This document shows positions 1 to 64,000 of a stretch of 64,000 bases of DNA, in pieces. Position numbers and translations under genes: made by a program. Numbering within the stretch: the first letter of the stretch is position 1; each line of letters begins with the position of its first letter. Below the pieces are notes generated by a model. It had not been told where the DNA came from. It worked only from the letters and a program-made list of their open reading frames with translations, and ran no database searches. Origin of the DNA: Octopus bimaculoides (taxonomy: Eukaryota); contig NC_069005.1 in assembly GCF_001194135.2 (NCBI RefSeq), positions 11,497,959 through 11,561,958 of the forward strand. The letters run 5' to 3'.

Positions 1-474
1 CAACTGTATACCTTTAATCAAACGCATTGCAACCATAATGATTCCATCTTATTTTCACGCATAATACATCTCACACTATCTTATTTAATATGTTTCTCTT
101 TTAAAAATTGACTAGATATATTATTCGAGAAAGTACTTTGCAGATACTATTTGTATGTATTGCCTCAGGTGTCGATTGCTTGGAATGGGGATGACAAAGA
201 CAAATGCAATACCAAAATAACAAGACAATGAATTGGAATAAAGGGGTGTGCATTTGCTGAATTACACTTGATCAGTATGTGGTCAGATGAAATAATTTTA
301 AGAACAAGACTCTGGAAAAGGGTTAAGAGCAGTTGACAAATAAAGAAAAGCAAGCTGCAACGGATGAAACAAAAGAGAAAGCAAAACAAAACAATACAAA
401 AAGCAACAATAAAACAAAAATGTTATCCAGGTCGGTAGATAGAGATAACGGTTTCCGATTTTAGTGCGACGTCA

Positions 475-1254
475 GCAATTTTAAAGGGTTGGGTGAATCG
501 ATTATATGAATCCCAGTGCTGAACTGGTATTTATTCTATCGACCTGGAAAGGATGAAAGGTAAAGTTGTACTAGGCGGGATTTGAACTTATAACGTAAAC
601 TGCCAGAATAAATACCGTGTAGTCTGACACGCTAACGATTCTGTCTGATCAACATGTTTAATTATTTCAAATTTAGGTACACGACTAGCAAATATAAAGG
701 AGGGGAGGGTCGATTATAACAATCACAATACACAACTGGTACCTATTATATCGGCCCAGAAACGATGAAAAGCTAAGTCGACCTCGGCGGTATTTGAACT
801 CAGAACGTAAAGAGCCGGAAGAAATGCTTCTAAGTATTTTGTCCGACGCGCTAACGATTCTTCCTGTTCGCCGTGTTAAAGCTTGTTCTGAGTTCAAATT
901 CCGCCAGGGTCCGATTTTACCTTTCATCATTTCGGAGTCGATAAATTAAGTACCAGTTGCGTACTGGGGTCGGTCTAATCGACTAGCCTCTACCCCAAAA
1001 ATGTCGAGCCTTGTGCCGAGAGTAGAAAAGGATAAATTAAGTACCAGTGAAACATTGGGGTCGATGTAATCAATTAGTGCCCTTCCCCAATATTTCAAGA
1101 CCTTGTGCCTTGAAAAGAAAAGAAAAAAATTCGTTCTAAAATAAGCACAAATTCTTAAATATTTTAGTAGGGGGCATATCAATTACATCGACTCCAGTAC
1201 TCAACTGGTACTTACACTTATTTTATCGATCCCGAAAGGAGTAAAGACAAAATC
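475..1254. mobile_element. Cluster of about five copies or fragments of the second SINE family in both orientations
   Basis: Repeated GTACCAGT...TGGGGTCGAT and GAGTTCAAATTCC blocks. Confidence 0.85.
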
Positions 1255-1819
1255 NNNNNNNNNNNNNNNNNNNNNNNNNNNNNNNNNNNNNNNNNNNNNN
1301 NNNNNNNNNNNNNNNNNNNNNNNNNNNNNNNNNNNNNNNNNNNNNNNNNNNNNNNNNNNNNNNNNNNNNNNNNNNNNNNNNNNNNNNNNNNNNNNNNNNN
1401 NNNNNNNNNNNNNNNNNNNNNNNNNNNNNNNNNNNNNNNNNNNNNNNNNNNNNNNNNNNNNNNNNNNNNNNNNNNNNNNNNNNNNNNNNNNNNNNNNNNN
1501 NNNNNNNNNNNNNNNNNNNNNNNNNNNNNNNNNNNNNNNNNNNNNNNNNNNNNNNNNNNNNNNNNNNNNNNNNNNNNNNNNNNNNNNNNNNNNNNNNNNN
1601 NNNNNNNNNNNNNNNNNNNNNNNNNNNNNNNNNNNNNNNNNNNNNNNNNNNNNNNNNNNNNNNNNNNNNNNNNNNNNNNNNNNNNNNNNNNNNNNNNNNN
1701 NNNNNNNNNNNNNNNNNNNNNNNNNNNNNNNNNNNNNNNNNNNNNNNNNNNNNNNNNNNNNNNNNNNNNNNNNNNNNNNNNNNNNNNNNNNNNCATCTTG
1801 AAAGTTCTCTTTCTCATTT

Positions 1820-1864
<45 letters not shown>

Positions 1865-1924
1865 ATCTCTCTCTCCCTCTCTCTATCTCTCTCTCCAGGG
1901 ACTACCGATACATACATACATACA

Positions 1925-1956
<32 letters not shown>

Positions 1957-2012
1957 CATACATATATGCAAACATACTTATATGTATACATACTTATATA
2001 TATATACATAAC

Positions 2013-2332
2013 TGACACTCCGTCGGTTACGACGAAGGGTGTTCCACTTGACCCCCATCAATGGAACAGCTTGCTCGTGAAATTAACATTCAAGTGGCTG
2101 AGCACTCCACAGACAAACGTACCCTTAATGTAGTTGTCAAGGAGATTCAGAATGACACACACAATGTGACAAGGCTGACCTTTGAACAGGTCCAACTCAT
2201 TTTCGCCAGCTGGGTGGAATGGAGCAACATGAAATAAAGTGTCTTGCTCGAGGACATACGCGCTGCCGAGAATCGAACACATGACCATACAACTGTGAGT
2301 TCAATACCCTAATCACTAAGCCACACGCAGTC
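2013..2332 (-). mobile_element. CORE-type SINE sharing the 3' tail of the tRNA-Arg family; degenerate copy at ~13130-13345 (+)
   Basis: GTCCTCGAGCAAGACACTTTATTTCA core-like block plus GTGGAGTGCTCAGCCACTTG...CGACGGAGTG tail. Confidence 0.8.
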
Positions 2333-3644
2333 ATACACACACACGCATTCACGCATACACACACACACACACTCATCCATCCATCCATCCATCCATCCGT
2401 CCGCCCGTCCGTCCGTCCATCCATCCATACATACATACATATATACATATAAGCATACATACACACGTACATATACATACATGATACAGACATACAGACA
2501 TCTAGAATCATAGCTATCATATTATGTAAGGAGAGTTAATAAAACATCATGTGATAAATGTTTAGTTTTAAATTTTAGAATAGGCTCATGACATAAGACA
2601 AGTAAATCTGTACTTACTTAACTATACTGCAATCATTTTTGAGAACTTGAAGCTATTAAAGCAATTAGTTTTGATCTACAGTTTCGCATGTCATCAGCTG
2701 GCCCTTTTCATCATGGACAGTGCAGCGTTCATAAAACTGACAGTAAATACCCAACGAAAGCTTCACATAGCATTCAACAGGTCATCGCCGAAGGGGAGAG
2801 AAATAGCTGCCATCCATAAATAAAAGGTTTTTTTTTTACTTATGATATACATATTTTTTATCCTGTTAAAATTTTCAGTTTTATTGACATCATATTTCTA
2901 TAGGAAGAAAAGAAAGGCAAAAAACATTAAAAGTATGAGAGTTTAAATTATCGAGAAAACAAAATCCCACGTAACTACTTCACCTATGAAAAAGAAACAA
3001 AAAGGTGCAGGATTAAGCAGCAAAAAATGGTGGGGGATGAGTTAAATTTCGCTTTATTTTTATTGTGGATAGGTTTTTTCTACCAAGATATCAACCGTAA
3101 TAACAAGTTCAAAGATTCCTTAATTTTATTCTGCATTTTAGTCTATTGTGTAAGCCATGTTTATGATCTTTCAATAAAACGAAAGCTTACCTCTTCGCTA
3201 GACATTCACTTCTTTTATCTACAGGGTGTCCACAAAGCTTGGGTACATGGCGGATTAACACATACTTTAAGAAATTATTATTTCTTATATTCAATTGTTT
3301 ATGTTATGATTTTATTTACTCCAGATACCCAGACTCCATGTAAATAGAGGATCTATGTCAGACTTTCTGTATGTATCCCTAATACTAGTAACTTATAATT
3401 TATTATGCATAACCCTACTTTGTATAGATTATTAGTCTTGTTCGAATATATAAACTTACAATTAGTCTTTGAGTAACTGTATATCTTTTGACAGTTTAAA
3501 TTGAAAATGGTTTGAGTAAGCGTACTTGATAAATTTAATCGTGGAAATAAGGTTCAGCAAAGCGGACTCGAAAGGAATATGTATGTATGTCATTGTTCAG
3601 TTTTATTTCAAGATTTCTTAGCAATAGAGAAAGAGCTGGTTTCT

Positions 3645-4150
3645 AAAAGGTAAATACAAATATATTTATATACGTTTCTATATTCAACTGGAGTACATAT
3701 CATGTGTCATTTCCTATGACACTCTAGGGATTCTGCCAGTTTGCTGCATATTTAGTGAGTTTTTGTTAAATTCATCATGGCCATGTGGTTAAAACAGTGG
3801 ACTAGAAATCCATTATGGTTTCCCCGCATAGGTTCAAATCTTACTTGTAATAAGAAACAAATAATACTTCAGAATATATATTTTTACTCCAGAATATCTA
3901 TGTTTATTTTTAACTTGTTTCATTTACTGAACTGCAGTCATGTTGGGGCACAGCCTTCAAGGGTTTAGTCAAAAAAATCAAATGACTCAAGTACTTATTC
4001 TTTTGCTGCACTCCTAAGATACTGGGATGTAGATAAACCAACACCAGTTGTCAAGTGGTGGTGGTGGACAAACAGTAAGACAAAGACATATGCACAAAAA
4101 TCCATACATACATGCATTACTTATATATATTCATATATATATATATATAT
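3645..4150 (+). repeat. Local ~500-bp duplication, copy 1 (copy 2 at 11044-11556)
   Basis: Colinear high-identity match read by eye, including tRNA-Ser pseudogene, SINE fragment and terminal (TA)n. Confidence 0.9.
3771..3852 (+). pseudogene. tRNA-Ser(AGA) pseudogene
   Basis: Colinear with eukaryotic tRNA-Ser(AGA): TGGCC..TGGTTAA..TGGACT-AGA-AATCCATT, long variable arm, GGTTCAAATC; acceptor and T stems broken. Confidence 0.8.
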
Positions 4151-4267
4151 ATATANNNNNNNNNNNNNNNNNNNNNNNNNNNNNNNNNNNNNNNNNNNNN
4201 NNNNNNNNNNNNNNNNNNNNNNNNNNNNNNNNNNNNNNNNNNNNNNNNNNNNNNNNNNNNNNNNNNG

Positions 4268-5848
4268 GTGTCAAGATCTTGCCAGCCATGTGCGAACTTG
4301 CCAGTCTGCCGTCCATAGCAGAGCTCACCAAGCTCACCAAATCAAGCTCCCTAGCCAGTGGCAAGGCTCCGGGAAAAGACGGCATCCCTTCAGAGATCAT
4401 CAAAGCCGGCAAAAACACTGCTCTGCTTCAGAACCTTCATGAGCTTCTGTGTCAGTGGTGAGAAGAGGGTACAGTCTCTCAGGATATGCGGGATGCTAAC
4501 ATCATTACGCTTTACAAAAACAAAGGTGACCGTGGCGATTGCAACAATTACCGCGGAATATCTCTTCTCAGCACTGTTGGGAAGACCTTTGCCCGCGTAA
4601 TCCTGTCCAGGCTACATCTGCTTTCTTCTCGAATTTATCCAGAATCGCAGTGTGGCTTTAGAAGAAGCATATCAACTATTGACATGATATTCTCCATACT
4701 CCAGCTTCAGAAGAAGTCCAGAGAGCAGAAAATGCCATAATATATGGCCTTCATTGATCTGACAAAGGCCTTTGACTTGGTCAGTAGAAAAGCCTCTTCC
4801 TCCTGCTTCAAAATATTGGATGTCCACCAAAGCTGCTGAGGATCATCGAATCTTTCCATGATGATATGCAAGGCACCATACAGCACATTGGTTCAACATC
4901 AGCCGCCTTCTAAATAAAGAACGGGGTAAAGCAAGGCTGTATCTTTGCTCCTACATTATTTGGTATCTTCTTCTCGCTGCTGTTGTCACATGCCTTCGAG
5001 ACATCAGATGATGGAGTGTTTCTTCACAGTAGAAGTGACGGGAAACTGTTCAATCTCCCGCGTGTGCGTGCCAAGACCAAAATCAGAAACGTCCTGATCA
5101 AGATGTTCTTCGCTGATGATGTTGCTCTGGAATCACACTCAGAAGAAGTCCTGCAAAGGCTCATCAACTGCTTTGAGCAAGCATGTAGAGACTTTGGCTT
5201 AGTTATCAGCCTCAAGAAGACCAACATCATGGGTCAGGCTACATCGCACATCCCAAACATACATATTGGAGACCACAGACTGCGAGAAGTAGAGAAGTTT
5301 ACTTATCTTGGCTCTAACCTACAACCTATCCCTTGATGCCGAGCTCAATATTCACATTGGCAAGGCAGCTGCTGCGGTGATAGTCCGACTCTCCAAGCGG
5401 GTATGGGACAACAACAAACTGATGAAGACCACAAAAATGAAGCTTTACCAGGCATGTGTACTTAACACTCTATTGCATGGCAGTGAAACCTGGACGCTAT
5501 ACACACGCCAAGAGCGTCGCCTAAATATCTTTCACTTGCGCTGCCTCCAGAAAATCCTTGGCATCAAATGGCAGGATCGTGCCCCAACAAAGGTGTCTCT
5601 CAAGCAAGCAGGAATACCAAGCATGTTTGCATCCTCACACAAAGACGTATGAGATGGCTTGGACATGTTAGTCGCATGGAAGATGGCAGAATCTCCAAGG
5701 ACATACTCTAGGGAGAGCTTGCTAGGGGCACTAGGTCTGTTAGAAGACCATTCTTACGGTACAAGGATGTCTGCAAAAGGGTCATGAAAGGCCTGCGACA
5801 TCAGTATTAGGAACTGGGAAGCGTTTGCCAGCAACCGTGGAGATTGCC
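4268..5848 (+). mobile_element. RTE-clade non-LTR retrotransposon, reverse transcriptase region, decayed
   Basis: Motifs GKAPGKDGIPSE, KGDRGDCNNYRGISLLS, PESQCGFR, FIDLTKAFD, FADD, FTYLGS, LHGSETW, HLRCLQKIL across stops and frameshifts; 5' end lost in the N-gap. Confidence 0.93.
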
Positions 5849-5866
5849 AAAATTTGAAACCATATA

Positions 5867-7802
5867 CAGTATCTCACAGAAGTATGTACACCCCTAAAAT
5901 ATTTCAGGAAAATTGCCATCACTCTGATAATATCAAGGGAAATCAAACAAAATTTATGTTGATTAAAAGTATATTATACATGCTAACATTACACAAATTT
6001 GGAACATAAAGCAATAAACATTTTTAAAGATATAAACGAAATATTTATTTTCAAACGTTACAAAAATATGTACACCCTAAATGAGAATTTGCCATATTCA
6101 TTATTTCTTCCAGATATTGTTGATAATTTCAATTCTAATAAATTATTTATTTTCAAACGTTACAAAAATATGTACACCCTAAATGAGAATTTGCCATATT
6201 CATTATTTCTTCCAGATATTGTTGANNNNNNNNNNNNNNNNNNNNNNNNNNNNNNNNNNNNNNNNNNNNNNNNNNNNNNNNNNNNNNNNNNNNNNNNNNN
6301 NNNNNNNNNNNNNNNNNNNNNNNNNNNNNNNNNNNNNNNNNNNNNNNNNNNNNNNNNNNNNNNNNNNNNNNNNNNNNNNNNNNNNNNNNNNNNNNNNNNN
6401 NNNNNNNNNNNNNNNNNNNNNNNNNNNNNNNNNNNNNNNNNNNNNNNNNNNNNNNNNNNNNNNNNNNNNNNNNNNNNNNNNNNNNNNNNNNNNNNNNNNN
6501 NNNNNNNNNNNNNNNNNNNNNNNNNNNNNNNNNNNNNNNNNNNNNNNNNNNNNNNNNNNNNNNNNNNNNNNNNNNNNNNNNNNNNNNNNNNNNNNNNNNN
6601 NNNNNNNNNNNNNNNNNNNNNNNNNNNNNNNNNNNNNNNNNNNNNNNNNNNNNNNNNNNNNNNNNNNNNNNNNNNNNNNNNNNNNNNNNNNNNNNNNNNN
6701 NNNNNNNNNNNNNNNNNNNNNNNNNNNNNNNNNNNNNNNNNNNNNNNNNNNNNNNNNNNNNNNNNNNNNNNNNNNNNNNNNNNNNNNNNNNNNNNNNNNN
6801 NNNNNNNNNNNNNNNNNNNNNNNNNNNNNNNNNNNNNNNNNNNNNNNNNNNNNNNNNNNNNNNNNNNNNNNNNNNNNNNNNNNNNNNNNNNNNNNNNNNN
6901 NNNNNNNNNNNNNNNNNNNNNNNNNNNNNNNNNNNNNNNNNNNNNNNNNNNNNNNNNNNNNNNNNNNNNNNNNNNNNNNNNNNNNNNNNNNNNNNNNNNN
7001 NNNNNNNNNNNNNNNNNNNNNNNNNNNNNNNNNNNNNNGATATAAGCTTCTGCTTATTCCTGTCTGAAGTATCGTCCGATACTTCAGACTTATCGTCCGA
7101 TGAATTTACTTTGTTGACATTCTTCATCGACAGAATTTTTATTCCTTTCAACCTTTCAGTCAAGTCCGCCTTTCTTCCAGTAACATACTGTCCGTATAAT
7201 CTTAAATATTTCTTTAACTCAGGCACAGTAAATACTTCGATAGCTGAACCATCAAGCTGCTTTATATCCATGATAAGACGTAAAACAATAACAATGGCGT
7301 GGGTAGTCTCCGAAAGTTTAATTATCTACATGGAGCGCCGCCTAGCCAAGGAAGATAACCTACTTATAGGAAAGCCCTATACCCTGGGTGAAAATCTTCA
7401 TTGTGATTGAAATGGCACCAAAGGAAAAAGAATTGTCTGAAGATTTGAAGAAAATTATTTTTAATTTGCACAAGAATCGTTTAAGATACAATTTAATTAG
7501 TAAACGAATATATATATATTAGCGTAAACACAGTTGCCAAAGTAATTCAGAAGTACAAAGCTAATGGACGGCTAAGCAATAAACATCGTCCAGGTCGTTC
7601 ATCTATTTTAACTGCACTTCATATTCGCCACTTCCAACGTTGCGTGATGGACGACAGGCATCGTCCCGCTTCATCTTTGGCTCAAGAAATATTTTCTGTT
7701 AGTAGAAAGAGTGTTTCCGTCGAAAGAGTTCGCCGAAGTTTGAATCAGTATAGTCTTCATGGATGCATTCCTCGTAGGAAGCCTCTCCTCAATACCAGAC
7801 AT
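5867..7802 (+). mobile_element. Tc1-family DNA transposon (IR/DR-type left end plus N-terminal transposase), 3'-truncated
   Basis: TA|CAGTATCTCACAGAAGTATGTACACCCCT left TIR at 5867, inner repeat TATGTACACCCT near 6067; from 7412 MAPKEKELSEDLKKII...SVNTVAKVIQKYKANGR...RPGR...VRRSL...RRKPLL with a (TA)n-slippage frameshift near 7510. Continuity across the N-gap 6226-7039 is assumed. Confidence 0.75.
7040..7271 (-). CDS. SAP-domain-containing ORF (3' end lost in gap)
   Basis: FTVPELKKYLRLYGQYVTGRKADLTERLK matches the SAP consensus (LTVxELKxxLxxxGLxxxGxKAxLxERL); 77 uninterrupted codons from ATG to the gap. Confidence 0.7.
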
Positions 7803-9698
7803 GTGTGTTTGCCTCTAGTACCAAAAAGTACTGTCACCAAAATAGGTTGAATGTCCAGTCAGCCATCCTTCATTGCCAGTGTCCAAATGGTCATGTCCAA
7901 TCTTCTTATTCTGAATCTAAAATGACCAGTAGTCATTTGTTAATTCACACAATAAATAAATAAAACAAATGATACTTGTTGGTTTTATTGTTGTTTAATA
8001 TTTTTTTATTCCTTTTTATTTTTGTAAGAAGAAGAAAAAATACTAGAGATAATTTTTATTTTCTTTTTGTATAAAATTATATATTTTTTTTTCACTCAAC
8101 TATATCTCTCATTTTTTGATTTCACATTTTGAAGAAAAAAAGAAAAGAAAAATTTTGAAGGAAAAAGAAAAGAAACATTCTTTTGGTTGAGTCCATATGT
8201 GGGCACAGGGATGGTCGGTATTTATCTGAAATAGAAAATTTGACTTCAGCAGATTTAAAGAACAATCTCTGTATTTTTTCAGTGCTTTTCTTTTCATCCA
8301 TATATTCTCTTGCTTTTGTTTTTCACAAAATAGATTTTCACTCAATGTNNNNNNNNNNTTTTGGTTGAGTCCATATGTGGGCACAGGGATGGTCGGTATT
8401 TATCTGAAATAGAAAATTTGACTTCAGCAGATTTAAAGAACAATCTCTGTATTTTTTCAGTGCTTTTCTTTTCATCCATATATTCTCTTGCTTTTGTTTT
8501 TCACAAAATAGATTTTCACTCAATGATAATTTATGCAATAAATATGAAAAATCTTGGTTGAGGTAAGAACCATACAGCAGAAGGGCGGTAGTATGATTAG
8601 AATATAGCTTTTCACATGTGACACTGTGTATGTTATGACTCTGGTTAAAAAGTTCACCTCACAGTCATGCAGATGATTTGAGGTTTCAATCCCAACATAC
8701 AGTACTATAGTCATATATCTGTCTTCTACCATAGTCAAATAAAGTGCTGTGTAAAATGTGTTACAGGGAAATGATCACATCTATGCATATACATACATAC
8801 ATACATGCATAAATACATAAAACAAAACAGACAAATCTGCACATATACATACATACATACATACAAAAATATCCTGTTGTTGATGTTGAAATTCCAATGA
8901 AGGAGCCTTGAATCTAGGTTAGAAAATGGCTCTTCCTCTATTGGCAAGAAATCTTGAAATGAAACTGAATAATGACTGACTGACATACATACAGACATAC
9001 ACACACATATATGTTTAGGGTATGACTTCAAAATTTTGATATCCTGGAAACGACTTTAAACTGTATTTCACAGTAAGCCCCACTGGTTTGAGAGTTCCAT
9101 GATTTGAGGAGTGTGAACCACATGTTAGCCACTATTAAAGCTAGGCCCTACTCTGCCCCAGGTTAGTAGCAACTCTCAGGGTCCTAGATATGAGTTAATT
9201 AACATATCATGGAAGAAATTCCAAGCAAAAAATCTTCACTACCTTGTGAGGGGCTTGGAAAAGGAAAAGACAAAACAAAGTCAACATCATCAGCAAATCA
9301 AGAAGTGGTGTTCCTCAGATGGTCCAATGTTGTCTTTGACACCCTTCCATCAACTCCAGGGTACATGAAGCTCTCCAGCTCTGTAAATTGATTCACCTAA
9401 GAGCAGGCCACTCCAGTGTAAAACCTATAGCTTGCTGGTCACTGCAGTCATCTTAGTCCACTGAGCCACTGTGGTCAGTCCTCCAAGTCTAAAGAGTGGG
9501 ATCAAATTGTGCAGACTGACCCACACTTTAAGATGGATAAATTGTTGCTAAACAGTTTTCCTAGTGTGTTAATGATTCTGTCAGCTCACTGCCTTAACTG
9601 ATTCAAATACTAACAAAGAAGATGCATTGAATACACATACGTAACATTCTTCTTTTATACTCATTACAAAAATCTTGAATATTTTTGTTTTGTCACAG

Positions 9699-9857
9699 GT
9701 AGCGATGTGTAGTGTCAACGTAAGCACAATATCTGAAAATTGGGAGAGAGAATTAGTGGATAACATTGACATCACTTCAACATCGGGAAAATTAAATGTA
9801 AGTTTAATTTGGGTGAGATTGAACCCAGAAGACAAAGAACTAGACAAATACCACCAG
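9699..9857 (+). CDS. Candidate isolated exon, C2-domain-like
   Basis: Acceptor tttttgttttgtcacag, 53 open codons VAMCSVNVST...TSGKLNVSLIWVRLNPEDKELDKYHQ, donor CAG|GTATTT; no in-frame partner exon confirmed. Confidence 0.3.
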
Positions 9858-10976
9858 GTATTTTGTCTGATGCTCTAAAAATTCTGCCAATCCACTGCCC
9901 TAAATAAATAAATATATATTTATAAAATACTCTTTTATCTATTTGTCAGGAGAAAAAGCAGTGCACATGACTATTTTTAGGGCTCCAAATATTCGTGGAT
10001 TAGAGGAAATTATCCGTGATCCAGAGACCTGATTACAAAACTGAGTAAGTACTATGTTGAGGCCTTGGAGTCATGGACTAGTTACCTAATTTTCATGGTG
10101 GATATATGTGACTGAGATCACAATATCATACCCCAAATAAGTCCGTTGCAGTGTTACTCATTTACAGCTGAGTGGACTGGTGCAATGTGGAATGTAAATG
10201 CTTTACTCAAGAACACAACGCATTGCTAGGTCCAGCAGCTGAAACCACAACCTTGCGATCATGAGTGCAAAGCCGAAACCATTAAGCCATATGCCTTCAT
10301 CAGCACAGAGTGGACTGGGGCAAGTGTTGAACTGACGGTGGGTGGGGGTAGAATACATCTGCCTCACAAGAAAATTATGGTGGGATTTGAAATCAGACTG
10401 AAGGCTATCCCTTAAAAACCATGGAGTAACCAAAGTGTGTTTCATTAGAGGCAAAACAGCAACAGCAACAACTACACCAATGAAAGCAACTTTCCCTTCC
10501 AGTTACCCTGATGGGAAAGGAAGAAAACTTTCAGAGGGAAGGTTCCTTAGACTAATACTTTATTGCCCACCCCCACAAGTATGAATGGCTGTAGGGACTT
10601 GAACCCAGCAAATATATATATATATATATATATATATGAATATATATATCTTTTCATAAGTGAATGAAAGGAATGGAAGAAGCAGTTGGTGCACTACATA
10701 TGTTTCAAAAATGTATGGAATTTCTATTATTTAATGTTAAATATGATATGTAATTTTACCATGCACCTCCTATTCAGGAGCAGCTTACTTGTGTTGGGAA
10801 ATCATTTGCAGTAATGAGTAATTTTGGAAAATGTGAAATGGAAGCAATATACATCTTTTGATTGAAAATAGGAGTGGAAAGTGGTTTTGCTAAACCGCCA
10901 ATCACATTTGTGATTACTTTATGCATTTGATATTGGACAAAGTGGACCACAACCAATTGAATCCCACTACTTTCAT

Positions 10977-11026
<50 letters not shown>

Positions 11027-11043
11027 AAAGAGTGAGAAATGGA

Positions 11044-11556
11044 AAAAGGTAAATACAAATATATTTATGTACATTTTTATATTCAACTGGAGTAAATACC
11101 GTGTGTCATTTCCTATGACACTCTAGGGATTCTGCCAGTTTGCTGCCTATTTAGTGAGTTTTAGTTAAATTCATCATGGCCATGTGGTTAAAGCAGTGGA
11201 CTAGAAATCCATTATGGTCTCCCCACATAGGTTCAAATCCTACTTGTAATAAATAGATAAATAAAAAACTTCAGAATATATATATTTTACTCCAGAATAT
11301 CTACCTTTATGTTTAACTTGTTTCATTTACTGAACTGCAATCATGTTGGGGCACAGCCTTCAAGGATTTAATCAAAGAAATCGAATGACCCGAGTACTTA
11401 TTCTTCAGCCAGGTACTTATTCTTTTGCTGAATTCCTAAGATACTGGGATGTAAACAAACCAGCACCTGTTGTCAAGTGAAGAAAGTGGACAAACAAAAA
11501 GACAAAGACATATACACAAAAATCCATATAATCATAAATCACTTATATATATATAN
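11044..11556 (+). repeat. Local ~500-bp duplication, copy 2
   Basis: Matches 3645-4150 in the same orientation, ~7.4 kb downstream. Confidence 0.9.
11170..11251 (+). pseudogene. tRNA-Ser(AGA) pseudogene, second copy
   Basis: Same alignment to tRNA-Ser(AGA); lies within a ~500-bp duplicated block. Confidence 0.8.
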
Positions 11557-13412
11557 NNNNNNNNNNNNNNNNNNNNNNNNNNNNNNNNNNNNNNNNNNNN
11601 NNNNNNNNNNNNNNNNNNNNNNNNNNNNNNNNNNNNNNNNNNNNNNNNNNNNNNNNNNNNNNNNNNNNNNNNNNNNNNNNNNNNNNNNNNNNNNNNNNNN
11701 NNNNNNNNNNNNNNNNNNNNNNNNNNNNNNNNNNNNNNNNNNNNNNNNNNNNNNNNNNNNNNNNNNNNNNNNNNNNNNNNNNNNNNNNNNNNNNNNNNNN
11801 NNNNNNNNNNNNNNNNNNNNNNNNNNNNNNNNNNNNNNNNNNNNNNNNNNNNNNNNNNNNNNNNNNNNNNNNNNNNNNNNNNNNNNNNNNNNNNNNNNNN
11901 NNNNNNNNNNNNNNNNNNNNNNNNNNNNNNNNNNNNNNNNNNNNNNNNNNNNNNNNNNNNNNNNNNNNNNNNNNNNNNNNNNNNNNNNNNNNNNNNNNNN
12001 NNNNNNNNNNNNNNNNNNNNNNNNNNNNNNNNNNNNNNNNNNNNNNNNNNNNNNNNNNNNNNNNNNNNNNNNNNNNNNNNNNNNNNNNNNNNNNNNNNNN
12101 NNNNNNNNNNNNNNNNNNNNNNNNNNNNNNNNNNNNNNNNNNNNNNNNNNNNNNNNNNNNNNNNNNNNNNNNNNNNNNNNNNNNNNNNNNNNNNNNNNNN
12201 NNNNNNNNNNNNNNNNNNNNNNNNNNNNNNNNNNNNNNNNNNNNNNNNNNNNNNNNNNNNNNNNNNNNNNNNNNNNNNNNNNNNNNNNNNNNNNNNNNNN
12301 NNNNNNNNNNNNNNNNNNNNNNNNNNNNNNNNNNNNAATTTAAATTTTCATGTCTTTTTTTTAATTCTCATTCTCAGATTTGTAAATTATGAAAATATTT
12401 CATCTTTTGTTAAACTGTAATTTCTCCCAATACAATAAATAAATAAATAAATATATAAATAGTTAAATAATAAAGCATAAAAAATAATACAATAAAAACG
12501 GAAAAGGGAGAAGCAAAAATCATTTAAAATCTAAAATAGAAATTAAAATCTGATATTCTCGTTGTTGCACACAGGCATCATCATCATCATAATTACCATC
12601 ATCAACAACATTGAACAGGCAGTGCCCCAGTATGGCTACAATCTAATGACTGAAACAAGTAAAAAAAGATAAATCATTGTTATAATATTGCCTATTTAAA
12701 TTTATTATTTATTTCACAGTAACACATATGAAAAGAGGTCTGGCTTTGATCGACCCTTTAATGTTTAAACCAGGTCCAAATTTTCTGTTTCATGTACAAA
12801 CTGGCCAGATTCAACCTCTCACACCTACCCTACTATGTCATTCTAAAAATTATACAATGATCATTGAAATCTCAAAGCTATGAGATAATTCATGTTAAAT
12901 TGAAACCAATTTGAATAAATACGCATTATATCTGACAGATGTTTGAATAATTAGATATTTCAGCTTGTAAATTTAGTTCAGTCTCATCCTGAACACAACT
13001 GCTATTCAATAAACACATTTTTTCATCTCATCCTTATGTGCTCAACACAGTTTCAATCTCAGTTCGTATATCTACACAGTACCCTTTCCTGCTCATGATC
13101 GTAAGGATGCAAGATTGGTTCCTGGTGGCATGTCGTGTCCTTCAGCAAGATGCTTTATTTCACAATGCTCAAGTTCACTCAGCTGGCAAAAACGAGTGGT
13201 ACCTGTAATTCACAAGGTCCAGTCTTGAGACATTCTGTGTCATGCTGAATTTCCCTGAGAACAACATTAAAAGTACACATCACCGTGGAGTGCTCAGCCA
13301 TTTGCATGTTAATTTTGGTCTGGTGATTGCATTGACTGGAATACTCATAGTAATCCTACCTTGCTCACACTATTTCTTATTACCAGAATAACCACTGCTG
13401 CTCCATACCATT

Positions 13413-13735
13413 GAAAATTAGAGAAACTTTCCTCGATGGTCATTTGACATACAAGAAACAGTGAAGATTAGAGAAGTTCTACCTGGTGGTCATTTGATGT
13501 TCAAGAAACTGCAGCCAAATAGGTCTCAGTGAAGATTAGAGACACTCTTTTTGGTGCTCCTATGACATGCATAAAATTGCAACCAAATTATCCTCAGAGA
13601 AAACTAGAGGAGTTATATCTGGTGGTCATTTGATGTGTAGGAAATTGCATCCAATTTGTACTCGGTGAGTATTAGAGAAGCTCTGCTCAGTTGTCATTTG
13701 ATGTGCAAGAAACTGTAGCCAAATTGTCTCAATGG
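13413..13735. repeat. 68-bp minisatellite (about 4.5 diverged units)
   Basis: Unit starts GTGAAGATTAGAG-like at 13461, 13529, 13597, 13665 (period exactly 68), with a shorter first unit at 13413. Confidence 0.9.
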
Positions 13736-14479
13736 AATCAAATCTATATAAATAGAAATGTCTATTTAATTCTAACAGCACACTGTCTGAATAAAAACCA
13801 GGATGGTCGCAGGTGCATTGGTTTTGACCATGGGTTTATTATTTCAGCCAGAGCTGACATATGACTACACAACAGCAACTTTCCAAATAAACAATTCTAC
13901 AGTTANNNNNNNNNNNNNNNNNNNNNNNNNNNNNNNNNNNNNNNNNNNNNNNNNNNNNNNNNNNNNNNNNNNNNNNNNNNNNNNNNNNNNNNNNNNNNNN
14001 NNNNNCCTATCTAGCTGTCTAATGAGTCAGGTTTAGGCTATGAGTCTACAAAACTTTAAATTGCATGGAGCTGAGTCAAACTGTTATTAAATAATATATG
14101 TAACAGCAACAGTTTCTCTAATTACGTCTCTAATTTTGTATAGTTTCTTTTTTAAATTTAAAAAATATATTTACTTTTTATCTGATCAACTACATCTTAG
14201 TAAATGGTAGCAGTTATTGACCTCACTTCCCTGTTCTAGAAAGAGTAGAAGGTAGGTCAATGGATTAAAAGGACAGATAAAGGGCACTGTCCTTTCAACT
14301 GGAAATTAGACAAGAACATATAACATTAATACCAAAATATGAGATATAAACAGGTATATGAGGATAATGAAATGTAGACAAAAATGTTGTTTTTTGAAGA
14401 AAACTTTTATCTACGTACATGCATTGATATATTGTGGCAGTGAACTGACAAGAGAAAACTATATATCATTCATATAGGT

Positions 14480-15000
14480 TTGATGGGTTTGCCCCAGTAC
14501 AGCACCCTGCCACTTGTTGCAGATCTTTGTTGAATTTTTCATAGGGTCCAGTACTCTGAAATCAACCTTTGTCATTTTTTTCTCATGCTGTTTTACTTCC
14601 ACAAATGACCTTCCATTGAAACAGCTTCATCTTTCTTCATGTGTCCATACCTTACAAACCATTGTCTCTCTTTTTCTGACTACAGCTGATATTGCAAATA
14701 CATTTATACATCAGTGCTCAGGCAGCAGCTCTTTTCATTTCCAAACCATTGGCACATGCACTATGATTTGCCTGAAATACTCTCAGCCTTTGCACACCCT
14801 CCACATTTCCACATTCAGTGCACAGATATTGCTCACAACCATACAATATCACACTTTGCATACCAACATCATACAATTTGCCTTTCATGTGGACTTTAAA
14901 AAAATTTCTCATTTGGTATTCAGGTGTGCATTTAGCCTACCAAGGTGGGTTGAACTCTCAGCTATGGCAAAGAAAACTAACTCAGAAGGTAAAGAACTCC
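14480..15000 (-). mobile_element. Decayed RTE-like LINE 3' coding fragment
   Basis: Minus frame KGKLYDVGMQSVILYGCE resembles the KxxLYxAxVxSxLLYGSE C-terminal LINE motif; multiple frameshifts. Confidence 0.6.
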
Positions 15001-15462
15001 AATAGAAAAGCACGAGGTATATTGTTCATTGGGTCTGTAACAAACATATGTGCCAACTTTCTGCTCTCGGCATTTCCCAAAAGTGTGGCTGGTCCTTCAC
15101 CATTGAAAACAAAACCCTTCTGTGAGTAGCCTAACAGTTATAATATTGGCTATTGGACATCAAGACCTTAATGAGAATCCACTACATACACACACACACA
15201 CAAATATACATACATATATATTTACATACATGCATACACAGATAATGGCTTTCACAGTTTCCATCTATCAATTTCCCTCACAAGGTAGGTGTTAGTCAAC
15301 TTGAGAAACTTGCCCAAGATGTCACAGAATGGAACTGAACCCAAAATTACATGGCTGCAAACCAAATTTCTGAACCCTGTGCCCTTGGACTTTAAAAAAC
15401 AAAAAAATCTCCCTGCAAATACAATGTTATAAAAAGCTTATCTGCAGACAATCAACTGAAAC

Positions 15463-15504
<42 letters not shown>

Positions 15505-16019
15505 CATAGAAGTATCATTCTAATAACAAGGTTATAAAAGAAATTAAAATTCTCTACACACTGAACTGAAAGGGTCTGCTACTACTGGCCTTACATATCA
15601 AACAGTCATATATACTGAATCTACTGTATCAGAGAATGTGATATAAAATTGGTTTCATTCATAGAAAATAAAATTTTCTTTCTCCCTCTCTCTTTCATAC
15701 AAATATTCTTTGCCAATTAAATTCCTTTAAATTTTTAAGTTTCTGCAGCACTACATGACTAGAGAAGTCCTCAGACAAAACAATATGTGGATATTAGTTT
15801 GTTTCATAAATTCACTTTTTTTTTCATTTATTTCAATCCTTTTGAAAGTTATTTGAATTAATATGAAAAATATTTTTTTTTGTACTGTTTTAAAGGTTTT
15901 TAACATTTTTTGTAGCACTACTCTTTCTCTACATGTTCTGTTCATTGTTTTTAAGTTTTGAATACATTTCATCTGTTTTCAAACATATGATAATGGAATG
16001 TTGAATAGAAAAAAAAATT

Positions 16020-16530
16020 TTAATGAGCATTTTTGACCCCTGCTTCTCTTCACTTTCAGTCAAAGTTCCAAAGCTTCCAATGTTGCCAAAACTACCCATG
16101 ACATTAGTACTATGTACAGAGAAAGTGCTATTACTAAAAGAACTGCACAGAAATGGCTTGAGGCTTGAAGGAAGGGAAACTCAACTTCACAGACTCTCTG
16201 AATTCTGGCCTACGTGCTCAGTTCAATGAATATCAAATGAATGAGGTAATCCATGAGGATCTGTGCCAATCCACTTGGGAATTTACCCAGCCGATGAGAT
16301 ACTCTCATGATACCATTGCCAATCACTTTTACTCAATAGAAGCAATACAGCTGAAATGACCAGACTGGCAAGACAGGATGCTTTTTCATTGCTATCCAAC
16401 AGTTTGAAGGACATTTTGTTCAACAACAACATGGAATTGAAAATGTAGCTCAGTAAAGTTTTTTAATCAAACTTGTGGAACATTAGCAAGAAATTGTGAA
16501 CAATGAAGGAGAGAGTGTTATTGGATGATT
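16020..16530 (+). mobile_element. mariner relic with internal deletion
   Basis: NEHFxPLLLF...AITKRTAQKW, then DSLNSGLRAQFNE...QSTWEFTQ..SHDTIANH (HTH region), joined directly to C-terminal ...EIVNNEGE. Confidence 0.75.
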
Positions 16531-16971
16531 TATTAAAACTTGATGACAAATAAGGATTAAAATAAACAGGAAAAGGGAAAACCAGAGAAAAGAATATACA
16601 CAAGACAGCTATATATTCTTATAATCTCTCTAGATACTTGATGAGATAGGTTCATTCTTTGAGCCTACAAAAGTTTAAGTTGCTTGGAGCTGAGTCAGGC
16701 TGTTATCAAATGATATATGTAACTCCTACCAAATGTCCACTCACTCCTCGCTTGTGGATATATATTATATACACTCTTGGATTGGTTGGCATTAGGAAGG
16801 GCGTCCAGCTGTAGAAACCAAATCAGATTGGAGCCTAGTGCAACTCTTCAGTTTTCAGTCAGACCATCCAACCCATGCCAGCATGGAAAACGAATGTTAA
16901 ATGATGATGATGATATATGTGTGTGTATATATATATATANNNNNNNNNNNNNNGTTAAATGATGATGATGA

Positions 16972-17022
<51 letters not shown>

Positions 17023-17802
17023 GTATATATATAAAATATGTAAATATATAATTTTTTATATATATATATATGTATGTATGTGTGTGTGTATGTATATGTA
17101 TATATATGATCTCCAGTTGTGATTTGCACACACATATTACTTGGTCAAGTGTACCATGCTTTTGTTAAGTTGTTTAGGTGCCTGTTTAGTTGCAAACCAA
17201 TCATAGATGCACTCCTGACCTCATCTCACCCTTTCACCAAGGAAAACATCCAGGATGATGTGATGGATGAAGGGAGAGAGAAAGAGAGTGAGAGTGAGAG
17301 AGAGGGGGGAAAGAGATAGAGAGAAAGCAGGAGAGAGTGGGAAAGAGAGAGAGAGAGAGACAAACAGACAGAGAGAGGGGAAAGCTGCATAAGCATTGGT
17401 TCTGGTAATCGTTCCCAGATGAGTAGATTGGAGTATCATGAAGTAAAGTGACTTGCTCAAGGACACAATGCAAAATGGACTGCCTGGTGCAGGATTCTAA
17501 CCCATGACCTTTTGATCATAAGGTCAAATCCTGAAACACCAGGTCATAAAGACTCCACAGATACATACATACACACACATATGCATATGCATGTATGTAT
17601 GTGTGTGTATATATGTATACACACACACACACACATATATATATACATATACCAGGTGTGTTACTTTTAGGGTATGATGTCTGAAGGTAAATCATTGGCA
17701 ATCGATGGAAGACTCTTGAAATGTTGGATACAAAATGGCTTTGGTAAGCTTAATTCTTAATTTATCATCAAGAATAAGGAATGGTAAAGCTTTTGACTAC
17801 AT

Positions 17803-17836
<34 letters not shown>

Positions 17837-18044
17837 CGTTTTAACCAGGCATATGACAACCATTTTAATTCTATGCACATATACCCAAATGAGGGAGCCA
17901 CTACTAGTATGCATTTGACCTGCCAGAAATAGTAGCCAAATCTCCCTTATATTACATCCTGTGATTTTACAGAAAGGAAGGACAGATTGGATAATGAAGT
18001 CATAAATACTGTTTGAGTATATAAAAATAAATGAAAAATAAGTA

Positions 18045-18630
18045 TTGAGTTGTCAGATAAATTTGTTCATTTTTATCCAATGTTGTTTGATTTAACAAGA
18101 AAAATATTTTACCATAGTCTTTTAGGTTTGATTTTTTTTTGTAGCTCTATTCTTCTTCTAAAAATTTTGTTTATTGGTTTTAAAATGTGAATAAATGTTA
18201 TCACTTTTGTCGCATATGATGATGGAGCACAAAATAAAAAATAACGAGCATTTTCGACATCTGCTTCTTTTCCCAATGCTAATTGGACCAAAAATGCCAT
18301 TTAAGAGCTTGGTTGAGATGTTCTACCACACCCACTGCATTCTCCTGATATAGTGCCTTCAGATTATCACCTTCAGTTGTTCTCCAACAACCCCTTGCTC
18401 TCCAGCAATCTGTGAGATGTTTTGTTCAGCAACAATGTGGAGTGGAAAACATGGCTCAAGAAATTCTTCCAGTCAAGGCCCTGTGATTTTAACCATCGAG
18501 GCGTTAAGAACTGAGTGTAAATTTGGCAAGAAATCATGAACAATGATGGAGAATATATTATCGAATGATTTGTTAAAATTGTAGAAGAAAAATAGAATTA
18601 ATAAATGAATAAATTTATCTGACAATCCAA
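18045..18630 (+). mobile_element. Non-autonomous mariner (MITE-like) with both TIRs and TA target duplication
   Basis: TA|TTGAGTTGTCAGATAAATTTGTTCATTT ... AAATGAATAAATTTATCTGACAATCCAA|TA; internal NEHFRHLLLF fused to LPHPLHSPDIVPSDYHL (YSPDLAPSDYHL) and NNDGEYIIE*. Confidence 0.9.
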
Positions 18631-20055
18631 TAAATAAGATTAGATGACAACACATGGAATGTCTTTACTGGTAGGTTCTGCTCAACCGGGGCTGACCAGG
18701 GGTTAAACAACAACAGTGCATAAGTATGATCAATAATTGAATTGGCAGCAAATAAGATAGGAATTAAAACCAAGAATATTTGGTCTTTGGTTTTCTAGCA
18801 GTAAATCTGATACTATATAAATAGCCACAGCGTTACACATGACTAAATATCTACTTCTATAACAAAATATAGAAAAACTATTGCATCTATGAGATCTAAT
18901 AAAGAATCTACTCATTTTTGCGTATATTAATTAAATTAATTTATAAAGATGAGAAAAGAAAACAACACAAATGGAGACACAATAACTATAGTGCATAAAT
19001 ATTTTTAAAGCACCAATACTTGCCAAACCATAAATGATTGCATATATATGTATATATATACNNNNNNNNNNNNNNNNNNNNNNNNNNNNNNNNNNNNNNN
19101 NNNNNNNNNNNNNNNNNNNNNNNNNNNNNNNNNNNNNNNNNNNNNNNNNNNNNNNNNNNNNNNNNNNNNNNNNNNNNNNNNNNNNNNNNNNNNNNNNNNN
19201 NNNNNNNNNNNNNNNNNNNNNNNNNNNNNNNNNNNNNNNNNNNNNNNNNNNNNNNNNNNNNNNNNNNNNNNNNNNNNNNNNNNNNNNNNNNNNNNNNNNN
19301 NNNNNNNNNNNNNNNNNNNNNNNNNNNNNNNNNNNNNNNNNNNNNNNNNNNNNNNNNNNNNNNNNNNNNNNATATATATATATATACATATATGTATGTA
19401 TATTACTAACAATATATATTTACACACATATTAATATATACAGTGTCCTGATCTATTGATCATAGTAGGCAGTAGTTCACAAGTAAGAAAGAAATTGATG
19501 TTAAAATATATATATATATACACATATACCTATAAATATACATTTTTATTTACCATATATATATATATATTTACCCGATGTACTATATATTAACTAAAGT
19601 TTAATTGATTCCATTTCATGATCTGAAGTATTACCACTCAATAGGTAATCAATCCTATTGATGTTATCTCCTTGAATAACTAGCTACTCAATCCCAACAA
19701 TTTGGTTGGGAATTACTATGAAATGCCTGCAGTAGAATTGAACTCCCAACCTAAAAGTTTGTTAGTTGTCCAATATCTTATTCACTCAACTTTAAAATAT
19801 ATACAAATATATATATTAATAAATTATAGGGCAGCAAAAAAAATTTTAGAAATTTTATTTACCACCAGGGGTCTAGCGAGAATGAAAAATAAAAACATTT
19901 ACCAATCTATATTCCGTACCATGGTTTCAAGTCATTTTAGCAAGATAAAAATATACCTTACAAATTATCCCTATTTTTGTGGTATGTAGTCTTTTGCTGC
20001 TCTTTCTAGCGGGTCAGATGTCCTATTATAGGCATCTCTATATTTTAAATGAAGT

Positions 20056-20135
<80 letters not shown>

Positions 20136-20170
20136 TAATATATGGAAATACTAATAACAATGGACACTGA

Positions 20171-21046
20171 TATAAGCACAAGGCCATCGAGTTTTAGGGA
20201 GAGAATTAGTCAATATCACTGACCCCAGAATTTGACTGCTACTTTATTGAGCCTACATGGATGAAAGGCATAGCTGAATGGAGAACATAAAAGGATTTAA
20301 CAAAATACCACAAGGTATTTTGCTTGATACTAATTATTCTGCCAATCATGTGCCTTTAATAATGATCTAAAATTTTGGAACAAGGCCAGCACTTTCAGGT
20401 GTGGGGAAACAGTTGATTACATCAACCCCAGTGCTCAGCTGGTACTTATTTTATCGACCCTGGAAAGATGAAAGGCAAAGTTGACCTTGGTGGAATTTGA
20501 ACTCAGAAAGTAAAGACGGATAAAATGCCGCTAAGCATTTTGCCCAGCGTACTAACAATTCTGCTAGCTCCCTGCCTTAAGTGCGTTTCATAATGATAAT
20601 AATGATAATTCTTTGAAATTCTGGCACAGTCAGAAATTTTAAGGGGAGGAGTTAGTCAATTATTTTGATCTCACTGGTGCTTTCTTTTACTGAACCTGAA
20701 AGTATGAAAGGCAAAGTTGACTTCAGCTGGATTTGAACTTAGAATGTCATGAACCGGAAGAAATGCCACTAAACATTTTGTACAATGTGACAATAACTCT
20801 GCCAGCTCACTGCCTTTCAAAAATGTTTCAAATTATGGCACAGAGCCAGAATTTTTATTTTTTGAAGGAGGTGACCAGCCAAGTGCATTGACCCCAGAAT
20901 TTAACTGGTACTTTATTTTATCGAACTGAAAAGGATAAAGGCTAAGTCGACCTTGATAGCATTTGAACTCAGAATGTATACAGCCAGAAGAAATGCCAAT
21001 AAGCGTTTTGTCCGACGCATTAACAATTTGGCCAGCTCTTTACCTT
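20171..21046 (-). mobile_element. Four head-to-tail copies of the second SINE family
   Basis: Units at about 20171-20360, 20365-20580, 20615-20815 and 20820-21046. Further single copies at 26300-26525, 32680-32885, 33000-33140, 35240-35445 and 39380-39580. Confidence 0.85.
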
Positions 21047-21050
21047 AGTA

Positions 21051-21085
<35 letters not shown>

Positions 21086-21470
21086 CTAAGAATTATAAAA
21101 TGAAACAATCTTTCATAAAAAAAAATCTGAAAAAAAATGCAATTTTGTGTGTGTTTGTAAGTGTGTACGAGAGATTCTTATTGGTTTGTAATATAGCCAA
21201 CAGACTATTTTACTATCAGTCAGGTCAGAGGTGATGAACACTGCACTGCTGCCTAACAAAACTGCTAGACAAGTAACCCTTAGAAGAAGACTGATCCCTT
21301 ATATTGACCCATCAGTTTTGGAGATAGAAAGAAGTCAGGGCTGATCAATTCAGAAATATCAATACCAATATATATATATATACAAATTTTATACATATAA
21401 GTATACATTATATATATGTATATCTGTACATGTGTGTGCATGTGTATGTATGTGTGTGTATGGATCTATT

Positions 21471-21517
<47 letters not shown>

Positions 21518-22552
21518 CTCTCTATCTATATATATTATATGTATATGTAAATATCTATATAAAAAATACAAAATGGGACAAGAACACAAAACATCCAGAC
21601 AGTTAGGTGATACAAAAAAAGGGACAACAAAACATCCAGATAGATGATACAAAGAAAACAAGGATCGGTCATTCCGAGTTTTCTTTCCTCAGTCAAGTTC
21701 CAGATTACCTTGGCAATTTCGGCTGGTTTCACTTGAGATTGCTCCAATCTGGCCAGCCCCAAGGAAAAACTAAGCTAAGAGCATTACACACACATATGTA
21801 CATACCTATATATATAATATATTTCTTTCACACACACACACACACATAAATATATAGCTATAAATGTATATACAATATATAGACGTATGTATATGTATCT
21901 GCATGTGTGTGTCTGTGTGCGTATGTATGAGTGTGAGTGTGTGTGTGTAATATGAGTGATACAGTGCACTTTTTATTGGGTACAGACTGGACTGTTTTAT
22001 GTGTCATGTGATAATTACATAGTACACAGATCCAGGAGATTCTGGAACAAGACTATTCTTTGAGTTCAAGAATGGCCTAACGAGAATACTATGCAATTAT
22101 TGAATTAGCACAAAATCACCTGTCACTGATGACAATTCTATCTTAACAATTAACTGTATTATATGATTAAATGCAAACATCCCATATTGAGCACTTTTTT
22201 ATTATATGCATTGCATGTATATGTTTATATATATATGTCTATCTACTTACCTGTCTATCTATCTGTTGGTCTGTCTGTCTGTCTATCTATCTAACTATCT
22301 ATCTATCTGTCTACCTTTAAATATATATGTGTGCGTGTGTGTTACACAGACACTTATAGATATATGTATGTATGTGCGTGTGTCTGCATGTATGTATGTA
22401 TATATCTATGTATATTTATATATTATGTATGTGTATCTGGGTATACCAGTTCCTGTTGGGAGATACCAATTCCTGGATATACCAGTTCCTTTTCATTCAG
22501 ATTAAGCCACTCTTGATTGGAAATCATATATATATATATTTATATATATATA

Positions 22553-22629
<77 letters not shown>

Positions 22630-22631
22630 CT

Positions 22632-22920
22632 TATTCAAAAGAATTCCAACTCTGTTTTTTATGTTTTATTTATATTCATATAAAATTAATGTGGGATATA
22701 GAATATGGAATATATAATATAATATAAATAGTAAAATGAAATGAAGTATTGAATGTCTTATGGAATAGATGAAATATCGAATATTAAATATTAGATATTG
22801 AAGGACTAGTATACTTTTCTGCTTTCTAGCAGTCTTCAATGTCCCATGTGACATCCCACATTAATTTTATGAGAATATATATATAAAACATAAGAAAGAG
22901 AGTTGGAATTCTTTTGAATA
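22632..22920. mobile_element. Fold-back MITE (TA-flanked, ~65-bp TIRs)
   Basis: TATTCAAAAGAATTCCAACTCT...AAAATTAATGTGGGAT is inverted at 22854-22920, with a ~155-bp spacer. Confidence 0.75.
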
Positions 22921-23083
22921 ATATATTCCTCTATACACTATCATACAAACCCACCTTTTTTTAAAATTTATATATATATAATATTAAGAAAAAGGAGGTA
23001 ATCATGACTACCTACTTTTCCTTTATATATAAAATATGTACACCACTTCCAACAATCTACACACACACATACACATATATAAG

Positions 23084-23154
23084 CACAAAAGAATGGAGAA
23101 TTATATATTTTTCAACACATTGTGTTAAAAAATATAGTTTTCCATTCTTTTGTG
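23084..23154. repeat. 71-bp imperfect palindrome (hairpin)
   Basis: CACAAAAGAATGGAGAATTATATATTTTTCAACACA-T-TGTGTTAAAAAATATAGTTTTCCATTCTTTTGTG. Confidence 0.85.
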
Positions 23155-23355
23155 TTTTTCTACTATACTTATACTGAATTTAATCAGTGTATGAACTTTT
23201 GGATTAAGAAATTTGACAGGCAGTGGAATGTAAAGTTACTGACTATATAGATTGCAATGACTTTCTCTGGTTAATTTGGTTAGCCAAGTTTGCCTCATAC
23301 AGAGTGCTTAAAAAGTGTTTGCCTGGATTTTTAATCCCCTTTTCCTTCATGCATG

Positions 23356-23406
<51 letters not shown>

Positions 23407-23705
23407 ATGTATACATTGTATTTGTATTAATGATATGATTCAATATTCAGAAGTTGTTCTTAAACAAGAATCCAAAGAATCAGGTGTAATTTTATCAATT
23501 CTGTGAAACTTTAAATGANNNNNNNNNNNNNNNNNNNNNNNNNNNNNNNNNNNNNNNNNNNNNNNNNNNNNNNNNNNNNNNNNNNNNNNNNNNNNNNNNN
23601 NNNNNNNNNNNNNNNNNNNNNNNNNNNNNNNNNNNNNNNNNNNNNNNNNNNNNNNNNNNNNNNNNNNNNNNNNNNNNNNNNNNNNNNNNNNNNNNNNNNN
23701 NNNNT

Positions 23706-24007
23706 ATTGAGCAAAAACACCTAAAGCTCCACGAGGCTCTGGCAGGGGATGGTGGCGAACCCTGCTGTATTCTTTCACCACAACTTTCTCTCATTCTTAC
23801 TTCCTGTTTCTGTTGTGCCTGTAATTCAAAGGGTCAGCCTTGTCACACTGTGTCACTCTGAATATCCCCGAGAGCTACGTTAAGGGTACACGTGTCTGTG
23901 GAGTGCTCAGCCACTTGCACGTTAATTTCATGAGCAGGCTGTTCTGTTGATCGGATCAACTAGAACCCTCGACGTCGTAAGCGACGTAGTGCCAACAACA
24001 ACAAGAA
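23706..24007 (+). mobile_element. tRNA-Arg-headed SINE (head in gap)
   Basis: Body and (CAA)n tail match the other copies. Confidence 0.9.
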
Positions 24008-24612
24008 CAACTTATGTGACGTATACAAAGTGTACATACGCCAAACTACACCAGCATTTGTTCATTACTTTCAGTTGATATGCCATTTCTATTTGTTTTG
24101 GATGAATTAATTTGGATAAGACTATTTTACTCTTTTACTTCCAAAACTTCTTCTAAAGTTTTATTAAGCATTTTTATATAGGTTCAAAATTTATGATGAA
24201 GAAAGCAAAGAAGATGAAATGAAAGCAAGGTGTAATTATTAATTTGATGTTTGATGAGAGATTAAAAATCTAGAAGCGTCATTGGCATTTAAAGATTAAG
24301 CTCTTCCTCAGTCTGAGGAACGGAAAAATGTAGAGGAAGGAAACAAAATGTGAACAATGGAGACAAATAAGTTACTCTATATCATGTCATATTGAAAGTG
24401 ATGGACTCTGAATGACCAGAAGTGATGGAAAAGGAATGAAGTTTCATATACACAAGAAAAGGGTTAACAAAAAAATTTATAGTAATGCAAGGTTTGAGGT
24501 GTTTACTAACCCTAAAAGCACAGGAGGTGTGTGTGTTTGTGTGTGCATGTGTAGTTTTAGTATGAGTGCATGAACTTTATATTTGGACTTGTGTTGACTA
24601 TTGTTGACTAAT

Positions 24613-24645
<33 letters not shown>

Positions 24646-37149: not shown

Positions 37150-38135
37150 TAACTGCATTGTTTCTTTCCAGGCAAACTGACAACTCACTGTTGAAAGAAG
37201 TCTTCAAAAGAAATTAGTGGAGACTTCTCTTGAAAATAAATAAAATTTGGTATCATGATGTTATCAAGTACTTGCAGGAAAAGGGTTTAGCCCCCAAGGA
37301 CATTCATGCTGACATGGTTGCTACATTAGGGAATGATACTTCAGCTTTATCAATTGGACTAAAATGGGCAGCTGAATTTAGGAGAGAGAGTCTTGAAGAT
37401 AAACTATGATTTGGATGTTCTGTAACTGCTATCACCAAGGAGAACATTGGTTGTGTTCACTACATGGTGATGGATGACAGGCAATTGACTATAACTCAAA
37501 TAGCCAATGCTTTTAGAATATTTCTTGAGAAAGTTGAGAATATTCCGCACAATGAACTTGATGTGAAAATACCACAACTTCTGATGCCTGATCAAAAGTG
37601 AACCAGGCTGATCACATCATGGGAAAATCTGACATTGTTTGAGGCAGATCCAGCTGGTTTTCTTTAACATTTCCTAACCCAAGGTTCATCACTTTTGCCT
37701 CAATTATTTTGGATCAAAATGGGATGTGTTTATTGACTATCTTCAAAGGGGTCATCCCATCAATGAAGTGTACTACACCAACTCTGTGAGGCAGTTACAA
37801 AAGGTTATCAGGATCAAACATCCAGGGACACTGATGAAAGTTCTTGGTTTCAATGGCTACTGTGCATGACTGGCTCCCTATTCTCTTGATTTTGCCCATC
37901 TGACTATCGTCTGTTCTTCAATTTGAAAAGAACACTTGACTGGGAACCAGTAATGATGAAGTAATCTCTGCTGCTGAGGAATTTTTCATTAACAAAATGA
38001 AAGCTTCTTCACCAATAAAATTCAACCACTGCAACACCGATGGACAGAATGAGTGGACTACAAGGGGGACTATGTTGAAAATTAAACCTCATTTAGTCAC
38101 ATTGATCAGCCTATGAACTTCTCAGCCGAACCTCA
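37150..38135 (+). mobile_element. mariner relic (irritans/Himar-like), decayed
   Basis: VIKYLQEKGLAPKDIHADMVATLG...KWAAEF...SLED...VMDDRQLTI..IA; C-terminal SPDFAxSDY-like and KGDYVE* segments; TIR-like right end CAGCCTATGAACTTCTCAGCCGAACCTCA|TA. Confidence 0.8.
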
Positions 38136-38552
38136 TATGTACATACATACATACATACATACATACATACATAATACATATGTATGTTGTATATGTATAT
38201 ATGGTCAAGTTTACATAAAGTACATACATTTCATGTATCTGCACAGGAAAAGTACAGTTTCAGGTACTATTATCATTCACCATGCTGAAAACCAATCTTG
38301 TGTACCATTTGGCAAGAAAACTAAGTAGCTGATAGCTTGAGTACACAAAAAATTAGTTTTCCTTCTGAGGAATGTTAATGCAGTGAACCATTGTACTTTT
38401 CCTGAGTTCAGTTAGCGTGCAATTGTACCATCAAAAACTTAAGTGGCCCTTCTGTATCCTAAGTACTGTATAGAGAGCATGTCAAACTCTTTTATGAACT
38501 GAATTCTTGTAACCAGTTGAAAATTGTTCATATAGTATACATACATATTATA

Positions 38553-38605
<53 letters not shown>

Positions 38606-38780
38606 NNNNNNNNNNNNNNNNNNNNNNNNNNNNNNNNNNNNNNNNNNNNNNNNNNNNNNNNNNNNNNNNNNNNGAAATATGTGAGAGGAAAGATTGGCAA
38701 GCGTTTTTACTGCTTCAAAAGTAAAAAGAACATACAAATATATTCTGAATTGAAATAATAATAATAATAATAATAATAAC

Positions 38781-38839
<59 letters not shown>

Positions 38840-38840
<1 letters not shown>

Positions 38841-39290
38841 CAAATATTCTGCTCAATACCACAAATTTGCTTGTAAGTTGCTTGACCTTAACAAGTTGAG
38901 AATGTCCCAAGGTGGCTGATGATATGTGCATCTCTGATCATGAGCAGAAGTAGTTGGGGAGCATCATAGCCATGTGTTGAGGAATTCTTTCAGGTTTGGA
39001 TAATTCACCTTTGGAAACATGGGCGTTTTGTTCATCATCCTTAAACAACCCTTATTCAGGGACCTTTTGAGAGGGATGGGCTACTCGATCTGAAGAAAAT
39101 TCTAACTGGGCCCCACCTGCGAGGTCATGCGCTGTTTATCGTGATATGAGATCACCATGCCATGCACATATGGTTGTAATGCATGTGCCTGGTGTACCCT
39201 TATCAGACGGGTAGTCATAATGGGTATACTGAGTTTGTATATTTTACCCCAGTGCCACTTTGATGACTTGCACTGCTCTCTCACTCAATA
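38840..39290 (+). mobile_element. Retroelement fragment embedded in (TAA)n arrays
   Basis: Flanked by long (TAA)n on both sides; ends CTCTCTCACTC-AATAAT; second copy at 63692-64000 on the minus strand. Confidence 0.75.
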
Positions 39291-39310
39291 ATAATAACAA
39301 TAATAATAAC

Positions 39311-39379
<69 letters not shown>

Positions 39380-39749
39380 CCTTTCTACTATAGGTACAAA
39401 GCCTGAAATTTGTGGGGAAGGAACTAGTTGATTACATCGACCCCAGTGTTTTACTGCTACTTAATTTATCGACCCAGAAAGGATGAAAGGCAAAGTTGAC
39501 CTCAGCAGAATTTGAATGCAGAACACAGCGGCAGACGAAATACTGCTAAGCATTTTGCCCGGCATGATAACAGTTTTGCCATAATAACAATAACATGGAA
39601 CTGCATGAATATTGTGTAAAATACTGTCAGTCTGAGGTCCTTGTTGTGACTTGACAAACAATACAAACCCCCAGTAGACACAATATCTTCAATCAACTAC
39701 CTCACAATATTGTATACTGTGCAACATCTACAATAATAATGATGATAAT

Positions 39750-40110
39750 ATGTACTGGGACTTTTTGGTATATGCAGACAGAACCATCAAAGCTAATGAA
39801 CAGGATATTGATGTAAAAGACCAAATTAATAATGTCTGTTTATTGACTGATATGAGTATCCCTTGTGATCATAATATTGTGATCAAGATATTGGAAGCTC
39901 AGAAAATATAAAGATTTGCTCATTGAAATCAAAAAATTGTGGCATCTCAAGGCAGTTACAATACCAGTGATTGCAGCAGGAACACAAGGAATGATTGGAT
40001 AAGGAACTGAAAATTATTTGATACCTGGCTTACCATGCATGAAAAAGTGAAAAGAATTTTTTAACTGGTATGACACAAGTGTTGAGAAGAGCATTGTCGC
40101 TGTGAGAATG
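39750..40110 (+). mobile_element. R4/Dong-clade LINE fragment (restriction-like endonuclease C-terminus)
   Basis: YWDFLVYADRTIKANEQDIDVKD...CLLTDMSIPCD...KYKDLLIEIKKLW..VTIPVI matches the PD-(D/E)xK region of R4-type ORFs; begins after a TAA-rich tract. Confidence 0.8.
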
Positions 40111-40326
40111 ATTACCATTCTATGTAAATAATTTTTTTGCATGTGACTTTATTTGATTTTGTAAATGAACAATCTAGTGTGTATATTTTAATGATGTATC
40201 AATATGTACAGTGAGTTTCTTTGTTCTAGGTATCAAGAAGATGCATGGCAAGAAATAGAAACAAAATTGAAAGAAGAAAAATAATAATATTTATATGTGT
40301 GTATGTGTGTGTATGTATGTGTTATG

Positions 40327-40370
<44 letters not shown>

Positions 40371-40958
40371 TGTGAAAGTGGATGTGTGCATCTGTCTGTT
40401 AGTGTAGTAATACATTATTCTAAAGAAGCGTCTGGGCCAATCAAAGTGTTGTACTGAATGCAAAAACATGAAAGATCTGGTTAATAGTAGTCTGGAAATA
40501 TCAAAGATTTTATAGATAAGATTCTTTACATGGAAAACTTTACAAAGAAAGAAAGAAGTAGAAAAATAGAAAGTAAAACTCCGAACTTACATTTGCGCAA
40601 CATTCTTAGGAAGGTAGAATTCTGGGGAAAAGTATCCCATGATGCAAAAGGGGGAGAAAAGTCAGCCATTTATGATTTATATTTTCCTTTCTGCTTTTTT
40701 TTTTTTATAAAAGCATTTAATTTTTTTTTTTTTTTTTTTTTNNNNNNNNNNNNNNNNNNNNNNNNNNNNNNNNNNNNNNNNNNNNNNNNNNNNNNNNNNN
40801 NNNNNNNNNNNNNNNNNNNNNNNNNNNNNNNTTAAACCAGCTACAATTATTTGCAACCATTTTCAGACTAGCCCTGCACCGATTATGTTTACTGTTATGT
40901 GAGATTGGGTTTAGCATATATATATAAATATATATGCACATGTATATATATATACACA

Positions 40959-40994
<36 letters not shown>

Positions 40995-41438
40995 CATATA
41001 TATATACTTCAGTGGTGTACCACAGGATGAAACAGGGTGTGCTGAATATTAAAAATATTGATAACAGTGAATAGGAATTTTATATTAATAATAAATGATG
41101 CAATCATCTTAAATAAAAAGTCTACTGTTAAGAAGGTACTGCTAACATTAACAGGAATTGCTATAAGACATTATAAGCATCAATTTGAGTTCAGAAAGAA
41201 ATAGAACTCATTCAAATAAACAAGCCATGTACCTATAATTGCTTCCTGAGTAAAGATGCCATACGGATTGTACTACAAAGTTCTATTTCAACTGTTCATT
41301 TAAAGCAATGTTTCTCAACCATTTTACTTAGATGGATCCTCCTAGCTATTCAATGTTCAAAAAAATCATATATTTTTATTGTTAAATACTATTAGGAATT
41401 GCATTAAAAAATTGTTAAAATATTGTAGAAGTATAACC

Positions 41439-41756
41439 CAGTGGTTTTCAAACTTTTTGACTTTTTGACTTGGTTATTTTCCCTAAAATTAACCCTAACC
41501 CTAACCCTAACCCTAACCCTAACCCTTATAAACGCTTATGAAATTTACACATAAATATTTGCTTAAAATAACATATATTTTTACATTTATTTATCTAACA
41601 GTATTTAACAAATAGGTTTATTGTCAATTAAAAAATTTCGATTAAAAAACATATATAAAATCAAATTGCCCATAAAAAGTATTTGCTGTCCACGGACCCC
41701 CTGTCTTGTCCTTGCGGACCCCCTGTGGTCTGCGGACCACAGTTTGAAAACCCCTG
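41439..41756. mobile_element. hAT-type MITE (inner) carrying (TAACCC)6
   Basis: 16-bp TIRs CAGTGGTTTTCAAACT / AGTTTGAAAACCCCTG, perfect 8-bp target duplication GTATAACC. Confidence 0.9.
41490..41525 (-). repeat. Interstitial telomeric repeat (TTAGGG)6
   Basis: Six perfect TAACCC units. Confidence 0.95.
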
Positions 41757-42621
41757 GTATAACCAATATATTGCACATAAATTTTAACAACAAAATCATA
41801 TATGGATCCTTATAGGCCATATGGACCCTGGTTGAGAATCACTGGTTTAAAACAGCAGAAACAATTTATGATACCTAAAATGGAATGATAATTTTGTAGT
41901 GCAATCTGTTAAGGCACTTACCTAGTGTGGTCACCAGGCAAGTACCAGATAAATGGTTCAATCTCTCATCAGCCTGGCCTGTTACTCTTTTCTGTCTAAC
42001 ATTCATGCTTATAATATTTAACACTGACAGTTTACTGTGGTTTATAAAATACTAACGTATTTTGGTTGGGCACAAGGCCAGTTTTTGTATAAAACACAGT
42101 ATAAGATAGTCAATAAAATATCAACTCAAATACAATGAAATGCTGGTATATATTTAATTGACTATGAAGGGACAAAACACTAGAATCAACCTCCCCACTG
42201 AAATAGGATTGGCATTTAGTATAGAGAACTTAAACAGGTATTATTGTAAAGTTTCACACTACATAAGAGGTTTGCTTATCATTTGACACCTGACAATTTC
42301 AATTCTTTTTATGCTTTCACTTCTTATGCTTTTTCTTTCACTTTATACCCACCTATAATAAACTAATAGCTTCTGTGTTTGCTTGACTTGTAAGAAGAAG
42401 CAATCAAATCTATTCCAGAATTATTAAAGATCAAGTTACTTACCCAACAATTGTTTCTATACAACTGACTTTAATTTCTGTTCCTCTCCCTCTCTCAATT
42501 ATACTTTTGAATGCTATAATACTTTTCCATGCTTGCATGTGTTGGATCTGTAAGTATGTATATATTCATGCATACATGCATATACACATACACATATATA
42601 TGATATACATATATCCTCCTC

Positions 42622-42945
42622 CTCATCATCATCATCGTTTAACGTCCGCTTTCCATGCTGGCATGGGTTGGATGATTTGACTGAGGACTGGCGAACCAGA
42701 TGGCTGCACCAGCCTCCAATCTAATCTGGCAGAGTTTCTACAGCTGAATGCCCTTCCTAACACCAACCACTCCGAGAGTGTAGTGGGTGCTTTTACGTGC
42801 CACCGGCACAAGAGCCAGTCAGGTGACTCTTGTGGCAACTGGCAACGGCCATGCTCAAAATGGCATTTTTTACATACCACTTGCACAGGAGCCAGTCCAT
42901 CGGCATTGGCAACGACCTCGCTCGAATGTTTTTTCATGTGCCAAG
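42622..42945 (-). mobile_element. (GAT)n-tailed SINE-like family
   Basis: GTTAGGAAGGGCAT.CAGCTGTAGAAAC...CATGGAAAGCGGACGTTAAACGATGATG; other copies at 16778-16915 (+), 46840-46975, 47884-48095 and 53975-54300; diverged relatives at 32170-32440 and 36830-37075. Confidence 0.8.
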
Positions 42946-43227
42946 GAGGTTTAGTTCACAGGTGATCTAAATGACTAGGTACACTAGGTAAGTGCTGTAA
43001 TGGATAACCAGGGCTCCAAAGTTATAGTTGAGATGGTAGTTATGGAGCCATTGTAGATTTCCAATATAGCGGATATATAATTGTTAAATAGGACAACAAA
43101 CATCTCAAGTCATATACGTTATCATTATTGGAAGTATTCAAAGTACTTTGAATTTTTCCAATAATGATAAGGTACATGACTTGAGATGTTTGTCTTGCCT
43201 TAACATTTGTTGTCCTCTTTAGCAATT

Positions 43228-43306
<79 letters not shown>

Positions 43307-43495
43307 GAGAATGAGAGAAGTTGTGTGTAGTATTCTTGAGCAAAACACTCACATTTCTTCAGTCCCCTCAGCTGTAAATGGGTAACCTTACAATGGACTC
43401 ACCTTCCAGCTAAAACGAGGCAAAGCACATTGTGACCAGCAGTGTATAACAACATCTGATAGTCTGGTTGATCATGTGATCACATGATACATATG

Positions 43496-43527
<32 letters not shown>

Positions 43528-44311
43528 AGAGTGTCTATGTATGTATGTGTTTTTGTCACCCCCACCCACTGCTTAACAATCAGTGTTGGTTTCTTTATGA
43601 TACCATAACTTAGAAGTTCAACAAAAGGAACCAGTAGAACAAGTATCTAGTTTTAAAACAAAACACAAGTACTGGGGTCAATTTGTTTGACTTAAAACCC
43701 TTCACACCTGTTCCTTATGACAGCAGTCCAACGACTGAAACAAGTTAAAAGATAAAACATCAGGTGAATAATGACGAAGTTATTTTACTAAACTCTTTGT
43801 TATTTTCAAGATTAATGGAAACAAAGTAGCGTACTCCAACACAAGTACAGCAATGAAAGGGTTAAAGTTTGTATCATCTCTATGTGTAGCTATTCTATGT
43901 GAGTGTGAAACTGAAGTGAAGGGGTAAAAACAAAAGCGGAATTGTTTTGGTGGAAAGCAAAGCAATCTGAAATTGATCTTGTTAGATGTGGTGTGAAACT
44001 GTTACTAATGACTGAAAATTAAACAATAGACTGTAAAATATTGAATAGAATAATACCCTGTCGATTGTGCTACCTTCTTTGTCCTTGGGGGTTATAAATA
44101 TTAAAGACAATGTAAATGATTGCAGAAAACATGTAAAGAAGAGATATTACAAGCACACCCTGACAATACAACCTCTGATATTGAAATGAAACTTAAAACT
44201 TACAACATTGACACAGAGATAAAAATAATGCAGGCAGCCAAGATTTGAAGCAAATGTGAAAGCTGGCAAAAATAATACATACACACATTATATATATACA
44301 TATACATATAC

Positions 44312-44350
<39 letters not shown>

Positions 44351-44699
44351 CATATATACATACATATATATATGTAAATGTATATATATGTATATACACA
44401 CATAAATATACACACACATATGCATAAACATATACATATACATATATACCTACGCATATACATATGTATATATGAACAAGTAAACATCAATGACCCATAC
44501 AATATAAATTACTAAATGAAAGACTGAAATATAACCAAGCATCTTCTTATTAAATTTCCTGTTTTTGACTCATATTTTCATCCTAATTTGATTTGACATA
44601 CAAAAGTCGGTGAATTATAAAATACATTTTTTAAATTCTGATTAAAGTCATTCATTAGACTATAGTCACACAGAGGCATCATCTTAGAGGATTTTAATC

Positions 44700-46700
44700 A
44701 TTATCAACAGGAGTCGATAAAATTTAATACAACTTCCGTATGTATGCCAGTCTGAGAAAGGTGCCAAAAAGAAAAAGGAGGAGAATGTATGGCTTGCATC
44801 TTTATGCCATGAAGAGTTATGTTATGAAGTACAAGAGGGAATGCTTAAGTAAGCTACTAAACTGGTCGCAACAATTTCTTGTGTGGCTCTGGACTATATT
44901 TCACAACTTCTGAAAGATATCAGTTTAGATTTACTGCCAAACATGGAGACGTTGATAACTACCATACATGAGACAAAGTCAGAGAAAGCTCCTGGTGTTG
45001 AGAAATCTATAAGTATGATGGAAGGGAATTACACTATTGACTTCTCTAATTGTTCAGAGAATGTTGACAATGCAGTAACCAACACCAACACCAACAACTC
45101 AATGATGCACAGGTAGTCACCATTTACAAGTGGAAGGATGGATGACCAACAGGATTGTGGAAATTACCAAGGAATTTTCTTTGTCTGAATTACAGGGAAA
45201 ATTCTAGCAAAAATACTGATCAAGGGATTACAAAATTTATCAGAATGAATTCTTCCTAAAAGCCAGTGTAGTTTCATTATGTCTAGGAACACCATTGATA
45301 TGGTTTTCACTTTGTGACAAACTTAGGAAAAGCCTATCAGAAAATATATCCCACTTTTCATGGTGCTCACCAACTTTATGAAATTCACAGTGTGGGAACA
45401 GAAGACCTATGGATCTTCTTGAAAGATATTTTCTTTCTTTCTTGCCTTTAACCCTCCAATGCGGAGTATAGGCTGTTTATAATTGAATTCCATGTTGCAT
45501 AATTTTTCGCTTCTGTACTTATACTCTGCCATGAATGTCCCCCTTTCTCTAGTTCCTTTTGTGTTGATCTACGCCACAAATTCTTAGGCCTACCCCTCTT
45601 TCTATATCCATCTGGATTCCCACTGCAAAGCACTTTTCGCTACATTTGGTGTGTCCTTTCTAATTGTGCTACCAATCCATTTCCAGTTTTTCTTAAATAT
45701 TTGCTCCCTAATCAAAACTTGATTCGTTCTTTGCCATATGGGCTTTGAGAGACTTCAAAGATATTATACAGTCAAATTTGTGGAGATAGTCAAGCAGTTT
45801 CATGAGGATATACTTGCTGCAGTCTCTCATGAGTATGACTACTTGACACCCTTTCCAATCACCAATGAATTAAAGCAGGACTGTGTACTAGTTCAAATGA
45901 AATTTGAATTATTTCTGGATGCCATACCTGAAAGGTGAAAGCAAATTCAAAGGTAGAGAGCATATCTGCACAAAAGCAGGTGATAGGGTGTAGTCTTAAT
46001 TTGGCATGAACTGACTCAGTGTGAATATTCACAAACATCTCTTTACTAATGACTCAGTTCTCATGGCTCATTCCTTGGAAGATAGTTAGAAAATGACACA
46101 CTATTTTGAATGACTGATGTCAGATTTTGGCCTTCCAAGAAGTGCAAAATAGTCTAAAGTCTTGTATCAGCCTAATCCTGGCATGCTCACACACTAACCA
46201 CTAACTACCATATTGCAAATTAACCTCTATGTATGGTGAAACAATTCACATATTTAGGAAGTGCAATTTACAATGATAACAGCCTAGATGCAGAGGCAGG
46301 TTATTGCATACAGTCAACTGCAGTCACTTTCAGAAAGCCCAATGATTATCAGGGGAAACAACAAGGTGTAATACTCTCAGCAAAATGCAGAGTGTACTGT
46401 CCTATGTGTCATAATCTACTGGGACCTAAAATCTCTATTGCTTCCATATCAAAAAGTGGATAAGCTACCAGTTAAACAAACTACATATTGTGGTGAATAT
46501 GTCTTAATGTGCCAAAATCTATAACCAATAAGTCCTGTGGTGTGGAAATATGCCAGCATCACAATTTCACTGGATAGGACATATGAATGCGATCTGTATG
46601 GAGGAGACTAGGATCTCCAAGACCATGCTCCATGGTGGAAGTCGTGGAAGAGGATATCTGAAACTCTGTTATAAGGATGCCATCAAATGATGTGAAGAGG
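44700..46700 (+). mobile_element. Old RTE-clade LINE, heavily decayed, with nested insertion
   Basis: SEKAPG, CGNYQGI, LPKSQCSF, TIDMVF, KFVEIVKQFHE, KQFTYLGS motifs in order. Confidence 0.8.
45431..45752 (-). mobile_element. 5'-truncated RTE LINE 3' end nested in the older RTE
   Basis: WKWIG..RK, GYRKRGRPKNLWRR...W motifs, GAAA-type tail, 13-bp target duplication CTT(G/C)AAAGATATT at 45418-45430 and 45753-45765. Confidence 0.85.
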
Positions 46701-46751
46701 GTGACCTGATTATGATTGCATAAAAGACAATGAGACAGGATTTTAGTTTAA

Positions 46752-47330
46752 GCACCCCACATAACCCCTCATAACATTTTTAGTTTCTGAAATTTTCAGA
46801 AAATTCTTGCATATTTGTGTTCTACACATGGGAATCCATACATCATGATCATGATCGTTTAATGTCTGCTTTTCATGCTGACAGTTTGACAGGGTCTGGC
46901 TAAGTAGAAGACTGCACCAGGTTTCTGTTTTGGTAGGGTTCTTATGGCTGAATGCCCTTCTTAACACCAACCATCATACAGATTATGAAAAAAATTAAAA
47001 AAAAATTTTTTCAAATATGTTTTTTTTTATAAATCTGAGTTTAAAATTCGGACAGACCAAATTTTTTGCTTAGATTGCAACCATAGACCATTAACTGTGT
47101 TTATAAAGAGAAAATTATTGAAAAACATCAATGCATCACAGTGAAAAAGAAATGAGGAGAGTATCAGGTGGTGTTAAAAACAACAGCTAACTAGTCCTTA
47201 AATCAAATGCAGATTTTTTTCAATTAGGTTTTTGCATAATCGTATGAATTCATAAGTGTAGAAATGCAAATTTGCAAACATTTTCTGAAAATTCAAAAAC
47301 TAAAAATGTTATGAGGGGTTGTATGAGGGC
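46752..47330. mobile_element. MITE with ~80-bp TIRs and TTAA target duplication
   Basis: 46752-46828 is the reverse complement of ~47257-47330; TTAA on both sides; SINE inserted at ~46840-46975. Confidence 0.8.
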
Positions 47331-47815
47331 TTAAACCAGAATTCTGCCGATAATAATTGACTGCAAACAGTAGCAGAGGCTTATATAGAAAGGAGAAAAT
47401 GTTGCTATGTTGAACTGGGGGTAACAACAACACGAAAAAAGAGAAAAAGCTAAAACAAGATCCACTATACTAGGCCTAGCAATAGTGTTCTTCAATATTA
47501 TCCATTAGGATTGTAGCAATACATTTGACCTACAGTTCCATGAAAGAGTAAAACATCACTGATGAAATTTCTTTATTATATTTGGGAAAAGAAAAAAACA
47601 TTTTCCTTTCTGTGACAAATTCAGATTTCACAATGGGTGGCAACCAAGAACAAGAAAGCCAACCCCTGTATGTCTGTTAATCAATTTATCACTCCAAACT
47701 GCCAAGTTATTTACATTAATTTTTATGGGTATACATAAATAGAAATGGATACCCATGTATGCCTGAGGAGGCACATGCACATCTGTGCACGCACGCACAC
47801 ACACACACACAATAG

Positions 47816-47855
<40 letters not shown>

Positions 47856-49106
47856 CACACACATACACACGGACATATAACTTTATCATCATCATCATCA
47901 TCATCGTTTAACATCTGCTTTCCATGCTAGCATGGGTTGGACGATTTGACTGAAGACTGGTGGAACCCGAAGACTACACCAGGCTCCAATCTGATTTGGC
48001 AGAGTTTCTACAGCTGGGTGCCCTTCCTAACGTCAACCACTCTGAGAGTGTAGTGGGTGCTTTTACGTGTCACTGGCGCAAAGGCCAGTCAGGCGACACG
48101 TACATATATTCTCTCTATACATATATGTGGTTTCCTTCCCAAATCAACAGCATACAAGGCAGTTATGAATTAGGCTAGCACCACGGCAGATAGTCTAATT
48201 TGCATATTTATGCTTTTGAATTTTCATCATTAATTGTACGATATTTATTTATGCATAACACATTGTCAATTAGAAGAACTGGAATAAATTTCTAATCTCT
48301 GATGCTTCACTGCAGGTTAAATAAGAATGGGAAGAAAAGTGTGAGGATGGTGTTTCTTGATGGACTGTTTCATGGATTGCTGACCACTCCTCAGACAAAA
48401 TGCACTTGGCTTCAGTACCCAACCAACAGCATAGATTGGCTGCTTTAAAAGTAATCATAGATTAATCAAACTTAGGAGGGAATAAAGTCAAGACAATATT
48501 GGTAAGGATGTGAGTTTAGAAGGAGAGGGGCAAAATTAAATAATGCCATTCTTTGTGACGTGTAGCAATACAGTTAATCTAGGGTGTTTTTCATTGTTAA
48601 AGACAATGAAGTTTCATTTAAGGGATAATTTGGCAGCACATGGGCAAGTGGTTTAGATATTACACTCATCATTGGTTTCAATTCCCAAACCAAACAGTGC
48701 ATTGAATTCTTGAGCAAAACCCTTCATGTTACTCCAGTACACAAAGTTCTAAATACTTTCAAGCAATATTTGGAAAGTTTATCCAGTGAAGGACTGGTGT
48801 TCCATTCAGGGTGGGGGAAAGGATATTGCAATCTCAGCCATAAGAATCAGATTATTGTCTGGGCTTTATAAATGCTGGGGTTTATGAAAGACCTAAAAAT
48901 GCTAAAAATTCCAGGCAGGTTCATGTGGTCTAGTGGTTAGAGTGTTCGACTCATGATTGTAAAATTGTGATTTCAATTCCTGAACCAGGCAATGCATTGT
49001 GTTCTTGCAGAAAACACTTTATTTCCCATTGCTCCACTCCACGCAGCAGGCACGAATGAGTAATCCTGCAACAGATCAGCATCCTGTCCAAAGGGTATCA
49101 ATATAT

Positions 49107-49497
49107 GTTGTATCTTGTTGGCACTCCGTCGCTTACGATGTTGAGAGTTCCAGTTGATCCGACCAACGGAACAGCCTGCTCGTGAAATTAACGTGCAAGT
49201 GGCTGAGCACTCCACAGACACGTGTACCCTTAACGTAGTTCTCGGGGATATTCAGCGTGACACAGTGTGACACGGCTGACCCTTTGAATTACAGGCACAA
49301 CAGAAACAGGAAGTAAGAGTGAGAGAAAGTTGAGGTGGAAGAGTACTGCAGGGTTCACCACCATCCCCTGCCGGAGCCTCCTGGAGCTTTAGGTGCTTTC
49401 GCTCAATAAACACTCACAACACCCGGTCTGGGAATCGAAACCGCAATCCTATGACCGCGAGTCCGCTGCCCTAACCACTGGGCCATTGCGCCTGCAC
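49107..49497 (-). mobile_element. tRNA-Arg-headed SINE, full length
   Basis: Same consensus; 13-bp TSD GGTATCAATATAT. Confidence 0.9.
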
Positions 49498-49502
49498 GGT
49501 AT

Positions 49503-49543
<41 letters not shown>

Positions 49544-50229
49544 ATAGAAACTGGGAGAAAAGCCCTTATGCATCCATAGGGCTGAAGAAGGATGGCTTGC
49601 CCTTTATCAATAACCAGATAGAGACTTCTACATTAGGTTGTCGTAATGGTAAGGCTTTGTCAAACTGACTTGCTCTAATCACATATATATATATATAGAT
49701 ATGATTCCTCTAGAGACGTTGTCTCCAAAGATCTCCCTCCCACCCACGACCACCACTTAACAAAAATCAACGTGACATTATGACATGCAACATTATATGG
49801 TATAATACAACAACAACAGCAGCAACAGCAACACATATAACTCTTTATATCAAAAGAAGACATCACTGTAATAACATCATCATCATCATCATCATCATAA
49901 TCATCATCATCAATAGCAGTAGTAGCAGCAGCAGCAGCACCATAAACTGAACATATCAAGACATACATATCGTGACATGAAGCTTCACCATCACAGTCTA
50001 TAAACATCCAGCTGTAAGAACACATTGACTGCACACAATCAACTGACCACCTGTCACTTTCTTACTCTCTCACTCTCACCTTCACTCTCTCACTAACACT
50101 CTCTCTATCTCTTTCTTGCTCTCTCTTTGTCTTTCTTTCTCTCTCACACACACACATACACGCACCTAAACTCATGGCAATTGAAAGGATTCATGATGAC
50201 ACACATTAGAATATATACAGCATTAGGAA

Positions 50230-50262
<33 letters not shown>

Positions 50263-50625
50263 GATGCACAAATGCACGCACATACATAGTCACACATCCG
50301 CATGGCTAATGAGGGAGCTGACACGCACATATACATGCGAGTGTGTATGAGTGAATGTTTATGTATGTGTGAGTGTTTGGTCATGTGAGTGGATGGTTGG
50401 CATGGGATTGAACTATCATAAAACAACAACAACAACAACAATGAACAACAATAACAGCAGCAACAAAAAAGAAAAGGCTCACAAACAAAACACAATTTAA
50501 AAGACTGTAAAGGCGGCAGTTGGAATTGAAATGGCAGTGTTCATAGTCTGTGTTTTCAAGCAGAGAAGAAAGGTATACAGGCAAATGAATGGGAGAGAGA
50601 GAGAGAGAGAGAGATAGAGAGAGAG

Positions 50626-50656
<31 letters not shown>

Positions 50657-51337
50657 CCAGGATGATATGGGATCAAATAGAAGCAAAAATTACAAAATGC
50701 AAAAATGATGAAAAAAATTTTTTAACAAATAACTGAGAATAATTGATCAATATATATATGCATATATGCATGAATGTGTGTATATGTGTATGTGTGTATA
50801 TATATATATANNNNNNNNNNNNNNNNNNNNNNNNNNNNNNNNNNNNNNNNNNNNNNNNNNNNNNNNNNNNNNNNNNNNNNNNNNNNNNNNNNNNNNNNNN
50901 NNNNNNNNNNNNNNNNNNNNNNNNNNNNNNNNNNNNNNNNNNNNNNNNNNNNNNNNNNNNNNNNNNNNNNNNNNNNNNNNNNNNNNNNNNNNNNNNNNNN
51001 NNNNNNNNNNNNNNNNNNNNNNNNNNNNNNNNNNNNNNNNNNNNNNNNNNNNNNNNNNNNNNNNNNNNNNNNNNNNNNNNNNNNNNNNNNNNNNNNNNNN
51101 NNNNNNNNNNNNNNNNNNNNNNNNNNNNNNNNNNNNNNNNNNNNNNNNNNNNNNNNNNNNNNNNNNNNNNNNNNNNNNNNNNNNNNNNNNNNNNNNNNNN
51201 NNNNNNNNNNNNNNNNNNNNNNNNNNNNNNTATATATATATATATAATGTTGCATACAAAGCCTGAAATACAATAAACATAAATAAATGTAGATAAAAAC
51301 AAAATAAACTGAAATAGTAATAAGCCAAAATGTCCAC

Positions 51338-51396
<59 letters not shown>

Positions 51397-52929
51397 TAAC
51401 AATAACTTATTCCTTTTCTCACTTATGCAACAACAATAAAAACAACAAAAATAAAGCTGAAGAAGAATACATTCACACTTATATATATTATAGCATACAT
51501 ATATATTTACATGCATATATGTATTTATAATAATAATGATAATAATAATAAGATATATATATATATACATATATACATGTGTATACATATATATATATGC
51601 CATTATATTGCGCAGATAGAGCAGCGGCATACAGCAAAAGCAAAGAATAAGATTTGATGAAGGTAAATGGTGAAGAGGTGAATTCTGCTAATCATGAGTC
51701 AACCAAAAGTTTCACAAGAGTTGCCAAAATAACAAGAATTTATTCAATACAAAGCTAAAAATAATTATAAATGATACATATAAACTTAAAAAGTTAATCT
51801 GTAATTAGAAATATTAAAATCTTTATAATGAATAAGAAAAAAAAAAGAAAGAAAAAAACATATATTTTATAAATTGCCTTCTTTGATTTTTGATTTAATA
51901 TCCAAACTTCTAATCTAGATATAATTATCTCCCTTACAATAACTGGCCACCAGGTTGCACCACATATTTAAGATATTTAAATAGTTTTTCTAAAAAACAT
52001 AAAATAAATATAATGTAACTTTTGTTTAAAAAAAAGACAAAAAGAAAAACATTTCACGAATGTCTTGTAAACTGTAATTATTTTCCATCTATAAGAAATG
52101 TCTTGCTTTTTAAAATGTTTAATGTAGTTTAACTTATTTAACTTGAGCTATATCACACTGATGATTTGAAATAAGAATGAAATGGTGCTATGCGTAATTA
52201 CCTATAATTAGAAATTCCAAGACCTTTGTAATGAGTTAGATAATAGCTAGATATGCATATTTGATACATCTTCATTGCTTTTTGATTTAAAATTCAAATT
52301 TCTTGTTAAAATTTTGCACAGTGAAACTTTTACTAAAATAAAACTTTAACTAAATGAATTTTTTTTCCCAAACATGATTTATGTTAAAACAAGACTTTTG
52401 CAAAAATAATAAAAGTTTCAAAGTATCTTAATTTTTCTTTCTTTTGTAAAATTAGAATTTTGTTTAGATAAAAAGATTTCTGTTAAAATAAAACTTTTGC
52501 CAAAATGCAAATTTCACTGAAACATAATCTCAATTTCTAGTAAATTTAATAATATTTTTTTCTAAAAAAACTCATAGCATTTTAAAAACTATTTCACTTA
52601 TTACCTTTACTCTCAATATGACCCTAATTTTTTTTTCTTTTTATCCTACTAAGATGACAACGTTGACAATGGTGATGATGACGATGACAACCATGATCAC
52701 CACGACCACCACCAAATTCTCCACTATCATTATTTCCACAATTATTTCCACAACTAGCACAATCAGCACTGGAGCTGCTACGTGGTCATATGAACTGCTA
52801 GAAATAGAAGCCAAACCTTCCTCAAATAACATCCTCACCATCCTAGAAACGAAAACATTGGATAATGTTGCCCTGTGGCTTCTTGCACATTGGGAAAAGA
52901 TGACACTGTCACAGGTGGAAAGCTTTTAA

Positions 52930-53830
52930 CCATAGATGTGCTCATTCACATTCAGCCTAGGGCTAAACAACAGCTCTCCTCAAATCTCAAGAGTTTTTCT
53001 TAAGATTCTTGCAGAATATAGGATGGTACTCCCTGCAGGACATTTCTTGCAGTTTTTCAGGCAGCATTTTGGATGTTGCACCAAGTGCACCTTTTACTAC
53101 AGGAATAATTGTTATCTTGGTCTTCCACAGTCTCCTCAGCACTCTGGCTAGATTTTGGGATTTCTCAATAATTTCAGTTTCCTTGGTATTGACCCTACTA
53201 TCATAGAAAATTGAAAAGTCTGCAGTCAGCTGGCAGAAATGTTAGCGCGCCGGGCAAAATGCTTTGCGGTATTTCATCTGTCTTTACGTTCTGAGTTCAA
53301 ATTCCGCCGAGGTCGACTTGGCATTTCATTCTTTTGGGGTCGATAAATTAAGTACCAGTTATGCACTGGGGTCGATGTAATCGACTTAATCCCTTTGTCT
53401 GTCCTTCTTCGTCCCCTCTATGTTTAACCCCCTGTGAGCAATAAAGAAATAAGAAAATTGAAAAGTCTTGTACTGTTTGCTTATTTTGTCCTCTACAATC
53501 ATGTCTGGTCTTCTTGCCTCAATAGTATGGTCAGCCTTTAAAGTAAAGTACTACAAGATGTTGTAATTCTCGTTTCCTATCACAGCCTCTAGTTCCTGTT
53601 TATTTTTTTCCTTTTTTTGAAGCCACACTCTTGACTGACATCCTAATGCACCTTTTAACCTACAGTCATATCTACACTTGCATCCCATTTGTGCTAGTCT
53701 ACTGCACTTACTCAAAACGTGATCAATACTCTCATCTCCTTTTCTGCAGATTATATATTTGTTGTCTGACTGAGCTTTGATGATCTTTACCTTCATCAAA
53801 GCTTTCATCCAGTTGTGCCCTAGAATCAAT
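52930..53830 (-). mobile_element. R4/Dong-clade LINE fragment (CCHC knuckle plus endonuclease), split by a SINE
   Basis: CRKGDESIDHVLSKCSRLA...ENYNIL, then after the SINE DSRVNTKETEIIEKSQNLARVLRRLWKTKITIIPVVKGALGA. Confidence 0.85.
53222..53451 (+). mobile_element. Second tRNA-derived SINE family, young copy nested in the R4 LINE
   Basis: GAGTTCAAATTCCGCCGAGGTCGAC B-box region; perfect 17-bp TSD AGAAAATTGAAAAGTCT. Confidence 0.9.
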
Positions 53831-54556
53831 GCAATCGAGTAGCATCACTCTCCTAAAAAATTTCAGGCCTTGTACCTATACTAAAGAGGATTGTTATTGC
53901 TGTTATCATTATAGTAGTGGCCAGTGGAATTTGTAGAATGCTGGACAAAGTAACTTGTACTGTTTAGCTACTTAGTTATCATCATCCTCATCATCATCAT
54001 CGTTTAATATCCGCTTTCCATGGGTTGGACGATTTGACTGAGGACTGGTGAAACCAGAAGGCTGCACCAGGCTCCAATCTGATTTGGCAGAGTTTTTACA
54101 GCTGGATGCCCTTCCTAACGCNNNNNNNNNNGCACCAGGCTCCAATCTGATTTGGCAGAGTTTTTACAGCTGGATGCCCTTCCTAACGCCAACCACTCCG
54201 AGAGTGTAGTAGGTGCTTTTACGTGTCACTGGCATGAAGGCCAATCAGGCGATACTGGCAACGGCCACACTGAAAATGGTGTATTTTATGTGCCACCAGC
54301 ACATGTGAGCACAATGCTGTGAGCACAAGAGCCAGAGAGGCGAAGCTGGGCACAGGTGCCATCCCATCCCTTTATATTCTTCCTTTAAAACATTGCGAAG
54401 TTTGATTTTGCTTCTCTTCCTGTTTTGGTCAAAAAAACGAAGTACTAGCAACATAATGCTGGGTCTAATTCAATGATCAAAGACAATCCAACCGTAGCCA
54501 TACCATATTAACACTTTAAAGTTTGGCAGTGAAAGATAATGTCATGCATGAAGAAT

Positions 54557-54932
54557 GTGGAGGCGTAATGGCCCAGTGGTTAGGGCAGTGGACTCGCAGT
54601 CATAGGATCGCGGTTTCGATTCCCAGACCGGGTGTTGTGAGTATTTATTGAGCGAAAACACCTAAAGCTCCACGAGGCTCTGGCAGGGGATGGTGGCGAA
54701 CCCTGCTGTACTCTTCCACCACAACTTTCTCTCACTCTTACTTCCTGTTTCTCTTGTGCCTGTAATTCAAAGGGTCAACCTTGTCACACTGTGTCACGCT
54801 GAATATCTTCGAGAACTACGTCAAGGGTACACGTGTCTGTGGAGTGCTCAGCCACTTGCACGTTAATTTCACGAGCAGGCTGTTCCGTTGATCGCACCAA
54901 CTGGAACCCTCGACGTCGTAGGTGACGGAGTG
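54557..54932 (+). mobile_element. tRNA-Arg-headed SINE, full length
   Basis: Same consensus; TSD TGCATGAAGAAT. Confidence 0.9.
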
Positions 54933-55240
54933 CATGAAGAATAAAATCTGACAAACTAACACCATGACTCAAAGCTAATAAGAATCAACACACCTATATA
55001 TACACACATACAAAGACACACACTTACATGGCTACAGACTGGTGCCACATCCACATGATGATGAGACCACTACAGAGCATTGTCATAGAAATGCACCCCT
55101 CTCCAAGAGCCCCTCCTTAGCTAAACTTCATCTTGACCTTCCTAGTATGAGTAAGTATATACACAAACACACACACACAATTGCACATACAGATGCACTA
55201 ACACTTAAAGCTATGAGTACACGTGTACCAAGATTAAGAC

Positions 55241-55282
<42 letters not shown>

Positions 55283-55441
55283 GTGTGTGTGTGTGTATAT
55301 ATGTGTGTGTGTTTATACAATCACATAACAACATATTCAGACTGTACAAACATGCAGAACACAAAATAAGTCATACATCTGTGTGTGTATGTTTGTGCAT
55401 GTATGTCTTTCTATCTCCCACTCTCTCTCTTTTTCTCTCTC

Positions 55442-55482
<41 letters not shown>

Positions 55483-55519
55483 NNNNNNNNNNTGTAAACA
55501 TACATTAATACATATACAA

Positions 55520-55585
<66 letters not shown>

Positions 55586-55784
55586 GCATGTTGTGCATAT
55601 ATATATATGTGCATTTATATACATTGTATACATGTACGTGTGTATGATGTATCTATGTAAATACACACACATACACACATGCACAAACACACATAAACAC
55701 ACACATGGACACGAGCACATACATTCACCACCAAGAAACCATCGGCATCACATATACACATACCGACATAAATGCACACATACA

Positions 55785-55825
<41 letters not shown>

Positions 55826-56039
55826 ACTCACAGATATGTGTGTGTGTGAGTGCATGTATGAGTGTGCACACACTCGCACACACGTGTGCACACTCATACA
55901 GGCACACACACACATCATGTGAAAAGCCAGAAGTTACATTTACTGTAGAATAAGATTCCTTTCGGAAAACTTCTAGTTTTTAGCCAGACGTATGGATTCT
56001 GGTTCACTTATTGATTGAAAGCAACAACAACTAAAACAA

Positions 56040-56142
56040 AAACAACCAAAACTGCTACAACAATGACAATCATCTACCACCACCACCACTACCACCATTA
56101 CTTCTATCAACTATAAACAATTACTTAATAACCACCACCACC

Positions 56143-56174
<32 letters not shown>

Positions 56175-56196
56175 CAACTTTACTACTACTACTACT

Positions 56197-56229
<33 letters not shown>

Positions 56230-57290
56230 ATTATCTTCACTTACCAACCCTATTACATCAATATCATTATTCAACTGTCACCACCATGAAAACTATCATT
56301 CCTCTACTACCAACGCCACCACCACCACCACCACTGCTGCCGCCGCCACTGCCGCAGACACCATCATCGCCACCACCACAACAACTACCGCTAGTAAAGC
56401 CATCAAAGCTATTACAGCGCTCATTCATAACCGACACCAGTACTACTACCATCGCCACAACAACCTCAGTACCACTGCTATCAACCACCACCACCACTAC
56501 AACCATTAGAACCACCATGAACTCCATGTTATCTACATTAATGATACCTGTCAACACAATAAAATCGCCACCAACTTTCAGCCACCACCACCAATCTACT
56601 ACCACAGTGTTAGTACCAACACCATCAGAATGACTTCAATGCTATCTCATCAAGTACCATCACCCCGACTACTACAATATGATCCCATATGCTACTATCA
56701 ACCACTTTTTACAGCCACCACCACCACCACTACCACATCTTCACTTTCCAACCCTCAGTACCCCCATCCCACACAGTTTCATTACCTGCACCATTACAAA
56801 CTAAACACCATCCCGTCTGCTACCACTGGACCCGCCAGCACCATGACCACCACTACAATCATAATAATAATACTACTATCATCATCATCATCATCATCTC
56901 AAATACAAATATCATCCCATCATTTATGACAATGATATCACCATTATGACCACAAGACCACCACCACCACCACCACCACCACTACAGAAAACACAATACC
57001 ATTCAGTCTATTACAACTACCACTACTACCAACTAAGAACTATCCTCATGACTACAACAATACCATTCCATCAACCATCAGCAGCAGCTGCATCCCGCCC
57101 TGCCATCGCTACCACCACCACCACCACCACCACCACCACCACTACCATCACTACCACAAGCAACAACCCATCCTACCTCACCATCACCAGCCAACTCCTT
57201 CACCGTCCCCATCCCACCACCTTTCCCACATGTGTAAACTCACACCCCCCACGACACCCACAGCAAACAAAAAAAAAATCAATACATTAG
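56040..57290. repeat. Degenerate (ACC/ACT/CAT)n low-complexity mosaic
   Basis: About 1.25 kb of C/A-rich, G-poor trinucleotide runs. Confidence 0.9.
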
Positions 57291-57724
57291 CCTACTAATG
57301 TAGCAACCAGCGGTGGGTTAATCTACCATTAATAACATTACAGTAGCAAGTCTAAGACCTTCTCAGATGCCAGTTCCATACAAGCTAAATGCATCGCATC
57401 AGAGTTCTGACGCTCGTTGCTGCACCAAATGCATCCTGACAGCTGTTTTCAGTTTTCCTTGCATTGTGTTTGTGTGTTTGTGATCTGTTTGTTTTCACTG
57501 TGTGATAATAATAGACTTTTGCACAGATTTACTTCATATTCAGTTTGTTTCCGCGTGTGCATGCACGCATGTGGATATGTGTTCGCTTGTGTGTATTTGT
57601 ATGTGTGTGTTTGTGTGTGTGTGAGTATGTTTGTGTGTGTCCCTATGGGTGTGTGCATTTGTGTGTGTATATAACAATATCTCTCTACAGTATATACATA
57701 TGTATGCATATTACAGGTACACAT

Positions 57725-58074
57725 GGAGGCACAATGGCCCAGTGGTTAGGGCAGCGGACTCGCGGTCATAGGATCGCGGTTTCGATTCCGAGACCGGACG
57801 TTGTGAGTGTTTATTGAGCGAAAACACCTAAAGCTCCACGTGGCTCTGGCAGGGGATGGTGGCAAACCCTGCTGTACTCTTTCACCACAACTTTCTCTCA
57901 CTCTTACTTCCTGTTTCTCTTGTGCCTGTAATTCAAAGGGTCAGCCTTGTCACACTGTGTCACGCTGAACATCCCCGAGAACTACGTTAAGGGTACACGT
58001 GTCTGTGGAGTGCTCAGCCACTTGCACGTTAATTTCATGAGCAGGCTGTTCCATTGATCGGATCAACTGGAACC
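57725..58074 (+). mobile_element. tRNA-Arg-headed SINE (3' end in gap)
   Basis: Near-identical to the other copies. Confidence 0.9.
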
Positions 58075-58225
58075 NNNNNNNNNNNNNNNNNNNNNNNNNN
58101 NNNNNNNNNNNNNNNNNNNNNNNNNNNNNNNNNNNNNTACACATAAACACATGTATGTATGTATGTGTGTGCACACATGTTCCAGTGTTAATTATACACA
58201 TATACCCACATATATAAATGCATCC

Positions 58226-58275
<50 letters not shown>

Positions 58276-58317
58276 CAAATGAAAGACAGAAGATGGAACA
58301 TATGAGAATTTATTGTT

Positions 58318-58427
58318 AAACATGACAGTTATTTCGACACACCTAGCATAGATTCCTCTTGGGTGGGACACTCAACAACTGATTCAGGAGCATCCAGTGG
58401 TGCAGATGTATCTTGTCAGGTGATAAA
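58318..58427 (-). ncRNA. Degenerate hammerhead ribozyme (Penelope-like repeat)
   Basis: Minus strand CUGACAA (G8>A), 8-bp stem II GAUACAUC/GGUGUGUC, GAAA, UAACUG-UC; stem I poorly paired. Confidence 0.4.
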
Positions 58428-59542
58428 TAAACACAACTCATTAAAATGACTGTTCCGCAATGTAACTTTCTATTTTGTAGAGAGAAAAGCAGCCAGACGG
58501 AGGAGATATCTTTATTTATATAGAAGATCAAAAATAAAATCACAGATGGCAAAAAGTGAAATGAACACACAATCTAGTGACAAAAGCATATATATATAAT
58601 CCAGCAAGAAAAGTATAAATATATATATATATTTATATAAATATATATGCTACAGGCTTCTTTCAGTTTCCTTCAACCAAAACCACTCATAAGGCATTGG
58701 TCAGCCTAAAGCTAAAGTAAAAGACATTTGGCCAAACTGTCATGTACTGAGACTGAACCCAACACCACAAGGTTGGCAAACAAGCCTTTTAAACACAGCA
58801 CTGTATAATACATACATATCTACATCCATACACACATAGATACATATATATACACACACACACACATATATAAAATATACATATATATATATACACTTAC
58901 ATATGAATTTAAATTTCAGAGTTGTCTATCTTGCCTTTAATAAAAATTACCATTAACAGCAATAATTTTTTCCTTTCATTACAGATGTAATGTTAAGTTA
59001 AAATTTCTTTTAATGGTATTCAGAGCCTATAAGTTAACTTAGCTACTATTTTATTATATGTCATTTATGCTCAAGATATCTCTGGGAAATTTTTCCCAAG
59101 TCATTATTTTGAATTGCTTTATGAATAAGTACTTTTCACTAAATATTTAAATTACATTTCTGGTGAGTTAACTTGGGCTACCTTGATGACAATGTAACCT
59201 CCATTTAACTAAGGTATCTTTAACCTGATGAGTGGAGTACTCCTCATTGAGCAATTATTACTTCCGAGGTTCTGTTCACTAGGAAACATCTGTAGCCTGA
59301 GTTTTACCTGCAACATTTCCTCAATTCGGATTTTTATTCACATTCATAGCAACCCTACTTTCTAACTGTGAACTATAAAAACTTTCTAAGCTTATGAAAC
59401 TTTGATATGGGAAAAACCTACAACCTTCTACACCAATAAACAACTATTGTTCCTGAAAGTTCTTCTTTATACCTGCTATGGACTGCTTGAAGCTTACTAA
59501 CTTCCTACACCTGGATCCTTGGAACTTACAATTACATATCAT

Positions 59543-59581
<39 letters not shown>

Positions 59582-59585
<4 letters not shown>

Positions 59586-59896
59586 AGGTGCAATGACCCA
59601 GTGGTTAGGGAAGCAGACTCGTGGTCGAAGGATTGCGGTTTCGATTCCCAGACCGGGCGTTGTGTGTGTTTATTGAGCGAAAACACCAAAAGCTCCACAG
59701 GGCTCTGGCAGAGGGTGGTGGCGACCCCTGTTGTACTCCTTCGCCCCAACTATCTCTCACTCTTTCTTCCTGTTTCTTGAGTAAAGCTGCGATGGACTGG
59801 CGTCCTGTCCAGCTGGTGGTGGTGGTGGGAGGGAACACATGCGCCATAGAAACCGGGAAACTGGGCCCATGAGCCTGGCTAGGCTTTAAAAGGGCG
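59582..59896 (+). mobile_element. SINE with the same head/body but a different 3' module
   Basis: Matches the family to ~59770, then GCGATGGACTGGCGTCCTGTCCAG...AGAAACCGGGAAACTGGG instead of the usual tail. Confidence 0.8.
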
Positions 59897-60409
59897 CTAT
59901 AGATATATATATATAATATGTGGTGTGCTCTTGGGCTCCTGGTGGTCAACCGTTACAGGGGAGACAAGTTCCCCTAAATTAAGTTAAGTTGAGGCTAGTT
60001 TTAATGTCTAGAATTTATTCCGAAGAGTAAAGTATAAGATGTAGAGAGTATACAACTTTGATAGTTTTATTCTACATGTTATTTCTAGTTGGACGTTGGA
60101 GAGTGTGAGTTGTACAATATCTTGATGGGGTGGATCTAACAGAACTCAAACATAGCCAGAGTTAAAGCTATATGCAATAAAAAGAGATGCAGTCCTCACC
60201 ATACACCTACATACAATTTTTGAACAATTAAAATTGAAGAGTCATCTCCCTTGCCTCTTGACATGAATTAGCACTAATGTGCATGAACGTGTATTGGCCA
60301 TTGTTTGCCATGTTTTCAAATTATAAATCCACTGTACTGTTTTAAAAATATTAATTGTAGAACTGTTTCTGTAATTTGGCAACTTTTGCATACAGTTGGT
60401 AGACACATA

Positions 60410-61252
60410 CAGAAAGAGGGGGAGAGAGAGGAGTAAGAAAAAGGGATGAAGAAAAGAAGAGCAGAGAGAAGAAGGGGGAGTGGGAAAAAGGTGAAGAAGA
60501 AAAGAGAAGGAAGTGGTAAATGAAGGTAGAGTGGTGAAAAAGGGATACATGAGAGTGAGAGAGAGGTACAAAAATAAAGTGAAACAGAGCAAAAGAAAGA
60601 GATAGATAAATAGAGAGTGAGAGTAGATAAATAGTAATAAGAAAGGGGAACAGAGGAGAAAGAGAGAGAGAGAGATAAAGACATAGAAAGAGAAGAGAGA
60701 GATAAAGACATAGAAAGAGAGAGAGAGAGAGAGAGAGATAAAGACATAGAAAGAGAGGGAGAGAGAGAGATTAAGAGATATATATAGAGAAAAAGATAAA
60801 GAGAAAGTAAAAGCAAATTAAGATAAAAAGAGAGAAAGAATGGAGAAGAGAGAGAGAGAGAGAGAGGGAGGAAGACAAACAAACAGACAGAAAAAGAGAT
60901 AAAATGGAGACAGTGAGACATAGAGAGAAAGAGAAAGGTAGATATAGATTGAAATAGAGTGAAAGACAATGACAGAGAGAGAGAAAGAAAACAAAAGCGG
61001 GAGAGAGAAAGAAAGAATGAAAGAAAGAAAGAAAGAAAAAGAGAGAAAGAAAGAAAGAAAGAAAGGTAGGAAGAAAGAAAGGTAGGAAGAAAGAAAGAAA
61101 GGAAGAAAGAAAGAAAGGAAGAAAGAAAGAGATAGGTAAAGAAAAAGAGAGAGAAGGAAAGACAAAGAGAAAGAAAGAAAGAAAGAAAGGAAGAAATGTA
61201 GTAAGAAAGAAAGAAAGGAAGAAAGGTAGTAAGAAAGAAAGGAAGGAAGGAA

Positions 61253-61309
<57 letters not shown>

Positions 61310-61411
61310 GTAGTAAGAAAGAAAGAAAGAAAGAAAGGTAGTAAGAAAGAAAGGAAGGAAGGAAGAAAGAAAGAGATAGGTAAAGAAAAAGAGAGAGAAG
61401 GAAAGACAGAG

Positions 61412-61450
<39 letters not shown>

Positions 61451-61606
61451 GAGGAAAACAGAGAGAAAGAAAGAGGGAGAAAGAGAATGGAAGAAAGAAA
61501 GAAAAGAGAGTAAGAGTAAGAATGAGAAATAGAGAGAGAGAGTGAGAGTGAGAAATTGAGAAAGAGATAATAAGAGAAAGAGAGAGAAAGATAGGGAGAA
61601 AGTAAA

Positions 61607-61637
<31 letters not shown>

Positions 61638-61665
61638 GAATAAGAGAGGGGAGAGAGAGAGAGGC
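60410..61665. repeat. Polypurine (GA)n/(GAAA)n tract
   Basis: About 1.25 kb almost free of pyrimidines on the plus strand. Confidence 0.95.
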
Positions 61666-61763
61666 TGACTCTAAATCTGGTGCAGGGCAAGTGATGAATA
61701 ATACTGGTTGAATAGTGAGTTTGGCACTTCAGGGGGTTTTAATCTTGAGAAGCGAATAGCTAC

Positions 61764-62106
61764 CTGTTCGAGTGTACTTTCTGGCAAGCACCTTACCATC
61801 TTGGGAGACAGTCACCTCCTTGACTGTCTCCTGCCTTTCGTCCTGAAGGATGGTCTTGTGTGTCTCTGTACCATCGTAATTCTTCACACACATCGTCAAA
61901 GAGGTCTGTGATGCGACGGGTCGAAAGTCAGTCTCCACCTTCAGCAGTAACGTTGGCGGCGATTGGTTGGCAGTGCTGCTGCTGCTGTTGTTGCTTTTGT
62001 TATTGTTGTTGATGTTGGTGTTGTTGGTATTGGTGCTGCTTGTATTGTTGCTGCTGTGGCTGTTGTTGTCATTGTTGTTGTTCACTGTTGAGACATGTGG
62101 CACCAC
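61764..62106 (-). CDS. Metallopeptidase exon: Asn/Ser/Thr-rich linker
   Basis: Strong acceptor tttccttgcatag|GTG (phase 0, matches previous donor); open frame VVPHVSTVNNNN...ETVKEVTVSQD(GKVLARKYTRT). Two possible phase-1 donors: ATG|GTAAGG at 61797 and CAG|GTAGCT at 61764. Confidence 0.8.
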
Positions 62107-62432
62107 CTATGCAAGGAAAGATGAAGCAAAAACAAAAAGACAAAAATTGCAAAATTTAAGTGGAAACAACAACAGCAATAATAAATAACAGTGAAAAAAG
62201 TGTGACCCTATCAGGGAGGCATGCCCTACAACAGCCATGGACAAACTGCAACCCTTAGGGCTTTCTAAATGGTACGCCTAACACAAAATTAATTTTGAAA
62301 CTTTTTGTTGGAGCAACCCACCAGATGATAAGCCATGTTTCATGTAGCCCACTTCTTGGGAAAGGTTGTCCATGCCTGCTCTATATGTTTGTATGACCTG
62401 CTGGAAATAGCAGCCAACTCTTCCTCAAACAT

Positions 62433-62812
62433 GTTGGCACTCCGTCGCTTACGGCGTCGGGGGTTCCAGTTGATCTGATCAACGGAACAGCCTGCTCGTG
62501 AAATTAACGTGCAAGTGGCTGAGCACTCCACAGACACGTGTACCCTTAACGTAGTTCTCGGGGATATTCAGCGTGACACAGTGTGACAAGGCTGACCCCT
62601 TTGAATTACAGGCACAATAGAAACAGGAAGTAAGAGTGAGAGAAAGTTGTGGTGAAAAAGTACAGCAGGGTTCGCCACCATCCCCTGCTGGAGCCTCATG
62701 GAGCTTTAAGTGTTTTCGCTCAATAAACACTCACAACGCCCGGTCTGGGAATCGAAACCGCAATCCTATGACCGCGAGTCCGCTGCCCTAACCACTGGGC
62801 CATTGCGCCTCC
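62433..62812 (-). mobile_element. tRNA-Arg-headed SINE, full length, intronic
   Basis: 12-bp TSD TTCCTCAAACAT. Confidence 0.9.
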
Positions 62813-63374
62813 TTCCTCAAACATAGGAAAAAAACAACAGTTACAACCAGAATGATCATAGGTCTGTTCAATCAATGCAGGCTTGTCTCAATGGTAAAGA
62901 TGTTTGCTTTGCAGCCATGATGTCCTATGTTTAGTCCCAATGCACAGCATCATGAGCGAGTGTTTTACCATTACATTACTGTGTTGCTACTTAGCCCCTG
63001 GTCAGTTTTGATCCAGTAAACCAATGATTAAGCACCTTCCATCTATGACCATTCCATCTAATTTTTTGTTTTGACCAACTGCGTGAGTGGATTTGGTAGA
63101 TGGAAACTGAAAGAAGCCTGTTATGTACATACATATGTGTGGGTATGTGTGCATTCCCCACACCACTTGACAACTTGTGTTGGTGTGCTTAACTTAGTGG
63201 TCTGGCAAAAGAGACCGACAGAATAGGTACCAGGCTTAAAAAACAAGTTCTGGGGTTGATTCATTCAACTAAAGTTCTTCAAGGTTGTGCCCCAGCATGG
63301 CCAGTCTAATGACTGATACAAGTAAGAGATAAAAGATAAAAGATGATATAAAAACAGAAAAGGAAGGTTCTTAC

Positions 63375-63666
63375 CCTTTTAAAGGGACTCCCATAACAGG
63401 CATCACGATAATGGCGAGCATGGCTTTCCAGTGGAGGCCCACCAATTTCCCCAAGAGGCAACAACCGTGGTGAGCCTGTCTGGTTTGGTACCTTGTATTC
63501 GCGCTCTGAATTGTGAACTTGTGATCTTTGAACCGTGAAGACTCGATGTATGTCATCAAAGCCCCGTGCCATGACACCAGTTTTCGTGTGGGCCAGATCA
63601 AATGTGTGGCCAAGCTCATGTAAAGATGAACCAAGACCTGTAGAATAGTTGGCCCAGTAATATTCG
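63375..63666 (-). CDS. Zinc metallopeptidase (metzincin-like; YIL108W/Metallopep-like), catalytic exon; gene 5' part lies beyond window
   Basis: Acceptor ctactttcag|C (phase 2), open frame EYYWANYSTGLGSSLHELGHTFDLAHTKTGVMARGFDDIHRVFTVQR...SPFKR, donor AGG|GTAAGA (phase 0). HExxHxxxxxH zinc motif followed by GVM Met-turn. Family assignment is from recalled motif similarity, not a search. Confidence 0.9.
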
Positions 63667-63691
63667 CTGAAAGTAGATTATTATTATTATT

Positions 63692-64000
63692 GAGTGAGAG
63701 AGCAAAGAGACACTGGGGTAAAATATACGAAGCCCAGTATACCCATCATGACTACCTGTCTGATAAGGGTATACCAGGCACATGCATCACAACCATATGT
63801 ACGCGACATGGTGATCTCATATCAAGATAAACAGTGCATGACCTCGCAGGTGGGGCCCAGTTAGAATTTTCTTCAGATCGAGTAACCTATCCCGCTCAAA
63901 AGGTCCCTGAATAAGGTATGTTTAAGGATGTTGAGCAAAACACCGATGTTTCCAAAGGTGAATTATTCAAACCCCAAAGAATTCCTCTCAACACATGGCT
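63692..64000 (-). mobile_element. Second copy of the TAA-associated retroelement, abutting the peptidase splice acceptor
   Basis: Reverse complement of ~38965-39290, with an internal deletion near the 3' end; followed by (AAT)5. Confidence 0.8.

What the first reader, a model, noticed from the sequence alone, without database searches (positions are those of the whole stretch)
5867..7802. SAP-domain ORF lying antisense inside a Tc1 transposon (possible cargo or second ORF)
Seen: a Tc1-type left TIR with inner direct repeat at 5867-6080, an N-terminal Tc1 transposase from 7412 (+), and between them an unbroken minus-strand ORF with a SAP motif starting at 7271. The two ATGs are head-to-head 140 bp apart across a CpG-rich spacer containing an AACAATGGCG motif. 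Established: canonical Tc1 elements encode only the transposase; SAP is a DNA-binding module found in KDZ/Zisupton-type elements and chromatin proteins. Inference: either a two-gene Tc1 family with a bidirectional promoter, or an unrelated SAP element nested in the Tc1. The N-gap hides the ORF's C-terminus and the true spacing.
Basis: partly seen in the sequence, partly recalled or inferred. Interest (0 to 1): 0.7.

Follow-up and report, generated by a model that had tools for sequence, protein, structure and literature searches.

The report
ISL2EU transposon fragment nested in Tc1
The SAP-domain reading frame is not a second gene of the Tc1 transposon: it is the start of the accessory gene of a different, already described transposon type (ISL2EU), which landed about 30 bases upstream of the start codon of an old, broken Tc1 copy, so this is ordinary nested junk DNA.

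Summary
They include a Tc1 left end with an inner repeat, a minus-strand SAP ORF that runs into the N-gap, and a Tc1 transposase N-terminus with its ATG 140 bp from the SAP ATG.

The preferred interpretation, a two-gene Tc1 with a bidirectional promoter, is refuted.

- **What the SAP ORF is.** It is the N-terminus of the second ORF of an ISL2EU-type DNA transposon (PIF/Harbinger-ISL2EU-Spy superfamily). That ORF has the domain order SAP, SWIM-like, YqaJ exonuclease.
- **Full-length relatives.** Three mollusc loci were examined, and in each the relative sits tail-to-tail with a THAP-DDE transposase.
- **Its own terminus.** The element's terminal inverted repeat, TATAGGGCTTTCCTATAAG, lies at 7381-7363 (-). 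It matches both ends of a complete 4.57-kb element in Sinanodonta.
- **Tc1 copies without it.** Two sequenced Octopus vulgaris Tc1 copies lack the SAP block. Their homology to the window resumes at the TA at 7380-7381.
- **State of the Tc1.** It is dead: a 4-bp frameshift, a truncation at 7802, no DDE domain and no right end.
- **The gap.** It separates two different elements, so reading the ORF across it is meaningless.

Interest is low.

The parts
5865..5866 (+). TA target dinucleotide at the left end of the Tc1 copy
   Evidence: Read directly from the sequence. The O. vulgaris copy L002 also has TA before CAGTATTTCACGG.
5867..6103 (+). Tc1 left inverted repeat of the IR/DR type. The outer repeat is at 5876-5893 and the inner repeat at 6060-6077.
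   Evidence: family D10. It is 85-86% identical to the left end of O. vulgaris L002 (5225-5461). It also matches, in inverse orientation, the right ends of L002 (7499-7676) and L001 (6979-7222).
6104..6149 (+). Tc1 5' UTR segment lying inside the left repeat
   Evidence: Window 6111-6148 matches L002 and L001 5875-5912 at 89-92% identity. That position is 89-126 bp upstream of their transposase ATG.
6141..6225 (+). 85-bp direct duplicate of 6039-6123 that abuts the gap. It is either an assembly artefact or a recent tandem duplication.
   Evidence: family D6, 99% identity. The O. vulgaris copies have no such second copy. A comparable 100%-identical duplicate flanks the 10-N gap at 8349-8358 (family D3).
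6226..7038 (.). Assembly gap. It should hide the rest of the ISL2EU copy, its other end, and about 55 bp of Tc1 5' UTR.
   Evidence: The canonical Tc1 stretch CTCCTGGCATTTTTGCAC...GATTTGTG seen in L001 and L002 is absent from the assembled window.
7039..7271 (-). N-terminal 77 codons of ISL2EU ORF2, whose full form has the domains SAP, SWIM-like and YqaJ exonuclease. Only the SAP part is visible here.
   Evidence: Pfam SAP. It is 85-96% identical to 12 O. bimaculoides gene models. It is 45% identical and collinear with the N-terminus of the full-length ORF2 protein P0039. The full-length relatives carry SAP and YqaJ, and one also has a weak SWIM hit.
7272..7381 (-). ISL2EU 5' terminus. The terminal inverted repeat TATAGGGCTTTCCTATAAG lies at 7381-7363. 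Inside it are subterminal motifs, GGCGGCGCT shared with the left end of L003 and AACTTTCGG shared with both ends, and the AACAATGGCG motif at 7293-7302.
   Evidence: the repeat matches both ends of the 4570-bp element at L003 9898-14467, and 0.02 matches are expected by chance. P0012 shows that the 60 bp upstream of the SAP ATG are conserved in another O. bimaculoides copy.
7380..7381 (.). Probable target dinucleotide (TA, or AT at 7379-7380) where Tc1 homology resumes
   Evidence: Comparison with paralogous empty sites. The O. vulgaris copies read TTTGTG TA CCGTGGTGAAAATC, and the window reads ...GCCCTA TA CCCTGGGTGAAAATC.
7382..7411 (+). Last 30 bp of the Tc1 5' UTR
   Evidence: Alignments A1 and A5.
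7412..7802 (+). Tc1 transposase N-terminal DNA-binding region, about 131 codons. A 4-bp TATA expansion at about 7509-7512 shifts the frame. The copy is truncated at 7802.
   Evidence: Pfam HTH_SB and HTH_Tnp_Tc3_2. It is 70% identical at protein level to O. vulgaris proteins annotated as TCB1 or Tcb1 transposase. No DDE domain or right end occurs anywhere in the window.

Best explanation
The region is a nest of two unrelated, dead DNA transposons in an Octopus bimaculoides-type genome.

An old Tc1/mariner copy of the IR/DR type inserted at a TA next to a LINE fragment. Later an ISL2EU-type element (PHIS superfamily) inserted into the Tc1 5' UTR, about 30 bp upstream of the transposase ATG and probably at a TA. 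Its orientation is opposite to the Tc1.

ISL2EU elements carry two convergent genes, each starting close to one terminus. One is a THAP-HTH-DDE transposase. The other, ORF2, has a SAP domain, a SWIM-like zinc finger and a YqaJ-type PD-(D/E)xK exonuclease domain.

The head-to-head ATGs and the CpG-containing spacer are an accident of where the ISL2EU element landed. The spacer is 110 bp of ISL2EU terminus plus 30 bp of Tc1 UTR.

Shown here: the identity of both elements, the ISL2EU terminus, and the break in Tc1 homology. Inferred: the order of the two insertions, the target dinucleotide, and that the gap hides the rest of the ISL2EU copy. If the 813-bp gap estimate is roughly right, that copy is an internally deleted derivative.
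For: (a) The SAP ORF belongs to a multi-copy family. Twelve O. bimaculoides gene models are 85-96% identical to it. Several of them splice the SAP exon to a SWIM-like exon.

(b) An exhaustive phmmer search found full-length relatives of 554-599 aa in Sinanodonta, Haliotis, Gigantopelta and Mercenaria. They carry SAP, YqaJ and Viral_alk_exo domains, and one has a weak SWIM hit. The window ORF aligns collinearly with their N-termini.

(c) In all three loci examined (L003, L004, L005) this gene is followed by a convergent THAP plus DDE_Tnp_4 transposase.

(d) The literature defines ISL2EU by exactly this gene pair, together with a 2-bp TSD and a length of about 4.8 kb (PMC4482050; PMC4122938; PMC9179366).

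(e) The L003 element (4570 bp) has the terminal repeat TATAGGGCATTCCAATAAG at both ends. The window carries TATAGGGCTTTCCTATAAG at 7381-7363 on the SAP strand, with shared subterminal motifs and the ATG at a similar distance.

(f) The O. vulgaris Tc1 copies L001 and L002 contain no SAP sequence. They match the window at 5864-6148 and again from about 7380 to 7802.

(g) The ISL2EU-Tc1 junction lies inside one uninterrupted contig (7039-8348), so scaffolding did not create it.
Against: - Only one end of the ISL2EU copy is visible, so no target-site duplication or second terminal repeat can be shown.
- No YqaJ, THAP or DDE sequence is in the window. Membership therefore rests on homology of 77 codons plus one terminus.
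- The 2-bp target reads most simply as TA, whereas the literature gives AT for ISL2EU. The local sequence TATA makes the two indistinguishable.
- No O. bimaculoides Tc1 copies could be fetched, so the comparison copies come from a sister species (82-87% DNA identity).
- No octopus ISL2EU transposase appeared among the top 120 hits.
Confidence: 0.9

Rival explanations
1. This is a two-gene Tc1 family. The SAP ORF is cargo or a second gene of the Tc1 and is transcribed divergently from a shared bidirectional promoter.
For: The ATGs are head-to-head and 140 bp apart. The spacer has higher CpG observed/expected than the window (0.84 against 0.37). The SAP block lies between a Tc1 left end and the Tc1 ATG.
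Against: Tc1 relatives lack the block, and their homology breaks exactly at an ISL2EU terminal repeat. The SAP ORF is homologous to ORF2 of elements whose transposase is THAP-DDE_Tnp_4, not Tc1. All 5 CpGs of the spacer lie in the ISL2EU part, and both transposon bodies have equal or higher CpG observed/expected.
Confidence: 0.02
2. Scaffolding artefact. The contig left of the gap (Tc1 left end) and the contig right of it (ISL2EU-Tc1 junction) come from different loci, so there is no single Tc1 copy interrupted by ISL2EU.
For: The assembly is poor here. An 85-bp duplicate abuts the gap, and a 167-bp 100%-identical duplicate flanks the next gap. The window has 20 N-runs. Both elements are repeats, which misleads scaffolders.
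Against: Order and orientation are what a single Tc1 would give: left end, then 5' UTR, then ATG. Both Tc1 pieces show similar divergence from the O. vulgaris copies, 85-86% on the left and 82-87% on the right. In any case the ISL2EU-Tc1 junction at 7381/7382 lies within one contig and stands whatever the scaffold join.
Confidence: 0.06
3. The SAP ORF is an exon of a host gene, either a domesticated or an ordinary SAP-domain protein, that happens to lie next to a Tc1 fragment.
For: UniProt lists the relatives as 'SAP domain-containing protein' gene models. One model, P0040, joins it to exons that look like those of a host gene.
Against: There are at least 12 near-identical copies with differing, patchy splice models. 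The block has its own transposon terminus. Copies P0001, P0002 and P0004 share a premature stop after about 100 codons, where intact relatives continue for another 460 or more aa.
Confidence: 0.02

Closest known systems
ISL2EU transposons (PHIS / Harbinger-like superfamily; Han et al. 2014, 2015)
   Same: The ORF is homologous to the second ORF of elements that have a convergent THAP-DDE_Tnp_4 transposase. The terminal repeat matches that of a complete 4.57-kb element. The gene starts about 100 bp inside the terminus. The insertion is at an AT-rich dinucleotide.
   Different: Only about 340 bp of one end are visible. The YqaJ domain, the transposase and the other end are missing or hidden in the gap. 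The terminal repeat starts TAGGGC or AGGGC rather than the 'usually GG' reported. The target reads more simply as TA than AT. The papers read here do not mention the SAP and SWIM-like modules of ORF2.
Tc1/mariner IR/DR elements (Sleeping Beauty / Tc1-like; annotated as TCB1 or Tcb1 transposase in O. vulgaris)
   Same: TA target, a CAGT terminus, a left inverted repeat of about 230 bp with outer and inner direct repeats, and a transposase N-terminus with HTH_SB and HTH_Tnp_Tc3_2.
   Different: The copy is a 5' fragment. It has a frameshift, no DDE domain and no right end, and an ISL2EU insertion interrupts its 5' UTR.
PIF/Harbinger two-ORF elements (DDE transposase plus Myb/SANT protein)
   Same: The same superfamily of DDE transposase and a two-gene architecture in which an accessory DNA-binding protein is encoded alongside the transposase.
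   Different: The accessory gene here is SAP-SWIM-YqaJ, not Myb/SANT. The TSD is 2 bp, not TWA.
Zisupton / KDZ elements
   Same: They also contain SAP- or SWIM-type modules. This rests on my own knowledge and was not tested here.
   Different: No Zisupton or KDZ transposase or Ulp1 protease domain was found in the relatives. Their partner is a THAP-DDE_Tnp_4 transposase.

Membership tests
ISL2EU (PHIS superfamily) | [quoted passage not shown] | tested here: inconclusive
   The window holds only the N-terminal 77 codons (SAP). These are homologous and collinear with full-length SAP-SWIM-YqaJ proteins. The YqaJ part itself is not in the window.
ISL2EU (PHIS superfamily) | A THAP-HTH-DDE (DDE_Tnp_4) transposase in the same element | tested here: not met
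   It is absent from the assembled window. It may lie in the gap or may have been deleted. It is present and convergent beside the homologous ORF2 in L003, L004 and L005. The window therefore holds a fragment or a non-autonomous copy, not an autonomous element.
ISL2EU (PHIS superfamily) | Terminal inverted repeats | tested here: inconclusive
   One terminus is present at 7381-7363. It matches both terminal repeats of the complete L003 element at 17 of 19 positions and shares subterminal motifs. The partner terminus is not in the assembled sequence.
ISL2EU (PHIS superfamily) | A 2-bp AT target-site duplication (target A|AT|T) | tested here: inconclusive
   Only one junction is visible. The local sequence TATA allows either TA or AT. 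Comparison with the O. vulgaris empty sites favours TA. L003 is equally ambiguous.
Tc1/mariner | TA target and terminal inverted repeats starting CAGT | tested here: met
   The left end reads TA|CAGTATCTCAC at 5865. The homologous O. vulgaris element L002 has both ends. The window copy has no right end.
Tc1/mariner | A transposase with a paired-like bipartite HTH N-terminus | tested here: met
   HTH_SB at E=1.7e-8 and HTH_Tnp_Tc3_2 at E=6.4e-8, the latter above its cutoff.
Tc1/mariner | A DD(34)E catalytic domain | tested here: not met
   The copy is truncated at 7802. tblastn with DDE-containing relatives finds nothing further in the window. It is a dead fragment of a family member.
   It is absent from L001 and L002 and from the 5' extension of P0014. 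O. bimaculoides copies could not be fetched.

The most novel reading that the evidence does not exclude
The O. bimaculoides copies may form a short non-autonomous ISL2EU subfamily that keeps an expressed SAP-only mini-ORF of about 100 aa. P0001, P0002 and P0004 share the same early stop. Such a protein could bind ISL2EU ends and modulate transposition. Alternatively, the chance head-to-head junction with the Tc1 UTR could act as a divergent promoter. Neither idea is excluded, and nothing here supports either.
Probability: 0.04. Interest if true: 0.35.

Novelty: already known. Interest (0 to 1): 0.1.

Why it matters
It matters mainly for annotation.

- The UniProt 'SAP domain-containing protein' gene models of O. 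bimaculoides in this family (A0A0L8HXV9 and 10 others) are fragments of ISL2EU ORF2, not host genes.
- Apparent two-gene Tc1 structures in draft cephalopod assemblies should be checked for nesting before they are believed.

A small by-product concerns the ISL2EU accessory protein. The literature describes it only as a 'YqaJ protein'. In molluscs it has a consistent domain order of SAP, SWIM-like and PD-(D/E)xK. That is relevant to the still-open question of what this ORF does in transposition.

Tried and rejected
- **Other copies in the window.** I looked for further copies of the Tc1, the SAP ORF, either terminal repeat, or the THAP, DDE and YqaJ domains. None were found.
- **Fetching O. bimaculoides SAP loci.** An exact-protein look-up of P0009 and P0003 returned nothing on record. 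Co-occurrence within O. bimaculoides itself could therefore not be tested.
- **Octopus ISL2EU transposase.** The third homology search used an ISL2EU DDE alignment. It returned 3285 hits, and no octopus appeared among the 120 listed. This is uninformative for octopus.
- **Literature.** A search for ISL2EU together with octopus found no papers.
- **KDZ/Zisupton affiliation.** Rejected, because the partner gene of the relatives is a THAP-DDE_Tnp_4 transposase.
- **The ORF at 6153-7271.** Reading it through the gap was rejected, because the two flanks belong to different elements.
- **AACAATGGCG as a promoter element.** The motif is conserved in another copy (P0012), as expected for any repeat. 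It is not conserved in the L003 termini, so there is no evidence that it functions.

Full report
**1. Observation**

The window region 5400-9400 was read directly. A Tc1-type left end, TA|CAGTATCTCACAGAAGTATGTACACCCC, begins at 5865/5867 and is unique in the window. An inner direct repeat at 6060-6077 matches 5876-5893 at 16 of 18 positions (family D10), which gives the IR/DR layout typical of Sleeping-Beauty-like Tc1 elements.

On the minus strand an ORF starts at the ATG at 7271 and runs 77 codons without a stop to 7041, where it meets the N-run at 6226-7038. Pfam finds a SAP domain at residues 14-42, with E=1.1e-5 and 25.4 bits against a cutoff of 23.9.

On the plus strand an ATG at 7412 opens a Tc1 transposase N-terminus, matching HTH_SB at E=1.7e-8 and HTH_Tnp_Tc3_2 at E=6.4e-8.

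**2. The gap**

Left of the gap the sequence is Tc1 5' sequence. The last 85 bp (6141-6225) duplicate 6039-6123 almost exactly (family D6). A second duplicate, 100% identical and 167 bp long, flanks the 10-N gap at 8349-8358 (family D3). The assembly therefore leaves un-merged overlaps at contig ends, and the 85-bp duplicate may be the same kind of artefact.

Right of the gap the sequence belongs to a different element (section 4). The 372-codon ORF that a mechanical scan reads through the N-run is meaningless. Whether the flanks are in frame is not a sensible question for this gap.

**3. The Tc1 part**

The transposase fragment is about 70% identical to O. vulgaris proteins annotated as TCB1 or Tcb1 transposase. 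Two of their loci were fetched from the chromosome-level O. vulgaris assembly: L001 for P0013 and L002 for P0016.

In L002 the element has both inverted repeats, with the left one at 5225-5461 and the right one at 7499-7676. The window matches these copies as follows:

| Window | O. vulgaris match | Identity |
|---|---|---|
| 5864-6103 | left inverted repeat | 85-86% |
| 6111-6148 | segment 89-126 bp upstream of their ATG | 89-92% |
| about 7380-7802 | 5' UTR end and transposase N-terminus | 82-87% |

Between the last two blocks the O. vulgaris copies have a continuous 63-bp stretch, CTCCTGGCATTTTTGCAC...GATTTGTGTACCGT. Neither locus contains any SAP-like sequence. The gene model P0014 also extends upstream of the ATG through this canonical UTR (...RNSDLHTVVKIVFIGIK-MAPKEK) with no SAP.

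The window's Tc1 is dead:
- A 4-bp TATA expansion at about 7509-7512 shifts the frame.
- Homology stops at 7802.
- No DDE domain or right end exists anywhere in the 64 kb.

**4. The SAP part**

The 77-aa ORF hits 12 O. bimaculoides gene models at 85-96% identity. This identifies the source genome type and shows that the ORF is a dispersed repeat.

Several of these models splice the SAP exon to a second conserved exon, HVHSIEYHDVSESCSHCIVRCLVIPS...VWVIMSNVTGNVHSADCNC. Three others (P0001, P0002, P0004) read on as ...KQKLISPLGEVLPDLKIFVSCRISQIMT and then stop.

An exhaustive phmmer search with P0005 against 1.84 billion representatives gave 106 hits. They include full-length proteins of 554-599 aa from Sinanodonta woodiana, Haliotis, Gigantopelta aegis and Mercenaria, plus shorter or partial models of 345-450 aa from Mizuhopecten, Haliotis rubra and Mya. 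Most are themselves multi-copy.

Pfam on these proteins gives:
- an N-terminal SAP domain;
- in P0039, a weak, sub-threshold SWIM hit at about residue 160, with the conserved C-x-C...C-x-H pattern visible in the alignment of the others;
- a C-terminal YqaJ / viral alkaline exonuclease PD-(D/E)xK domain, at E down to 3e-18.

The window ORF aligns collinearly with their N-termini and is 45% identical to P0039 over 58 aa. The conserved KL(V/I)(T/S)PLGE motif falls exactly at the gap edge.

**5. What element carries that gene**

Three relatives were examined in genomic context: L003 from Sinanodonta, L004 from Haliotis cracherodii and L005 from Mercenaria. In all three, the SAP-SWIM-YqaJ gene is followed on the opposite strand by a THAP plus DDE_Tnp_4 (PIF/Harbinger-type) transposase. 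In L004 the transposase was not annotated and was found by tblastn.

This is the published definition of ISL2EU elements:
- two ORFs, a DDE/HTH/THAP transposase and a YqaJ-domain protein;
- a 2-bp TSD;
- a length of about 4.8 kb;
- found in animals only (Han et al. 2015, PMC4482050; Han et al. 2014, PMC4122938; PMC9179366).

The L003 element is bounded by inverted repeats, TATAGGGCATTCCAATAAG..., at 9898 and 14467, which gives a length of 4570 bp.

The window carries TATAGGGCTTTCCTATAAG at 7381-7363 on the SAP strand. It has zero mismatches to the degenerate pattern, and 0.02 matches are expected by chance. The window also shares subterminal motifs, GGCGGCGCT with the left end of L003 and AACTTYCGG with both ends. 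The ORF2 ATG lies 110 bp inside the terminus, against 103 bp in L003.

The SAP block therefore has its own transposon end. That end coincides with the point where Tc1 homology resumes:
- window: ...GCCCTA TA CCCTGGGTGAAAATC
- O. vulgaris empty site...TTTGTG TA CCGTGGTGAAAATC

**6. Interpretation**

An ISL2EU element inserted in antisense orientation into the 5' UTR of a Tc1 copy, about 30 bp upstream of the Tc1 ATG.

The 140-bp 'spacer' is 110 bp of ISL2EU terminus plus 30 bp of Tc1 UTR. Its five CpGs all lie in the ISL2EU part. Both transposon bodies have CpG observed/expected of 1.1-1.2 against 0.37 for the window, so there is no separate promoter island.

AACAATGGCG is conserved in another O. 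bimaculoides copy, as any repeat sequence would be; P0012 reads ...THAIVIVLRLI-MDIKQL. It is not conserved in the Sinanodonta termini.

The junction at 7381/7382 lies within an uninterrupted contig (7039-8348), so the nesting does not depend on the scaffold join.

A complete ISL2EU would need about 4.2 kb more sequence than is visible. There are two possibilities:
- The gap is far larger than its 813-bp estimate.
- The copy is an internally deleted derivative. This fits better with the short, prematurely terminated O. bimaculoides models. In that case the ORF probably stops about 23 codons into the gap, as in P0001, P0002 and P0004.

This last step is inference.

**7. Limits**

- No O. bimaculoides genomic copies could be retrieved, so the Tc1 comparison uses a sister species.
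- The second ISL2EU end and the TSD are hidden.
- TA and AT cannot be told apart as the target within the local TATA.
- The transposase search did not list an octopus protein among its top hits.

None of these weakens the main conclusion: the SAP ORF is ISL2EU ORF2, not Tc1 cargo.

**8. Verdict**

The two-gene Tc1 and bidirectional-promoter reading is refuted. The nested-element reading is confirmed and made precise as ISL2EU, not KDZ/Zisupton. This is an ordinary nested-transposon fragment of a described kind, and interest is low.

Noticed in passing
window 4983-5860 (+): The C-terminal part of a LINE-type reverse transcriptase (RVT_1, E=3e-8, with an FADD motif) ends just where the Tc1 TA|CAGT end begins. 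The Tc1 itself therefore sits in or beside an older retroelement fragment.
   Followed up: partly
window 8181-8347 and 8359-8525: Two 100%-identical 167-bp copies flank a 10-N gap. This is an un-merged contig overlap, that is, an assembly artefact. It raises the same suspicion for the 85-bp duplicate at 6039-6123 / 6141-6225.
   Followed up: partly
window 7381-7363 compared with L003 9898-9916 and 14467-14449: The ISL2EU terminal repeat is 17 of 19 identical between the octopus window and the freshwater mussel Sinanodonta woodiana. The ORF2 N-terminus is only about 45% identical at protein level. This suggests either strong constraint on the transposase-binding end or past horizontal transfer.
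   Followed up: no
P0040 (O. bimaculoides gene model, not in the window): A 278-aa model fuses the ISL2EU ORF2 N-terminus (SAP plus SWIM-like exon) to cysteine-rich Kazal/OATP-like exons and an acidic tail. It is probably a chimeric annotation, or possibly exonisation of the transposon.
   Followed up: no
L002 5462-5872 (O. vulgaris): The O. vulgaris Tc1 copy carries its own insert of about 410 bp between the inner repeat and the 5' UTR. The window copy lacks it. The Tc1 5' region therefore appears to be hit repeatedly by insertions.
   Followed up: no
window 7039-7802: Both transposon fragments have CpG observed/expected of about 1.1-1.2, against 0.37 for the whole window. They have not undergone the CpG depletion seen in the surrounding sequence.
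   Followed up: no
L001 4516-4692 (O. vulgaris): A weak THAP-like tblastn hit (E=4e-4) lies about 1.3 kb upstream of the Tc1 ATG, beyond a long (TA)n tract that replaces the Tc1 left end in that copy.
   Followed up: no
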